From a virus: a stretch of DNA of 64,000 nt. The stretch lies in the IMG/VR virus record IMGVR_UViG_3300017605_000906, positions 5,397 to 69,396 of that record. The stretch is one strand, 5' to 3'. Position numbers and translations under genes: made by a program. This document shows positions 1-64,000 of this stretch, one piece after another. Within the stretch, counting starts at the first letter, position 1; every line of letters begins with the position of its first letter. A model generated the notes under the pieces. That model made no database searches and was not told where the DNA came from. It worked only from the letters and a program-made list of their open reading frames with translations.

Positions 1-664
1 CGCCCAACAACGCACACGCTCCGGGACCAACTCTCCACGCATCGGCAGGACCCTCGACGATGATGACCGTATGAGCGCAAAGGTCCGAGCCGTAGAGCAT
101 GTGCTTGTGGTGGACCAACTCTTGCTCGGGACTCGCCGAGATGTAGCGACGCTCGGCATCACGCTTGAGCGTTCGCGTGGTCCAGCTGACGGTCTGCTCG
201 AAGCGAGTGATGGGAATGTAGATGCTCCAGCGCAGCTTCGCAGCCAGCCCTATCCCTTCCAGCCCCCAGACCCTGACCAGCTCGTCTGGCTCGAAGTCTC
301 GCTCACGTAGATACTCCCTGTGGATTCGCTGTAGGGCTCCCCGTCCAGATGGTTCCCGCAAGCTGCCGCCTTCGTTCCTAGCGATGTTTCGCCCTGGGAC
401 GCTGATTCCAGCTCGGCGAAGCGTCCAAAACGCTCTAAAGTCGATTCCTAGACTCTTCAGCGCCTCTTTCGAGTCGATACGCCCGCACTTCCAGCAATGG
501 AATGCGAATGACTGGATGTTCAATCCCATACGAAAGGTGGACGTTCCCTTTCCACAGCTTGGACAATCCAGACCGAGCCAACCCTCACGCACGTGATGAT
601 GCTCTCCCGGGCGCTTGTATGCGACTCGCGACGAGTCGAGCAAGTCTGTCAGCTTCTCAATCAT
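1..664 (-). CDS. DNA primase (Zn finger + TOPRIM), truncated by window edge; not in ORF track
   Basis: Manual translation from ATG at 664 (ATGA overlap with helicase stop): MIEKLTDLL...LDCPSCGK...FHCWKCG Zn finger; near position 1 HMLYGSDLCAHTVIIVEGPADAWRVGPGACALLG, a TOPRIM-type EG..DA motif. Confidence 0.85.
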   Translation of the reverse strand, partial: MIEKLTDLLDSSRVAYKRPGEHHHVREGWLGLDCPSCGKGTSTFRMGLNIQSFAFHCWKCGRIDSKEALKSLGIDFRAFWTLRRAGISVPGRNIARNEGGSLREPSGRGALQRIHREYLRERDFEPDELVRVWGLEGIGLAAKLRWSIYIPITRFEQTVSWTTRTLKRDAERRYISASPEQELVHHKHMLYGSDLCAHTVIIVEGPADAWRVGPGACALLG

Positions 665-2010
665 TCCTGAGTGAACTGTTTTAGTAACGCTGCGAACACA
701 TCGAAGTCTCGTGTGCGGCGCCCGTCGAGCACTGCCTCCAGAATCTTATTCTTGCGCTGGAGCATGGTGAGCTGCGATTCTTCAATCGTGCCTAACGCTG
801 CGAGATAATACGCAGTGACGTCGTGCTTCTGACCGATGCGATGGATTCTGTCCTCGCCTTGAACCAAGTCCCCGGGCGTCCAAGGGAAGTCCAGCGCTGC
901 GACTGAACGAGCCGCCGTCAACGTGAGCCCGACGCCCGCCGCTTTCCAGTTGCCCGCCAACAAGTCCACTCGGGGAGATGTTTGGAACTTGCGCTTGGCA
1001 GCCTCACGCATCGCTCCCGTGACTTCTCCGTTGATGACCACGCAGCGTTTGCCGAATCGTTCCTTAACAGCGTCGATGACGAAAGTGTGCATGGTCAACA
1101 CCACCAACTTCTCGCCGGGATGAGCCTCAAAGAAATCAGCAATCCATCGCAAGGTCTGCGCCAACTTGAGTCGCGCTGTCAATCGAATCAGATAACCGAC
1201 CTTGGACAACGCCTCGCTTTTCTTGGCACGTTTCGCCCGGGCCAGTCCGTGATTCTTTTTCAGCCAGTTGATGAAGTCCTTTCGGGCTTTGTGATACTCG
1301 CGATGAGATGCGGGAGGTAACTTGAACGAGACTGCACGCCGTTGCTTCGCGGGCAGCTCGGGCAGAACATCCTTTTTCAATCGTCGAATCATGCAGTGCT
1401 TACGCAAGATTCGATGCAGCTTGGGTAGCTTGGATGACCCATCATACTTCCAACCCCAAGGTGTATGGCGCGGAGCGCAGAATCGCCACGCATACTTTAC
1501 GCGGCTGGGGAACAGGTCAGGTTTGATGAGTTGAAGGATGGGCCATAGTTCAATCGGTCGATTGGTCATGGGCGTTCCCGATAGCGCGAGCACGCGACGA
1601 ATGTTGGCAGCAAGTTTCATTGCCGCTTTCGTTCGCAGCGCCCCGACGTTCTTGAGAAAGTGAGCCTCATCGAACACGACTACACGTGGACGTTCCTTTA
1701 GCAGCACGGGGAGCCAGTCGGCCAGAATATCGTAATTCAATATCACCAACTTGCCGGGAAGCCGGCGTGCTGTGCGCCGGCCTTCCAATACCTCCGCATG
1801 CATATTGAAGTGGAGCATCGCTTCAGCTTGCCATGTGTATTTAAGCGACGCGGGCGTGACGATGATTGCAGGCCATTGGTCTTTCCAACGCAGGTAGTAT
1901 AGGGCTTGGATGGTTTTACCGAGCCCTTGTTCATCAGCAAGCAGCGCACGTCCATTGAACTTACGAATCTGACGAACGCCATCCCGCTGGAACGGTTTTA
2001 ATTTGCTCAC
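661..2010 (-). CDS. SNF2/SMARCAL1-like DEAH helicase
   Basis: LLADEQGLGKT, VVFDEAH, LSGTPMTN, GVGLTLTAA, QGEDRIHRIGQ motifs. Confidence 0.93.
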   Translation of the reverse strand: MSKLKPFQRDGVRQIRKFNGRALLADEQGLGKTIQALYYLRWKDQWPAIIVTPASLKYTWQAEAMLHFNMHAEVLEGRRTARRLPGKLVILNYDILADWLPVLLKERPRVVVFDEAHFLKNVGALRTKAAMKLAANIRRVLALSGTPMTNRPIELWPILQLIKPDLFPSRVKYAWRFCAPRHTPWGWKYDGSSKLPKLHRILRKHCMIRRLKKDVLPELPAKQRRAVSFKLPPASHREYHKARKDFINWLKKNHGLARAKRAKKSEALSKVGYLIRLTARLKLAQTLRWIADFFEAHPGEKLVVLTMHTFVIDAVKERFGKRCVVINGEVTGAMREAAKRKFQTSPRVDLLAGNWKAAGVGLTLTAARSVAALDFPWTPGDLVQGEDRIHRIGQKHDVTAYYLAALGTIEESQLTMLQRKNKILEAVLDGRRTRDFDVFAALLKQFTQE

Positions 2011-2017
2011 GTCCTTA

Positions 2018-2587
2018 TTATCTGAAGGTCCAGAGGACGTGCAAACGGATTTCGTTCATTGCTTTGCAGACTCGCTCTTCATTGCGCCACTTGTGTGTGA
2101 AATGCCACTTGACTTCCCGAATGAGATGGCGTGAAGTGTGGCAGTGGTCCCATAGCTCGCCCGGAGTCTCGACGAGCATATGCACTATCGTGCGTGCGTC
2201 GTCGCTGAGGTCATGCATAAACTCCGAGAGATTGAACTGAGAAGTGACAGCGGGTATCTTGGCATGCTGTCCCTCTTCATCGTCGTCGAGCAGAGATGCG
2301 TCCAGCGGGATGACCGGCAAGCTGAACGCACGCAGGGCGCTTTCCATCTCTGCGCTTTTGAGTTTATACCAGCACTTGGTATAGCAGTGTGTCACGAACG
2401 ATGCCCTGCGAGCGTCGAACGTCGTGCAAGCCTCGACGAATGCGAGGTGAGCTAACGATTTCATTTCCTCGAATGACTCCTCCAAGGAAGGATATGGATG
2501 GCGTCGCGCCGCCGTCCACGCAATCTGGTAGAGCATCTTTTGAACTTGAGGAAATAATCTTTCGCGTTGTGTCATGGTTTTGGCCAT
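2018..2587 (-). CDS. Sigma-70 region-2-like protein (putative phage sigma factor)
   Basis: AHLAFVEACTTFDARRASFVTHCYTKCWYKL resembles sigma region 2.2-2.4; no recognisable region 4 HTH. Confidence 0.6.
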   Translation of the reverse strand: MAKTMTQRERLFPQVQKMLYQIAWTAARRHPYPSLEESFEEMKSLAHLAFVEACTTFDARRASFVTHCYTKCWYKLKSAEMESALRAFSLPVIPLDASLLDDDEEGQHAKIPAVTSQFNLSEFMHDLSDDARTIVHMLVETPGELWDHCHTSRHLIREVKWHFTHKWRNEERVCKAMNEIRLHVLWTFR

Positions 2588-2622
2588 ATGAGTTCCCAGA
2601 TACTATCCGCGCGGATGGAAAG

Positions 2623-2955
2623 TTAAATCCTTTTTTGCGCGCGGCGTTGAACACTCTTGGACTTATCCATGACGACGCCCTTTTGAAGGTCACGCCATAC
2701 GTCGAGCAACAACAGCCCGATGCCAAACATGGGCTCGATACGTTCATTCACATCGAAGTGAAGCCACGACCGTATCTGCGTCATGTTGACTTCGCGATAG
2801 CGCAACGGGAAGTTTTGTCGCTCCGAATACTTCTTGATGCGCTCGTTGAGCATCTTCAGAATAAGGTCGACGCCCGAACGCTGTGTAAAGTCGATAAGAG
2901 GCGCCAACTCGCAGTTGGCCACCTCCCGACTGATTTCTTTATTGGTTGCTTTCAT
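2623..2955 (-). CDS. hypothetical protein
   Basis: 110 aa ORF tiled in the minus-strand operon with an A-rich leader. Confidence 0.6.
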   Translation of the reverse strand: MKATNKEISREVANCELAPLIDFTQRSGVDLILKMLNERIKKYSERQNFPLRYREVNMTQIRSWLHFDVNERIEPMFGIGLLLLDVWRDLQKGVVMDKSKSVQRRAQKRI

Positions 2956-2956
2956 A

Positions 2957-3457
2957 TTATTTTGTTTTCAAAGGACGATTGATCGAGCCCGCGAACGATT
3001 CATCTTGGACGATGCGACCGTCATTGAACCCGAACGGTAACCGCATGTTGGGATTTTTTATACCCCAAAGATGATACTGGTTTGCCGCGTCCACTTTGCG
3101 ACTTTCGGCAGGGTAGAGTTCAACTGCTTCACATTCGCGTCCCAGCAGTTGATTCTTGATTTCTTGTAAGTCGCGCCAGTCATGAATCGGCTGGCGGTCG
3201 ATGCGCTTGATGGAGAGGTGATAGAAGTCCTCTCCCTTTTTGTGCATCGACACCTGATAGACGTCATTGCTGTAGACGACTGCATCAGCGTGTATCTCTC
3301 GCACCTTGGTGCGCATCATTATCTCTGCGATGCGAGCGCACGACGCGGGGAACGCAGCGCGCATAGTCTCGTTCCCCTCCTTCCACTTAGCGATGTAGTC
3401 TGCGATGGTGCGCTCCTCCGACTCTCGCGTGATGTGTGTCAGTTCCAGTGGTTGCAT
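2957..3457 (-). CDS. conserved phage protein (DUF7694-like)
   Basis: HLSIKRIDRQPIHDWRDLQEIKN...EAVELYPAES..VD.AN.YHLW signature common in phage proteins. Confidence 0.65.
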   Translation of the reverse strand: MQPLELTHITRESEERTIADYIAKWKEGNETMRAAFPASCARIAEIMMRTKVREIHADAVVYSNDVYQVSMHKKGEDFYHLSIKRIDRQPIHDWRDLQEIKNQLLGRECEAVELYPAESRKVDAANQYHLWGIKNPNMRLPFGFNDGRIVQDESFAGSINRPLKTK

Positions 3458-3459
3458 AA

Positions 3460-3837
3460 CTATTGAATGTTGTTCAACGCATCCACGGCCTCGTCCAACG
3501 CGGTCACCGCATCTTGCAACTTGGTGATTGCCTCGTCCATCTGGGAGACATTCTCCTCCATGGTGGTTCCACGTTCTGCCTGCTGCAAGCTATCGGGCAG
3601 GTTGTCGTGCGCGTCTTGCTCCTCGTCCTTGGGATTTTCCAACTCGTTCGCCAGGTCCTCGATGCGAGACTTCAGTGCATCGACCTTGTTGCGACGCTCG
3701 GCGATGACCGTGGCGTCCGTCGGTGCGCTCGTCTTGGCTTCCTTGACGAACAGTGTGTGAATCGCATCCAGCTCCTTTTTAGCCGTGGTGATTTCTTCGT
3801 TGATACTCTCGATTGTTTTTCGTCGGTCGTTATTCAT
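3460..3837 (-). CDS. coiled-coil hypothetical phage protein
   Basis: MNNDRRK...DEEQDAHDNLPDSLQQAERG, helical and acidic; tiled ORF. Confidence 0.7.
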   Translation of the reverse strand: MNNDRRKTIESINEEITTAKKELDAIHTLFVKEAKTSAPTDATVIAERRNKVDALKSRIEDLANELENPKDEEQDAHDNLPDSLQQAERGTTMEENVSQMDEAITKLQDAVTALDEAVDALNNIQ

Positions 3838-3845
3838 ATTTTTGT

Positions 3846-3883
3846 ATTGTTGATTGTTGATTGTTGATTGTTGATTGTTGATT
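3846..3883. repeat. Tandem repeat (ATTGTTG)x5 in intergenic leader
   Basis: Five perfect 7-mers at 3846-3880 just upstream of the ATG at 3837. Confidence 0.9.
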
Positions 3884-4161
3884 TAGTCGCAGCCGCACCA
3901 GTAGGCCCAGCGGTCGGCGACGCGTGTTACCCAGTTCGTAAACCGAGCGCACTTCTCGCACTTGCCCCGCGCCCCTACCCGGTTGCCGAGGTTCGGCTCC
4001 GTGTAGAACGTGAACCCGTCGGGGCTCGACAGGGTGTGCTCGTGTCGGAATCTTTTATACTGACGCTTGGGCCAGCCGTTGAAGCGATACCAAGACAAGT
4101 TAGGGACGGCCTCTGTGAACGGGACTTCAACCAGTCCATCCTCATTAATGTCGCTATTCAT
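3883..4161 (-). CDS. hypothetical protein with C-terminal Cys cluster
   Basis: CEKC...WCGC; tiled ORF. Confidence 0.6.
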   Translation of the reverse strand: MNSDINEDGLVEVPFTEAVPNLSWYRFNGWPKRQYKRFRHEHTLSSPDGFTFYTEPNLGNRVGARGKCEKCARFTNWVTRVADRWAYWCGCD

Positions 4162-4167
4162 ATTTGG

Positions 4168-5055
4168 TTATTGTTGATTGTTTACCCACCGCTCCTCGAA
4201 CAAGCTAGGCATCTTCAGAGTCTCGCAAAAGACTTCTGTCATGGCAGTGGCTTGCTCTGCTGTAGGCTTCTCGCGACGAATCCAGCGGAAGAAATACCAC
4301 GTCAGGTCTGTCCGTCGTTGGATGCGCTTGAACATCTCCTCATCTGTATTGATGGGATGCGGGAAGTCTTTGTTCTCCGCGTTCATCATCAGGATGGACG
4401 TCTGGCAAGCCATACGCACCTGGCCAATCATCTCGTCTTCATTCCAGCACTCGATGCGCTGCGCGACGACGCCTTCAGATAACTTGCGCAGAGGCATCGT
4501 GTGCTCGACTAGCACGGTCTCTCCCGTCGGGCACCAGATGTCATAGAATGCGCAATCGCAATGGCAGCTGTTCGCTTTCGCCTGTTCCAGGTAGTAATAC
4601 AGGTCATCGCAGACAACGCTCGTCTTGCGCTTGGGAAGAAAAGGCCAGACCAGGTTGATGACATCCTGGGACCTTTCCACGACGATGATTTTTTTGACCT
4701 TAGGCATCTTTTCGAGCAGCGCGACTGCCACACCCAAACCTAAACCTCCCACAAGCACCGTTCCGTGGAAGCCTTTTAGTTGACGAGTGACCTGTTCTAT
4801 CTCTTGAGGCATGGACGTCATCCATGTCCCATAGCCACTCTGTTTCAATCGATGGATGTGGAGTGGCTCGGACAGCACGAGCGTTGTCTGCTTCAATCCC
4901 ATGAATATGGCATTGCGCATACCGACGACAGGGAGCCGTGAGCCCGCGGGCTCTGTGTAGATTTCAACTTGCATTCTCCCCGACTTGCCGATGTGCAATG
5001 GAAAGGGCAGGCTGTAGTTTTTACCGTCACGAACGTATGTAGGAAACGCTTTCAT
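4168..5055 (-). CDS. Class I SAM-dependent transferase (spermidine-synthase-like fold)
   Basis: WMTSMPQE, VLVGGLGLGV (motif I), IIVVERSQDVI, AFYDIW. Confidence 0.75.
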   Translation of the reverse strand: MKAFPTYVRDGKNYSLPFPLHIGKSGRMQVEIYTEPAGSRLPVVGMRNAIFMGLKQTTLVLSEPLHIHRLKQSGYGTWMTSMPQEIEQVTRQLKGFHGTVLVGGLGLGVAVALLEKMPKVKKIIVVERSQDVINLVWPFLPKRKTSVVCDDLYYYLEQAKANSCHCDCAFYDIWCPTGETVLVEHTMPLRKLSEGVVAQRIECWNEDEMIGQVRMACQTSILMMNAENKDFPHPINTDEEMFKRIQRRTDLTWYFFRWIRREKPTAEQATAMTEVFCETLKMPSLFEERWVNNQQ

Positions 5056-5290
5056 TTTTTACCTTTATTGTTTGATTGTTTGATTGTTGGTTGTTAGAGT
5101 TTTGCGAATTGGTCCATGGCGTGAGCCGCCGCTTCAAAACTGTCACAGATGGCATAACAGATGCCATTCGCAGTCATGATGAAGTGAGTGGCCCATGGAT
5201 ACTTTCTTCCATAGTAGCGTCGAGAGACTGGTGACAGTTGGTGCTTCTCGACGATGTGAGGTAGGTTGGAGTGAACGCAGTATAGAATTT

Positions 5291-5878
5291 TCATAGCACC
5301 TCGAAGCCGAGCCTCTTGAGAATCAGTTCCAGCCAATACCTTTTCTTGGCGCGGCTTTTCAACTCCCTCAAGAAGTGCCCATACTCGGCTTTCCAGCAAC
5401 GCTCGGCTTCATTCTCGGAGCTGCCATCGCACAACGCTTCGAGAGCGTGCTGACGAATGTAGCGCAAGTCAATGGCTTCCGGCTGGCGTCCGAAAGTGCC
5501 CGACGACTTGCTGCCCTTTCGCATACTGCGGGAGCCCCACATCACGTGCTCCAGTCCTAGATTGCTGGCGGCGAGATACGCCGCAGCCTCTTCCACGCGC
5601 ACGTGCGTCTTGAGCATGCCCGTTACGTCCTCTGCGAGACTCGGATTCATCGCAGCGAAATTACCTGCGGGTGAAATCGTCGCCGCAAAGTTATCGCGAC
5701 GCATGAGACTACACTCCGCGTGCTCGATGCATTGACGAATCGCCTCGTTGCGAGAGTTTGCGCATCCACTACGCGTGGACCCGAATTCTCCCGCGTCGCG
5801 TGCCGGTGCGCCGACTGACCATGACCATAATTTTTTATCCTTCATATGTATTACCTTTCTTTGTTTGTTTCGATTCAC
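5291..5878 (-). CDS. hypothetical protein
   Basis: ORF tiled in operon; likely start MKDKK at 5845. Confidence 0.55.
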   Translation of the reverse strand: MNRNKQRKVIHMKDKKLWSWSVGAPARDAGEFGSTRSGCANSRNEAIRQCIEHAECSLMRRDNFAATISPAGNFAAMNPSLAEDVTGMLKTHVRVEEAAAYLAASNLGLEHVMWGSRSMRKGSKSSGTFGRQPEAIDLRYIRQHALEALCDGSSENEAERCWKAEYGHFLRELKSRAKKRYWLELILKRLGFEVL

Positions 5879-5887
5879 TCAACTTTA

Positions 5888-6454
5888 TTATTCCGACTTG
5901 CTGCAATCGTAGTCGTGGTCAGCTTTTTCCTCCGCGATACGCTGCTTGCGTTCCAGCGCCGTCTCTGCGTCAGCGACGTAATTAGTGAAGCACTTGTCGC
6001 AACGCTCGTCTTCATCGCCACGCACGTGGTTCCCGGGAAGATGACCTAGCATCAGTTTGCTACCGCACGTTTCGCATCGCTCCTGTGAATGGTGATTCCA
6101 GAATTCCATCGGGGAGGCGAATACGGTTACCTTGTCGACGGGCAACGTGAGCGCTGTAGGGTCCTTGAGCGTCTTGATGACATTCGCTCGATAGATAGCT
6201 GCACCGGCGCAAGCTTGATTCGTGGTGCAGTGGCAGTTGATATACGTCTCGCTATGCGCAAACTGTAGCCACTCTTCAGTGGTGTGGCTCCCGAGCCATC
6301 CGGGAAGCGATGCGCGCGCCCACGGGCAATCTGCGCAGGGCTTGCGATGTTGTTCACGAGTCGGGACGGCGGTGTCGTCTGCGACGAGACGACGAGCCAG
6401 TGGATGTTTATTTTTCATAGGCTTCGGAGTTTGAGTTGCGTATCCATGCCGCAA
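5888..6454 (-). CDS. Cys/His-rich hypothetical phage protein
   Basis: KPCADCPW...GWLG...CHC...CAGA pattern plus CETC/CDKC; likely start MKNKH. Confidence 0.6.
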   Translation of the reverse strand: MRHGYATQTPKPMKNKHPLARRLVADDTAVPTREQHRKPCADCPWARASLPGWLGSHTTEEWLQFAHSETYINCHCTTNQACAGAAIYRANVIKTLKDPTALTLPVDKVTVFASPMEFWNHHSQERCETCGSKLMLGHLPGNHVRGDEDERCDKCFTNYVADAETALERKQRIAEEKADHDYDCSKSE

Positions 6455-6645
6455 GATTCGCAGAAGTAAACCCCGCGGCCGGTGTTGGTGTGGTGATTAC
6501 GAAAGCCACAAGAGCACGTCCACTTGACGGTGCCTCCCTTGAGCTCGATGTTCTGTGGCGGTGCACTCTGGCCCCGTGGACGAATCTCGCAGTGCCCTAG
6601 CTGCGCCTTGGCTGCGAGGAATTGACTATCAGTGACTGGTTTCAT
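6415..6645 (-). CDS. small Zn-ribbon protein
   Basis: WTCSCG...FCESCG; overlaps neighbours in operon fashion. Confidence 0.5.
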   Translation of the reverse strand: MKPVTDSQFLAAKAQLGHCEIRPRGQSAPPQNIELKGGTVKWTCSCGFRNHHTNTGRGVYFCESCGMDTQLKLRSL

Positions 6646-6964
6646 TTTGGACTTTCACTTTTCCGCAGATGGCTTGAATCATGGTTATCACTTGTCGTGG
6701 CCGCTGCGGGCTGGCCTTGATGGTGACGTGCTTGGACCCTTTAATAAGGACGGTGTCTTGCGACAGCGTTTGTGTTCTCATCCCCGTCGAGCCTAGCGGG
6801 TAGCTAGGCACGTCCACGGAGCGACTCCCGAGGAGTCGATGAGACTCTGCGCAGATAATCTCTTCCCAGAATCCAAAGACATCGTAGGGGAAGTCATTGG
6901 GGTTGAAGTGAGTGCTGCGTTCGGTGATGGGCCGGTCGGTCTTTTTCAGTATCATATTAGTCAA
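6629..6964 (-). CDS. hypothetical protein
   Basis: Tiled ORF. Confidence 0.55.
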   Translation of the reverse strand: MTNMILKKTDRPITERSTHFNPNDFPYDVFGFWEEIICAESHRLLGSRSVDVPSYPLGSTGMRTQTLSQDTVLIKGSKHVTIKASPQRPRQVITMIQAICGKVKVQNETSH

Positions 6965-7247
6965 CTCTCCATGTCTCTTGAAACTCGCCTTGCGTTCCCG
7001 TCCAGACGAATTTATTTTCCAGGTTATCGATGAGCCCGTGGCCTACCACGACGCATTTGAATGGCTCGTTGCTTTGCACAACGCCGCAGGTGCAGTCGAA
7101 CAATTGATTCTCGACTACCTTCACGGTGTTTGATTTGACGCACGTGCCCGGTTGCATAGCGAGTCTTGCAAAAGAGCTGGCGGGGGGATATATCGGCGTG
7201 TCCATACGAGCGTTGAACCACGCGGTTTCATCTGTAGTGATTTTCAT
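6957..7247 (-). CDS. hypothetical protein
   Basis: Tiled ORF with ATG after an AT-rich leader. Confidence 0.55.
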   Translation of the reverse strand: MKITTDETAWFNARMDTPIYPPASSFARLAMQPGTCVKSNTVKVVENQLFDCTCGVVQSNEPFKCVVVGHGLIDNLENKFVWTGTQGEFQETWRVD

Positions 7248-7301
7248 AATTAAGTGGGCAGACTTTCACCGGTCTGCCAGCGGGTTGAGGATTCAAAGGG
7301 T

Positions 7302-8246
7302 TCAATCGAAATTGAACTTGCGCGACGGCTTATTGATGAGCAACGCATCCAGTTGCTTGTTGACTTGCTCAAACTTCTCGGCCACTTCGTTGCGGACGTC
7401 CACGTTTTCACGAACGGCGTCAGCGTCGAACTGTGCGACGATTTTGCGAGCGTCCTCCATGACCCGGGCCAATTCCACATCGTTGGTCATGTCGCGAGCA
7501 CTGAACGTATCGAAAAACTCATTGAAGTTTTTCACCATCGACTTATCGCGGAGCACCTTGGCTTGCGCTCCCGGTCCGACCTTCAAGCGGTCGGCGGCGT
7601 GACTGACGAGCTGCTTGAGACCATCGCGCAGCGTGTTACGGACTTCCTTCTGTGCTTCAGCGAACGTCTCCTTCAGCTTCTTGACTTCACGGGCGCGCAC
7701 TTCATCGGGGAGTTCATCGGGGACATTCATACCGAACCAGTTCCACTCGATGTAGAACGTGCGCTTGAGGTCTGCCTCGCTCGGGTAGTCGCTCTCACGA
7801 TAGAGCACTCCGAGTTTCTTCTTGGCCTCTTCTTGCTTCTTGGGATAGACCTTGAAGAATGCCGGGAGCAACTCGTCGACAACCGCCTTATTGGACTCCT
7901 TGATTTTCGCCTCGAAGGCGCCCATCATTTCGCGCTTGACGAAATAGACTCCCTTGCGCACGGTGCTCATCATCGAGCGGGAGACGCACCACGCTGCGGT
8001 CTCGTCGAGCAAGATGCGAATCTTTTCCAGCTCCTCGCAGACGACGAGGCGCTTGGTGATGTTTAACTCGTCCTTGTCGGACTCGACGGACACGTTGTCG
8101 TTCTTTTCGCGACGACTGACCGATGCGCGATTGCCCCACTTGTGAGTGCTCATCGAGAATAGGAAGGCGTTGCGTAGAATCTCCAGCTCTGCACCGCCGT
8201 CTTTGATTTCGCGTTTGACTGCTGCCGTTTTTGTTTTCGTTTTCAT
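7302..8246 (-). CDS. DUF3150-like protein
   Basis: Helical protein with KKLGVLYRESDYPS motif typical of DUF3150-like proteins; biased codon usage; ends RKFNFD. Confidence 0.55.
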   Translation of the reverse strand: MKTKTKTAAVKREIKDGGAELEILRNAFLFSMSTHKWGNRASVSRREKNDNVSVESDKDELNITKRLVVCEELEKIRILLDETAAWCVSRSMMSTVRKGVYFVKREMMGAFEAKIKESNKAVVDELLPAFFKVYPKKQEEAKKKLGVLYRESDYPSEADLKRTFYIEWNWFGMNVPDELPDEVRAREVKKLKETFAEAQKEVRNTLRDGLKQLVSHAADRLKVGPGAQAKVLRDKSMVKNFNEFFDTFSARDMTNDVELARVMEDARKIVAQFDADAVRENVDVRNEVAEKFEQVNKQLDALLINKPSRKFNFD

Positions 8247-8270
8247 TACTCTTTAATTGTTGATTGGTGA

Positions 8271-8302
8271 AAAGGTCGGGAGCGTTTCAACTCCCGACCT
8301 TT
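8271..8302 (-). terminator. 12-bp stem hairpin (terminator or processing/stabilising stem)
   Basis: AAAGGTCGGGAG (8271-8282) / CTCCCGACCTTT (8291-8302) between the AAA gene stop and the next gene. Confidence 0.6.
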
Positions 8303-8311
8303 CTCTATTAC

Positions 8312-9832
8312 TTACACGCTGAACTTCCGGCCCGTCGGGGTCGGCGCTGCAGCCTGCTTCTCGTATTCGTAGGTGCCCGGTCGTGAGGCGCTGATGAATC
8401 GACCGCTGGCCTGCATGCGCAAGGCTTCGATTTGGTCCGCTGCACTTTTGCAGACGGGCGTGATATACTTCGCCGCTTCAAAGAGCGGCTTGTTGGTCCG
8501 ATTCGCCACATCGCAGCAGGCGCGAATCTCGGCACCCGTCCAACCCTCGTCGTCGGGCAGCTTCTGCTTGGCGAGCTCATACTTGGCGGTCCAGATGTTC
8601 CAGATGACTGCTCGCTCTTCCGCGTCCGGGAGGTCCACGTAGAACGTCCCGAGTGAGAAGCGACGGCGCAGTTCCGGCGGCAGACTCGCAATCTTGTTAC
8701 AAGTCGCGATGAACAATCCCTTACCCTGACTAACTGCCTTGAACGTGGCCATCGCTTTGCGAATCTTCGCTTGCGATTCACCAACGAGACTTCCCGTCAT
8801 CGCGCCAGTGTCGATAGAGAGCACTTCAGCGCCACTGACTGCGCCCGCGCCCTTGGCGATGGCTGACTTGCCTGTGCCCGGAGGCCCGATAAGAATCAGG
8901 CCCGGGATGTCGTTGTCCTGCATCTCAGTGAGGAACACGCGCAACTGGTCTTGTGATACTCCGCTCAAGTCACCAGACGCACCGGCGAATAGTTTCTCAA
9001 TCTCGTCGATGAATCCGATGCAACGAACGGGGTTGCGTCCCGAGGTCAACAAGTCGGAGAGATATGACTTGATGTTCGCGAGACCACCGATGGTGTCGAA
9101 CGAGCCTTCACCGCGCCAGACGCTCAGACCCGGAGTCTGCTCGACCATCTTGGCTTTACGGGAGAACAGCATTTCTTGATTCACTTCGAGACCGCTGCTG
9201 CCCTTGACGATACTCATCGCGAGGCATTGCTCAGCGGCGAATGCGCTCATACCCAGGAGCGTGTCGACGATTTGCTCCTTGTCGTCCGTCTTGACGCCCG
9301 CCGGCGTCAGAACATTCTCCTCGGCAATCTTGGTGAGCTCGGCGCTATCGGGCAGTGGTTCAGTGACCACCACCACGTCGTGCTGTAATTCGGACGGCAA
9401 CACTAACGCGGGAGCGAGCAGAATCAAATGACTGCCATTCGCCTTCCACGTGTCGCGAAGATTCCAGATGGCTTGCGACACCGTCTCGTTGGTGATGAAC
9501 TTGTGTGCGTTCTTGAAAAAGCACACGCTGTTGCCCGGGGCCTTGTCGTTGAGCAACGAGAGGCATTCGGTCGGGTTGCCCGACTGGATGGGACCATCGG
9601 GAGCGATGTTACGAGCGGCTTGCTGACCTTCCTTATTCAGACCAGACAAACCCTTGACGATGTCCCATTGCATAATGGAATAGGGTTTCTTGTCTGCGGG
9701 AAGTTCCGCAATCGTGTTCTTGATAGTCGCCGCAGGGTCGCACGTTTCGATGCACGCGAGCGGGACGCCAGCGCGACGAATCGCTTTGATGGGATGTTCG
9801 GTGGAGAGTTTCGTGGACGTATTCGTTTTCAT
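8312..9832 (-). CDS. Ycf46-like AAA+ ATPase with swapped Walker A/B order
   Basis: Degenerate N-terminal AAA domain; IGGLANIK, FIDEIEK, GPPGTGKS, SLVGES, IATCN, LPPELRRRF, VDLPDAEER, GWTGAEI. Confidence 0.88.
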   Translation of the reverse strand: MKTNTSTKLSTEHPIKAIRRAGVPLACIETCDPAATIKNTIAELPADKKPYSIMQWDIVKGLSGLNKEGQQAARNIAPDGPIQSGNPTECLSLLNDKAPGNSVCFFKNAHKFITNETVSQAIWNLRDTWKANGSHLILLAPALVLPSELQHDVVVVTEPLPDSAELTKIAEENVLTPAGVKTDDKEQIVDTLLGMSAFAAEQCLAMSIVKGSSGLEVNQEMLFSRKAKMVEQTPGLSVWRGEGSFDTIGGLANIKSYLSDLLTSGRNPVRCIGFIDEIEKLFAGASGDLSGVSQDQLRVFLTEMQDNDIPGLILIGPPGTGKSAIAKGAGAVSGAEVLSIDTGAMTGSLVGESQAKIRKAMATFKAVSQGKGLFIATCNKIASLPPELRRRFSLGTFYVDLPDAEERAVIWNIWTAKYELAKQKLPDDEGWTGAEIRACCDVANRTNKPLFEAAKYITPVCKSAADQIEALRMQASGRFISASRPGTYEYEKQAAAPTPTGRKFSV

Positions 9833-9875
9833 ATTTTTATTTTTTGATTTGTTAAAAGGTTAAAGGTTGATTGGT

Positions 9876-10085
9876 TTATTGATGTTGATGGTCATCGTGA
9901 CTGTGGCCGTGCCCGAACATATGCTGCGACGCGTGCTTCAGTTTGCGTGCGATAGAACCACCGGCGAGTTTGAACATCTCTCGCAAGAAGCCTTCCGCGT
10001 TGACGTGATTGGGGCCACTAATTTTGTCGGTGTCTACTTTGATGGTGCCATCTTCCAAGATGGTCACTTTAATTTTGTCTGCCAT
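9876..10085 (-). CDS. DUF2997-like small protein
   Basis: KIKVTILEDGTIKVDT N-terminus typical of DUF2997; His-rich tail; adjacent to Ycf46-like ATPase. Confidence 0.6.
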   Translation of the reverse strand: MADKIKVTILEDGTIKVDTDKISGPNHVNAEGFLREMFKLAGGSIARKLKHASQHMFGHGHSHDDHQHQ

Positions 10086-10111
10086 ACGATTTGTTTTTCT
10101 TTGGATAATTG

Positions 10112-10387
10112 TTACTCGAAGTTGAACTTGCGAACAGATGTTGCTGCGCCGACAAGCTCAGGTTTAATACTAGCAATCTTGCCACTACCGTCAGTGGCTT
10201 TCACAAACGATGCGTCTTGCTCGGCGACGCCGGCTTCAACCAAGCGAACGTGCTTGCACGTCCGTGCGCCATTCTTACAACGTAGCGTCCAGCCCTTGCA
10301 GTCGCAGGACATTGACCTGTCGTCTTGGACCAAGACTTGATAAAGCCCCGTGCCTTTCGACGAGCGAAAGATGTAGGTGTGTAGCAT
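10112..10387 (-). CDS. SWIM zinc-finger protein
   Basis: SSKGTGLYQV...CDCKGW...TCKH (CxC...CxH). Confidence 0.8.
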   Translation of the reverse strand: MLHTYIFRSSKGTGLYQVLVQDDRSMSCDCKGWTLRCKNGARTCKHVRLVEAGVAEQDASFVKATDGSGKIASIKPELVGAATSVRKFNFE

Positions 10388-10388
10388 A

Positions 10389-10703
10389 TCATCTCCTTAC
10401 AATCTCGTATTCGTATTGCGATGTTTGCTTCACCTGCCAACCGAATCGCTTGGCTTGCGAGAGCACGACTTGCGCGGAATAACCGCGCTTGAACTTTGCG
10501 ACCTTCTCATCGGCTTGCTTTTGATTGAGCCCTGAGAAGGTGAATTCATGCGACGCGCAATGGTAACTGCCACCATTGAACTTGATGATGTCGCCCGTAA
10601 GTTTCGGATTGAGTCCGTCTGCTTCGAGCGCGGCGTTGAGCAAGTTGCGGTCCGTGTTAGCGGAGAATTGCACCTTGGCTTCTTGAACTGTCCAGCATGG
10701 CAT
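10389..10703 (-). CDS. DUF1257/Ycf35-like protein
   Basis: Start MPCW at 10703; LLNAALEADG...KRGYSAQVVLSQAKRFGWQV matches the DUF1257 pattern. Confidence 0.6.
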   Translation of the reverse strand: MPCWTVQEAKVQFSANTDRNLLNAALEADGLNPKLTGDIIKFNGGSYHCASHEFTFSGLNQKQADEKVAKFKRGYSAQVVLSQAKRFGWQVKQTSQYEYEIVRR

Positions 10704-10849
10704 ATTATTATTTACCTTTCTTGTTGAACCAACTTTTGATGTTAAACAGAATGACTGGACCCGTTGCGATAGCGAGCCAGATGAGTGCACGTAACAACGT
10801 GATTTCTTCTGCGTGATGTGGAACACCGGTCATGTGAGCGAACATATAT

Positions 10850-11104
10850 TTAATCTAGGTTGAATTGCCTTACGGCAGGTTGCTGTGGTTTATTGAGACG
10901 TTTATGGAGACGAGTTATTTGTCGTCCGTAGATACCGACTTTGGTATTTGCGAGTTTGAGTTTGCGCAGCCAACGCGAAAGTTGCGCATTGGCCTTGTCG
11001 AGTTTCTCTTGGTCTTTCATGCGATGAAGTAGATGGACGCCCAGACAAGCACGTAGACAATGATTGCGCCGACCTTCATCTTGAAAGATAAGTCCTCGAA
11101 CCAC
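10850..11104 (-). CDS. small basic protein
   Basis: Basic helical ORF, probable start MKDQEK; ends RQFNLD. Confidence 0.5.
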   Translation of the reverse strand: MVRGLIFQDEGRRNHCLRACLGVHLLHRMKDQEKLDKANAQLSRWLRKLKLANTKVGIYGRQITRLHKRLNKPQQPAVRQFNLD

Positions 11105-11134
11105 GCTGCCGTTCTGTCTAGGAGTTGCATGGTT

Positions 11135-11407
11135 TTATCCTTTCACGATACCGACGTTGACGAGCAGCGACTTGATGAACTTGATGCGCCAGAGTCTCTT
11201 CCCGCGAAATTCGAGCACTGCCCGTTTCTCGGCGAGAATCGCCTTCTGCTTGGCGAGACACGGCGCGCAGATGCCGTGACTGACGCCGTAGTAACTGAGC
11301 GACGCGAGCTCAGGGAATGCCGCGAATACTTTGTTGCCCGGGAAGCAGTAGCAGCAGGCGTTGATTTGTTTCGCGTCGTGGTCGATGGTGTATGTGGTCG
11401 ATGTCAT
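11135..11407 (-). CDS. hypothetical protein, first gene of the early operon
   Basis: CCYC...SHGICAPC metal-binding motif; A-rich leader. Confidence 0.6.
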   Translation of the reverse strand: MTSTTYTIDHDAKQINACCYCFPGNKVFAAFPELASLSYYGVSHGICAPCLAKQKAILAEKRAVLEFRGKRLWRIKFIKSLLVNVGIVKG

Positions 11408-11434
11408 ATTTTTTATCTTTCAGGGGGAGTTTAT

Positions 11435-11488
11435 GGTTTCGTCTCGTGACTACCGAGACTCATCAGGTGAGATAAGTTTCTCACTACC
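11435..11488 (-). ncRNA. Hammerhead ribozyme, type III
   Basis: Minus strand: GG-UA^-GUGAGA-AACUUA-UCUCAC-CUGAUGA-GUCUCG-GUAGUCA-CGAGAC-GAAA-CC. All core nucleotides, two perfect 6-bp stems and a 3-bp stem III. Confidence 0.88.
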
Positions 11489-11845
11489 TCTTCAAGGCTG
11501 GACTTCGACTCTCGCCGAATCTCACTCGCGGGATTTCCTTCCGCTCGGTCACCATGAAGTTTTGAAGTTTTCCGGGTCCGTCTTGTCCTCGCTTTCTCGC
11601 TACTCGCGAACCTTCAGCTCAGACTTCGACCTACGCCTTTCGTTTCTTCGCCTACGAGCTGGCCGCTTTCGCGTTGCTCTCGCAGGTTGCCCGGAGGTTA
11701 TTCCGGGAGTTTGTTTCCGCTGTCGTGTGGTCTCGCTAATCTCGTTGACTTTGCTAGGACGAGCCACTCAGCGCTGGGGGTTTCGGACTTCCAGCTTGTC
11801 CCATCGTTTTGTTTCGCGGATACGACTCGAACCGCCTCGCACGTA

Positions 11846-11911
11846 AATATAGTAATCCACGTTGAGCAAGTGTCTAGCGAATATGAAAAAGATTTATTCT
11901 CCATATTCGCT
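11846..11911 (-). promoter_or_regulatory. Putative host sigma70-type promoter with adjacent 10-bp inverted repeat
   Basis: TAGACA (11876-11871)-N16-TACTAT (11854-11849); AGCGAATATG 11876-11885 / CATATTCGCT 11902-11911. Confidence 0.45.
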
Positions 11912-12010
11912 TCTACATCAATGGGTTAGGACTGTAAACTAATGAGACACGAAAAGCATTTTCGAGAAAATCAGTGGAATACAACGAAATCCGCGTGATT
12001 CGCAAACGGT

Positions 12011-12018
12011 AGATAATA
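12011..12018 (+). promoter_or_regulatory. AGATAATA motif (one of 11 gene-oriented copies)
   Basis: 4 nt upstream of GTG start 12023; other copies listed in findings. Confidence 0.6.
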
Positions 12019-12022
12019 GAGC

Positions 12023-12910
12023 GTGCGCATAAAGAGTATTCGAGTCATCAACTTTCAACGCCATCGACGACTCGTCATTCATCTCGACGATGTGACGGTG
12101 ATTCGTGGCGAGACAGATGCAGGAAAATCTGCAGTGCTGCGTGCGTTGCGTTGGCTGTGCTTGAATGATTTTGCGGGCGCCAACTTCATTCGTCGTGGAG
12201 CGAAACGTGCTGCGGTATCCGTTCGCATAATTCACAACAAGCAGCTCCACGAAATCACACGCGAGCGCAGTGCCAGTAACACGTATCGACTCGATGGCGA
12301 AATCTACAAAGCATTTGGCGCGAACGTCCCCGACAACATCGCCAACCTGCTGCGATTATCCGACGTCAACTTTGCCAGTCAACACGATGGTCCTTTTTGG
12401 TTCTGCGAAACTGCGCCCGAGGTATCGCGCAAGTTAAATGCCATTGTGGATTTGTCCGTCATTGATTCATCGCTATCGCATGTGGCCAAAGTGGTCACGA
12501 CGACAAACACTGAACTTGTCGTTCACGAATCCAGGCTGGAGTCCATCCGAGAGGACTTGAAGACCACGCAGCCCGAGCGCATAAAGGCGTTCGACTTGCT
12601 CCACGAGATTCATCGAGATGAACGGGCAGTCTCACGCCGTATCGTTCGCTTGAAAGAATTGATTGAGGCGTCAGCTCGTCTCGAATCGCAAACGAACACC
12701 ATCCCTTCATTCTCCGAAATCGAGATGCACTACAAGAAGTTAGTTTCCATCCAACAAAAGGTGGATAGCTTACAGCTCATCGTGAAACGGATTCGAGAAG
12801 CACAACAGAATGTCGACACTGCTCAAAAGCGAGCAGTCCAAGCCGAACGAGAATTCAAACAACAAACCCAAGGTAAGCCATGTCCAATATGCGGAAGTCC
12901 GATGAAGTAA
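12023..12910 (+). CDS. sbcC: SbcC/Rad50-like ATPase, N-terminal half
   Basis: IKSIRVINFQRH, Walker A GETDAGKS, Q-loop FASQHD, coiled coil, terminal CPIC zinc hook. Confidence 0.85.
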   Translation: MRIKSIRVINFQRHRRLVIHLDDVTVIRGETDAGKSAVLRALRWLCLNDFAGANFIRRGAKRAAVSVRIIHNKQLHEITRERSASNTYRLDGEIYKAFGANVPDNIANLLRLSDVNFASQHDGPFWFCETAPEVSRKLNAIVDLSVIDSSLSHVAKVVTTTNTELVVHESRLESIREDLKTTQPERIKAFDLLHEIHRDERAVSRRIVRLKELIEASARLESQTNTIPSFSEIEMHYKKLVSIQQKVDSLQLIVKRIREAQQNVDTAQKRAVQAEREFKQQTQGKPCPICGSPMK

Positions 12911-13770
12911 TCGCTGTGCTGGTCGCAGACTTGCATCTAAGTCTTACAGCTCCCGCTTGTCGCGCTGATAAGAACTGGATGGACGTTCAGGCTGACTATC
13001 TACATCAGCTGCGCCGCGTCGCTCGTAAAGTCCCCGTGCTCTGCGCGGGCGACATCTTCGACCGTTGGAACGCCGCCCCCGAGTTGATTCACCTCGCCTT
13101 GAAGCATCTCCCCGATGGAATGATTTGCGTTCCCGGACAGCACGACCTACCCAACCATCGCATGGATGATATGCATCGCAGTGGTTATGGAGTGCTCCGC
13201 GAAGCGGGGAAGATTCGACACATCTCAGGCTCGTCCATTCCAATCGAGCATGGTTGGACGGTGGATGGATATGGATGGAATGAGCCACTCAAGCCTGCCC
13301 GAACGGTAAAACGAATTGCGCTGGTGCATCATTATTGTTGGATTCCCGGTAAAGGATATCCCGGTGCGTCCGAATCGAGTCGTCTTGCTGCGCTGCTCAT
13401 CAAGCTGCGCAATTATGACCTGCGAGTATTCGGGGACAACCACATTCCCTTCTCGCGTCCGTCTGTTCATAACTGCGGCACGTTCATTCGTCGCAAGTCA
13501 GATGAGCTGCACCATCACCCTTCGCTGGGACTGCTCTTGAGCGATGGTCAGGTGAAGCGATACCCGTTGGACGTATCGAAAGACCTGTTTCATCAGAACG
13601 CAAAGCAGCGGGAGGAGTCGCAGCTCGACCTTAGTTCATTCATGGAGGAGCTGGAGGAACTAGGCGAGCAAGCCACCGACTTCAAGGCGACTGTCAAAAA
13701 TTACCTTCGTGACGCTCGACTCGATGACCCAATCAAGCAGATAATAAGAACAGCGGTCTATGAAAACTGA
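12880..13770 (+). CDS. sbcD: SbcD/Mre11-like metallophosphoesterase nuclease
   Basis: ADLH, AGDIFD, PGQHD, VHH, GDNHIP, NCG motifs. Confidence 0.88.
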   Translation: MSNMRKSDEVIAVLVADLHLSLTAPACRADKNWMDVQADYLHQLRRVARKVPVLCAGDIFDRWNAAPELIHLALKHLPDGMICVPGQHDLPNHRMDDMHRSGYGVLREAGKIRHISGSSIPIEHGWTVDGYGWNEPLKPARTVKRIALVHHYCWIPGKGYPGASESSRLAALLIKLRNYDLRVFGDNHIPFSRPSVHNCGTFIRRKSDELHHHPSLGLLLSDGQVKRYPLDVSKDLFHQNAKQREESQLDLSSFMEELEELGEQATDFKATVKNYLRDARLDDPIKQIIRTAVYEN

Positions 13771-13773
13771 ATT

Positions 13774-14025
13774 ATGAATCTCAAACCTACACACCATGCA
13801 TTGTTCGCCAGCCAGTTTGAAGTTACTGCGTGGCAATTCACCTTCAGTGCGCCGCTGCCCAAATGGATGGCTACAATCTTTTCAGAGAATGGGACACATT
13901 GGGTAGCACGCTCCAAGAGTGATGAAGTGGTCTATGCCAATGTCACAGATTGGGCCGTCGTCGTTGAAAAGAGCGTCGTGGTCCTTACGCACCCTGAATT
14001 CAATTTGCTTTTCAAACCATTATGA
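13774..14025 (+). CDS. hypothetical protein
   Basis: 83 aa tiled ORF, ATGA overlap with next gene. Confidence 0.55.
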   Translation: MNLKPTHHALFASQFEVTAWQFTFSAPLPKWMATIFSENGTHWVARSKSDEVVYANVTDWAVVVEKSVVVLTHPEFNLLFKPL

Positions 14026-14255
14026 CAGAGGAAGCATTCACAGAACTGAAAGAGGAGCACGAGCAATGCGCCAGGGTAGTCGAGCGTGCGCGTGGAGCCC
14101 TTCAACAACTGGAGCGTCAGTTGCGCAAAGAGTTTGGCTGCGATGTTCGTGGCGCCCGCAAGCTGCTCGCCAAACTGGAGACTCAGCAAACCGAAATCCA
14201 AGAAGCCCTGCAACGGGCCACCAAAGCATATGTTCGATTACGAGAGCGAGAGTGA
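14022..14255 (+). CDS. small coiled-coil protein (SbcC-associated)
   Basis: 77 aa heptad-rich ORF between the Rad50 halves. Confidence 0.6.
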   Translation: MTEEAFTELKEEHEQCARVVERARGALQQLERQLRKEFGCDVRGARKLLAKLETQQTEIQEALQRATKAYVRLRERE

Positions 14256-14802
14256 ACTCATCCAGGGTCTGCGTGAGCGCAGAAAGGCATTGAAGCTATC
14301 GTTGAAACGAGAGCGAGACTCATTGGAGCAAACCAAAATCAAATTGGAGCACGCTCGAAAAGCGCAAGAGGTGCTCCAGTCGCTCGCCCAATCGGTCCAA
14401 CAAAAAGCACACGAACGAATCGCCCGCGTGGTTACGACTTGCTTGCAGACTGTATTCCCCGATGACCCATATGAGTTTCAAATTCGATTCGAGCGCAAGC
14501 GCGGGCGCACAGAGGCACGCCTAATCTTCGTGCGCGATGGATTGGAAGTCAGTCCTTTGTCGGCTAGTGGAGGAGGCGTCGTCGATGTGGCTGCGTTCGC
14601 ATTGCGCGTGGCGTGTCTTTCTCTTCATCGTCCTCGACTCAGCCGACTGCTCGTGCTTGATGAACCATTTCGATTCGTCTCCGCGCAACACCACGATGCC
14701 ATTCGCATCATGCTCAAGACATTGGCAAAAGAAATGGGCATTCAGATTGTGATGGTGACTCACAACGCGAACCTCGTCACGGGAAAAGTGATTGAGGTTT
14801 GA
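14230..14802 (+). CDS. sbcC: SbcC/Rad50-like ATPase, C-terminal half
   Basis: Likely start MFDY at 14230; signature LSASGGG, Walker B LVLDEP, H-loop MVTH. Confidence 0.85.
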   Translation: MFDYESESELIQGLRERRKALKLSLKRERDSLEQTKIKLEHARKAQEVLQSLAQSVQQKAHERIARVVTTCLQTVFPDDPYEFQIRFERKRGRTEARLIFVRDGLEVSPLSASGGGVVDVAAFALRVACLSLHRPRLSRLLVLDEPFRFVSAQHHDAIRIMLKTLAKEMGIQIVMVTHNANLVTGKVIEV

Positions 14803-15012
14803 ACAAATAATTTGTTCCGTGATTGAACCTTCGCCGTTCGACGGAAACACCGTAGTGGAGTGAACAGATTATTTGTTTTCCGTGCGCTTGTGCGTCGCTT
14901 TGAGCGTCGTTTGCGCTATCGAGACTCGGTTTTGGTCCAAACATCGCGCCTAGCGAAGGCTGGACGCTGCGCCTAGCGTTCTTTTCGACTCGTCTGGACT
15001 ACGCTTCGAGCG

Positions 15013-15411
15013 TTATGGGTAGACGAGTATCTCAACCATCGCAGCAGTCATCACGCCGTCGGCGAGGACTCCGCTCGAATAGGTCGAGACTCCCAGTTCA
15101 TTTGCATCGTTGCGAACGATATCAATGGGCTGTCCGCCACCACCGCCCTCAAGCCCGGCGCGAATGAAGGTCTTGTTCACAACGAACGCGGCAGTGAGCG
15201 TCGCCGTATATTCACCATCAGTAACTCGGGCCCATACCACTGTGCCACCGAGTGTATTCTCCAACACGGTAGCAGACGGATTCCCTACACCTGCCTGCGT
15301 CACGATGGCACGATAGACTTTGATGGCTGCCCATCCATCTACCAGGGCGATGGCGGCATTGATTTTCGACCTCGCGCTGGAGCCGACTTCATTGTTTGCG
15401 ATGCTTGACAT
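15013..15411 (-). CDS. virion/tail-associated beta-rich protein
   Basis: Last gene of the tail operon; VLENTLGGTVVWARVTDGEYTAT. Confidence 0.55.
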   Translation of the reverse strand: MSSIANNEVGSSARSKINAAIALVDGWAAIKVYRAIVTQAGVGNPSATVLENTLGGTVVWARVTDGEYTATLTAAFVVNKTFIRAGLEGGGGGQPIDIVRNDANELGVSTYSSGVLADGVMTAAMVEILVYP

Positions 15412-15432
15412 ATGTTTGTGTTTTTTGGTTTG

Positions 15433-18400
15433 TTAGTCTCTCCAGAAATTATCATCTTCCCAACGCCCGAAATCATCCCACTCATTGAATTCCAGAATCC
15501 AAGCGGGGGCCAGCAAGTGCGGCCCTGATGCTGCTCCCATACTCGACCACGCATCACGCAGAGCTACCCACCAGAAGTAATCGGGATGCGTCAAGTCCGA
15601 ATCCAGTTCCGTCGTGACGTATGTCTCTGTAGGCATATCGGGCGACGAACCGGGATTGGACACGCACTCTTCCGTGTAGGGCGTTTCAAACACCGGGTCA
15701 AATGATTCAGTCAGCGATAGCCAAATGGCGAAGCAGTGCAAGTCGCACTCGTCAGGGTTATCCCAGAACAAGCGCCACGTGTATGTCAGTCCATCGCTGC
15801 TGACGTCAAACAACTCAACGCCCGGAGATGCTCCCGAGCTATCTTCAGTCGGTAGCGCGGGCGCGGCGTTGGACAGTTCTATCGGGCGCGGTAGTTCATT
15901 CGCCACAATATCGCCCGTGTCCTCGTCGAGGTTCATTGTATCCACCGTCACGAGCATCTCACTCACCAGGTTGCCATCTTCCAACGCCATCTCGTAGGTG
16001 TAAATGAATTCCAGTTCAGTCTGCTGAGTGGTGCGCTTCAGAATCGGGCCCGACTCATTAGAATTGTCATAGACTCGAATCAAGTAGGCGTCGATGTTGA
16101 TGTCCTCCCACCAACGTATTCCCCATTGCAGACACTCCCAGGGAATATGATTTTCCAGGCCGAGAGTGAGCGTCAGGGTGATACTCGATTCAATCCAAGG
16201 ACCCTGCCCTTCGTTCAACGCTGCCACGCGCACGTAGACAGGTCCCGGCCACCCCTGGAATTGAACTGACGTTCGCGGAGTCTGAGATAAGAATTCCCAG
16301 TTGTCTGCATCGCGAGAGATTTGCACGATGTAACTGGTCGCACCAAACGACGCCGACCATACCGCTTGAACGAGCATCAACGTGCTGTCGACTTGCGTCA
16401 GGGTCAGATGTGAGATTTCGGGATTGTCGGGCACCTCGGGCGGGCCCGTGGGCTTGTCCAGTTCGGGAGCCACCAACTCGTCGAACGAAAAGATGGCAGG
16501 GACTTCAGGCACTGCGGTGATTTTGATACGCTCGCCTCCTTGAGGTTCGACTTTCACCACCTTGAGATACTGCGTGATGTCTCCCGTCTGGCCGAACATA
16601 AAGAGCATCGGCTCATTCCCTCCTCCCAACAAGAATGAGAAGTCCGTCGCCTCGCCCGCGAGATGGATGATGACTTGTTTCGGGTCACTGGTCTCCTCGA
16701 CGTTCAATGGACCGATGAGCTCAGCTCGATTGTTACGCAGCATGATTTGATTGGCGCCATCGCTCGCGTCCGAGAATATCAAAGGCTCAGAGACGCAGAG
16801 CAACCATGTGCCATCAGTCAACTCTTGCGCATCCAGGATGTAGCCGCTCTGTCCCCATTGAGGCACGTCGTGAACTACCGCAATCAAATCACCATAGCTG
16901 GGGATGATGCCTTCCATCCCCGTCTCGAAGGTAACATTCTCGCGCAAGTATCGCTCCACTGCCAAGATATACATCCCTTCACGGTAGGCGTGCTGGCGGT
17001 CTTGGATACCGGGCAAGCGCATGTCCTTCGAGTTGCTTCCCGCATCTGAGTCGTCGGGGAGAATGCAATGCACCGTTTCTTGTTTGTAGCCCGTGGTCGG
17101 GTCTGTATATTCAATCTGAATCGAATCGTGCTCGTTCAAGTCCCATAGTTTGATATCCCATGTAAACGTGCCCTGAATAATGTTGTCGGGGATAAACATC
17201 CCAATAGGCACGATGGCGGGAGCGTCTCGCTTCAATGAAATCAACGAGCCCACCAAAAGCGGAACGCCTCTTCCTACGCGAGCGATGGTGCGCGCAGCTT
17301 CCCATACCGTAACGGGGTCCCGGAACGTCCAGTCAAAGTGCTCGTTGCGCGATTCATACAACGCTTCCAGCGCCCAGAGTGTGTCCCAATCATAGTAGGA
17401 GTCATCCGTAATCTGTCCGCCGTAGTGGGAGCGCATCACGTCCACGAACGCCCAGACAATGGACCGTGTAGCTATCGGCTCTGACCAACCTTCAGAGTCC
17501 GATGAGCCACTCGAACCTTCAAAACGAATCGGGAGTTTGCGCGTCGCGATGACATTGAATTTCTCACGCGTGCGTGCATTGAGATTATTCGTCGCCCGTA
17601 TCTTGACCGCAAGCATGGTCACATCTCCGTAGTCGGGCTGCTCGCCAGTTACAAATCCACGTAGTCCGTCCCATACTGCGTCATGCCCATCCCTGCCTCC
17701 AAAATTCTTGCCATCGACACGGCGAATCCGAATCTCATATCGTCCTACAGTAACGGCATATCTGTGCGTGATGCGTCGGGGCGTCATCGTCGCTGCGGTA
17801 AAACTTTCCTGTTCCAGAAGGGTGAAAGCACCGAGCGGCGCACCCGCATCATCAATCAAGCGAGTCTGCACCTGATACACAATCGTGTTAGATTGAGTCT
17901 GTCCTTTTTTAGAGGTATGATACAGACCTTTGGGAAACAGGATGTCTATTTCAATCTGCTGCACCTCTGTGGTAGGCGGAGAAACATCAAACGGTCCTAT
18001 CCAGCCATCCACGGGATACTCAGGCTCATTAGGCGCATACAGCGTTTGCCCACCCACTTCAATCGACGTTACTACATTCGTGTCAAACAACGTCGTGACG
18101 TCGCCGGGTTCCAGAATCTCATACTCCGCTTCATCGAATTGGTCAATGGACGTATCTCCAATTTGCACCTCCTCGATTTCATAAACCCCCTGGCCAATGC
18201 AAAATAGTGAATGCTGGTATTGGTCATTGTGTTGGTAGCGATAGAATGGGCGCGACGCCAGTGAAGGATAGATTCTGTTCCGACCATAGTTGCATTCAAT
18301 CGGCTCGCCCATTCGGACCTGGTTGACTTGTCCCTTGATGGTGAATACAGGGTCCGATTCAGGTTGCTCTCCCGGCGTGGATGGTTGCGTGACCAATGCC

Positions 18401-18681
18401 AAAATCACCGAGACGACGATGAGCACAATTGCAACGATGACGTATTCAATGCCTGTGCAAGCAATGAAGTTGACCACGTCATCCTCTTGAATCGGTTCGT
18501 CCCATTGTTTGCGCATGCGCGGCTTACCGTTCACCACGCACAGAGTCGGTGTATTGAACTCTGTGAACCCGGGATATGTTTCGCGCAACCATTCCCAGAT
18601 GGTGATACCACCCGCGTGGCGATGCTTTTTTAATCCATCCAACGGACGAAAAGGATTGGGCGTTTCAATAATCCAGGCCAT
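15433..18681 (-). CDS. Tail tip/central fibre protein (lambda gpI-gpJ-like)
   Basis: N-terminal ubiquitin-like segment, GEPIECNYGRNRIYP, LFCIGQG, DILFPKGLY, MLAVKIRATNNLN, FN3-like region; start MAWII at 18681. Confidence 0.88.
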   Translation of the reverse strand: MAWIIETPNPFRPLDGLKKHRHAGGITIWEWLRETYPGFTEFNTPTLCVVNGKPRMRKQWDEPIQEDDVVNFIACTGIEYVIVAIVLIVVSVILALVTQPSTPGEQPESDPVFTIKGQVNQVRMGEPIECNYGRNRIYPSLASRPFYRYQHNDQYQHSLFCIGQGVYEIEEVQIGDTSIDQFDEAEYEILEPGDVTTLFDTNVVTSIEVGGQTLYAPNEPEYPVDGWIGPFDVSPPTTEVQQIEIDILFPKGLYHTSKKGQTQSNTIVYQVQTRLIDDAGAPLGAFTLLEQESFTAATMTPRRITHRYAVTVGRYEIRIRRVDGKNFGGRDGHDAVWDGLRGFVTGEQPDYGDVTMLAVKIRATNNLNARTREKFNVIATRKLPIRFEGSSGSSDSEGWSEPIATRSIVWAFVDVMRSHYGGQITDDSYYDWDTLWALEALYESRNEHFDWTFRDPVTVWEAARTIARVGRGVPLLVGSLISLKRDAPAIVPIGMFIPDNIIQGTFTWDIKLWDLNEHDSIQIEYTDPTTGYKQETVHCILPDDSDAGSNSKDMRLPGIQDRQHAYREGMYILAVERYLRENVTFETGMEGIIPSYGDLIAVVHDVPQWGQSGYILDAQELTDGTWLLCVSEPLIFSDASDGANQIMLRNNRAELIGPLNVEETSDPKQVIIHLAGEATDFSFLLGGGNEPMLFMFGQTGDITQYLKVVKVEPQGGERIKITAVPEVPAIFSFDELVAPELDKPTGPPEVPDNPEISHLTLTQVDSTLMLVQAVWSASFGATSYIVQISRDADNWEFLSQTPRTSVQFQGWPGPVYVRVAALNEGQGPWIESSITLTLTLGLENHIPWECLQWGIRWWEDINIDAYLIRVYDNSNESGPILKRTTQQTELEFIYTYEMALEDGNLVSEMLVTVDTMNLDEDTGDIVANELPRPIELSNAAPALPTEDSSGASPGVELFDVSSDGLTYTWRLFWDNPDECDLHCFAIWLSLTESFDPVFETPYTEECVSNPGSSPDMPTETYVTTELDSDLTHPDYFWWVALRDAWSSMGAASGPHLLAPAWILEFNEWDDFGRWEDDNFWRD

Positions 18682-19078
18682 AGCAATAGTATTTAATATG
18701 CGCGAATCCACGCATGCGCAATTTACGCATGGTGTCTGCCACCACTTGAGATTGACTTACGTGAATGATGCGACCACCGTCCGCGTCAGTCCAGATGCCG
18801 ACGTGGTGCAATCGTCCCCGAGTGTGCTGGCTCATGCCCACCAGACACTTATCCACGGGAGCTGCTAATTCTTTCCACACAGTTTGCTGTTGTTGCTCGA
18901 CCTCGCGACAGATGGACAACATTACATCGGCTGTGATTCCCGGTAGCTCGGGCAATTTGATTCCGTATTGCTCGCGAAAGAACAGATGCACCAATCCCCA
19001 GCAATCCAAACCTGCACGAGACCTCCCGCCTATCTCGTGCGGGAGGCCTACATATTGAGTGGACCAGTGCATGCTCAT
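18665..19078 (-). CDS. NlpC/P60 tail tip assembly protein (gpK-like)
   Basis: GRSRAGLDCWGLV...HHVGIW...IIH catalytic Cys/His pattern. Confidence 0.88.
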   Translation of the reverse strand: MSMHWSTQYVGLPHEIGGRSRAGLDCWGLVHLFFREQYGIKLPELPGITADVMLSICREVEQQQQTVWKELAAPVDKCLVGMSQHTRGRLHHVGIWTDADGGRIIHVSQSQVVADTMRKLRMRGFAHIKYYCYGLDY

Positions 19079-19578
19079 TCAAGATAGGGAAAGCGCCCAC
19101 GTGTGTAAAGTTCGGAAGGGAATTTCTTATTCACAATGTCCATGAACGTCGCACGTGCCGTCACCTGAATCATGTTTATCTGCACGTCCTTCAAAAAGAG
19201 CGTGAGCGGAGGTATCATCTGAGGAGCGGACAAGTCGTCGCTCAAATAAGGACGGTAAAGAATCTCCACGGGCACATTGTCAGATTTCGCAGCGTCAATA
19301 AAGGCGCTCACGCGTCTGCCCACATTATCAATCGCGATGTTCAGACTGCGAAAGCCCTCCTCGTTTTGGGGAGGGAGCGTGAATTGAAATCCGCACGGCT
19401 CGAATTCCAAGGCATTTCCATTCTCGTCTAATGCCGTCATACCCTGCTTGGCTCGCACCAAATAAATCGGGTCTTGCACACCCGTCTGACGAATCTCTAA
19501 CGTGTCGAGAATGACCTTTCCTGCCGGCGCTATCGCATACGCCTCTTTGATGGCGTCTTGGAGTGAATCGTTTGGCAT
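19075..19578 (-). CDS. DUF1833 tail tip protein (gpL-like)
   Basis: LDTLEI, FQFTLP, IAIDNV, YRPYLSDDLSAP, FPSELY...FP.L. Confidence 0.8.
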   Translation of the reverse strand: MPNDSLQDAIKEAYAIAPAGKVILDTLEIRQTGVQDPIYLVRAKQGMTALDENGNALEFEPCGFQFTLPPQNEEGFRSLNIAIDNVGRRVSAFIDAAKSDNVPVEILYRPYLSDDLSAPQMIPPLTLFLKDVQINMIQVTARATFMDIVNKKFPSELYTRGRFPYLE

Positions 19579-19581
19579 AAG

Positions 19582-20316
19582 TTAAGCAATTTTCCGCCAC
19601 ATAATTTCTGAAATTCTTACTAGGGGGCTGGTCCTGTCCCAAGCTACGCATACAGAATCTAGTGTGCCGTTGGTGGCTTCATTCACAGATATGGTTCCTG
19701 TTACGGGATTATTGGTGTAAGGCGTCCCTGAAATCAAAGAATCCATGTAGGCTGTGAGCGTCGTGGAATTGGAAGTCTCCATTGCGGTAAGCATCTCCGC
19801 TTTTGTAATGTGCCTATTTACAATCGTTTGGTTCCAATGAATTAAAGACATCGACCAGTTAACAGGAGACCCGGGACCCGCTTTCGTCAGTTCTATAAAT
19901 ATCGGCCAGATGTTAGTGGCGGGTGTGGCCGACATGTTATTGCTGAAGGAGTTAAACAGACTGGTGACTGTATTCCCCACTTTGGAACAGAATTCAACTC
20001 CATTTGTTGTAATGGCATAGTAGACAATACCAGCTGTCGTGGTTCTGAGAAAGTTAGCCGCCGTTCGGAAACCCACAAAGTGACTGGTGGTCTCCCCGAG
20101 AGGCCCGTTGGTTCCACTAGGGCTAGAAAGGAGTCCAATGCACAAACGAGGTGGACCATAAACAATTCCACCAAAATCATCAAAGCAAAATCGAACACCG
20201 ATGCGCAGAGTCGTCCAAGTGCCGACGTTTAGCACGCGAGCGACTTGAGCATTGCCCAGAACCAGTCGCTTGTCAACAATACCACCGATGGTGACTGTAT
20301 CAATCACTCTGCTCAT
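19582..20316 (-). CDS. tail-associated protein, paralog 3 of 3
   Basis: Shares IDTVTI..D.R, LRIGVR, NGP..TT.HF.G and V.E.TNG.L blocks with its neighbours. Confidence 0.7.
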   Translation of the reverse strand: MSRVIDTVTIGGIVDKRLVLGNAQVARVLNVGTWTTLRIGVRFCFDDFGGIVYGPPRLCIGLLSSPSGTNGPLGETTSHFVGFRTAANFLRTTTAGIVYYAITTNGVEFCSKVGNTVTSLFNSFSNNMSATPATNIWPIFIELTKAGPGSPVNWSMSLIHWNQTIVNRHITKAEMLTAMETSNSTTLTAYMDSLISGTPYTNNPVTGTISVNEATNGTLDSVCVAWDRTSPLVRISEIMWRKIA

Positions 20317-21065
20317 AAAAGTTTACAGTGCATAATATCTGAGATGTAGATGGCAGGATATGTTCGCTCCCAAGAAACTACAACATGATTCAACGTGCCG
20401 TTAGTGGCTTCATCTACTGTAATGTTTACTGCCACATTGGCCTGGAAGCTAGACACACCCCCTAGTGCTTGCGTCATTACGTTTCGACAATCGGCCATCG
20501 CCAATGGCACCATCGCAGCTTTCATCGTCGTCTGCGATATATCTGCAGCCGATATGACCGGCTGGTTCCAAAAACAATTCTCCAGAACAAACGGGGTAGT
20601 AGCTGGTGCAGTAGGTCGTGTGATGTCCAAGAACATCGGCCAGCGTTTCGCCGTTGGTTCTGCAGAGAAGTTATGTGTTGAGCTGCTACTGGAAGAGGAC
20701 GGAAAACCAGCGCCAACTTTCGTGGCAAAGAGATGCCCACTCGCAGCGGTGGCGTAGTGGGTAGTGGAACTGACGACTCCTCTTGTCCATTGGCTTCCAT
20801 TGGATAACCAACCTAAGAAATGTCCGGTGGTCTCTCCATTCGGCCCGTTCGCTAATCCAGCGGTAGGCGTGGACATCAACCCGACGTAAAGAACAGGAGT
20901 GCCTACTATGTTACCTCCGACGTCATCAAAAGCCCAACGCACACCAATGCGAAGTTTCTTCCAGTTAGTGCCAAACCCAAGTGGACGAGCGATAGCGCAA
21001 GCACTCAGCTTGCATCTTCGGTCCTCTAAGGAACTTATTGTGACAGTGTCAATGATTCTACTCAT
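20313..21065 (-). CDS. tail-associated protein, paralog 2 of 3
   Basis: Same conserved blocks; internal poly-Ser run. Confidence 0.7.
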   Translation of the reverse strand: MSRIIDTVTISSLEDRRCKLSACAIARPLGFGTNWKKLRIGVRWAFDDVGGNIVGTPVLYVGLMSTPTAGLANGPNGETTGHFLGWLSNGSQWTRGVVSSTTHYATAASGHLFATKVGAGFPSSSSSSSTHNFSAEPTAKRWPMFLDITRPTAPATTPFVLENCFWNQPVISAADISQTTMKAAMVPLAMADCRNVMTQALGGVSSFQANVAVNITVDEATNGTLNHVVVSWERTYPAIYISDIMHCKLL

Positions 21066-21790
21066 GCTCGTTTCCTAAATCGGACATCTGAAATTCTCAT
21101 CACCGCAGTTTTATCCCAAGCCAAACAGATGGCATTCAATCCTCCGTTTGTGCCTTCGTCCACCGCTACGGTCACTGCCGATGACGTTATCATTCGATTG
21201 GCGTTGAATCCTTGAATGCCTTCAATGTAGGCCTCCATCTGTGTAGTTCCAGTTCCGTCCAGATAACCATCGAACCCAATCTTGGTGATATCCAACGCCG
21301 TCACCGTCCCGTTTGGATAACTGACTTGGATGGTGTAGTTCGGATTGCCTTTGGTTATTTGCACGAGTATCGGCCAACGGCAGTTGGAACCGACGGATGG
21401 AATGTTAAACGTGCCGGTGATGGCCGCCGTAGTGTTCGTGGTGTTGACACGTTTGATGGCCTGGAACGGAGAGGAGACCTGATAATAAACTATTGGTGTG
21501 GCCACCCTGGTCCATGTAGCGGCAGAACTTCGCAGTCCCACAAAGTGACTGGTGGTTGCAGACAAGGGCCCATTCGCCACGTTCGCGCTTGGACTGGATA
21601 GGACTCCAATATAGAACAGCGGCGTGCCGGTGATGTTCGCTCCGGTGTCGTCCAGTGCTACCCGCACCGCAATGCGAAGTTGCTGCCAGTTGGTTCCAAT
21701 ATCCATCACACGAGCGATGGATGAATTGTTCAAACAGATTCTTCGGTCCACGATGGAACCAATTGTTACGGTATCAATTGCAACACTCAT
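21062..21790 (-). CDS. tail-associated protein, paralog 1 of 3
   Basis: Start MSVAIDTVTI at 21790; same blocks. Confidence 0.7.
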   Translation of the reverse strand: MSVAIDTVTIGSIVDRRICLNNSSIARVMDIGTNWQQLRIAVRVALDDTGANITGTPLFYIGVLSSPSANVANGPLSATTSHFVGLRSSAATWTRVATPIVYYQVSSPFQAIKRVNTTNTTAAITGTFNIPSVGSNCRWPILVQITKGNPNYTIQVSYPNGTVTALDITKIGFDGYLDGTGTTQMEAYIEGIQGFNANRMITSSAVTVAVDEGTNGGLNAICLAWDKTAVMRISDVRFRKRA

Positions 21791-22473
21791 GTTCCAATAA
21801 TCCAATCTCCCGAGAAACCAGTTCCGCCATTCAAAGCGGAGGACACGGGACTTTCTACGGCATAACTGTCAAAACTGTCAGCCCATTGGTCTGTATCTGA
21901 ATCTACCCAGGGCCCCAAGTAGGCGACGTCATCACCACCCTCGAAATTATCCTCTAAGGTCATCTCACCTGTAAATCCAACTGCATACAAGTCGAACGAA
22001 TCGCCATAAGGAAAAAGAAACGGGTTGTTGGACTGGACCCACGCGCCTGTAAAACCTGTTCCACCTGCGGGAGGACTCCACGTGCCTAGGTCATAGCAAT
22101 CGAAGGTATCGCCGCCGCCATTGGTGAGTGAAGTAACCCCGCAAAGAGTAGTGTCGAACACGCGAACCTCGACGCTGTCATTCATAATCGCAGCGATGGA
22201 TGGCACATTGTCCGTAGTCAACGTGGACTCAGTGGTGAAATATCCTCCCTGCGTAGGTGTGACAGTAACGACAAATGATTCACTGTAGCCCGAGGGAATA
22301 CTCCCCAGCGTCCAGGTTACAAGTTGTCCCACTTGCGTCGTCGCTTGCGGTGAGCTCATCACGTAGGTAAAACTTGCCGGCAGCAACACTGTGAGCGTCA
22401 CATTGCGCGCCAATGAATTTCCCAGATTGTTTACATCTGTATTTAACTGACCGCTGATATTGAGAATCATCAT
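21787..22473 (-). CDS. DUF11/Ig-like domain tail protein
   Basis: VNNLGNSLARNVTLTVLLPASFTYV..VTWTLGSIPSG DUF11 pattern; C-terminal D[ST]FD.Y repeats. Confidence 0.7.
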   Translation of the reverse strand: MMILNISGQLNTDVNNLGNSLARNVTLTVLLPASFTYVMSSPQATTQVGQLVTWTLGSIPSGYSESFVVTVTPTQGGYFTTESTLTTDNVPSIAAIMNDSVEVRVFDTTLCGVTSLTNGGGDTFDCYDLGTWSPPAGGTGFTGAWVQSNNPFLFPYGDSFDLYAVGFTGEMTLEDNFEGGDDVAYLGPWVDSDTDQWADSFDSYAVESPVSSALNGGTGFSGDWIIGT

Positions 22474-22874
22474 GCGACCACCTCCGAGATATCCACAGTG
22501 AGCGTCGCCTCGGGCAAGGTATCTTCCACGACCTCCAGAACGCCTTTCACTGAATACAAATTGTCACTACGAGAAAATTGATAGACGCCTTTCATAAATG
22601 CTGCCTCAATTTCCGTATCGTCCTGCATCGGTAGCATAAACGAGAGGGAGCCATTTTCCAAAGTCTCATTGAAAAAGTCCCTGAAGGCAACAAACTGGTC
22701 CTGGGTAAACATCCACGTGGCCTCGTATGTGTCGAGCGTCGTTGCAAAGCCTCGTCGATTCCTCACCCTGCCCGTTTCCATCACCGTCCGCATATTGCGC
22801 GGGTTGGACGCCACTATCATAGCCACGTGCGGAGCGGGTAACGTCTCGGGCCAAAATGGTGTAAAGCTATCCAT
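22470..22874 (-). CDS. distal tail protein (gpM-like), paralog 2
   Basis: WPETLPAP, RTVMETGRVRNRR, F.DFFNETLENGSLSF. Confidence 0.7.
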   Translation of the reverse strand: MDSFTPFWPETLPAPHVAMIVASNPRNMRTVMETGRVRNRRGFATTLDTYEATWMFTQDQFVAFRDFFNETLENGSLSFMLPMQDDTEIEAAFMKGVYQFSRSDNLYSVKGVLEVVEDTLPEATLTVDISEVVA

Positions 22875-22887
22875 AATTAAAAAGAGC

Positions 22888-22925
22888 GGGTGGCCGAACT
22901 GGAAAGGCGCTTCAGCTGGCCACCC
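22888..22925 (-). terminator. GC-rich hairpin
   Basis: GGGTGGCC...GGCCACCC stem followed by a T-run on the minus strand. Confidence 0.45.
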
Positions 22926-22961
22926 ATCCCCTAGCCGACTTGCGCCGACTAGGAGAATTGT

Positions 22962-23162
22962 TTAGCGGCCGCTGAGCTCACTCGCTGGTGAGTCGAATAT
23001 CTTCGCCGCTTCCTCATCCAGCTGCGCACTCTGTTCGGGAGTGAGCTCAGCCGATTGCTGGGCGATTTCCTTTGCTGCTACTGCAGCTGCGCGTGCTTTG
23101 ACGAGCAGGTCTGTCAGCGTTATTACTAGCCCGATGGCTTTCATCGCTAATACAAATTGCAT
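22962..23162 (-). CDS. small hypothetical protein
   Basis: 66 aa with hydrophobic N-terminus. Confidence 0.5.
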   Translation of the reverse strand: MQFVLAMKAIGLVITLTDLLVKARAAAVAAKEIAQQSAELTPEQSAQLDEEAAKIFDSPASELSGR

Positions 23163-23192
23163 AATCTTGATTCCTTTCTTTGGGTTGATTCG

Positions 23193-23663
23193 TTATGGAT
23201 TGACCGGCACTGGTGTCGGGGTTCTCAACGCCTTGATAGCATTGAGCAATTGAGTCAACGACGTTGTGACTTGCACCACCTTACTGGTGTCCTTTTTCAT
23301 CGCCATCAAACTGTCCTGCGCTGCCAATAGCGCTGCTGTAATTCGCTCGATGTCGGTAGCTGTAGGACCTACACGAGCCTTGTAATTGGCCAACGCTTTG
23401 CGACTCTCCAACCAAGCGGGCTTGAATGACTCGCGATACTTGTCGATGGCGCGTGAGACTTCCGGTGGCAATGAGGCTCGATTATCGAATTCCCATTGAG
23501 TGACAGTTTCGTATACCTTCAGCGAGCTGCGTTGCGCACGTTCGGCGTGCACGACGATGGGGTCAGCTCCCTCTGCGATGGGAGCGGGCTTGAATGGACC
23601 TACGCAACCTGTCAGAGACAGTGCGAGCGCGAACAGCGCAATAAGGTATCGTTTCAGTTTCAT
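23193..23663 (-). CDS. lipoprotein (possible spanin-like)
   Basis: Signal peptide MKLKRYLIALFALALSLTGC with lipobox. Confidence 0.6.
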   Translation of the reverse strand: MKLKRYLIALFALALSLTGCVGPFKPAPIAEGADPIVVHAERAQRSSLKVYETVTQWEFDNRASLPPEVSRAIDKYRESFKPAWLESRKALANYKARVGPTATDIERITAALLAAQDSLMAMKKDTSKVVQVTTSLTQLLNAIKALRTPTPVPVNP

Positions 23664-23684
23664 ATTTTTGCCTTTGGTTGTTTG

Positions 23685-23939
23685 TTATTTCTGTCCTTCC
23701 TTTGACTGGAAGTAGTGTGTAATTGCAGCGGTGAAGCCCGTCGCAAATAAAGTGATGACGGTCGATGACAAATCTTTAGGTATCTCAATCTTAAAAAACG
23801 GCGCCACTACAATGAGCAGCACCACGATGAATAGACCCACCGACAGTATCAAAGCAATCCAGCCACGCACACTCGTAGGCTGTGCTTGTGGCTGCGGCTG
23901 CGACTGCTCTTTCTTAAAGATTTGCGTGTTGTCATCCAT
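23685..23939 (-). CDS. 2-TM holin-like membrane protein
   Basis: Two hydrophobic segments and a charged C-terminus. Confidence 0.55.
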   Translation of the reverse strand: MDDNTQIFKKEQSQPQPQAQPTSVRGWIALILSVGLFIVVLLIVVAPFFKIEIPKDLSSTVITLFATGFTAAITHYFQSKEGQK

Positions 23940-23942
23940 AGG

Positions 23943-24383
23943 TTACGTGGTTGTGTTTACTTTCGCTTGCTGTGATTGGTTTCGTGCCTTCAGCGCCTGG
24001 TCCCACGACTCGCGAATGAATACGGCGACCATGCCGGCTTGTGCCATATCTACCCACGCCAGATTCGCAGAGGTCAACCAGTTGGTGAGTGCGCCCAAAG
24101 CCAACCCTATCACGGGAGTGCTAAGAGGTAACAACACCGTGGGGATTTTGGGGGCCAAATACTTAATCCCCATCACAATGATTGGCGCGACTATCGCAAT
24201 GCCCAGCTCCCACAGTTTGGTTACACCGGTAGGTCCTGTCGCCGTGTATCCTTCCACACCGGAGACGGGAACTGCATTGGTTGTTACTGCAACTGCATTG
24301 GTGGGGTCTTGGGCGAATACGCAAACGGCCACAAACACCAAACAACTAATTGCGAACATGATGTATACGGTTTTGTTTTTCAT
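23943..24383 (-). CDS. holin-like membrane protein with signal peptide
   Basis: N-terminal signal plus about three TM segments. Confidence 0.55.
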   Translation of the reverse strand: MKNKTVYIMFAISCLVFVAVCVFAQDPTNAVAVTTNAVPVSGVEGYTATGPTGVTKLWELGIAIVAPIIVMGIKYLAPKIPTVLLPLSTPVIGLALGALTNWLTSANLAWVDMAQAGMVAVFIRESWDQALKARNQSQQAKVNTTT

Positions 24384-24395
24384 TTTTATTTCCTT

Positions 24396-24653
24396 TCAGC
24401 GGGTTCTGTTTTTTAGCCTTTCAAGTTCAGTGGTCAAAGCATTGATGCTTCTCTGCATCGTATCCATCTGGTCACTGCCTAATCGCAACGACTCCGTTGT
24501 GTATTCCTGACGCAGTTCCAGCGCAGTGACCACCCGGGACATCTCGTCGAGACGGTCCACGGCACGTTTTCCAAAAAAGCCTACCACTGACAGCAGCACC
24601 ATCAAGATTACCGTGTTGAAGTTGACTTGCTGTTTGAATGGAGTTTCGGGCAT
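24396..24653 (-). CDS. 1-TM coiled-coil protein
   Basis: Likely start MPETP; single TM then heptads. Confidence 0.5.
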   Translation of the reverse strand: MPETPFKQQVNFNTVILMVLLSVVGFFGKRAVDRLDEMSRVVTALELRQEYTTESLRLGSDQMDTMQRSINALTTELERLKNRTR

Positions 24654-24667
24654 GTTATTTCCTTTGC

Positions 24668-25075
24668 TCATGATTGTTCTTGGAGATTCACCAGGTCCAA
24701 ATCGGCTTGAACTGTGAAAAATCCATCCGAGTGCTCGGCGGAATAACCCGCGACGAATCGCGCCACCCAGTTTGTAATTTGCGAGTTGTAAGGGTAGCGC
24801 AACCCAATCTGAAACCAGGCGATTCCATTTCCCAAATCGTCTGTGTAAAAATCCTTGAAGACCAGAAACTCCTCGCGAGTTAATATCCACCTGACGCTCA
24901 GCATGGAGTATGACCGCGTCCAACGTCGGCGTCGAGTAATCGGGGCCACTGCTTCATTTGCCGTTATCGTGGAGTTGATGGGCTGTCCTCCAAACTCATC
25001 AAAGGGCAAAGGGAGCGCAGGAGTCCCTACTCCAATTTCAGGAAAGACAATATCCACTGGGACTGTGCAACTCAT
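24668..25075 (-). CDS. distal tail protein (gpM-like), paralog 1
   Basis: Directly after tape measure; LPLP, RRRRW, F.DFY..DLGNGIAWF. Confidence 0.72.
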   Translation of the reverse strand: MSCTVPVDIVFPEIGVGTPALPLPFDEFGGQPINSTITANEAVAPITRRRRWTRSYSMLSVRWILTREEFLVFKDFYTDDLGNGIAWFQIGLRYPYNSQITNWVARFVAGYSAEHSDGFFTVQADLDLVNLQEQS

Positions 25076-27219
25076 TTGGTCCCCCTTCTGAGTTGGAACG
25101 AGTTTTCCATGGCACGATTAACCTCTCCGCGCCCGTCGCGAATTTCAGTCCCGAGCTCACTCTTGACCCGCTTAATCATCACCTCAACAATGCGCTCGTC
25201 GCCTTCGCTGCGCTCCGACACTTGCGCCCGGGCGTCCGTGTAGTTGTTGATGATGACCTTGGTGCCGCCGCCATTACCCAACTGGTTATTCGGGATGATG
25301 TCCCCGTTTGATGCCGGTGTAAAGATTTCGGGACCCGCTTCGCCTACAAGGAAGGACTTGTTCGCTTGAACGGGACCGCCCTTCTCGCGTGAACCAGCGA
25401 TGGTCAGGCCCACGGACTGGATGGTCGAAACGATATTTGCAGCCTGCGTGACGACTGACGCAGCTGCGACTAGACCCAAGGGCCAGCCTAGCGATAGTGC
25501 CGCCGCGACGCCCTGTTGAATCTTCACGATGGACTCAGCGATGGCGAACGCCTTGGACGCTGCGAACATCGCCTTGTAGGCCGCTGATTGTTCTCCCGCG
25601 AATCCTTTCACCATCTCCCCAAGCGCACCAAACATATCCTCTTGCGAATGGAGAATCAATGCGTCCTGCGCTTGCATCAAATCTGCGAGATTGGCATTGT
25701 AGGCCTCGATAGCCTTCAACTTGGACTCGTGAACCTGGCCCGTCAGTTCCAGCTCACGTGCGGCCAGCTCCTCCAGAACTGCCAATCTTTCCTGGTTCGC
25801 TGTTATCTCCTCTGCCGTCCCGAACGCCTGAGCCGTTGGAGCGTCCAAGAACTGGCGTTGAGGCACACCCAACTTTTTCACGATGTCCTCAATCTGGTCT
25901 CCCCATCCCGAGATGGCTGCGAAATCTTTTTCCACTTGTTGCTTGGCTGCCGTGGAGGCGCCTTCGACGGGCGTCATCAATTCGCCTACATCCACCCATC
26001 CTTCAAAGATGTCCTTCAAGTCGTTGCCCGTTTCAAACGCCATCGCAATAGTGGCGTCCATCTGTCGCTCATACCCACGCTTTGCAATTTCTGCCGATTC
26101 CACAATTCCTGCGGCCACGGATTCAGTTATCTTGTTGAACGCATCACCGACTCCTTTCCCGAGTTGCTTCACAGATGCCAACACCGCATCCCAATCACTT
26201 TTCTGGAGTGCACGAAAGATGTTGCCCACTTCACTCACTTGCTTACCGAGCAGAACAAATGCATCGATGATGTTGCCGATGGTCTTTACCCAGACTCCAC
26301 CAATTTGAATAAGCGAGTCAATGGCAGTCTTGAAATTCTCCATCCAGAGCATTACCGAATTGGCCAGAATGGTGGCAATCGACTTTAGGGCATGCCAGAT
26401 GGTGCTGAGTCCCAGGACGAATACTTTGATGGTGCCGACCACGGCTTCATACATCGTCTTGAGTCCCTCCACTGCGCGATTGTGCGCATCTACATCCTTA
26501 TTCAAGGAGATGAAACGCTCTTGCATCGCAATCCACTGAGGAAGCAATTCGGAGGCGAGCGTGCTGAAGATTCCCTTCAACCCCGATTGCATACGCACGA
26601 GATTGTCATTGAAGGTATCCGCGTTCCTTCCGAAATCGGGACCGACGACGATGCCGAACTGACGTGCTTCCTCCATCTGCTCGCGCAACGCAGCCGAGCC
26701 TTGATTCAGCAGAGGTATCAATTGCGTTCCCGAACGCCCGAACCGTTCGTATGCTTGCTTGAGTTTCTCGGGACCATCCGGCATGGAAGCAAACACGTCA
26801 GCTTGTTTTACCATCTCATCGGTCAGGTCTGTCGCCGCCATGCCCTGCTTTTCCATCCATAAGGTCAAGAAGCGAGACGCCTGCGCCAGGTCTTGTTGAC
26901 TCAAGTCGGCAAGTTGTGCCGCGTAGGAGAGCGCAGAGAATTTATCCACCGCCTGGCCCGCTATCTGCGCCATTTTATTCGTGGCGTCAGCAGCGTCGAT
27001 GACATGCTTGGTATATCCTGCCGCTGCCGCCGCCACTGCCGCGAACGCAGCGACAGCTATCTTGGAGGCGTTCGCCAATTGGCGAGTCATCGCTGCGGAC
27101 GTTTTGCCTACCGATACCTCGGCGGCATTCATCCCCTTGACCAAGTCGACAGAGTCCGCAGTGAGTCGAACGAACAGTGTCCCCAGGTTTCCCGCTGCGC
27201 CTATGGAAGCTAGTGCCAT
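25072..27219 (-). CDS. tape measure protein
   Basis: LGTLFVRLTAD N-terminus, FGRSG..LIPLLNQG, C-terminal GGPV...FLVGEAGPEIFTP. Confidence 0.92.
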   Translation of the reverse strand: MALASIGAAGNLGTLFVRLTADSVDLVKGMNAAEVSVGKTSAAMTRQLANASKIAVAAFAAVAAAAAGYTKHVIDAADATNKMAQIAGQAVDKFSALSYAAQLADLSQQDLAQASRFLTLWMEKQGMAATDLTDEMVKQADVFASMPDGPEKLKQAYERFGRSGTQLIPLLNQGSAALREQMEEARQFGIVVGPDFGRNADTFNDNLVRMQSGLKGIFSTLASELLPQWIAMQERFISLNKDVDAHNRAVEGLKTMYEAVVGTIKVFVLGLSTIWHALKSIATILANSVMLWMENFKTAIDSLIQIGGVWVKTIGNIIDAFVLLGKQVSEVGNIFRALQKSDWDAVLASVKQLGKGVGDAFNKITESVAAGIVESAEIAKRGYERQMDATIAMAFETGNDLKDIFEGWVDVGELMTPVEGASTAAKQQVEKDFAAISGWGDQIEDIVKKLGVPQRQFLDAPTAQAFGTAEEITANQERLAVLEELAARELELTGQVHESKLKAIEAYNANLADLMQAQDALILHSQEDMFGALGEMVKGFAGEQSAAYKAMFAASKAFAIAESIVKIQQGVAAALSLGWPLGLVAAASVVTQAANIVSTIQSVGLTIAGSREKGGPVQANKSFLVGEAGPEIFTPASNGDIIPNNQLGNGGGTKVIINNYTDARAQVSERSEGDERIVEVMIKRVKSELGTEIRDGRGEVNRAMENSFQLRRGTK

Positions 27220-27220
27220 T

Positions 27221-27547
27221 TTAATTTACCTCAGGTTTTATTTTCAGTGCACTCAACCAAATCTGCTTCGACCGATTCGCCTGTTTCCTTTTCGCTGGTT
27301 CATACGAGACAAAAAAGTCCCGCATTTTCACAGCTCGCGGATGCTTTACATAGCTGCGTCTGGTCTCAGCTGCGATTTGAGCCAGGTAAACATCCATCTT
27401 GGTTTGCCGAGCCTCCTCCCACTCCAGAAACTGAAGCCACTCCAAAAATTCCCCGTAGGTTATTTTGTGCTTCAACTCGCATACCGTAATCCGGAGATGA
27501 GAGGCGACTCGCAACCAACTTAACCGCTCACCTCCTAGGCTTTTTTT
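27221..27547 (-). CDS. tail assembly chaperone, -1 frameshift extension (gpT-like)
   Basis: Frame is open from the A AAA AAA site at 27547-27541 into SLGGERLSWLRVASHLRITVCELK. Confidence 0.75.
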   Translation of the reverse strand, partial: KKSLGGERLSWLRVASHLRITVCELKHKITYGEFLEWLQFLEWEEARQTKMDVYLAQIAAETRRSYVKHPRAVKMRDFFVSYEPAKRKQANRSKQIWLSALKIKPEVN

Positions 27548-27888
27548 GAGTCGGCCTCCGCTTCACCCAAGTTGAGTCGATTCGCCTTTTGTGCCAAGCC
27601 GTACAGCTCCGTGACGACAGACGCCGGCCACTCTTGGATTACCTTCGCAGGCACCAAGGTGCCGTCCTTCTGTTTAAGGCATAGGGCCAGTAATTCGGTT
27701 TGCAAACCATCAAACCGTTTTACCCCAATCGCCTTACCGTCGGGACCCACTTGCATGCGGGCGTTCATCGAGTCGAGATACTTGTCCCGCGTCGCGGCAG
27801 TCATCTCGTGCAACTCATACGGAGTTGACTCATTGTTTGTCGACTCCAACGTCAGTGATATGACATTGGGAGTTAGTTTCAGGTTCAT
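27535..27888 (-). CDS. tail assembly chaperone (gpG-like)
   Basis: Between tail tube and tape measure; ends DSKKA over a slippery heptamer. Confidence 0.8.
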   Translation of the reverse strand: MNLKLTPNVISLTLESTNNESTPYELHEMTAATRDKYLDSMNARMQVGPDGKAIGVKRFDGLQTELLALCLKQKDGTLVPAKVIQEWPASVVTELYGLAQKANRLNLGEAEADSKKA

Positions 27889-27927
27889 TGTTGCGCCTTT
27901 CTCTTTCGTGTTCTCTTTCGTGGTTTC

Positions 27928-28383
27928 TTACAGAGCACCCGAGCTCAGAACGGGAGCCGTGTAAACGGGAGCTACCTCCTCGCCATCGGCATCGACGTTA
28001 CCCGGATTGATGGTGAGCGTCGCCGTGGGCTGTTCGCCTTCCACCATGGCCCCGATGGAGAATTCCTCCAACCAACCCCAGAACACCAGCGTGGAGTTGT
28101 CGGGGAATGTCACGGTGACCAACTGGTTGAGTCCGATTTGGCCTTGGACAATCGGGATGGCTTCCGTCGCGAACGCTACAGTGGCGCTGACCGGAGTCAG
28201 CGACTTGAGTGCGCGCGGCGACATCGTGCGCCACGTAATGTTGCGCATCGTGGTCGTGTCGATAGGGCCACCTGCGGAGATACCGGGAGGCGTAATCTCC
28301 TTTTCATACAGCTTCACTGTAGGAATGTTGGCCAGTGTGATGATGGTTGAAAATCCATCGTCGAGTCTTACATTGCTTGGCAT
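27928..28383 (-). CDS. major tail tube protein
   Basis: ITPPGI.AG.PIDTTTM, TVTFPD.STLVFWG; position and biased codons. Confidence 0.8.
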   Translation of the reverse strand: MPSNVRLDDGFSTIITLANIPTVKLYEKEITPPGISAGGPIDTTTMRNITWRTMSPRALKSLTPVSATVAFATEAIPIVQGQIGLNQLVTVTFPDNSTLVFWGWLEEFSIGAMVEGEQPTATLTINPGNVDADGEEVAPVYTAPVLSSGAL

Positions 28384-28396
28384 AGGTCAGTTCCTT

Positions 28397-29083
28397 TCAT
28401 GTTGTTTGTGCATACGTTGTGATTGCGTTGATGGTAAAATTATGGCGACGGCGCGGCCCGTTAGTTTCCAATCCCAATGGAACAATGGCCCCCGTGCGCG
28501 AAATGTTCTGCACGAGAAAGACCAGTCCCGATTCGGTTTCTACCTCAACGTTGTTCTGCGCGTCGAGCGCAAGCGCAATCTCATTCGCTTTCGCCCACAC
28601 GACAGGATAGTCAATTCCACGCACGCGTATCTGAATTCCCGGATGCTCAATCTTCTCACCCGTGGACATAATGCGTCCGTCTGACGTCCCTGCCGTATCA
28701 TACACGCAAATTGCCTGGTCGGGCAGCTCTTCAGGCATAAACGAAATGAACGCAGGCCATTCATAGGTATCGTATGCAGCTGAAAACGAGCCTAGACCTA
28801 CGCCTTGAGGGCCATGCGACCACGTGCCACTTGGAAACTGTGCTTCTGAAATGAAGTAATAATTTGAGGCCGGTGCAAGCAACTCGAACACTCTCCAGAC
28901 TCCAGCCTCTAAAATGATTCCGTAATCAGGTGAGACGGGTTGCTCCCAATAGGTGGGACTCAACTTGATGTAAGGTCCATGCGCCCCCGTGCTCGGGTTG
29001 GTGGCAAACAGTGACGTGGACGATACGCCACACAACCCAAGGTCTGCAAGCAACTGGTGTATGATTTGCGCGGGGCTGCTCAT
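28397..29083 (-). CDS. tail terminator-like protein with insertion
   Basis: Start MSSPAQ; AICVYDTAG..DGR, PGIQIRVRG, FTINA. Confidence 0.72.
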   Translation of the reverse strand: MSSPAQIIHQLLADLGLCGVSSTSLFATNPSTGAHGPYIKLSPTYWEQPVSPDYGIILEAGVWRVFELLAPASNYYFISEAQFPSGTWSHGPQGVGLGSFSAAYDTYEWPAFISFMPEELPDQAICVYDTAGTSDGRIMSTGEKIEHPGIQIRVRGIDYPVVWAKANEIALALDAQNNVEVETESGLVFLVQNISRTGAIVPLGLETNGPRRRHNFTINAITTYAQTT

Positions 29084-29487
29084 AGCTTTGCCATTTCTCG
29101 AATCTCCCTCAACAGTTGCGGAGCCATTCGTCGAATCGGCTCCTCCAGAAATTTGGCTTGTGCTTTCCCTTGCGGGTCCCAATGGGAGCCGCGCCCGCTC
29201 GCTCGCGGGACTCCTTTTAGCTTCATACCTACCGCCTCATGCACGAACAGCGCATAGAATGCTGTGTAGCCTACCTGGACTTCCGTTTTGTATCCCGAAC
29301 CTGTCGCACGAGTGAATGCAGAATTCTTCAAGTTGCCCAAATCCACGGGGACCAGCCCCTGACTCTCACGTTGGATACGGAGCCCCGCTATCTTGAGCGC
29401 ACGCTCGACGTTCGCCCCGATACGCGCATCAGCTTTCTTCAGGTTGTTAAGCACCTGTTGCGTTCCTTTGATGCTGCTGCGAATCAT
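29080..29487 (-). CDS. HK97 gp10-like neck/tail completion protein
   Basis: VPVDLGNLKNSA, VGYTAFYALFVHE, AKFLEEP. Confidence 0.82.
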   Translation of the reverse strand: MIRSSIKGTQQVLNNLKKADARIGANVERALKIAGLRIQRESQGLVPVDLGNLKNSAFTRATGSGYKTEVQVGYTAFYALFVHEAVGMKLKGVPRASGRGSHWDPQGKAQAKFLEEPIRRMAPQLLREIREMAKL

Positions 29488-29828
29488 AAAAATGCGGTCA
29501 GCAATGTCTCCGTCGCCTTGAGATTAGGGTTCTGGTCAAACCTCCGAATCTCAAAAGCATCATCCAACGTCAATGGGTCACTGGGCTCGTCAGACTCTAT
29601 GTCTCCCTGGCGCAATCTATCGCCGACGCGCATGACACGGTCCACATAGACTGCTGCACGTGACTGCTGCGTCTCTCCCTGCGCGTCGAGGAACGCCTGG
29701 ATGGTATCGTCCCATCTGCAATCCACTTCCACCGGCTCTGCAAATCCATATTGGCCGAATGTATTGGGCGATTCGTTGCGTGCCCACCAAACGGCTTTCT
29801 GCTTGCGCATTTTGCGAATGATACTCAT
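29484..29828 (-). CDS. head closure protein
   Basis: FGQYGFAEPVEVDCRW; position in neck module. Confidence 0.65.
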   Translation of the reverse strand: MSIIRKMRKQKAVWWARNESPNTFGQYGFAEPVEVDCRWDDTIQAFLDAQGETQQSRAAVYVDRVMRVGDRLRQGDIESDEPSDPLTLDDAFEIRRFDQNPNLKATETLLTAFL

Positions 29829-30565
29829 ATCATCACAGCGGGTAACATTGCGGCTACTTCATGGGTCATCGGTATGCCTTGAACGCGAACGGTAGGTTGA
29901 TTCTCCAGTAGCATTGAGAACAACTGCGCATATTCCATCTTTTCAAAGCAGTCCAAGCGAGACGTTCCATCCGTTACATTAATGACCTTGACGCCTTCAG
30001 GGAGCGACGACTTGACGCATTGGAAGCCGCGTAAGAATCGCTTGAACGTGAACTCCTGTGTGGTCTTGGGATTGTGGTCGTGCCAATGCGATTTGCTATG
30101 CTGATTGCACAGGTCATATCCTAGCAAGTAAATCGAGACGGCGCCCAGGGAGATGGCCAAGTTGATTGCCAGGGCGCCGGTGGAATAGTTCCACCCTAAA
30201 GTAGTCCCCGAGTGAATCCCATCCCGCTGGCGTGCGGTCTTTAATAGATACGGAACATTCATGGGTATCAATGACGGCGCATTCGAGACCACACGACCGG
30301 TGAATGTTTCCAATTTGAATTTGTTATGTTGCCACCAATTGGCATCTCCGAACACGCAATACTTTACAATGTCTCCGCCCAGACTGAATGCATCATTCGC
30401 GCCGATGACGTGCTCGGGTTTGAGCAGCGAGAAATCAAAGCCCCGTAATGAGGGACCACCGCCAATCAAGAATGCACGACCGCCGCCCCACTCTTTGGCA
30501 GGGAACCAGAGCTGGGCGTAGGAGCGCTGTTGTTGTTGGCGAATGGTCCTCATTTGGTTCCTCAC
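29825..30565 (-). CDS. Maf/DUF115/GT29-like transferase
   Basis: LIGGGPSL, VIGANDA, STG..AINLA..LGA..IYLLGYD. Confidence 0.68.
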   Translation of the reverse strand: MRNQMRTIRQQQQRSYAQLWFPAKEWGGGRAFLIGGGPSLRGFDFSLLKPEHVIGANDAFSLGGDIVKYCVFGDANWWQHNKFKLETFTGRVVSNAPSLIPMNVPYLLKTARQRDGIHSGTTLGWNYSTGALAINLAISLGAVSIYLLGYDLCNQHSKSHWHDHNPKTTQEFTFKRFLRGFQCVKSSLPEGVKVINVTDGTSRLDCFEKMEYAQLFSMLLENQPTVRVQGIPMTHEVAAMLPAVMI

Positions 30566-30575
30566 GGGGGCACTA

Positions 30576-30974
30576 TTAATCAGGTTGAGTTTCCACTTGG
30601 CTATTCTCCAGCGGCGTGCCTAGCCATGTGATTTGGGCATTGATTCTCCCAAGTGAAAGCTTGGTCAGCAGGCCACTCGTATCGAGCACCTGTGCCATTT
30701 GTCCATAGTGTGATGTATTGAGTTTCAATGCCACTGCAGATTGATAACTCGCACCGACGGGACCCGCACGTTCCGATGTGACACGCGGGTCCCGCATGCA
30801 ATAGAAATGCGCTGACAGCCATCGCTCGATTAGTTCCAGTGTCTCATCGCTATGACCCGAGTCAGTGGCGATGGCGGTGACAAGTGAACTTGCAGCCTCG
30901 ATGAATGGCGCCAACGGTATCGTGGCGTCCACCTCGATGATAGCTTCAACAGCCGCAGAGGTGGTGCGTGCCAT
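30576..30974 (-). CDS. head-tail adaptor
   Basis: IERWLSAHF, SE.AG....SY, TSHYGQMA..LD.SG.L. Confidence 0.75.
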   Translation of the reverse strand: MARTTSAAVEAIIEVDATIPLAPFIEAASSLVTAIATDSGHSDETLELIERWLSAHFYCMRDPRVTSERAGPVGASYQSAVALKLNTSHYGQMAQVLDTSGLLTKLSLGRINAQITWLGTPLENSQVETQPD

Positions 30975-30977
30975 AAT

Positions 30978-31358
30978 TTATTCCTTCCAATCGTCGCCCT
31001 TGACTTTGGACGATGACTTTTTTGGGGTTGATTTGGCGTGAGCAGTTTTCTTCGCGGGCGCGGGGACGCTCGCGGGCGCTGGAGGACTCGCTACGGAAAC
31101 GCTCGGCGCCGTCTCCAGGTTCGCTCCAGACGAGGTTTCGTCCTCGGATGGACTGGAAGTAACGGAACCAGGCGCCCGATTAGGCGCAACGGGAGGTTCA
31201 TCGACGTATGCGACTCTGCGCACCTCGCCCAAGTCTTCAAATTTCTCGGGGAACATTTTATCCAAAGGCTGTTCAGAGTTGACAGTCTGTCCCTTGGTGT
31301 ATTTCTTTTTGGTCCGGCCGTCAACGTGTTGACCGGCCTTTATTTTGTATGCGTTCAT
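30978..31358 (-). CDS. hypothetical virion-associated protein with S/T/P-rich tail
   Basis: Directly after MCP; low-complexity PASVPAP/SSPS region. Confidence 0.65.
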   Translation of the reverse strand: MNAYKIKAGQHVDGRTKKKYTKGQTVNSEQPLDKMFPEKFEDLGEVRRVAYVDEPPVAPNRAPGSVTSSPSEDETSSGANLETAPSVSVASPPAPASVPAPAKKTAHAKSTPKKSSSKVKGDDWKE

Positions 31359-31379
31359 TTTGCCTTTCTTTTGTTAACG

Positions 31380-31414
31380 GGTCGGGAGGAGATTCGCTTT
31401 TCCTCCTCCCGACC
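31380..31414 (-). terminator. hairpin downstream of major capsid gene
   Basis: GGTCGGGAGG / CCTCCCGACC stem. Confidence 0.5.
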
Positions 31415-31447
31415 ACGAATCTGGATGTTGCTCTTTTTGCTTGCAGC

Positions 31448-32503
31448 TTACAGAGCAGAGCCGTGCACGATACCGGTGTTGCCGTAATGGTCTGCGCGCA
31501 GTTGCGGGACCAAGATGGCCATCACTTTGAAGTGCAACCGCATCCCGCCCATGGTTTCCCACTGAACGGTGGTGATGTCCATGCCGATGACTTCACGGAT
31601 AACATCGCTGGTCATCTGGACGAGCACCAGCTGGTAGCCCGTGAGATGGTCAGCCGTGCGCACGCCCTGGATGCCACTGATAGCTTCCAAACGCTGACGC
31701 AAGGTGTTGTCACCCTTCTGGCTGCTGTAGTCGTCATCGAGGAACTGGTCCCACGACGGACTGTTGTAGACCACCCACGGACCGTAGTGGTGTGCGTCCT
31801 CGCTCTGCTGGCGCATGGCGAGCACGTCTTGCACGGTCTGCGCAGGCGTCCAATCACTCTCCAGCGGGGAGATGAGCGTGCGCGTCAAGCGTGACGGGAA
31901 GTTGGTCAGGCCGTAAATCGTCCCACCACCGTAGGCGTAGGTCGAAGAAACACCCAACAACAACCGTTCTGCTTCCTCCGACACGCGCCGCGCAGCCAAC
32001 TGGCCCATGGTCGTGTCGATGGAGGCACCGATGTTGCGCGACGCCGCCAACTGACGCGCATTGAAATAAAAGTCCTTGTGAATGACCGGGAGCGGTAAAT
32101 TGGTCAAGTCATACTCGGGACGGTCACCTTCGCTCTGTCGCGCCGGGTCCATGCTGATGGTCGCCGACGTGATGTCGCTCACAGTTTCCGTTTCGAGCAC
32201 AGTCTTGCCCATTCCGTTCGGGATGTTAAACGTCAATCCCGCCGCCCGAATGTCCGCCACCACGCGCAGACGTTCCTTCGCCGCCATGACGATGGCTTCA
32301 TCGAGAATCTTCCACTCCTCGTGCCGCAACGTAGCGTTGGCGACGGGAAGGGGAACCGACTTCAGTTTGCCACCTTCGTTCTTGGCGATGTAATGCCGCC
32401 CATCCTTGCCCACCCAGGGACGCAGTGCCGCAACGTCGAATCCATTTGCCAGAAGGGTCGTTGCGACTGCCCCCTGAGCTTGGCCATTAAGAATTAAGTC
32501 CAT
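31448..32503 (-). CDS. major capsid protein (HK97 fold, linocin-M18/encapsulin-like)
   Basis: EEWKILDEAIV, LPLPVIHKDF.FNARQLAASR, IYGLTNFP; follows protease and decoration genes. Confidence 0.88.
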   Translation of the reverse strand: MDLILNGQAQGAVATTLLANGFDVAALRPWVGKDGRHYIAKNEGGKLKSVPLPVANATLRHEEWKILDEAIVMAAKERLRVVADIRAAGLTFNIPNGMGKTVLETETVSDITSATISMDPARQSEGDRPEYDLTNLPLPVIHKDFYFNARQLAASRNIGASIDTTMGQLAARRVSEEAERLLLGVSSTYAYGGGTIYGLTNFPSRLTRTLISPLESDWTPAQTVQDVLAMRQQSEDAHHYGPWVVYNSPSWDQFLDDDYSSQKGDNTLRQRLEAISGIQGVRTADHLTGYQLVLVQMTSDVIREVIGMDITTVQWETMGGMRLHFKVMAILVPQLRADHYGNTGIVHGSAL

Positions 32504-32550
32504 ATTGTTTTTTGTTTGTCTGTGTTTTTGATTTCGCGGTTTTGGACTTA

Positions 32551-32994
32551 TTACAGAATGCGCACTTTGATGCGCTCGTCCACATCGTTAGAATCGGAAG
32601 CATCCACCGCCTCCAAAGGCTTCGCGATGCGAATGTCAGTGGAACTGGCCACCTTCAAAGCACCGTCGCCGTTGCTGGTGAGAAAGTCATCCAGCGTGAC
32701 GGTTTCACCGCCGCTCAACCAGGCATACACGATGTCGCCGGGTTTGCAGATGGTGAAGGACACCAGGTCATCGGTGGCGTAATTGTCATCGATACCATTT
32801 CCCTGGAGGGCGTCCTCCAAGGCGAAGGCTTTTTCAGCCCAGCCACCAGCGGTCGGATGCTTGAGCATCTTGCCCGTGCTCGCCTGGTCAATCAAGTCGC
32901 CCGGGCGAATCGCACCACCAGCTCGTGCTTCCTCGTGCACGCCGTAATCACCACGCAGGTGAATACGCTTCGGAGTTTCAGAATTGTGTGCCAT
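32551..32994 (-). CDS. capsid decoration/cement protein
   Basis: AGGAIRPGDLI, FALED.LQG.GI, LTSNGDGALK; position. Confidence 0.72.
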   Translation of the reverse strand: MAHNSETPKRIHLRGDYGVHEEARAGGAIRPGDLIDQASTGKMLKHPTAGGWAEKAFALEDALQGNGIDDNYATDDLVSFTICKPGDIVYAWLSGGETVTLDDFLTSNGDGALKVASSTDIRIAKPLEAVDASDSNDVDERIKVRIL

Positions 32995-33038
32995 AATCTT
33001 TTGTCTGTTTCAGTCAGTTATCGGTTGCGTGCCTTGAC

Positions 33039-34583
33039 TTAGTTAGTCTTGGCGCGGGTGAAATTCATCACCGGGACTTCGAGCGGCGTTTCCTCAGTGG
33101 CGGTGTTCTCCGCCGGAGCCATACCCGCGTAGTTCGGGGCCAGTCGATTCCGCTCGGGAGTCTCGGGCGATGCCAAACGTGCGATGTTCTTCAACTCACC
33201 CAACGGACGATTGTTCAAATCCTCCTTGGTGAATGGGTTGTTCTTGTTCGCCATGATGGCGTCGACAAGCCGCGCCTTCTCGTCGTTGTAGACCGAGAGA
33301 CTGTTGTTCAGGACCTCTTGCATCTCCCGGGGAGCTGCGGCGATGTAGTCTTGAATCAAGACCACCTTGGGAGTGGCCTTGCCTTCACCCTCGCCGTTCT
33401 GGTTTTCCACCTTGGACGCCTCCGCATTCTTGGCAGCCTTTTTCTTGGCGGCGGCTTCCTTGTCGGCTTCCTCATCCTCTTTCTTTTTCGGAGGGAAGGT
33501 TGCATTGTGAATCAGCTGAAGCTGACTCTCGCTCATCGCCATCAACACCGTGCGGTCCGTTTCAGCCCAACCCGCATTGGCCGTGATGATGGCACTCACC
33601 GTTTTTTCTTTGTTCATGTTTTCTTTTTGGTTGGTAGACAGCCTTTGATTGCCCACATAGGCACCATCAGCTGTCTGATATTCGGTCACTCTCTGCACCT
33701 CAACGGGCGTCTCGTCGCTGAGTTTTACAACCTCCCCGTCCATCATGTAACTCAAACGCCAAAGTTTCCCATCGTAATCGTAAATGAAAAAGCCGTCATA
33801 CACGTCACAGACGTAGGCATATTTGTAAGGCACTGAATTGCTGGGATACTTATCGAGCAACGCCGAGTGCAACGCCGAGGTGATGTTGGAGAAGGACATC
33901 TTGTTCTCCACGAGATGATTTCCCATCAACTCGTTGCCACGTTTCACCATCACAGGGTCCTTCGCCTTCTCGCCCTTCTTGACCATCGCGAGACCCTGGG
34001 CGACTATCGCTTCACGATTCTGCTGGTTGCGCAGAAATCCAGCGCCGTCAGAAATCGAGCACGCTCCAATCTGGTCAGGGAGCAACGCCAAGTGGTCGGG
34101 ACGATAGTTGCGCGCAATGCCCGTATATTCCTCCTCCTTCCAAACACCCGACTCGTCATCCACGTCGATGAAGACGCCCGTGGATAGCTCCATGACCTCC
34201 TTGTTCTCCACCGCTTCCATGATGCGCTCGTCCACTTTGTTGGCGAGTGTCTTTTCAATCCACGCTTCCGACTTCAGCTTGCCCGACTCATAGCGAGTGT
34301 TCAACATCACACCCACCTTGCGCGAATTCAAAATGTGCGGGTCGCAGGCGGAGACCGATTCGCCGTTCATCGATGGATGATAGACCACAATGGGTTTGTG
34401 ATTCCAGACAGCGGGAGTCTTGCTCAACTCATTCTTGGGGTAGTAGATGGGCCCCATCGAGCCGCTGTGAACGCCTTCAGTCAAGATGACCATCGGCACC
34501 ACGATGTGTTCGCGTCCTTCCAAGGTATCGAAGCGACAACCTTTGGGAAGGAGATTGCAAATCAATCTTGCGTATTTTGACAT
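33039..34583 (-). CDS. prohead protease/scaffold (DUF2213-like)
   Basis: EGVH.G, WNHKPIVVYHP, ELSTG, PDHLALLPDQIGACSISDGAG; start MSKYA. Confidence 0.85.
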   Translation of the reverse strand: MSKYARLICNLLPKGCRFDTLEGREHIVVPMVILTEGVHSGSMGPIYYPKNELSKTPAVWNHKPIVVYHPSMNGESVSACDPHILNSRKVGVMLNTRYESGKLKSEAWIEKTLANKVDERIMEAVENKEVMELSTGVFIDVDDESGVWKEEEYTGIARNYRPDHLALLPDQIGACSISDGAGFLRNQQNREAIVAQGLAMVKKGEKAKDPVMVKRGNELMGNHLVENKMSFSNITSALHSALLDKYPSNSVPYKYAYVCDVYDGFFIYDYDGKLWRLSYMMDGEVVKLSDETPVEVQRVTEYQTADGAYVGNQRLSTNQKENMNKEKTVSAIITANAGWAETDRTVLMAMSESQLQLIHNATFPPKKKEDEEADKEAAAKKKAAKNAEASKVENQNGEGEGKATPKVVLIQDYIAAAPREMQEVLNNSLSVYNDEKARLVDAIMANKNNPFTKEDLNNRPLGELKNIARLASPETPERNRLAPNYAGMAPAENTATEETPLEVPVMNFTRAKTN

Positions 34584-34691
34584 AGGCTTTTGGTTTCTGG
34601 TTTCATTTCTCGCACCTTTTGGAACACACGGCTGTAACAATCGTGTTCATTAATACGGAACAGACTGAGGTGTAAAGCAGAAATTTGCTGT

Positions 34692-35129
34692 TCAGCTTCC
34701 GCGCAGCAGCTGCTGCATGTGCTTCTCCAACTCCTGAGCAGGGTCTTTGGGCACAAACGGATGCAGAATGATAAGACGGGTCATCAAATTGATAGTCGTC
34801 TGCTCGACATCATTGGGCACTATCAGTGCTTTCAATTCGCTCGACGTGACAGGGTTTCCAATTTCTCCACACATGATTTTGAGCGACTCTCCCAGCAGCT
34901 GGTATTGATGGCACATTACGTTCATCTGCACAATCAAGTCCCCATATCCAGATTCGGTCAAGCGTTGCTGCGCTGCGTTAGTCTCCAGAACTTTCCAACG
35001 CCGACTCACCTCAGCGACAGTGAGCCCTAGCTTCTGCGCAATCCACTCGTCGGGCATGTTGAGCAGTTTGTAGCGAGCCAATACGGAGTCGTCAGTGAGC
35101 GGTGGTGAGTTTTTTTGGTTTGGATTCAT
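34692..35129 (-). CDS. HTH-containing hypothetical protein
   Basis: EWIAQKLGLTVAEVSRRW helix-turn-helix. Confidence 0.55.
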   Translation of the reverse strand: MNPNQKNSPPLTDDSVLARYKLLNMPDEWIAQKLGLTVAEVSRRWKVLETNAAQQRLTESGYGDLIVQMNVMCHQYQLLGESLKIMCGEIGNPVTSSELKALIVPNDVEQTTINLMTRLIILHPFVPKDPAQELEKHMQQLLRGS

Positions 35130-35952
35130 AGTTCGTGATTCGTTCCAGCAACACCTTGCGATTCTGCCCCATCTTAATCGCGCTGCGATAGCGATGGTCA
35201 GTGCTCGGTGCATGCCAACGATGGAGCAAGCACAGTTTATGAGCGTTCCAAAGTTCCCGCGCCTTGCGCCGACTTATTTCATCCCGACAGCGATGCGTCA
35301 CATTTTGGATGGTGATAGGTCCCGGTAGTGGCTCGCGATTCTGGAAGTGCCGTTCCAACATGTAGATTTGGTGATAGTCTTCCCAGCCATAGCCACGGAA
35401 GCGTTCATCACATCCTCCCAAATCCAAATAGTCTGATTGGCGGCAGACAAAATTAGTCGCAGCCGGCATCACCGTGCGTGAAACAGAACACGTGCCCCAG
35501 TTGTTGGTCAAAAATGCATACTCGCCTTCAAGCACCGGCATGTGGTTAGCTCCCAACCGATTCAGGGTCACAGCTTGCGTGGTATACATCATGCCTACAT
35601 TGAACCACTCACGAGGCGTTGCTGAAACCAGCAAGAGCTCAGCAAGCTTGGGGAAAAAGTCCACGCTGGGGATTGTGTCCACGTCGAGTTTCATAATCCA
35701 CTCGGTGTCTGCCTCCAACGCCCCGAGATTATGATAATGGCCTATGCTCTTATCTCCCGGGGCGTGGTCCACCATCTCGATGAACTTGAAATTCTCGAAG
35801 TGGTTCAAGTAGTCTCTCGCTCCCGCGGGCGCGGGCTCGCCTACGAAATAAACGATATGGCGCAACCAAGGGCGCGTGGCTCCGGCCATCGCCGCCAGCC
35901 ACACGCGCAACGTCTCGGGACGTTTCCAATAGGGAGTGATGGTGGTTATCAT
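35092..35952 (-). CDS. GT2/GT7-like glycosyltransferase
   Basis: TITPYWKRPETL, NLGA, KLDVD (DxD), GGCDERFRGYGWED, HRWH. Confidence 0.82.
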   Translation of the reverse strand: MITTITPYWKRPETLRVWLAAMAGATRPWLRHIVYFVGEPAPAGARDYLNHFENFKFIEMVDHAPGDKSIGHYHNLGALEADTEWIMKLDVDTIPSVDFFPKLAELLLVSATPREWFNVGMMYTTQAVTLNRLGANHMPVLEGEYAFLTNNWGTCSVSRTVMPAATNFVCRQSDYLDLGGCDERFRGYGWEDYHQIYMLERHFQNREPLPGPITIQNVTHRCRDEISRRKARELWNAHKLCLLHRWHAPSTDHRYRSAIKMGQNRKVLLERITNYESKPKKLTTAH

Positions 35953-36121
35953 TCTGTTATGGTCTGTTGCTCTTTATTTCGCCGGGCTTGCGCTCGCAAC
36001 GTCTCTACTGTTTCAGGAGTGAAGATGAGATAAGGAGAAGCGAATAGTGCCTCCAGTCGCTCCTCCAAATCGGGGCAGGTGCACTGCAGCAAGGTGTTGT
36101 CGCATCTGCAGCAGTGCATAC

Positions 36122-36688
36122 TCAAGGTCCGTATTGGAGACGCAGCATCGTGCCGATTTGATTGGTAGGAAAATAAGCATAGTCCTCCATATCGACGTGC
36201 TGAACATCGACAGTGGTCCAATTCGCCCCATCTTGGGAAGTCTGCGTTGAGATTGTGATAGGCGCAGATACGGCCTTGTTCACACGATTCGTAAGGTTCG
36301 GACATGTAGGCGGAGCGTCGCCGGGTTTATCATAGGGGCCACTGATTTTCTTCCACCCTTCGATTTGACATTGCTTATCGGTGGCAGTGCCTACCCAAGT
36401 TCCAGTGGGAGTCTCGCCATCCCATAGCCAGTAGTATTTTGGTGCACACTTCTTGGATATGACATAGATGGCGCCCACTGCGACTGCGACCACTGCAACT
36501 GCGCAGGCGATTAGTGCCCAGTCCTGCGGCGGTGGTTCCTCATCTGCTTTGATTTGAATGGGGAGGGCGACGAGTAACGCAATCAACAGCAACGTGATTG
36601 CCCAATATGATTTACTTGTTCGTGTTTGCATAGTTTGTATTTGCATAGTTCGAGTTATAGCCCTGGCGCACAGCTCGATACACTTCAC
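36122..36688 (-). CDS. membrane/secreted protein
   Basis: Signal peptide, second TM segment, C-terminal TSQDGANWTTV motif. Confidence 0.55.
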   Translation of the reverse strand: MKCIELCARAITRTMQIQTMQTRTSKSYWAITLLLIALLVALPIQIKADEEPPPQDWALIACAVAVVAVAVGAIYVISKKCAPKYYWLWDGETPTGTWVGTATDKQCQIEGWKKISGPYDKPGDAPPTCPNLTNRVNKAVSAPITISTQTSQDGANWTTVDVQHVDMEDYAYFPTNQIGTMLRLQYGP

Positions 36689-36819
36689 GGGAGGACGCCC
36701 GCTCGTTTTCTCGACTTACCTTGAGCTGCCCGAGTAGCGACGAGATGAGCATACAGAGCAGCACACAGATTGTGCACCAGATAATGTGCACATGGAGATT
36801 CTCAAAAGGAACGTGTTGA

Positions 36820-37446
36820 TTATGGTTTAGCATAGAACTTGTCTCCCCATTTACTTCCGGTCATCTTGGTTTCTAATCCGACAAAGCCATATTCGGCGAG
36901 ATAGGCGTCAATTTCCACCGTGCGTGGACAGCCCTTGTAGAGTTCAGCCTCATTCACTTCGATATAGGCATACTTGAACTGGTGCAGTAAATCGCCTATA
37001 CCCCACAGCGCTTTCAACTCCGCGCCCTGTAAGTCGACATTCAAAAACCAATCGCCCGGCGCAAAATCGCTCGCTGTCCAGATATGGTCGATGCGCGATG
37101 TGCGCAATGTGATGTAGCGCGTGAACTTTACCGTCGGGTGCTCGACAGAGTGCGTGCCGAATTCCAGAAACGACGAGGACTGCCCACCGTTCGACGAGAT
37201 ATTGAACTTCACTACCTCATCTTGCACATCACTAATGCAGGCGTTGACGGCGATTTGTCCCGGGAAGCGAGCGATGTGACGACATAGGGCGCGGAATAGA
37301 TTCGGCTCCGCCTCGACCCAAATCACTTTAGGTATCTTCAAGTCTTGGTATTGCTCTGCCTCCTGTCCCGTATTCGCTCCAAGATGAAGCACACCAGAGG
37401 TCTTTATTTTGTGCCTCTGAAACAATTCATGGAATGGTATCAACAT
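36820..37446 (-). CDS. FkbM-family methyltransferase
   Basis: VLHLGANTGQE, WVEAEP, SSSFL, LNVDLQGAELKAL, YIEV, WGD; start MLIPF. Confidence 0.88.
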   Translation of the reverse strand: MLIPFHELFQRHKIKTSGVLHLGANTGQEAEQYQDLKIPKVIWVEAEPNLFRALCRHIARFPGQIAVNACISDVQDEVVKFNISSNGGQSSSFLEFGTHSVEHPTVKFTRYITLRTSRIDHIWTASDFAPGDWFLNVDLQGAELKALWGIGDLLHQFKYAYIEVNEAELYKGCPRTVEIDAYLAEYGFVGLETKMTGSKWGDKFYAKP

Positions 37447-37456
37447 ATCGTCCTTA

Positions 37457-38002
37457 TTATCTGCGACAAATGAAGTAGGCTCCCGCATCGGCAAAATGGT
37501 CCTCGGGCAACAATACTGCCTGGAAGCCATGTTCATTACAGAAATCATTCACAGCAGCCTTCACTCCATAATTGGGATTCAGGTAGTCGTGGAATGCCAT
37601 CACGCCTCCATCCACCAACTTGGGACACCACGTGCGCGCATCTGTAATGGCGCCCTCATAAGAGTGGTCTGCGTCGACATTGACGAACGCCAGTGACCTA
37701 TCGGGGACGCGCAGCGCCATCGCGGTAGATTCGCCTCTCAGTATCACAGCACGCTCGCCGAAACGAGCCACACGTTTTACAGCCGCTTCATAATTCTCGT
37801 CATGCCATTTTTGTGGGCTGCTCGAATCGCCTTTTACATCAGCGTAACTCCAGCGGTCCACCATATAGACTTTAGGGAATTGAATGGGCCACGCGAGAAT
37901 GTCTGCACTGAAAAAGCCTTCCGCCACTCCGATTTCAGCCGCGTTCCCTTTTGGGGCGTCCAGTAACAGTTTCCAAATATCCCTGCGATGTCTGATGCTC
38001 AT
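37457..38002 (-). CDS. Methyltransf_24-type class I methyltransferase
   Basis: AEIGVAEG, MVDRW, VNVDADHSYE, GGVMAFHDY, GVKAAV. Confidence 0.87.
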   Translation of the reverse strand: MSIRHRRDIWKLLLDAPKGNAAEIGVAEGFFSADILAWPIQFPKVYMVDRWSYADVKGDSSSPQKWHDENYEAAVKRVARFGERAVILRGESTAMALRVPDRSLAFVNVDADHSYEGAITDARTWCPKLVDGGVMAFHDYLNPNYGVKAAVNDFCNEHGFQAVLLPEDHFADAGAYFICRR

Positions 38003-39459
38003 GTAGTTATCCTTTCAAGAACCAATAGGCCGTTGTTGTTGTCTGCTTTGTAAATCTGTCTCCACGTTTCTTTATGTGCCTTCATGAATGGCTCAATGGC
38101 ATAGCGCAGTCCACCGCCACGTTCGTGCCCTTGTCCCTTTTCCCAGAACGTAGTGGTGTCATGGAATGCAATGTAGCGTCGCGCTTGTGGTGCATGCAAG
38201 CGCAACTCTTCCGCGCAAGTTTCCACATTGTGGTTGGTGTCGATGAACAGAAGGTCGGTAGGTTCGATGCTCTGTGGATTCACGAGCCGAATTTCAAAGT
38301 CCAGTCCCGCACTCACGGCAATCATCTTGAGGTAGTCGAGCTTGGCGTTGTGTTGCACATCATATGTGATAAGTTTGCCCGGTCGGGCCATCATGAATGC
38401 AATCGTCGAGTTTCCATAGCGAGTGCCCAGCTCAGTCACGTGATGGCACTTGGAAGCGAGGTCCCTCAAGTAGGGAAGGTGCTCGTGGATGTCACTGGGC
38501 CCGCGTTCCACCAATGAGTATTCGTAATCCAAACCAATCGGGTCCCGTCGAAAGAGGTAGTTCAGATAATCCCATTTATCCCCACCATCATTGAAGCAAT
38601 TGGACCGATAGATGCGCACGTTGTAGCACGCTTGCTTCAAACGATGCAAGAGTAAGGAGAATTGGCACTCAGTGCTGAAACGATAGTCATTGCCATTGTA
38701 GATGGTCACGGCGGGGTCCTCGATGATGCCCATTTGCTCCAATGCAGGGAAGACTTTATCAGCGACGCTGCGCAAACCCCAGAAGCAAAACTCATCTGAC
38801 CATTCCATCGGGTCTCGTCGAAAGGAACCGCAAACGTAGAAATAGGGTTGGTCCTGTCCCAGGTAGTAATGAGAAATGTCCAGAGGGAACGGCGCCATGA
38901 AGTCCAACCGCGCTCGCACCACGTAGTCATAGCGCACGCCCGTCGCTGCCTCGTGCGCCTGCATCAGCTCAAAGCATTTCGCCACGTGGTGGTATTGGTC
39001 CACCACGCATCTGATATTGCCATTCGCTGCGTCCGTGATTTCCTCCTTACCCGGTCGAAAGGAAGGTGGATTGCCGATGCGTATTGCACGCTGGCGATGA
39101 TGGTTCACCACGTCCAGCATACGTTGACGTGCCCGCTCCAGTTTCTTCTGGTAGCGTTCATCATCCTCCACGAACGCCAGCACCTTGAGTCGCTCGCCGA
39201 ACACCTCACGCATGTATGCGATGTCTGCATCATTGAGCGGCGTGTAGTCTCGTTCCATCGTTTCGGACTTGAGCGCCCATGCCTCCGGGTCCGACGAAAG
39301 CACCACCTCGTCTGTATGAGGAGCCCGGCGTCTCCGGTTGTAGCGTTGGGTGAATATGAACACGTCTGCATCATTAGGCAGCACAAGATTCTGCATCAGA
39401 GATGGGATGCTGAATCGAAAGTTGTAGGAGGTCCCTGAGAACAAGATTGCCGTTTTCAT
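37999..39459 (-). CDS. glycosyltransferase-like / methyltransferase fusion
   Basis: N-terminal AILFSG, YDYVVRARLD (GT-like); C-terminal SDIHEHL, ELGTRYGNST, DLLFIDT.H, IAFHDT, NNNGL. Confidence 0.75.
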   Translation of the reverse strand: MKTAILFSGTSYNFRFSIPSLMQNLVLPNDADVFIFTQRYNRRRRAPHTDEVVLSSDPEAWALKSETMERDYTPLNDADIAYMREVFGERLKVLAFVEDDERYQKKLERARQRMLDVVNHHRQRAIRIGNPPSFRPGKEEITDAANGNIRCVVDQYHHVAKCFELMQAHEAATGVRYDYVVRARLDFMAPFPLDISHYYLGQDQPYFYVCGSFRRDPMEWSDEFCFWGLRSVADKVFPALEQMGIIEDPAVTIYNGNDYRFSTECQFSLLLHRLKQACYNVRIYRSNCFNDGGDKWDYLNYLFRRDPIGLDYEYSLVERGPSDIHEHLPYLRDLASKCHHVTELGTRYGNSTIAFMMARPGKLITYDVQHNAKLDYLKMIAVSAGLDFEIRLVNPQSIEPTDLLFIDTNHNVETCAEELRLHAPQARRYIAFHDTTTFWEKGQGHERGGGLRYAIEPFMKAHKETWRQIYKADNNNGLLVLERITT

Positions 39460-40229
39460 CTTTTCGCCGCTTCGTGCCAGTTGAATGTTTTAGGGTCGAA
39501 ATCTTCCATGCGTTCCTGGAACCAATATGGTCCCAGCTTCTTGAAGTTGCTGAACGTCGTCTGGCCTTTGCCAATGTCGCTCTCGTTGTCATACTGGATG
39601 ACACAACCGGGAACAAACGCGAACGTCTGGAGCTGCGGTTGCATCTGGATGAACGCCCAGTCAATGCCCATGCTCACGGGAAGTAAATTCTCCAGCCCTT
39701 TCAGAATCATCGGGAGACTCTCAGCGTTGACGATGTATGCGTGCGTCGAGAAAGCGCCGTAGGTGCGCATCATGCGCGGATGGTCCGTGCACTCGCAATC
39801 GCGACGCAACGGCGGGCCTTTATGCCACCAAGGGGGATTGACGTGGAACGTCCCACCCAACCAGATGACATCCCAAGGGCGTCGCGAGCAGAAGTCACTG
39901 ACGATGCGCATCCGCTCGTGGAAGTCCGCGCAGAACACCAGGTCATCTTCCATCACGAAGGCGTGGCTCCTTAATTGCATGGCCGTCTCCATGATTTTTA
40001 TCTGAGAAAACCAACACCCGATGGCGCCCTTCTGAGGACGCGAGAGCATGCATGCGATGCGACTCGGGGGCCCTTTATATTCCGACGGGAGCATTCCGCG
40101 CACGCGCTCGGCGACAATCTCCAATCGGGACAATGTGTTCTCCATGTGCACACGACGGTCGGTGCGATGGTCCAGATTTACATATGCTGTATGGCAGCCT
40201 TCTAGTATCATGGGTTGTTCGTTTCTCAT
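39456..40229 (-). CDS. GT25-family glycosyltransferase
   Basis: YVNLDHRTDRR, GAIGCWFSQ, VMEDD, STHAYIV, IDW. Confidence 0.87.
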   Translation of the reverse strand: MRNEQPMILEGCHTAYVNLDHRTDRRVHMENTLSRLEIVAERVRGMLPSEYKGPPSRIACMLSRPQKGAIGCWFSQIKIMETAMQLRSHAFVMEDDLVFCADFHERMRIVSDFCSRRPWDVIWLGGTFHVNPPWWHKGPPLRRDCECTDHPRMMRTYGAFSTHAYIVNAESLPMILKGLENLLPVSMGIDWAFIQMQPQLQTFAFVPGCVIQYDNESDIGKGQTTFSNFKKLGPYWFQERMEDFDPKTFNWHEAAKR

Positions 40230-40477
40230 TATTCGATTTGTTGTCCTAAAAATTCAGCCTCAGGGGGCATGGGTATCTTCACATCACTGGCGCTGTTGTG
40301 CGTGCAGTGAGGACTGCGCCGACGATGCTCATCCTGAATACAGTAGGGGACCACTTCCTTCATCCAGTGAATCACATCATCATCGGGAGTCTCCCGCGCT
40401 GGAACTTGGACGGAAGCGTCCTTGAGTCCACACGCACGGCAAGAAAAGAGGACTGTTATCATAGCTTTGTGCACCAC
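40229..40477 (-). CDS. small Cys/His protein
   Basis: CRACG...HRRRSPHC; tiled. Confidence 0.5.
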   Translation of the reverse strand: MVHKAMITVLFSCRACGLKDASVQVPARETPDDDVIHWMKEVVPYCIQDEHRRRSPHCTHNSASDVKIPMPPEAEFLGQQIE

Positions 40478-41211
40478 GCGGGAACAATATCAGAGCAGTC
40501 GAGCCCTCCATTCCATTCGGGCGTCAACCAGTGCTGAGGAAATATCGCACGCTTGTGAAGATTGCGATTCAACCACATACCCCACCATGAGAATGTGCTC
40601 GCGCTACAAATCTGATGTTCGCACCAGCTTATTTCCTGCAAGTCTCGGAGCTCAGTCTTACCTACCGAGAACAGACAGTCCTTACGGTGCTCAAAGTTGT
40701 TGATACACCACATGATGTCGTCAGAAAAGAATTCAAACTCATAGCCGGGGAATAATGCCATGGCTTGCTCCATCCACTCCTTGGTTACCGGCGGATGCTT
40801 GAACATCCCTCCTTTCTGGATGGTGAGATAGTCGCCGCGACGCACATGCACCGCGACTCGTCCCGAGATATGCTTCCACTCCAGACCAAACGCATCCAGA
40901 ATCCTGGGGCGATACTCCACAAAGAACTTCTCACTTTGCCAATAGCCATCGAGAATGATATTGGTGTTGCGCCACACTTCACGCCACGGCAATTCGTAGT
41001 GTCCGAATCGAGTCGCCTTTATCAGGGTCTGCTGCAGCTTTCGGTCCCATTTCGGATTGACCAGGTGTTGCAGATAAATGGGATTCCATTTATGGTCATT
41101 GGTGGTATCGGGCACCGTGAATTCCAAATCGTGCTTCCATGCATATGAGGCCGCGCACGCTACTTGGAACAAATAATTCCCCAAACGGCCGTAGGTTTTT
41201 GGTTTTACCAT
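40459..41211 (-). CDS. GT11 alpha-1,2-fucosyltransferase-like
   Basis: GRLGNYLFQ, GYWQSEKFF, VHVRRGDY, FSDD, STFSWWG. Confidence 0.92.
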   Translation of the reverse strand: MVKPKTYGRLGNYLFQVACAASYAWKHDLEFTVPDTTNDHKWNPIYLQHLVNPKWDRKLQQTLIKATRFGHYELPWREVWRNTNIILDGYWQSEKFFVEYRPRILDAFGLEWKHISGRVAVHVRRGDYLTIQKGGMFKHPPVTKEWMEQAMALFPGYEFEFFSDDIMWCINNFEHRKDCLFSVGKTELRDLQEISWCEHQICSASTFSWWGMWLNRNLHKRAIFPQHWLTPEWNGGLDCSDIVPAWCTKL

Positions 41212-41220
41212 AGTGATGTA

Positions 41221-42015
41221 TTATCTCAAAGCAATCAACATCGCCTCCACCTGCTGATGAAACGTGCCCGTCAGCTGGCGATTCAACTTGTAATGCGAAT
41301 CGGCATGGACACGATGGAAATAGCGCAAGCCCTTGACAATCGTGAGACGCTTTCCCGATTTGAGCCAATTGAAATTCTGATAGATGCTGTCCGCTGTATG
41401 AGGATTTACCGAGCCATCCCAAACAGAAAGATACTGGTCCCGATGAACGAAAAAGTTGCACGTGTTCAGCGCGGTTCTGAATGACCCGTATTCATCGGGT
41501 AGGTGAGTCTGGCGCATTCCCCGATGGCGGAAGTTATTTGGATTTCGCGCACTACGCACCATGCGCGTGGTCTCCTTACCCATGAAGAGTGACACGTTGG
41601 TGCGGTCTATCATGATGCCTCCAAATTTCGTGTAGTTGAAATGAGGCTCCGCAAAGTCGGGACAATAAACTGTATCGAGATTCCATTCAGGCAGCGCATA
41701 AAGCGCATCGAGATAATCCACCCCGAGCACATTGTCCGAGTCGAACAGAATGGTCCATCCATTCGTCGTGTGTTCCATCGCCTTGGCCTTATTGCGATAG
41801 CAGTCCAGGTTCTGCTCGTTACGGAACATCTTCACCTTGGGATGAAGCCCGTAGTATTCCTGAATCTCATCCCACGAACCATCAGTGGATGCATCATCTG
41901 AAATAACAATCTCCGCCACTCGCGGGTCGTTGAGCACGGGAGCAATGCACTCGCGAAGATAGGGGAACCGATTCCAGTGGGTTATCGCGATGCTGATTTG
42001 GTGAGCTGCGTCCAT
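41221..42015 (-). CDS. GT2-family glycosyltransferase
   Basis: SIAITHWNR, EIVISDDASTDGS, LFDSDN. Confidence 0.87.
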   Translation of the reverse strand: MDAAHQISIAITHWNRFPYLRECIAPVLNDPRVAEIVISDDASTDGSWDEIQEYYGLHPKVKMFRNEQNLDCYRNKAKAMEHTTNGWTILFDSDNVLGVDYLDALYALPEWNLDTVYCPDFAEPHFNYTKFGGIMIDRTNVSLFMGKETTRMVRSARNPNNFRHRGMRQTHLPDEYGSFRTALNTCNFFVHRDQYLSVWDGSVNPHTADSIYQNFNWLKSGKRLTIVKGLRYFHRVHADSHYKLNRQLTGTFHQQVEAMLIALR

Positions 42016-42018
42016 AGT

Positions 42019-43071
42019 TCAACGTTTCTTTTTCCGGGATGATTTCTTTTCCTCTTTCGCGGGCGGGATGTAAGGCACCCAGGCGCAGCGGCAGTTGGGA
42101 TGCAGCGGAATGAGTCCGCGCGCATCGTCGACACTGAATACCTTTCCCTCATTAGCCTCGCACTCGGGACATACACGGTCATCTTGCGCCGTGGACCACT
42201 CTGCCTGCACACCCAACTCATCGACGCCTAGTTCCTCAAACGAGTCGAGCTGTCCTTCAGAATGTGCGTTGATGATTTCTGTGCGAGCGATGGTGAGGGC
42301 GCGACTCTCGGAGAGTTTCTTGATTTCCTTGGTCATCTGCCGCGCAATCTTTTCGGGGCCACTTCCATCGATGAGCCCTTGCGAGAGAATGCGATTCATG
42401 CGCTGTGCCATCTGCGCGTTGACGCCTTTCAGGTCCTCCAGCGTGCGCGTCGAGAGCAACTTAACCTTGCTCACTGTTTCAGGGGCGTTGAATGCTTGTC
42501 GGAGAAATTGTTCTTGCGACAAGTCGCCCACCCCCGCTTGCTCGAACAACTGACCCTCTTTCGACGCGAGGTATGCGTTGAGCTGACCTTTCTTGTAGGA
42601 AGATTCCACAAAATCGGCAGTCCACGGCTTGTCTGAACGTCCCCCGGGGCCGACACTGATGATGTTCGCGTCGAGTTGTTGCTTGAACCAATCGTTGAAC
42701 GCCTCCAACTTGCCCGCATCGGTGCGAAATTGGAATTCACGTTCCGCTGCGAGCGTCAACAACGTGGTGTGTTCACTTAGAGCGAGCGCATCCTTGCCGA
42801 CTATGAAGTCCCTGAGACTGGCCGCAAGCTTTCGATACCTCAGACGCAGCTCGGAAGTGAACCGCCTACGAATCATCGCAGTGCGTGTGGGGTCGAATCG
42901 CAGCGGATTCGTCCGCTTTCGAGCGTTCGCTAGGACGTTATGGACGGGCGTTCCGTCGTCTTTCCCGTCGGTATGGACCAAACATCGTCCATATCGAAGG
43001 CGGGACGTTGCGCACACGCTGTTATGAGCTGCGTTATGAGCGCGAATCGACGCTTTGACTTTGTAGCGCAT
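42019..43071 (-). CDS. minor head protein (Mu gpF / SPP1 gp7-like)
   Basis: RALTIARTE, WSTAQDDRVCPEC, IPLHPNCRC. Confidence 0.9.
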   Translation of the reverse strand: MRYKVKASIRAHNAAHNSVCATSRLRYGRCLVHTDGKDDGTPVHNVLANARKRTNPLRFDPTRTAMIRRRFTSELRLRYRKLAASLRDFIVGKDALALSEHTTLLTLAAEREFQFRTDAGKLEAFNDWFKQQLDANIISVGPGGRSDKPWTADFVESSYKKGQLNAYLASKEGQLFEQAGVGDLSQEQFLRQAFNAPETVSKVKLLSTRTLEDLKGVNAQMAQRMNRILSQGLIDGSGPEKIARQMTKEIKKLSESRALTIARTEIINAHSEGQLDSFEELGVDELGVQAEWSTAQDDRVCPECEANEGKVFSVDDARGLIPLHPNCRCAWVPYIPPAKEEKKSSRKKKR

Positions 43072-43085
43072 AGGTGAACATCCTC

Positions 43086-44600
43086 CTATCGCTTCGCAGT
43101 TGGCTTCGCAGTTGGCTTGGGCTTCGCAGTTGGTGGCTCGTCGAGCTCATCCACATCAGCGTTCGGGTCCACTATCGGGTTGCCATTCGCGTCCACTACC
43201 TCCGGGTCACTTCCATCGGGGTTCAACCCTTCGTCTTCATTCTCCTTGGCTTGCTTCTCAGCCTCCTCGATGATGGCTTCCGCCTCGTCGTCTCCCATCC
43301 CCAGTATGCGTGTGAAATAATGGAACGGAGGCATGACCTGGTCCGCTCCCGATTGCACATACTTGGCCAACGCGTTGGTCCGTTTCTCTGCGATGGACGC
43401 CTTGTCCGTATCCGATGTGGTGTTCAGGTCAGGCCAATTGACAATGAGCTCCTTGGGCTCGGGGAGAATCCCGAATTCAATCAGACGGTCGAGCAAGGGA
43501 CGTATGATGTAGGGTGTAATGTATTCCTTGCGTCTGCGATTGAGCCTCTTATGCCACGCGAGCGTGTCTTGTTCGCTCGCCAACTGCGCAGCTTCACTAC
43601 CGACCAAGACGCGCCAGGGAATTCCCATCGCAGTGGCGATGAGTTGCAATTGCAACTTCACATGCGGCGCAGGGTCTGCGATTTGAGGCGACAAAGTCTT
43701 GGCTTGCATACCGACCATGGCGATGTAGCGTTGAAGCCCGTTCATATACGCCTCCAGTTGTTCCTTGGTCGCCTCTGCGTCGAACGTGACGCGGTCTTCA
43801 AGTCCCGGCGCCGCCTCGATGGATAATCCCGGGAAGCCTCCTTTCCAAAACATCTCGCCGCTACCTCCCGCTATCTTGCGCACGTCGAGAATTCGATTCA
43901 ATACCTTTTCGAGTCGCGGCGTGCCGAACACCTCCGAGTTGGTGCGATTATCCGCCAGGTGGACGATACGAGACCAGTGCACACTCTGCGCTGTGGTCGT
44001 GGATTTGGTTTGCGAGTCACTTATGGAGAGGATGTCCGTATCGGAGAATTGAATCTGGTATTCTTTCGGTTTGCCATAGCGAGGATTTTTCACATCCGAT
44101 TCGAGAGACTTCACTGTGGCCAAACCCTCATCGAACGGTCGGATGTAAATCAACTTGTGTTCCCCGGGAGCCACTGCCTCGTTCAAGGGAAGCCCGTCAT
44201 CCAACCCTAATAGAATCACTCCGAATCTTCCGATGCCGCTCAATACGTCTGCACGCAGCATCAACCCCGCCAATCCAAATTGCTCGTCCAGTTCCTGCCA
44301 CGCTGTCTCGAATGCGGTTTCTGTCTCGTCTTCCGTTTCCAGAATCTCGGGACGCTCGGACCACGACTCGTCGGGCAGCAACGAGACGATGCGATGAGCG
44401 ATGTCTCCCCGTGTGAACAAATTCTTGTAATCGGTGATGAGCACAATCTGTGGATGTCCGCACTCAGCATCGATGTCGCGCCGTGGGTCCATCAAACGTT
44501 GGAGCCACGCCAGACGGGAGGTGATGGTGTTGCGAACGAAGGAGTTGAAGGCGTTGAATGCCTGCATCGAACGGGTGTTTGCGGCCTGGTTATCATTCAT
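43086..44600 (-). CDS. portal protein (DUF1073-like)
   Basis: PRYGKPKEY, VHWSRIVH, GIPWRVLVG; position between terminase and minor head. Confidence 0.87.
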   Translation of the reverse strand: MNDNQAANTRSMQAFNAFNSFVRNTITSRLAWLQRLMDPRRDIDAECGHPQIVLITDYKNLFTRGDIAHRIVSLLPDESWSERPEILETEDETETAFETAWQELDEQFGLAGLMLRADVLSGIGRFGVILLGLDDGLPLNEAVAPGEHKLIYIRPFDEGLATVKSLESDVKNPRYGKPKEYQIQFSDTDILSISDSQTKSTTTAQSVHWSRIVHLADNRTNSEVFGTPRLEKVLNRILDVRKIAGGSGEMFWKGGFPGLSIEAAPGLEDRVTFDAEATKEQLEAYMNGLQRYIAMVGMQAKTLSPQIADPAPHVKLQLQLIATAMGIPWRVLVGSEAAQLASEQDTLAWHKRLNRRRKEYITPYIIRPLLDRLIEFGILPEPKELIVNWPDLNTTSDTDKASIAEKRTNALAKYVQSGADQVMPPFHYFTRILGMGDDEAEAIIEEAEKQAKENEDEGLNPDGSDPEVVDANGNPIVDPNADVDELDEPPTAKPKPTAKPTAKR

Positions 44601-44779
44601 GCTCGCATCTTATCCATCGACGTGAACAAATGACGAGCAAAAAAGCAGAGCCAATAAAAAGGACCCGTGACGTGGGTCGGACGGCACCCGATGAGCCCTT
44701 TTTGTATCACCTGAGCCATGACACTCAGATGATAAGTAGCACAGCTGTTGTGCGTCAGCTGTGCTTGCGGGCGAAATGT

Positions 44780-45118
44780 TTACCCATTGTAACCTTTGAG
44801 ATGCGAGCGATACTTTTTGCCCAGCGTCCAATACAACGCCTCCAGCTTCGACACCACTGCGAGTTGAGCCATGGCGCGGGGAGCATTCACTTGTATCGTC
44901 GAGTAGGTGCCTTCAATCAAGTCGCGGTTCTCTTTCTCGATGCGCCCAATCTCCTGCTCGACTGCTTCTTGCGAGACCAGCTTGCGCCGCATGCGCGTGA
45001 ACGCAATGAGTCGCGGATTCTTTTCGAGATGCTTCTTGTCCTCGCAGCATCCGTTCACATCGTAGGGCAGTTCACCGCCCTTGAGTAGGTTCGTTGTTTT
45101 CTTATGCGTCTTGCTCAT
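44780..45118 (-). CDS. hypothetical protein
   Basis: Tiled ORF. Confidence 0.6.
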   Translation of the reverse strand: MSKTHKKTTNLLKGGELPYDVNGCCEDKKHLEKNPRLIAFTRMRRKLVSQEAVEQEIGRIEKENRDLIEGTYSTIQVNAPRAMAQLAVVSKLEALYWTLGKKYRSHLKGYNG

Positions 45119-45579
45119 ACCATTTTATTGCCTTCATACTGCGCGTAGTATTGCATGCACGCGGCCTCTGTCGCCGGTGTGAGTTTTCCTTGAAAGAACA
45201 TTTCGCAAAGCTGCTCGAAACTGAAATAGTCCAGCTGAACGAATTCTCGCTCAGCCATCACCATCTCGCTCGTGCAGCGATTCGTGCAGAGGTAGAACAG
45301 CACGATGGAGTGTTTGTCCTCACCATCGGGAATGCGCTCCTCGACCGTGACCAGTTCGTGGACCCAGATATCCAGATTGGTCTCCTCTTTGAATTCGCGC
45401 ACGAGTCCCACCTTAATCGGCTCACGATAGGCGAGTTTGCCCCCGGGTGTGCACCATAAATTCGGCAAGCTGCAGCTCGGGTGGCGCAGGCCGAGCAATA
45501 CTTTGCTGTCCTTGAGGATAAAACCACTCACGCCGATGTTGGTCTTACCGTATATGTGTTTCACGTCGTCGCTGGTCAT
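45115..45579 (-). CDS. NUDIX hydrolase
   Basis: PGGKLAYREP....VREFKEETNL Nudix box. Confidence 0.87.
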   Translation of the reverse strand: MTSDDVKHIYGKTNIGVSGFILKDSKVLLGLRHPSCSLPNLWCTPGGKLAYREPIKVGLVREFKEETNLDIWVHELVTVEERIPDGEDKHSIVLFYLCTNRCTSEMVMAEREFVQLDYFSFEQLCEMFFQGKLTPATEAACMQYYAQYEGNKMV

Positions 45580-45582
45580 ACG

Positions 45583-45804
45583 TCATTTCTTTTTTACTGC
45601 GATAGCAATTCCACTCATGTCAATCACCGTGCGTCCATCGACTTGTTGAAAGGCGTGCTCGTATTGCGCCTCCAACAGACATCGCTGGATGTAATCGAAG
45701 GCACCTTTCGGCACTTCGAGAATCACAAACGTGTGCGTCTGGCGCAGCGTCGCGGGCGAACGTCCATGTGGTGTTAGCAAAGCTGGATTCTCGGGTCCTA
45801 TCAT
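45583..45804 (-). CDS. hypothetical protein
   Basis: Tiled ORF. Confidence 0.5.
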   Translation of the reverse strand: MIGPENPALLTPHGRSPATLRQTHTFVILEVPKGAFDYIQRCLLEAQYEHAFQQVDGRTVIDMSGIAIAVKKK

Positions 45805-46148
45805 ACGTCAGTTGCTTTTCTGCGCACGATGAACTCGTGCGAGTGATTCCTATCAATCGTGTAGGAGACTATCTCGGCCTTCAGTTTCTTGCATTCGTCG
45901 ATGCACCTCTGGACCGTGTGTGTGCCCGGGAAGTAAAGATGCTCAGTCATCGTGGGTGTATATTGATGCTCGATACCACCGATGCGTAAGGGAAACTGCA
46001 GTTCATGAGCCGTGAACATACCGCCTTCAATCAGTTTGGGCAGCGCCTGCTCCAAGCTACATCGCAACGCCGCGTGGTCGGGATACTCCAGGATGAAATT
46101 TCCATTGGCGCCTTCGCTGACTACCTTTATCAAGATTTTGGGTTTCAT
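45801..46148 (-). CDS. hypothetical protein
   Basis: Tiled ORF, ATGA overlap. Confidence 0.55.
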   Translation of the reverse strand: MKPKILIKVVSEGANGNFILEYPDHAALRCSLEQALPKLIEGGMFTAHELQFPLRIGGIEHQYTPTMTEHLYFPGTHTVQRCIDECKKLKAEIVSYTIDRNHSHEFIVRRKATDV

Positions 46149-46807
46149 TGTGCGATTCTTACACGGTAGAAACTGTTCGGCGTGGAGTTGGGGATTAATG
46201 CAGTGATGAGCTCGGCGTTCGTGCGATAGTAATCACGCCCGGGAATATCATACCAGACACCCAGATTGGTCGAGGTCTGAATGTAGTTGGTCTTGAACGG
46301 CACGCACTGCCAACTCAGTTGCCACATGAATATGGAGATGGCGAGCGTCACGGGAGTATTCGTTGCCGTGGTGTAGCTCGTCTCATTGGAGAATACACTT
46401 TCATCCCCATTCACACCATACGCTGTAGCGGCAAAATAATACTTCACTCCACCGTTCAATCCCGTGAGCGTCGCCACGTCAGTGTAGCCCACTGTTGCCG
46501 AGTTGGTGTAAGTTCCTGACGCAACTCCATAATACAAACGGTAACCTACCGCATTCGTATCGGGGCTATGGTTCCACGCTAGGGTTACCGACGCGAGCGA
46601 CGAGAGCGACGCCGTGCGAGCGAGCGACGCTGCCGGCATAGGAGCCATAACCTGCACCAGACGTTCTGATACAGCTGCAGCTGCGACGGGACGCACGGTC
46701 GCCGGCTGGAAAAATGCAGAGGACGCCTCATGCTCAGCTATGGATTTCTGTTCAGGGGCTTGGCACCCCACTAATGCAATAATGCTCAACCACCAGATTC
46801 GTTTCAT
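46145..46807 (-). CDS. lipoprotein with fibronectin type III domain
   Basis: Lipobox LVGC; VTLAWN...GYRLYYG...YYFAATAY...ES.FSNE; C-terminal IQTSTNL..W...FYRV. Confidence 0.8.
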   Translation of the reverse strand: MKRIWWLSIIALVGCQAPEQKSIAEHEASSAFFQPATVRPVAAAAVSERLVQVMAPMPAASLARTASLSSLASVTLAWNHSPDTNAVGYRLYYGVASGTYTNSATVGYTDVATLTGLNGGVKYYFAATAYGVNGDESVFSNETSYTTATNTPVTLAISIFMWQLSWQCVPFKTNYIQTSTNLGVWYDIPGRDYYRTNAELITALIPNSTPNSFYRVRIAQ

Positions 46808-46989
46808 AGTTTTATTTTATTATCTGCTTGCCTCGGCGCCGTCGCAGAGGCTTTGGGGGTAATAGCCCGTGCATACAACTATGCGACTAAGGCGATTGCC
46901 AGACCGATGAGTGGCTCCACCGAACACGACGTCCTTCCACTCCGGCCACGTCACTAGCACCAAGACAAGACAGAAAATTCTCACGCTGC

Positions 46990-47283
46990 TTACCTCTTTG
47001 GAATGACACGACGACGCTTGGTGGTGGCGGGTGCTGCTAATAACTTCTCGCCTCGATACTGGCCGAGTTGCGGTATATTAGGCTCGACTCCCACCAAGGC
47101 GCACGCAGCAAGCCTGACCTTGATATTGTTCATCATCTTGCCCGCTGCATTAGTGACACACTCCGTCAATTTAAGCTGGTGGAGGGTTTTAATTTCCTCC
47201 AACGTGGAGAGAGACCTTGCCTGGATATTCCAGAGGTCGTCCATGTTCCTTGCGTCTTGTGGAGATTTGGATTTCGTTTGCAT
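46990..47283 (-). CDS. hypothetical protein
   Basis: 97 aa ORF. Confidence 0.5.
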   Translation of the reverse strand: MQTKSKSPQDARNMDDLWNIQARSLSTLEEIKTLHQLKLTECVTNAAGKMMNNIKVRLAACALVGVEPNIPQLGQYRGEKLLAAPATTKRRRVIPKR

Positions 47284-47738
47284 ATTAACCTTTTTGTTTC
47301 TAGTATTTTACCGTGCATTTTCACCAAGCCTTTTAATTGCTCGCTTGGTAAATTCTTTGTCATAAATGCCTGTCGCACTAACTTGCGCACATAATGGGGT
47401 TTAAGATTATCAACGGCACGACGCGTGCTTTTTCTTTCGCTGACACGCACCCTTTCTCTATTGGCTTGTTTCCATAGCTTCACCCGAGCAACAACCCATC
47501 GCTTGTTTTCTTGATACCACTTTCGACTATCGGCACATGCTTTGTCTCTGTGCCCATAATACCATTTCTTTTTATGAGCACGCACCCTTTCTCTATTGGC
47601 TTGTTTCCATCGCCTGCGACAAATGAGCATCTTTTCTCTATTTTTTTGAGACCATTTCCTTTTTTGAGCACGCAGTTTTTCTTTATTCGCTGCACGCCAT
47701 GCACGTTTCTTTTCAAGTCTCTCGCTTCTCTCGCTCAT
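47166..47738 (-). CDS. basic W-repeat protein (resembles HNH-associated N-terminal repeats)
   Basis: Repeated WKQANRERVR; AT-rich; 32-bp perfect DNA repeat at 47444-47475 and 47579-47610. Confidence 0.55.
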   Translation of the reverse strand: MSERSERLEKKRAWRAANKEKLRAQKRKWSQKNREKMLICRRRWKQANRERVRAHKKKWYYGHRDKACADSRKWYQENKRWVVARVKLWKQANRERVRVSERKSTRRAVDNLKPHYVRKLVRQAFMTKNLPSEQLKGLVKMHGKILETKRLICKRNPNLHKTQGTWTTSGISRQGLSPRWRKLKPSTSLN

Positions 47739-47750
47739 ACTGTTAATTGT

Positions 47751-64000: not shown

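Follow-up and report, generated by a model that had tools for sequence, protein, structure and literature searches.

A family of phage AAA-type ATPases whose Walker B block is encoded before the Walker A block

Results

The ATPase gene and its motif order

The stretch of DNA analysed in our study, referred to here as the window, comprises 64,000 nucleotides of a viral genome and carries on its minus strand an ORF of 506 amino acids plus stop codon, with an ATG start (P0001). Early and DNA-metabolism genes (SNF2 helicase, methyltransferase) surround it; its parts and closest neighbours are presented in Table 1. Along the protein chain, the motifs follow each other as IGGL, Walker B, Walker A, pore loop 1, sensor 1, and Arg fingers; the canonical arrangement, in which Walker A comes first and Walker B stands between pore loop 1 and sensor 1, does not occur in this ATPase. 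An earlier note on this DNA had claimed that the Walker B block is encoded before the Walker A block, and our analysis confirms this observation, including the exact placement of both motifs. Each motif conforms to its consensus: GPPGTGKS to the Walker A pattern GxxxxGK[ST], IGFIDE to the Walker B pattern hhhhDE, and the second region of homology contains both the polar sensor 1 residue and the Arg fingers. The swapped order lies far beyond chance.

Table 1. Features of the ATPase gene and its neighbours (nucleotide positions in the window, residue numbers in the ATPase).
Feature	Residues	Position	Strand	Description
Whole ATPase ORF		8312..9832	-	tandem AAA-type ATPase: degenerate D1 and permuted D2, the latter predicted to be active
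N-terminal alpha/beta and helical domain (D1)	~10-235	9128..9805	-	without Walker motifs; aligns with p97/Cdc48 D1
Linker and helix 0 with IGGL	241-265	9038..9112	-	tied to the P-loop by DCA
IGGL	248-251			first motif of the translated order
Block B	266-310	8903..9037	-	strand 3/Walker B, GDxSGVSQD loop, helix 3 ending in LTEMQD
Walker B CIGFIDEIEK	271-280	9022-8993	-	D276/E277; core string IGFIDE at residues 272-277
Block A	311-370	8723..8902	-	strand 1, Walker A, helix 1, strand 2, pore loop 1, helix 2
Walker A GPPGTGKS	316-323	8887-8864	-	after Walker B in the chain
Pore loop 1 SLVGES	348-353			after Walker A
Block C	371-400	8633..8722	-	strand 4 with sensor 1 T377 C378 N379, LPPEL, R390/R391, strand 5
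Sensor 1 LFIATCN	373-379			N379
Arg fingers LPPELRRRF	384-392			R390/R391
Helical lid and C-terminal extension	401-489	8366..8632	-	conserved GWTGAEIR, C439/C440
C-terminal tail	490-506	8315..8365	-	low confidence; ends GRKFSV
DUF3150-like gene, 314 aa		7302..8246	-	downstream neighbour; tail ends SRKFNFD
Upstream gene, 69 aa		9876..10085	-	His-rich C-terminus; same module in 32/72 loci
Upstream gene, 91 aa		10112..10387	-	weak SWIM-zinc-finger-like CxC...CxH; 9/72 loci; tail VRKFNFE
Upstream gene, longest ORF 145 aa		10389..10826	-	23/72 loci

The comparison with the Pfam AAA profile (PF00004), which the earlier note had proposed as a check, bears out this arrangement. The match on the whole ATPase falls into two stretches, the best of which covers profile positions 1-55, and the three blocks searched alone match out of order: residues 255-312 match positions 47-96 (E 1.3e-3), residues 310-374 match positions 1-55 (E 4.8e-10), and residues 369-436 match, weakly, positions 102-124 (E 0.21). 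The Walker B block alone obtains 19.6 bits, just below the gathering score of 21.2. In the homolog P0123, profile positions 58-106 are found at residues 263-309, upstream of an intein in its P-loop. The best sequence matches in the PDB are VAT and p97 (E 1e-14 to 1e-11), aligned over residues 310-380, the Walker A block, only. We take no family name from PHROGs or NCBIfam: the PHROGs match, phrog_8638, lies chiefly over the N-domain and has no assigned function, and the NCBIfam matches, which include CDC48, CdvC, and "anti-phage ATPase IteA" (residues 373-446), are partial and far under the cut-offs.

Neighbouring genes

The DUF3150-like gene adjoins the ATPase in 63 of 72 viral loci and in 58 of 80 genome loci, those with canonical motif order included, and its protein falls with DUF3150 clusters in the Atlas (score 0.97, TM 0.72). 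Pfam and PHROGs searches with the four small neighbouring genes returned nothing usable. The 69-aa protein may be DUF2997-like, and the SWIM match of the 91-aa protein is under threshold (E 0.11). The real start of the 145-aa ORF is probably at residue 42 (about nt 10703), where its Atlas entry begins; the similarity of this ORF to DUF1257 clusters (score 0.86, TM 0.74) is under the bar and serves as a lead only. The ATPase tail carries an R-x-hydrophobic-x-hydrophobic motif that is common to the neighbouring proteins: R502 is nearly invariant in the ATPase, R309 is invariant in the DUF3150-like protein, and the tail motif of the 91-aa protein is kept in 10 of 10 sequences. The ATPase and the DUF3150-like protein are presumably partners; a complex prediction for the two (alignments A1 and A3) gave a score of 0.00 against a mark of 0.32, an outcome that counts neither for nor against binding. 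The motor may belong to a module (ATPase, DUF3150-like, SWIM-like, and other proteins) that shares a docking tag. Such a tag, a C-terminal R-x-hydrophobic-x-hydrophobic-acidic motif, would dock the members at a common site. We also observed a hairpin directly 3' of the ATPase stop codon; it is absent from the consensus-scan listing because its T-run is too short.

The swapped order in homologs

Our study identified the same order across a large phage family, which is what the earlier note had suggested looking for. By motif pattern, 106 of the 120 nearest 90%-clusters have the Walker B block before the Walker A block, 14 are missed by the pattern, and none is canonical. Among the best 150 of the 50%-identity representatives (taken from 6698 matches; all 150 with E at or below 1.1e-99), 140 show this order, 9 are missed by the pattern, and 1 gives an ambiguous double match; 137 of these 150 align to the query in one collinear stretch, and the others do so in two, owing to inteins or truncations. 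The order was also found in all 50 sequences of alignment A2 (half of them listed) and, by pattern, in 66 of 71 ATPase ORFs from 80 IMG/VR loci, with the other 5 showing the same order by eye. In addition, gp103 of the cultured phage Tunturi_3, whose host is Tunturiibacter psychrotolerans, has the same swapped order. Junction positions and linker motifs are the same in all the permuted sequences. These comparisons indicate that the swap is a trait of the whole phage family and not of a single gene; the permuted clade comprises at least 150 clusters at 50% identity and probably several hundred.

It is important to consider that the window stems from a metagenome-assembled virus record, so that a contig that is chimeric or mis-joined inside the gene, or an artefact of frame, could produce an order confined to one record. 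Any one public sequencing run contains at most 14% of the words sampled from the stretch; only three runs have small shares (0.14, 0.08, and 0.07), and none of those listed is RNA. The read check across the junctions that the earlier note had called for was made with the contigs of another sample, run X1, and gives modest support. One short contig bridges the junction from Block A to Block C (8520-8815; 9 differing letters in 296 bases) and another bridges the junction from Block B to Block A (8817-9029; 15 differing letters in 213 bases), whereas no X1 contig spans the junction from helix 0 to Block B (nt ~9019-9040) with 31 letters on both sides; the X1 contig coverage has gaps, including one at nt ~9262-9320. 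Read-level support is unnecessary, however, because independent homologs share the order: it occurs with the same junctions in hundreds of independent assemblies (JGI, ENA, Logan, NCBI) at 40-80% identity, and also in a sequenced isolate. Based on the homolog sets, the IMG/VR loci, the Tunturi_3 isolate, and the bridging contigs, we rejected mis-assembly, whose probability we regard as negligible.

Canonical-order relatives and the origin of the swap

Two groups of relatives retain the canonical order. The first is formed by chromosomal ATPases, mostly of Planctomycetota, in which 70 of 79 ATPase ORFs from the genome loci are canonical by motif pattern; examples are the loci L111 and L138 (both in Blastopirellula marina DSM 3645) and L137 (Anatilimnocola sp. 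NA78). The second contains phage and plasmid ATPases of the type of Aeromonas phage HJ05 gp65, which is canonical by motif pattern together with 114 of 120 of its homologs. These sisters resemble the window ATPase in length (~500-560 aa), in their degenerate N-domain, lid, and C-terminal extension, in motif details (SLVGxSE, DSGVS, ATCN, LPPE, and GWTGAE), and in their DUF3150-like neighbour, but they differ from it in placing Walker A before Walker B, have 22-31% identity to the window protein, and form separate clades. Several HJ05-type members are labelled "SpoVK/Ycf46/Vps4 family AAA+-type ATPase" by JGI, and proteins with this label are homologous to the window ATPase over the whole length, N-domain included. 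"Ycf46" is used here only as a loose label, the nearest canonical relatives found being the Planctomycetota chromosomal and the phage/plasmid ATPases.

The alignment of the permuted family with the canonical HJ05-type family by hhalign is collinear over the full length, across the N-domain as well (probability 100, E 1.5e-46), and leaves a gap at the canonical Walker B position. A second match, out of order, places query residues 271-314 on template residues 352-396 (probability 97.1, E 4.9e-11). Together, the two matches indicate that the relocated block shares ancestry with the Walker B-helix 3 segment of the canonical proteins and that the canonical position is deleted in the permuted family. 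The claim that two adjacent internal blocks have been swapped, giving a non-circular permutation, is supported by this out-of-order match and by the block-wise Pfam matches.

In a maximum likelihood tree of 68 rows, the 29 permuted rows make up one side of a branch with SH-aLRT 100 and need one change of order. With the HJ05-type sequences as outgroup, their sister group is the canonical clade of the Planctomycetota type. As part of our overall explanation, we consider it very probable that a single swap took place, in the ancestor from which a large phage protein clade descends. The root of this tree was assumed, and its groups were gathered by their resemblance to two queries, which makes a clean split between them more likely; sampling of this kind, and a tree of only 68 rows, would leave room for several independent permutations, or for reversions, in place of one ancient swap. 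We hold such multiple events to be very improbable, given the single well-supported branch and the identical junction positions and linker motifs in all permuted sequences. The ancestor would have had the canonical order and, already, the same N-domain and DUF3150-like partner gene. Most economically, the A-B segment would have been duplicated in tandem and in frame within the gene, giving N-A-B-A-B-C, after which the first A and the second B would have been lost, leaving the permuted chain. A search by motif pattern for intermediates of such a duplication, in which D2 would hold a second Walker A or a second Walker B motif (as in B-A-B-C or A-B-A-B-C), found none among 390 proteins and 160 loci; because no intermediate was seen, this route is put forward only as a proposal.

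Conservation of the catalytic residues

The residues E277, K280, G316, G319, K322, S323, T377, C378, N379, R390, and R391 are invariant in 46 sequences, and a more divergent set of 50 keeps the corresponding D, E, K, P-loop G/G/K, VG, CN, LPPE, and RR without exception. D276 is invariant or nearly so (kept in at least 90%), and V350 and G351 of pore loop 1 are invariant. The view that every catalytic motif is intact thus stands in both sets, and the pattern points to purifying selection on the catalytic residues. Many members have a deviant P-loop: GPPGxAKS is the majority form in the viral set, and Tunturi_3 has GVPGVSKS. Deviations of this kind are tolerated in MCM-type Walker A motifs. Pore loop 1 has a Leu where classical AAA proteins carry an aromatic residue. 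In some homologs, inteins are inserted exactly at the P-loop (after G319 or K322) and at sensor 1 (after T377). We infer Mg-ATP hydrolysis and a hexameric ring solely from the invariant catalytic residues and the trans-acting Arg residues.

Predicted fold and covariation

The AF2 model of the full-length protein has a pLDDT of 89.7 and a pTM of 0.82, with pLDDT 60 and 52 in its last blocks, and that of D2 alone has a pLDDT of 91.7 and a pTM of 0.87, with more than 90 for residues 271-280. Block B appears in the D2 domain model as a strand (E31-35) and a helix (H52-66), and its GDxSGVSQD loop takes the position of pore loop 2. In the models, D2 has an AAA+ alpha/beta core with a helical lid. 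When the D2 model was compared with 48,161 PDB representatives by VIA-align, classical AAA ATPases came out on top: NVL (Z 15.7, 198 aligned residues, rmsd 3.2) and spastin (Z 15.6), followed by Pex1/6, Rix7, Vps4, p97, and FtsH, overall with Z 14-16 over 180-200 residues at 2.6-3.5 A. These aligners are sequential, and the ~190-200 of 266 residues aligned are what a swap predicts and not a proof of it. In the full model, residues 10-479 align with p97 210-763 and Cdc48 220-785 (Z ~18, ~396-403 residues), and the top Foldseek matches are Rix7, p97, and Cdc48. The chain therefore contains two stacked AAA-like domains, as in type II proteins, the first of them devoid of nucleotide-binding motifs: neither Walker A nor Walker B was found in residues 1-240, nor any Pfam family for residues 15-244. 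The N-terminal 235 residues would thus be a degenerate first AAA-like domain, giving a p97-like D1-D2 layout. As part of the same overall explanation, D1 (residues ~10-235) is very likely degenerate and nucleotide-blind, and D2 (residues ~240-490) active.

Mean-field DCA on a shallow alignment (323 sequences, Meff 248) provides evidence for the position of the relocated strand. Strand 3 is coupled to strand 4 (G273-F374, rank 7; I278-A376) and to strand 2 (G273-I340, rank 16), with C271-S368 at rank 3; strand 1 is coupled to strand 5 (L314-V399, I315-Y398), helix 3 to helix 2 (E303-K365, N307-K365, V299-I357), the loop 293-296 to the pore-loop-1 region 343-354, and the IGGL region to the P-loop (L251-G321, I248-A324, G243-A324). 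The canonical AAA sheet order is 5-1-4-3-2. The covariation supports a relocated strand flanked by strands 4 and 2, as in the canonical sheet. The AlphaFold check proposed in the earlier note thus yields a confident AAA-like fold, in which the strand order is deduced with the support of DCA, and its suggestion that the protein is functional can be held as probable on the basis of the conserved order, the invariant catalytic residues, and this model.

The same data bear on two other readings of the D2 domain. According to the first, the upstream DE block is not the working Walker B of D2, strand 3 being missing or a separate element, and the protein is a pseudo-ATPase or performs other chemistry. 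The deviant P-loop of many members and the sub-threshold Pfam score of the block are in its favour. However, the out-of-order match shows the homology of the block with the Walker B-helix 3 segment of the canonical proteins, and the canonical position is deleted; D276 and E277 are invariant or nearly so; DCA couples G273 and I278 to strands 4 and 2, and helix 3 to helix 2; the strand is modelled with a pLDDT above 90; and invariant Arg fingers and sensor 1 are sensible only with ATP hydrolysis. We consider this reading improbable. According to the second, Block B inserts into the sheet of a neighbouring protomer, a 3D domain swap in which the permutation is solved in the oligomer. AAA proteins are obligate oligomers, the linker from helix 3 to strand 1 is short (NDIPG), and the AF2 models, being monomer models, are compatible with such complementation in trans, as are the DCA pairs, in which cis and trans contacts are indistinguishable. 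Against it, the AF2 monomer folds in cis with a pTM of 0.87, and by topological reasoning the rewired loops reach only adjacent or two-away strands. This solution in trans is also unlikely.

Discussion

We estimate at about 80% the probability that the window encodes a functional phage ATPase of the classical AAA clade, with two domains arranged as in p97, in which core segments of D2 have been exchanged by a swap of single origin. In D2, the segment with strand 3/Walker B, the pore-loop-2 loop, and helix 3 would precede that with strand 1/Walker A, helix 1, strand 2, pore loop 1, and helix 2, and the chain would therefore run b3-a3-b1-a1-b2-a2-b4-a4-b5 and not b1-a1-b2-a2-b3-a3-b4-a4-b5. The three-dimensional fold would be unchanged, with the sheet order kept and the helices on the same faces, and only three loops would be rewired: helix 0 to b3, a3 to b1, and a2 to b4. 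The strand that each of them reaches would be adjacent to the old target or two positions away, and the right-handed crossover would be kept. An unchanged fold with three rewired loops would thus preserve the usual active site, with K322/S323, D276/E277, N379, and the Arg fingers R390/R391, the last of these acting in trans. The protein is most likely a ring-shaped, ATP-driven remodeller or unfoldase that uses pore loop 1 (SLVGES). We infer the exact three-dimensional connectivity, the ATPase activity, the ring formation, and the duplication-deletion route from the evidence set out above.

The best structural matches of the window ATPase are the type II AAA ATPases p97/VCP, Cdc48, NVL, Rix7, and Pex1/6 and the single-ring relatives spastin, Vps4, and FtsH. 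In common with classical AAA proteins, it has a second region of homology with the sensor 1 N and two Arg, a VGESE-type pore loop, and a helix 3 ending in LTEMxD; unlike them, it has a D1 without Walker motifs, a Leu in the pore loop, and Walker B/helix 3 upstream of Walker A. P-loop NTPases whose nucleotide-binding motifs stand in a non-standard order within a preserved fold are represented by the YlqF/YjeQ/RsgA GTPases, which are circular permutations, with new termini, in the TRAFAC GTPase class. In contrast, the window ATPase belongs to the ASCE/AAA+ division, keeps its termini and flanks, and swaps internal blocks. A natural non-circular permutation is reported for the HK97 fold of the major capsid protein of Bordetella phage BPP-1 (PMC3863775). 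That capsid protein and the window ATPase are both phage proteins with a non-circular permutation of a highly conserved fold, but the former is structural, not an enzyme, and has no catalytic motifs.

A description of an AAA protein with Walker B before Walker A was not found in the literature searched, whose coverage mostly excludes subscription journals. The "permuted" and "AAA+" passages of a jumbo-phage review (PMC7824862) treat methyltransferases and other AAA+ proteins, and the words "ATPase" and "AAA" occur 0 times in the main text of the Tunturi virus paper (PMC11924767), whose supplementary gene tables might annotate gp103. We lean towards regarding this family as the first case in which a natural non-circular permutation has been recognised in the AAA+/ASCE catalytic core, present in a large phage clade and still serving an ATP-driven ring motor.

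In P-loop ATPases, the precedence of Walker A over Walker B is taken to be fixed, and every annotation profile has it built in. In the family presented here, the AAA core would tolerate an internal, non-circular re-threading with all catalytic residues kept. Profile tools return only a fragment of it, as in the best Pfam stretch, and two family members have been named "adenylate kinase family enzyme" by JGI; because of such fragmentary matches and misnaming, this large family of phage motors from soil and freshwater is under-described. For evolution, canonical sister clades, a common partner gene, and sharp junctions make this a clean case and, if our reading is true, a worked example of fold rewiring via internal duplication and deletion. 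For mechanism and engineering, the family is a source of naturally occurring chains that join the pore-loop, inter-subunit-signalling, and P-loop elements in another way. If true, helix 3, which bears the inter-subunit-signalling position and comes after pore loop 2, would be linked covalently to the strand of the P-loop, and the chain would pass directly from helix 2, the helix behind pore loop 1, into the sensor-1 strand. These rewired connections bear on the coupling of ATP hydrolysis to substrate movement and would therefore constitute a natural experiment on connectivity, allosteric coupling, and folding in AAA motors, for which the member in the cultured phage Tunturi_3 provides an experimental entry point.

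Walker B is encoded ahead of Walker A

The longest ORF over the swapped region encodes a protein of 506 aa (P0001) that is an unmistakable AAA ATPase, yet it lacks one defining feature of these enzymes, the collinear motif order. As the earlier note had claimed, Walker B precedes Walker A within a single ORF, and our translation places both motifs exactly at the nucleotides that it had named (Walker B at ~9002-9022 and Walker A at 8864-8887). The ATPase gene lies within a run of minus-strand genes.

Motifs of the ATPase in N-to-C order, followed by neighboring features
Feature	Position	Strand	Remarks
IGGL	residues 248-251		first motif
CIGFIDEIEK	residues 271-280		Walker B, D276/E277
GDLSGVSQDQ loop, then helix ending in LTEMQD			after Walker B, before Walker A
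PGLILIGPPGTGKS			after LTEMQD helix; contains Walker A, residues 316-323
SLVGES	residues 348-353		pore-loop-like, after Walker A
Helix ending in FKAVSQGKG			between SLVGES and LFIATCN
LFIATCN	residues 373-379		sensor 1
LPPELRRRF	residues 384-392		Arg fingers
SNF2-type helicase	661-2010	-	same run as ATPase
Methyltransferase-like gene	4168-5055	-	same run as ATPase
DUF3150-like gene	7302..8246	-	314 aa, C-terminal end SRKFNFD (7305-7325)
Hairpin, then TTTT	8262-8305	-	directly after ATPase stop codon, before next gene
ATPase gene	8312..9832	-	ATG start, C-terminal end GRKFSV (8315-8335)
ORFs inside ATPase gene	8373-9431	+	e.g. 8739-9179, 146 aa
69-aa gene	9876-10085	-	histidine-rich C-terminus
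91-aa gene			C-terminal end VRKFNFE (10115-10135)

The permuted order characterizes a viral family

The source IMG/VR virus record comprises 69,396 bases and is estimated to be 93% complete; tail (GpJ-like) and SNF2 helicase genes near the ATPase confirm that it belongs to a tailed phage. In a word-indexed protein search with the ATPase, 2247 of the 8000 proteins scored reached E <= 1e-3, and in the 120 matches listed (50-100% identity, 94-100% coverage) a motif pattern located Walker B before Walker A in 106 and the canonical order in none, the 14 that it missed having mostly the P-loop variant GPPGxAKS. When 50%-identity representatives were searched exhaustively, 6698 matched at E <= 1e-3; of these, 3351 passed a cut-off of 1e-10 and 1173 one of 1e-30. 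We do not regard all 1173 as permuted, since canonical-order relatives occur among the matches weaker than E 1e-99. For the best 150 of the 6698 (E <= 1.1e-99), the alignment extends over nearly the full length of the query, in one collinear stretch for 137; they include 140 with the permuted order, 9 pattern misses and 1 ambiguous case with a second chance match. From 140 relatives in IMG/VR, 80 loci were kept and 71 ATPase ORFs extracted: 66 are permuted by the motif pattern, and inspection by eye revealed this order in the other 5 as well.

The junctions are identical throughout A2, our 50-sequence alignment of the C-terminal domain. Only two of 50,697 phage records contain a match: gp103 of Tunturiibacter phage Tunturi_3 (annotated 'ATPase', 38% identity), which is permuted, and gp65 of Aeromonas phage HJ05 (22% identity), which is canonical. 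Short contigs from another soil sample span both the junction between the Walker B and Walker A blocks (15 differing letters in 213 bases) and that between the Walker A and sensor 1 blocks (9 in 296). The family-wide order, Tunturi_3 gp103 and these contigs rule out the mis-assembly that the earlier note had named as a possible refutation.

Profile matches are split and out of order

The Pfam AAA profile (PF00004) matches the whole protein at E 2e-16 in two separate stretches, the best of which covers residues 312-366 only and corresponds to profile positions 1-55 of 131. When the three blocks were submitted to Pfam one by one, residues 255-312 matched positions 47-96 (E 1.3e-3), residues 310-374 positions 1-55 (E 4.8e-10) and, weakly, residues 369-436 positions 102-124 (E 0.21). 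The gene thus encodes the middle of the AAA profile ahead of its start, the split pattern that had been anticipated from the sequence. In the PDB, all 130 chains matched by sequence are classical AAA ATPases, with VAT, p97 and Cdc48 at E 1e-14 to 1e-11; the best stretch of each begins at residue 308-311 and thus covers the Walker A block only.

Predicted fold and covariation

The strands of the AAA+ sheet are ordered 5-1-4-3-2. From this textbook order, the permuted chain would run b3-a3-b1-a1-b2-a2-b4-a4-b5: helix 3 would connect to strand 1 rather than strand 4 and helix 2 to strand 4 rather than strand 3, each new target neighboring the old one, and helix 0 would connect to strand 3 rather than strand 1, two strands off. 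In this inferred topology no crossover would change direction across the sheet, which would leave handedness and helix face unaltered.

AlphaFold2 produced confident models both for the whole protein (46-sequence alignment A1; mean pLDDT 89.7, pTM 0.82) and for the C-terminal domain alone (alignment A2; pLDDT 91.7, pTM 0.87), with secondary-structure elements in exactly the predicted order and a confidence above 90 for strand 271-275. Among 48,161 PDB representatives, the best structural matches of the domain model are classical AAA ATPases: NVL (Z 15.7, 198 residues, rmsd 3.2), spastin (Z 15.6, 188 residues), then Pex1/6, Rix7, Vps4, p97 and FtsH. The alignment covers ~190-200 of 266 residues, as expected if a sequential aligner has to skip the moved ~45 residues. 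Residues 10-479 of the full model align to the first and second AAA-like domains (D1+D2) of p97/Cdc48 (residues 210-763 in p97) over ~400 residues (Z ~18), and Foldseek likewise placed p97 and Cdc48 among its top matches. This indicates that residues ~10-235 form, as modeled, a degenerate D1-like domain that lacks Walker motifs.

Mean-field DCA was applied to residues 241-480 of 323 permuted sequences (Meff 248). The best 60 pairs include G273-F374 (strands 3 and 4, rank 7), G273-I340 (strands 3 and 2, rank 16), I278-A376, C271-S368 (rank 3) and R270-Q369 (start of strand 3 with end of helix 2), and L314-V399 and I315-Y398 (strands 1 and 5); several others join helix 3 to helix 2, and loop 293-296 pairs with the pore-loop-1 region 343-354. 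These pairs point to the canonical strand arrangement, and we weigh them as supporting evidence only, given a shallow alignment of unmeasured precision.

Catalytic residues and inteins

Alignment A1 shows no variation at E277, K280, G316, G319, K322, S323, T377, C378, N379, R390 and R391, and the equivalents of these residues are likewise invariant in the more divergent A2. Many family members have Ala for the Gly preceding the P-loop Lys, the P-loop of Tunturi_3 gp103 is GVPGVSKS, and the aromatic residue of the classical AAA pore loop is Leu in P0001. Inteins typically occupy functionally critical sites of expressed genes. In homologs they are inserted in the P-loop, after G319 (PPG^C) or K322 (GTGK^S), and in sensor 1, after T377 (IAT^CN), with C...HN boundaries and Cys or Ser at position +1, and they contain Hint, Intein_splicing, LAGLIDADG or HNH domains; the bearers (P0123, P0127, P0129, P0135 and P0228) measure 810-896 aa, including inteins of 278-401 aa. 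The precomputed Pfam list assigns Intein_splicing and HNH domains to the canonical relative P0275 as well.

Canonical relatives and origin of the swap

The HJ05 gp65 type shares its entire architecture with the permuted family, with Walker A before Walker B; a search with it returned 2988 matches, and 114 of the 120 listed have this order. Comparing profiles of 61 permuted and 46 canonical sequences gave a full-length, collinear match (Q 6-489 to T 6-527, probability 100, E 1.5e-46) that leaves permuted residues ~270-305 unpaired and places a gap opposite canonical residues ~352-396. Exactly these two pieces are paired in a second match, which is out of order (Q 271-314 to T 352-396, probability 97.1, E 4.9e-11).

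Closer relatives than the HJ05 type were identified in bacterial genomes (354 relatives, 80 loci kept, 79 ATPase ORFs). The canonical order is present in seventy of these ORFs, which have 28-31% identity and come nearly all from Planctomycetota, including Blastopirellula marina DSM 3645 (two copies), Anatilimnocola sp. NA78, Singulisphaera sp. Ch08 and Rhodopirellula baltica; the permuted order occurs at six loci, all MAG contigs (L084-L088 and L091), and three cases are unscorable. The Planctomycetota ATPases resemble P0001 even in fine motifs (SLVGQSE, DSGVS, IATCN, LPPE, GWTGAE), and this comparison fixed the block borders: block B extends from P-x-x-C and strand 3 to the end of helix 3, and block A from P-x-G and strand 1 to the end of helix 2, both having retained their own leading residues after exchanging places.

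A maximum likelihood tree was built from 68 rows (29 permuted, 24 Planctomycetota-type, 15 HJ05-type; 517 columns, quick search, LG+G4). Each group forms one side of a branch, with SH-aLRT of 100, 99 and 100, respectively, and rooting on the HJ05 type makes the permuted and Planctomycetota-type clades sisters. The tree is consistent with a single origin, for which one event would be enough; as similarity was used to collect the groups and the root was assumed, this is consistency and not proof. The simplest route would be an internal-segment permutation by duplication (N-A-B-C to N-A-B-A-B-C to N-B-A-C); no duplication intermediates were seen among the sequences examined.

Our literature searches (main texts, few subscription journals) on Walker B preceding Walker A, permuted AAA+/P-loop proteins, non-circular permutations, Ycf46, DUF3150 and Tunturi phages yielded no account of this arrangement. 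Circularly permuted GTPases are a known parallel. Another is the HK97 fold of phage BPP-1, which is permuted non-circularly (PMC3863775). Family members P0007 and P0012 are named 'adenylate kinase family enzyme' by one source, probably a consequence of the permutation, as collinear profiles recognize the P-loop block only.

Gene neighborhood and possible role

Among same-strand genes in 72 related viral loci, the downstream 314-aa gene recurs in 63, the 69-aa gene in 32, a 145-aa ORF in 23 and the 91-aa gene in 9. The plus-strand ORFs inside the ATPase gene appear 'conserved' in 46 of the 72; this is a shadow of the conserved ATPase frame and does not point to a gene. The hairpin behind the ATPase has a 9-bp GC-rich stem (GGTCGGGAG...CTCCCGACC) and is absent from the consensus terminator scan because its T-run is under the threshold. 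The 69-aa protein, for which no Pfam or PHROG family was found, ends in …GHGHSHDDHQHQ; essentially all 33 of its homologs adjoining these ATPases have such histidine-rich tails, which suggests metal binding.

The ATPase, the 314-aa protein and the 91-aa protein share a short C-terminal motif. In related loci (L004-L083), R-x-[FILVM]-x-[FILVM] within the last 12 residues, often followed by acidic residues, occurs in 35/73 ATPases, 49/64 DUF3150-like proteins and 10/10 91-aa proteins, over a background in other ORFs of 81/1364 (6%) and 68/1481 (5%); it is also found on further neighboring ORFs in other loci. The 314-aa family has this Arg without exception (R309) and the ATPase almost without exception (R502), and the motif may be a shared tag for docking or recognition.

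In the ESM Atlas the 314-aa protein falls among DUF3150 clusters (feature score 0.97; structural TM 0.72, which reaches the bar), and the sole paper found to mention DUF3150 is unrelated. This partner lies beside the ATPase in 58 of the 80 genome loci, canonical Planctomycetota ones included, so the pairing is older than the permutation. On Planctomycetota chromosomes (L092-L163) the canonical gene pair sometimes occurs in two or three copies per genome (L111 and L138 in B. marina DSM 3645; L120, L123 and L156 in one MAG), with small upstream ORFs ending in ...DGSIKLT/H... and ATPase tails resembling RRKIPRDPSVN. Judging from family resemblance and gene neighborhood, our best guess, at even odds at best, is that the permuted ATPase may be an ATP-driven ring remodeller or unfoldase acting with or on the DUF3150-like protein in early infection or replication.

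Follow-up and report, generated by a model that had tools for sequence, protein, structure and literature searches.

The 64,000-nt stretch of DNA analysed here, which we call the window (bases 5397-69396 of an IMG/VR virus record of 69,396 bp with an estimated completeness of 93%), carries a complete 54-nt type III hammerhead motif on its minus strand at 11435-11488, recognized by direct reading as well as by the Rfam model RF00008. The motif is real and, judging from its sequence, very probably a true hammerhead. Its site is a region free of genes just ahead of the first gene of a block of non-structural genes. On balance, we favour the reading that a genuine type III hammerhead is transcribed here within a long 5' leader and would cleave itself to trim that leader.

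A complete type III hammerhead motif

Read in the 5' to 3' direction of the minus strand, the motif begins with the 5' strand of stem III, GGU (11488-11486), followed by A17 at 11485, and the scissile bond is predicted between 11485 and 11484. Stem I comes next with 6 bp and a 6-nt loop (GUGAGA 11484-11479, loop AACUUA 11478-11473, UCUCAC 11472-11467), then the core strand CUGAUGA (C3-A9, 11466-11460), which matches the Rfam consensus exactly, and stem II with 6 bp and a 7-nt loop (GUCUCG 11459-11454, loop GUAGUCA 11453-11447, CGAGAC 11446-11441). The motif ends with GAAA (G12-A15.1, 11440-11437) and CC (11436-11435), the 3' strand of stem III, which pairs with the GGU strand to give 3 bp only. 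The conserved hammerhead core is thus present in CUGAUGA, GAAA, U16.1 at 11486, and A17, where an H and not a G is expected, and three helices of 6, 6, and 3 bp (stems I, II, and III) surround this core. The pairs adjacent to the core, G1.1-C2.1, G10.1-C11.1, and A15.1-U16.1, are all standard, a criterion that Perreault et al. set for candidates (PMC3088659). The order of the elements defines the topology as type III, with a loop on each of stems I and II and stem III as the open helix.

The original prediction had described a complete type III hammerhead core on the minus strand at 11488-11435 and cleavage between 11485 and 11484, and direct reading found every element at these positions. The length of 77 nt that it gave for the remaining leader is likewise correct, as this leader would run from 11484 to 11408, directly before the ATG at 11407.

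In its core (CUGAUGA, GAAA, A15.1-U16.1, and A as H17), the motif agrees with known type III hammerheads (RF00008, clan CL00010; de la Pena et al., 2017, PMC6155905; Perreault et al., 2011, PMC3088659), with which it also shares the looped stems I and II, the open stem III, and an intergenic position in a phage. It differs from the RF00008 model in the length of stem III, which has 3 bp here and 7 in the model, and in its loops, which are unlike those of the plant satellites.

The 7-mer AGUGAGA, consisting of A17 and the 5' strand of stem I, recurs on the minus strand at 11520-11526, 35 nt upstream of the ribozyme. This copy is in a CGA context and is not cleavable; going by its sequence, it could pair with the 3' strand of stem I as a decoy.

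Chance occurrence and Rfam scores

The CUGANGA-hairpin-GAAA core occurs once in the whole 69,396-bp record. A strict scan for UH, CUGANGA, and GAAA together with perfect hairpins for stems I and II and an uninterrupted stem III yielded a single hit in the window, the motif itself with its stems of 6, 6, and 3 bp. When 813 equally long sequences generated by an order-1 Markov model of the window were scanned, there were 0.10 hits per sequence when stems of at least 3/3/1 bp were allowed, and none at all at 4/4/3 bp or more. A 6/6/3 match is expected near 4e-5 times per window, a figure extrapolated at about 6/16 per further pair and not measured. The bare pattern GGTAG-N14-20-CCTGATGAG-N15-23-CGAAACC had 10 matches in 596 Gb of genomes, all 10 with "stems" of merely 1-3 pairs. 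A chance origin of the motif is excluded.

RF00008 aligns to the motif over its full length (model positions 1-54) with 23.9 bits and E-values of 0.017 (for 901 nt) and 3.2e-4 (for the genome). The original prediction had proposed a check with the Rfam hammerhead models; the alignment runs end to end, but the score stays below the formal gathering threshold of 48.5 bits, although sequence and topology agree with the definition of a hammerhead. An Rfam scan of the window at gathering scores accordingly gave no match, and the motif surfaces in E-value mode only, as 23.9 bits lie under the cut-off of the default scan. The loss in score is mainly due to stem III, in which only 3 of the model's 7 pairs are formed. 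Plausible phage hammerheads with a short stem III escape the Rfam type III model at its gathering score, as seen for the window motif and a second one of 33.6 bits that is described below.

Folding of the ribozyme RNA

The minimum free energy (MFE) structure of a 66-nt stretch is the three-way junction, at -17.4 kcal/mol and with a z-score of only -2.0. In five sequence contexts of 54 to 543 nt, the lowest pair probability was 0.81-0.87 in stem I, which is present in the MFE folds, and 0.90-0.98 in stem II. The pair probability of stem III by nearest-neighbour folding was 0.01-0.23 in the same five contexts. The MFE fold of a 161-nt context, like the folds of growing transcripts, contains a competing mini-hairpin of 5 pairs (GCCUU-GAA-GAGGU, minus strand, 11498-11486); this hairpin ties up the 5' strand of stem III and is made before the 3' strand of that stem. 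The fold constrained to the hammerhead lies 0-1.9 kcal/mol above the MFE. The 3-bp stem III had been named as a caveat at the outset, and this caveat is real and, with the low probability and the competing hairpin, slightly worse than assumed. As nearest-neighbour models ignore the tertiary structure of the core, the low probability of stem III marks a weak point and not inactivity.

Fast cleavage at cellular Mg2+ needs a tertiary contact between stems I and II (PMC6155905). Pairing between loop I and loop II amounts to at most 3 bp and -0.4 kcal/mol, as chance would often give, and does not count as evidence of such a contact.

Position at the head of a non-structural gene block

PHROG and Pfam matches to the window ORFs characterize the virus as a tailed phage. 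The large terminase is encoded on the minus strand at 49801-48236, as are the tape measure and tail proteins from 27219 to 15433, whereas a short group of SbcC-like and SbcD-like genes is on the plus strand at 12023-14802. The SbcC-like ATPase is seemingly split into an N-terminal ORF (12023-12910) and a C-terminal ATPase ORF (14086-14802), between which the SbcD-like phosphoesterase ORF is located (12880-13770, all on the plus strand). From 11407 down to the start of the window, the minus strand encodes a non-structural block of small ORFans, an AAA ATPase (9832-8312), a methyltransferase-like protein, and a helicase.

The ribozyme is situated between the divergent starts at 11407 (minus) and 12023 (plus), which are separated by 615 nt devoid of credible genes. 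Six ORFs overlap this region, and all six are mechanical ORFs unlike protein that match neither Pfam nor PHROG; as real genes they were rejected. Given the plus-strand start of the SbcC-like gene at 12023 and the start of the minus-strand block at 11407, the promoter of the block must lie upstream of the ribozyme. The original prediction had placed the motif in the leader of the early operon. The leader position agrees with what we found and can be specified as a gene-free divergent region at the head of the minus-strand non-structural block, while "early" is a candidate label only.

The first ORF of the block (11135-11407, minus) encodes a cysteine-rich ORFan of 90 aa that matched neither Pfam nor PHROG, had no relative in IMG/VR, and found only itself among 5.8 billion proteins. 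For gene 3, the relatives indicate a protein of 104 aa (10389-10703, minus) and not the 145-aa mechanical ORF (10389-10826). The family to which it belongs occurs on viral contigs from soil and freshwater; it lacks a Pfam domain, and its C-terminal block KRFGWQVK is invariant.

Between the ribozyme and the first ATG lies an A-rich spacer of 27 nt (11408-11434, minus) that has no Shine-Dalgarno-like word. Across the window, a Shine-Dalgarno-like 4-mer precedes just 8 of 56 mechanically chosen starts, and many starts are preceded by A-rich sequence or AGATAATA-like words, which suggests a host with Shine-Dalgarno-poor translation initiation.

Upstream of the ribozyme, a purine-rich leader with no credible ORF extends over 11489-11842 on the minus strand, with a predicted 5' end, and this part would be detached upon cleavage. 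The prediction of its 5' end goes back to a promoter-like site, TAGACA-16-TACTAT (11876-11849, minus), that matches the consensus weakly; sites of this kind were found twice, with 1.4 expected. The length of about 350 nt originally proposed for the upstream RNA hinges on this consensus match and thus has to be read as a prediction as well. An inverted repeat of 15 nt with 87% complementarity and a 6-nt spacer (11876-11911) overlaps the first hexamer of the promoter-like site and may be an operator. A search of sequencing runs for the stretch found no RNA run among those containing it.

Proposed mechanism of leader trimming

The ribozyme is in sense to the downstream genes, and its orientation and position would fit a transcribed leader. 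We infer transcription through the motif, cleavage, and an effect on mRNA stability or translation. Transcription would start somewhere in 11489-12022, with the site at 11876-11849 as a weak candidate promoter. As soon as the 3' strand of stem III is made, the three-way junction would fold, and the RNA would cut itself after A17. The upstream leader (about 358 nt with the predicted promoter) would be released with a 2',3'-cyclic phosphate, and since it is held by 3 base pairs only, it should dissociate and not be re-ligated. The mRNA would keep the ribozyme, so that a 5'-OH would be positioned right at the stem I hairpin, and after the ribozyme the unstructured A-rich spacer would lead to the start codon. 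The outcome would be a defined, short, hairpin-capped 5' UTR and thus a natural counterpart of RiboJ. 5'-end-dependent RNases gain poor access to an RNA that begins with a 5'-OH and a hairpin, and the removal of a leader makes the UTR independent of the upstream sequence. As Shine-Dalgarno words are few and A-rich starts are common in this phage, the free unstructured spacer may matter for translation in the host.

RiboJ is derived from a type III satellite hammerhead to which a hairpin was added. Like the window ribozyme in the mechanism proposed here, it is self-cleaving, is placed between promoter and RBS, cuts off the leader, and stays on the 5' end of the mRNA, and in E. coli it is reported to have increased the abundance of the transcript about 2-fold and that of the protein 2-10-fold (PMC6206723). 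RiboJ is engineered, and the likeness is functional only.

As a single canonical copy with a promoter region on one side and the first gene of the block on the other, the motif makes a clean test case for whether such ribozymes trim leaders and set mRNA 5' ends. Taken alone, it is one more example of a known element and holds no new principle.

Relatives of the phage and alternative readings

A GenBank phage search with 10800-12300 gave no match, and relatives found through individual genes had no hammerhead. For the SbcC-like gene, there were 4 loci at 26-37% identity, none with a hammerhead, and for the AAA ATPase, there was one locus at 56% identity, in which 5.2 kb upstream contained no CUGANGA. 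The gene 3 search yielded 10 proteins, the closest of which (P0003) was 76% identical, and an alignment of these 10 led to 25 loci, none with a hammerhead core; the closest of these loci (70% and 62% identity) are only about 1.2 kb long and may not reach the ribozyme site, and the contig of P0003 was left out. In total, all 30 related loci (L002-L006 and L015-L039) were without a hammerhead. The large terminase led to 50 loci with a best identity of 52%. RF00008 detected nothing in 8 related whole records, 3 of which were searched at E <= 10 and 5, taken from the 50 terminase relatives, at E <= 1. As no diverged homologue was found, the helices have no support from covariation.

The one close relative was present in a sequencing run (X1, DNA contigs labelled soil metagenome), in which eight short pieces matched 9800-12800 with roughly 88-98% identity; these contigs are short, have about 3x depth, and leave parts of the stretch without cover. 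Two further runs (X2 and X3) contained nothing useful on the stretch. A 181-nt piece from X1 covers 11425-11559, with indels at 11509-11515 and two substitutions. No difference is listed inside 11435-11488, but as the output does not place the two substitutions, the identity of the ribozyme in this relative is uncertain. Below 11425, the piece continues for 48 nt that are unlike the window, and the match of another piece to the 3' half of the first ORF breaks off above 11278. Going by these breaks in similarity, the ribozyme would keep with the upstream region, with the end of the leader and the first gene's 5' half exchanged, which we take only as a hint at a linkage of the ribozyme with its upstream region.

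Besides counting for the reading that we favour, this linkage speaks for a rather unlikely one, according to which the job of the ribozyme is to make the 3' end of a discrete, purine-rich non-coding RNA of about 358 nt that would carry a 2',3'-cyclic phosphate, and any effect on the mRNA is secondary. In X1, not only is the downstream sequence exchanged, but the upstream pieces are also about 98% identical (two substitutions each over 135 and 157 nt), as compared to 88-97% in the five pieces from the coding part. The long gene-free stretch, with several short hairpins and two imperfect direct repeats of 16-19 nt, would also suit an RNA with a function of its own. However, the identity figures come from short contigs of about 3x depth. 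The fold of the leader is no steadier than that of shuffled sequences (z-score -1.23, with 11 of 100 shuffles as stable), and in Rfam the leader matched no family, with IMES-2 as the best hit at an E-value of 2.5, so that a known or strongly structured RNA is unsupported. A second copy of the leader elsewhere in the genome was not found either, and the GenBank phage search provided no homologue.

It is unlikely that the motif is an inactive or decaying hammerhead-like sequence, for instance a remnant of recombination, that has no present function. Such a remnant would be in line with the patchy occurrence as a singleton that is missing from the 8 related records and the 30 related loci, with the sub-threshold Rfam score, and with the 3 bp of stem III; moreover, some consensus-like candidates proved inactive in the study of Perreault et al. 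(PMC3088659). Yet the core and both 6-bp helices, where decay would be expected first, show zero deviations, and the X1 relative has no listed difference in the ribozyme although nearby coding sequence differs by 3-12%. The orientation and position, which suit a transcribed leader, also argue against a remnant.

Quite improbable, in our view, is a conditional switch in which most transcripts stay uncut and cleavage is set by Mg2+, temperature, or a bound factor, which would tune the expression of the block. The weak stem III, an active fold that lies up to 1.9 kcal/mol above the MFE, and a competing hairpin that is transcribed ahead of the 3' strand of stem III would all allow such control, and for phage hammerheads that are slow, Perreault et al. 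bring up the idea that cleavage is regulated (PMC3088659). An energy difference of about 1 kcal/mol, however, is no larger than the error of a model that ignores the core tertiary structure, no element for binding a ligand or protein was identified, and comparative support is missing.

Production of an RNA 3' end and conditional cleavage can both coexist with the trimming of the leader that we favour. We regard it as improbable, though conceivable, that all of these are combined, with one promoter giving rise to two functional RNAs, the RNA of about 358 nt and a ribozyme-capped early mRNA with a 5'-OH, and with a conditional split between them through the weak stem III and the competing hairpin, so that cleavage would act as a timing or dosage switch when infection begins and the whole would be a portable unit. 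The downstream break in X1 hints at such portability, in that a unit of promoter, leader, and ribozyme could be placed before different first genes.

Finally, one ribozyme acting on many remote substrate sites was considered and rejected, as no substrate halves are repeated ahead of the downstream genes (GGTAGTGAGA with up to one mismatch had 3 matches versus 2.26 expected, none inside the block, and the sole match to GTHGTGAGA was the ribozyme itself), and the loop closing stem I counts against it as well.

Comparison with published hammerheads

Bacteria are known to carry hammerheads of types I, II, and III, often within prophages (Perreault et al., 2011, PMC3088659), and two reviews describe the biological role of the bacterial and phage hammerheads as open (PMC6765202; PMC6155905). 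In the literature that we searched, no paper tested the function of such a leader hammerhead in a bacteriophage.

A hammerhead ahead of the first early gene is already in print. In the haloviruses HF1 and HF2, Perreault et al. describe a hammerhead (HHphage) that precedes the opening ORF of a polycistronic early transcript by 13 nt, with a 5' end mapped to within 3 nt of the cleavage site (PMC3088659). The window ribozyme is likewise just ahead of the first ORF of a polycistronic, non-structural part of a tailed virus, at 27 instead of 13 nt. In the same study, HHphage has an atypical core with insertions, needs high salt, and has its 5' end mapped in vivo, whereas the ribozyme described here has a canonical core and is known from sequence alone. 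The host of the HHphage viruses is an archaeon. The clustered prophage hammerheads that flank single genes (PMC3088659) resemble the window ribozyme in their proposed role, the processing of phage transcripts, but the window ribozyme is a single copy ahead of a first gene and not between cistrons.

Other hammerheads in IMG/VR

A looser pattern, GTAG-...-CCTGATGAG-...-CGAAAC, had 57 matches in IMG/VR, 41 of them with both helices. All but one of these 41 belong to a single type III family (L051-L104) on contigs of mostly 150-400 kb, with a GUA site and stems I, II, and III of 6, 4, and 12-13 bp, and its members are near-identical across the contigs. Type III hammerheads are thus not rare in phages. 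From the 16 matches without both helices, 8 were folded, and five of these look like type I hammerheads caught by a chance GTAG; L061, going by its fold, is possibly a type III example whose stem I is imperfect.

The one remaining helix-bearing match, L040, is the nearest analogue of the window ribozyme and is on an unrelated 65.9-kb IMG/VR phage that shares no tblastx match at 1e-4 with the window phage. Its type III hammerhead (L040:2079-2137) has a GUA site and stems I, II, and III of 6-7, 4, and 4 bp, and its 33.6 bits are likewise below the RF00008 gathering threshold. The layout known from a halovirus is seen again in this phage, in which a promoter-like site (TTGACA-16-GATAAT) is followed by about 80 nt, the hammerhead, 15 nt, and the AAGGAG-ATG of the first small ORF. 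The order is the same as in the window, with a promoter-like site, a leader, a type III hammerhead with GUA and a short stem III, a spacer, and small ORFs. L040 differs from the window in its stems, in having a Shine-Dalgarno sequence, in its leader, which is only about 80 nt long, and in a second hammerhead motif, type II-like with an open 4-bp stem II, just before the RBS of gene 2 (L040:2342-2396). A search with RF02276 did not detect this second motif, though it folds as type II-like; it contains TTGACA and TATACT hexamers at a distance of 18 nt.

The pattern with the window ribozyme's own stem II led to 7 IMG/VR loci, in which a scripted check found no type III arrangement with a stem III of at least 2 bp. 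Of these loci (L007-L013), the six from L007 to L012 were rejected as relatives, as their sequences read as unrelated type I hammerheads. L007 is a viral contig with a high GC content and a length of 6.6 kb; there are eight type I cores within 2990-6410, just one of which reaches the RF00163 gathering score; the cores are about 340-690 nt apart, and each is located a few bases past a stop codon.
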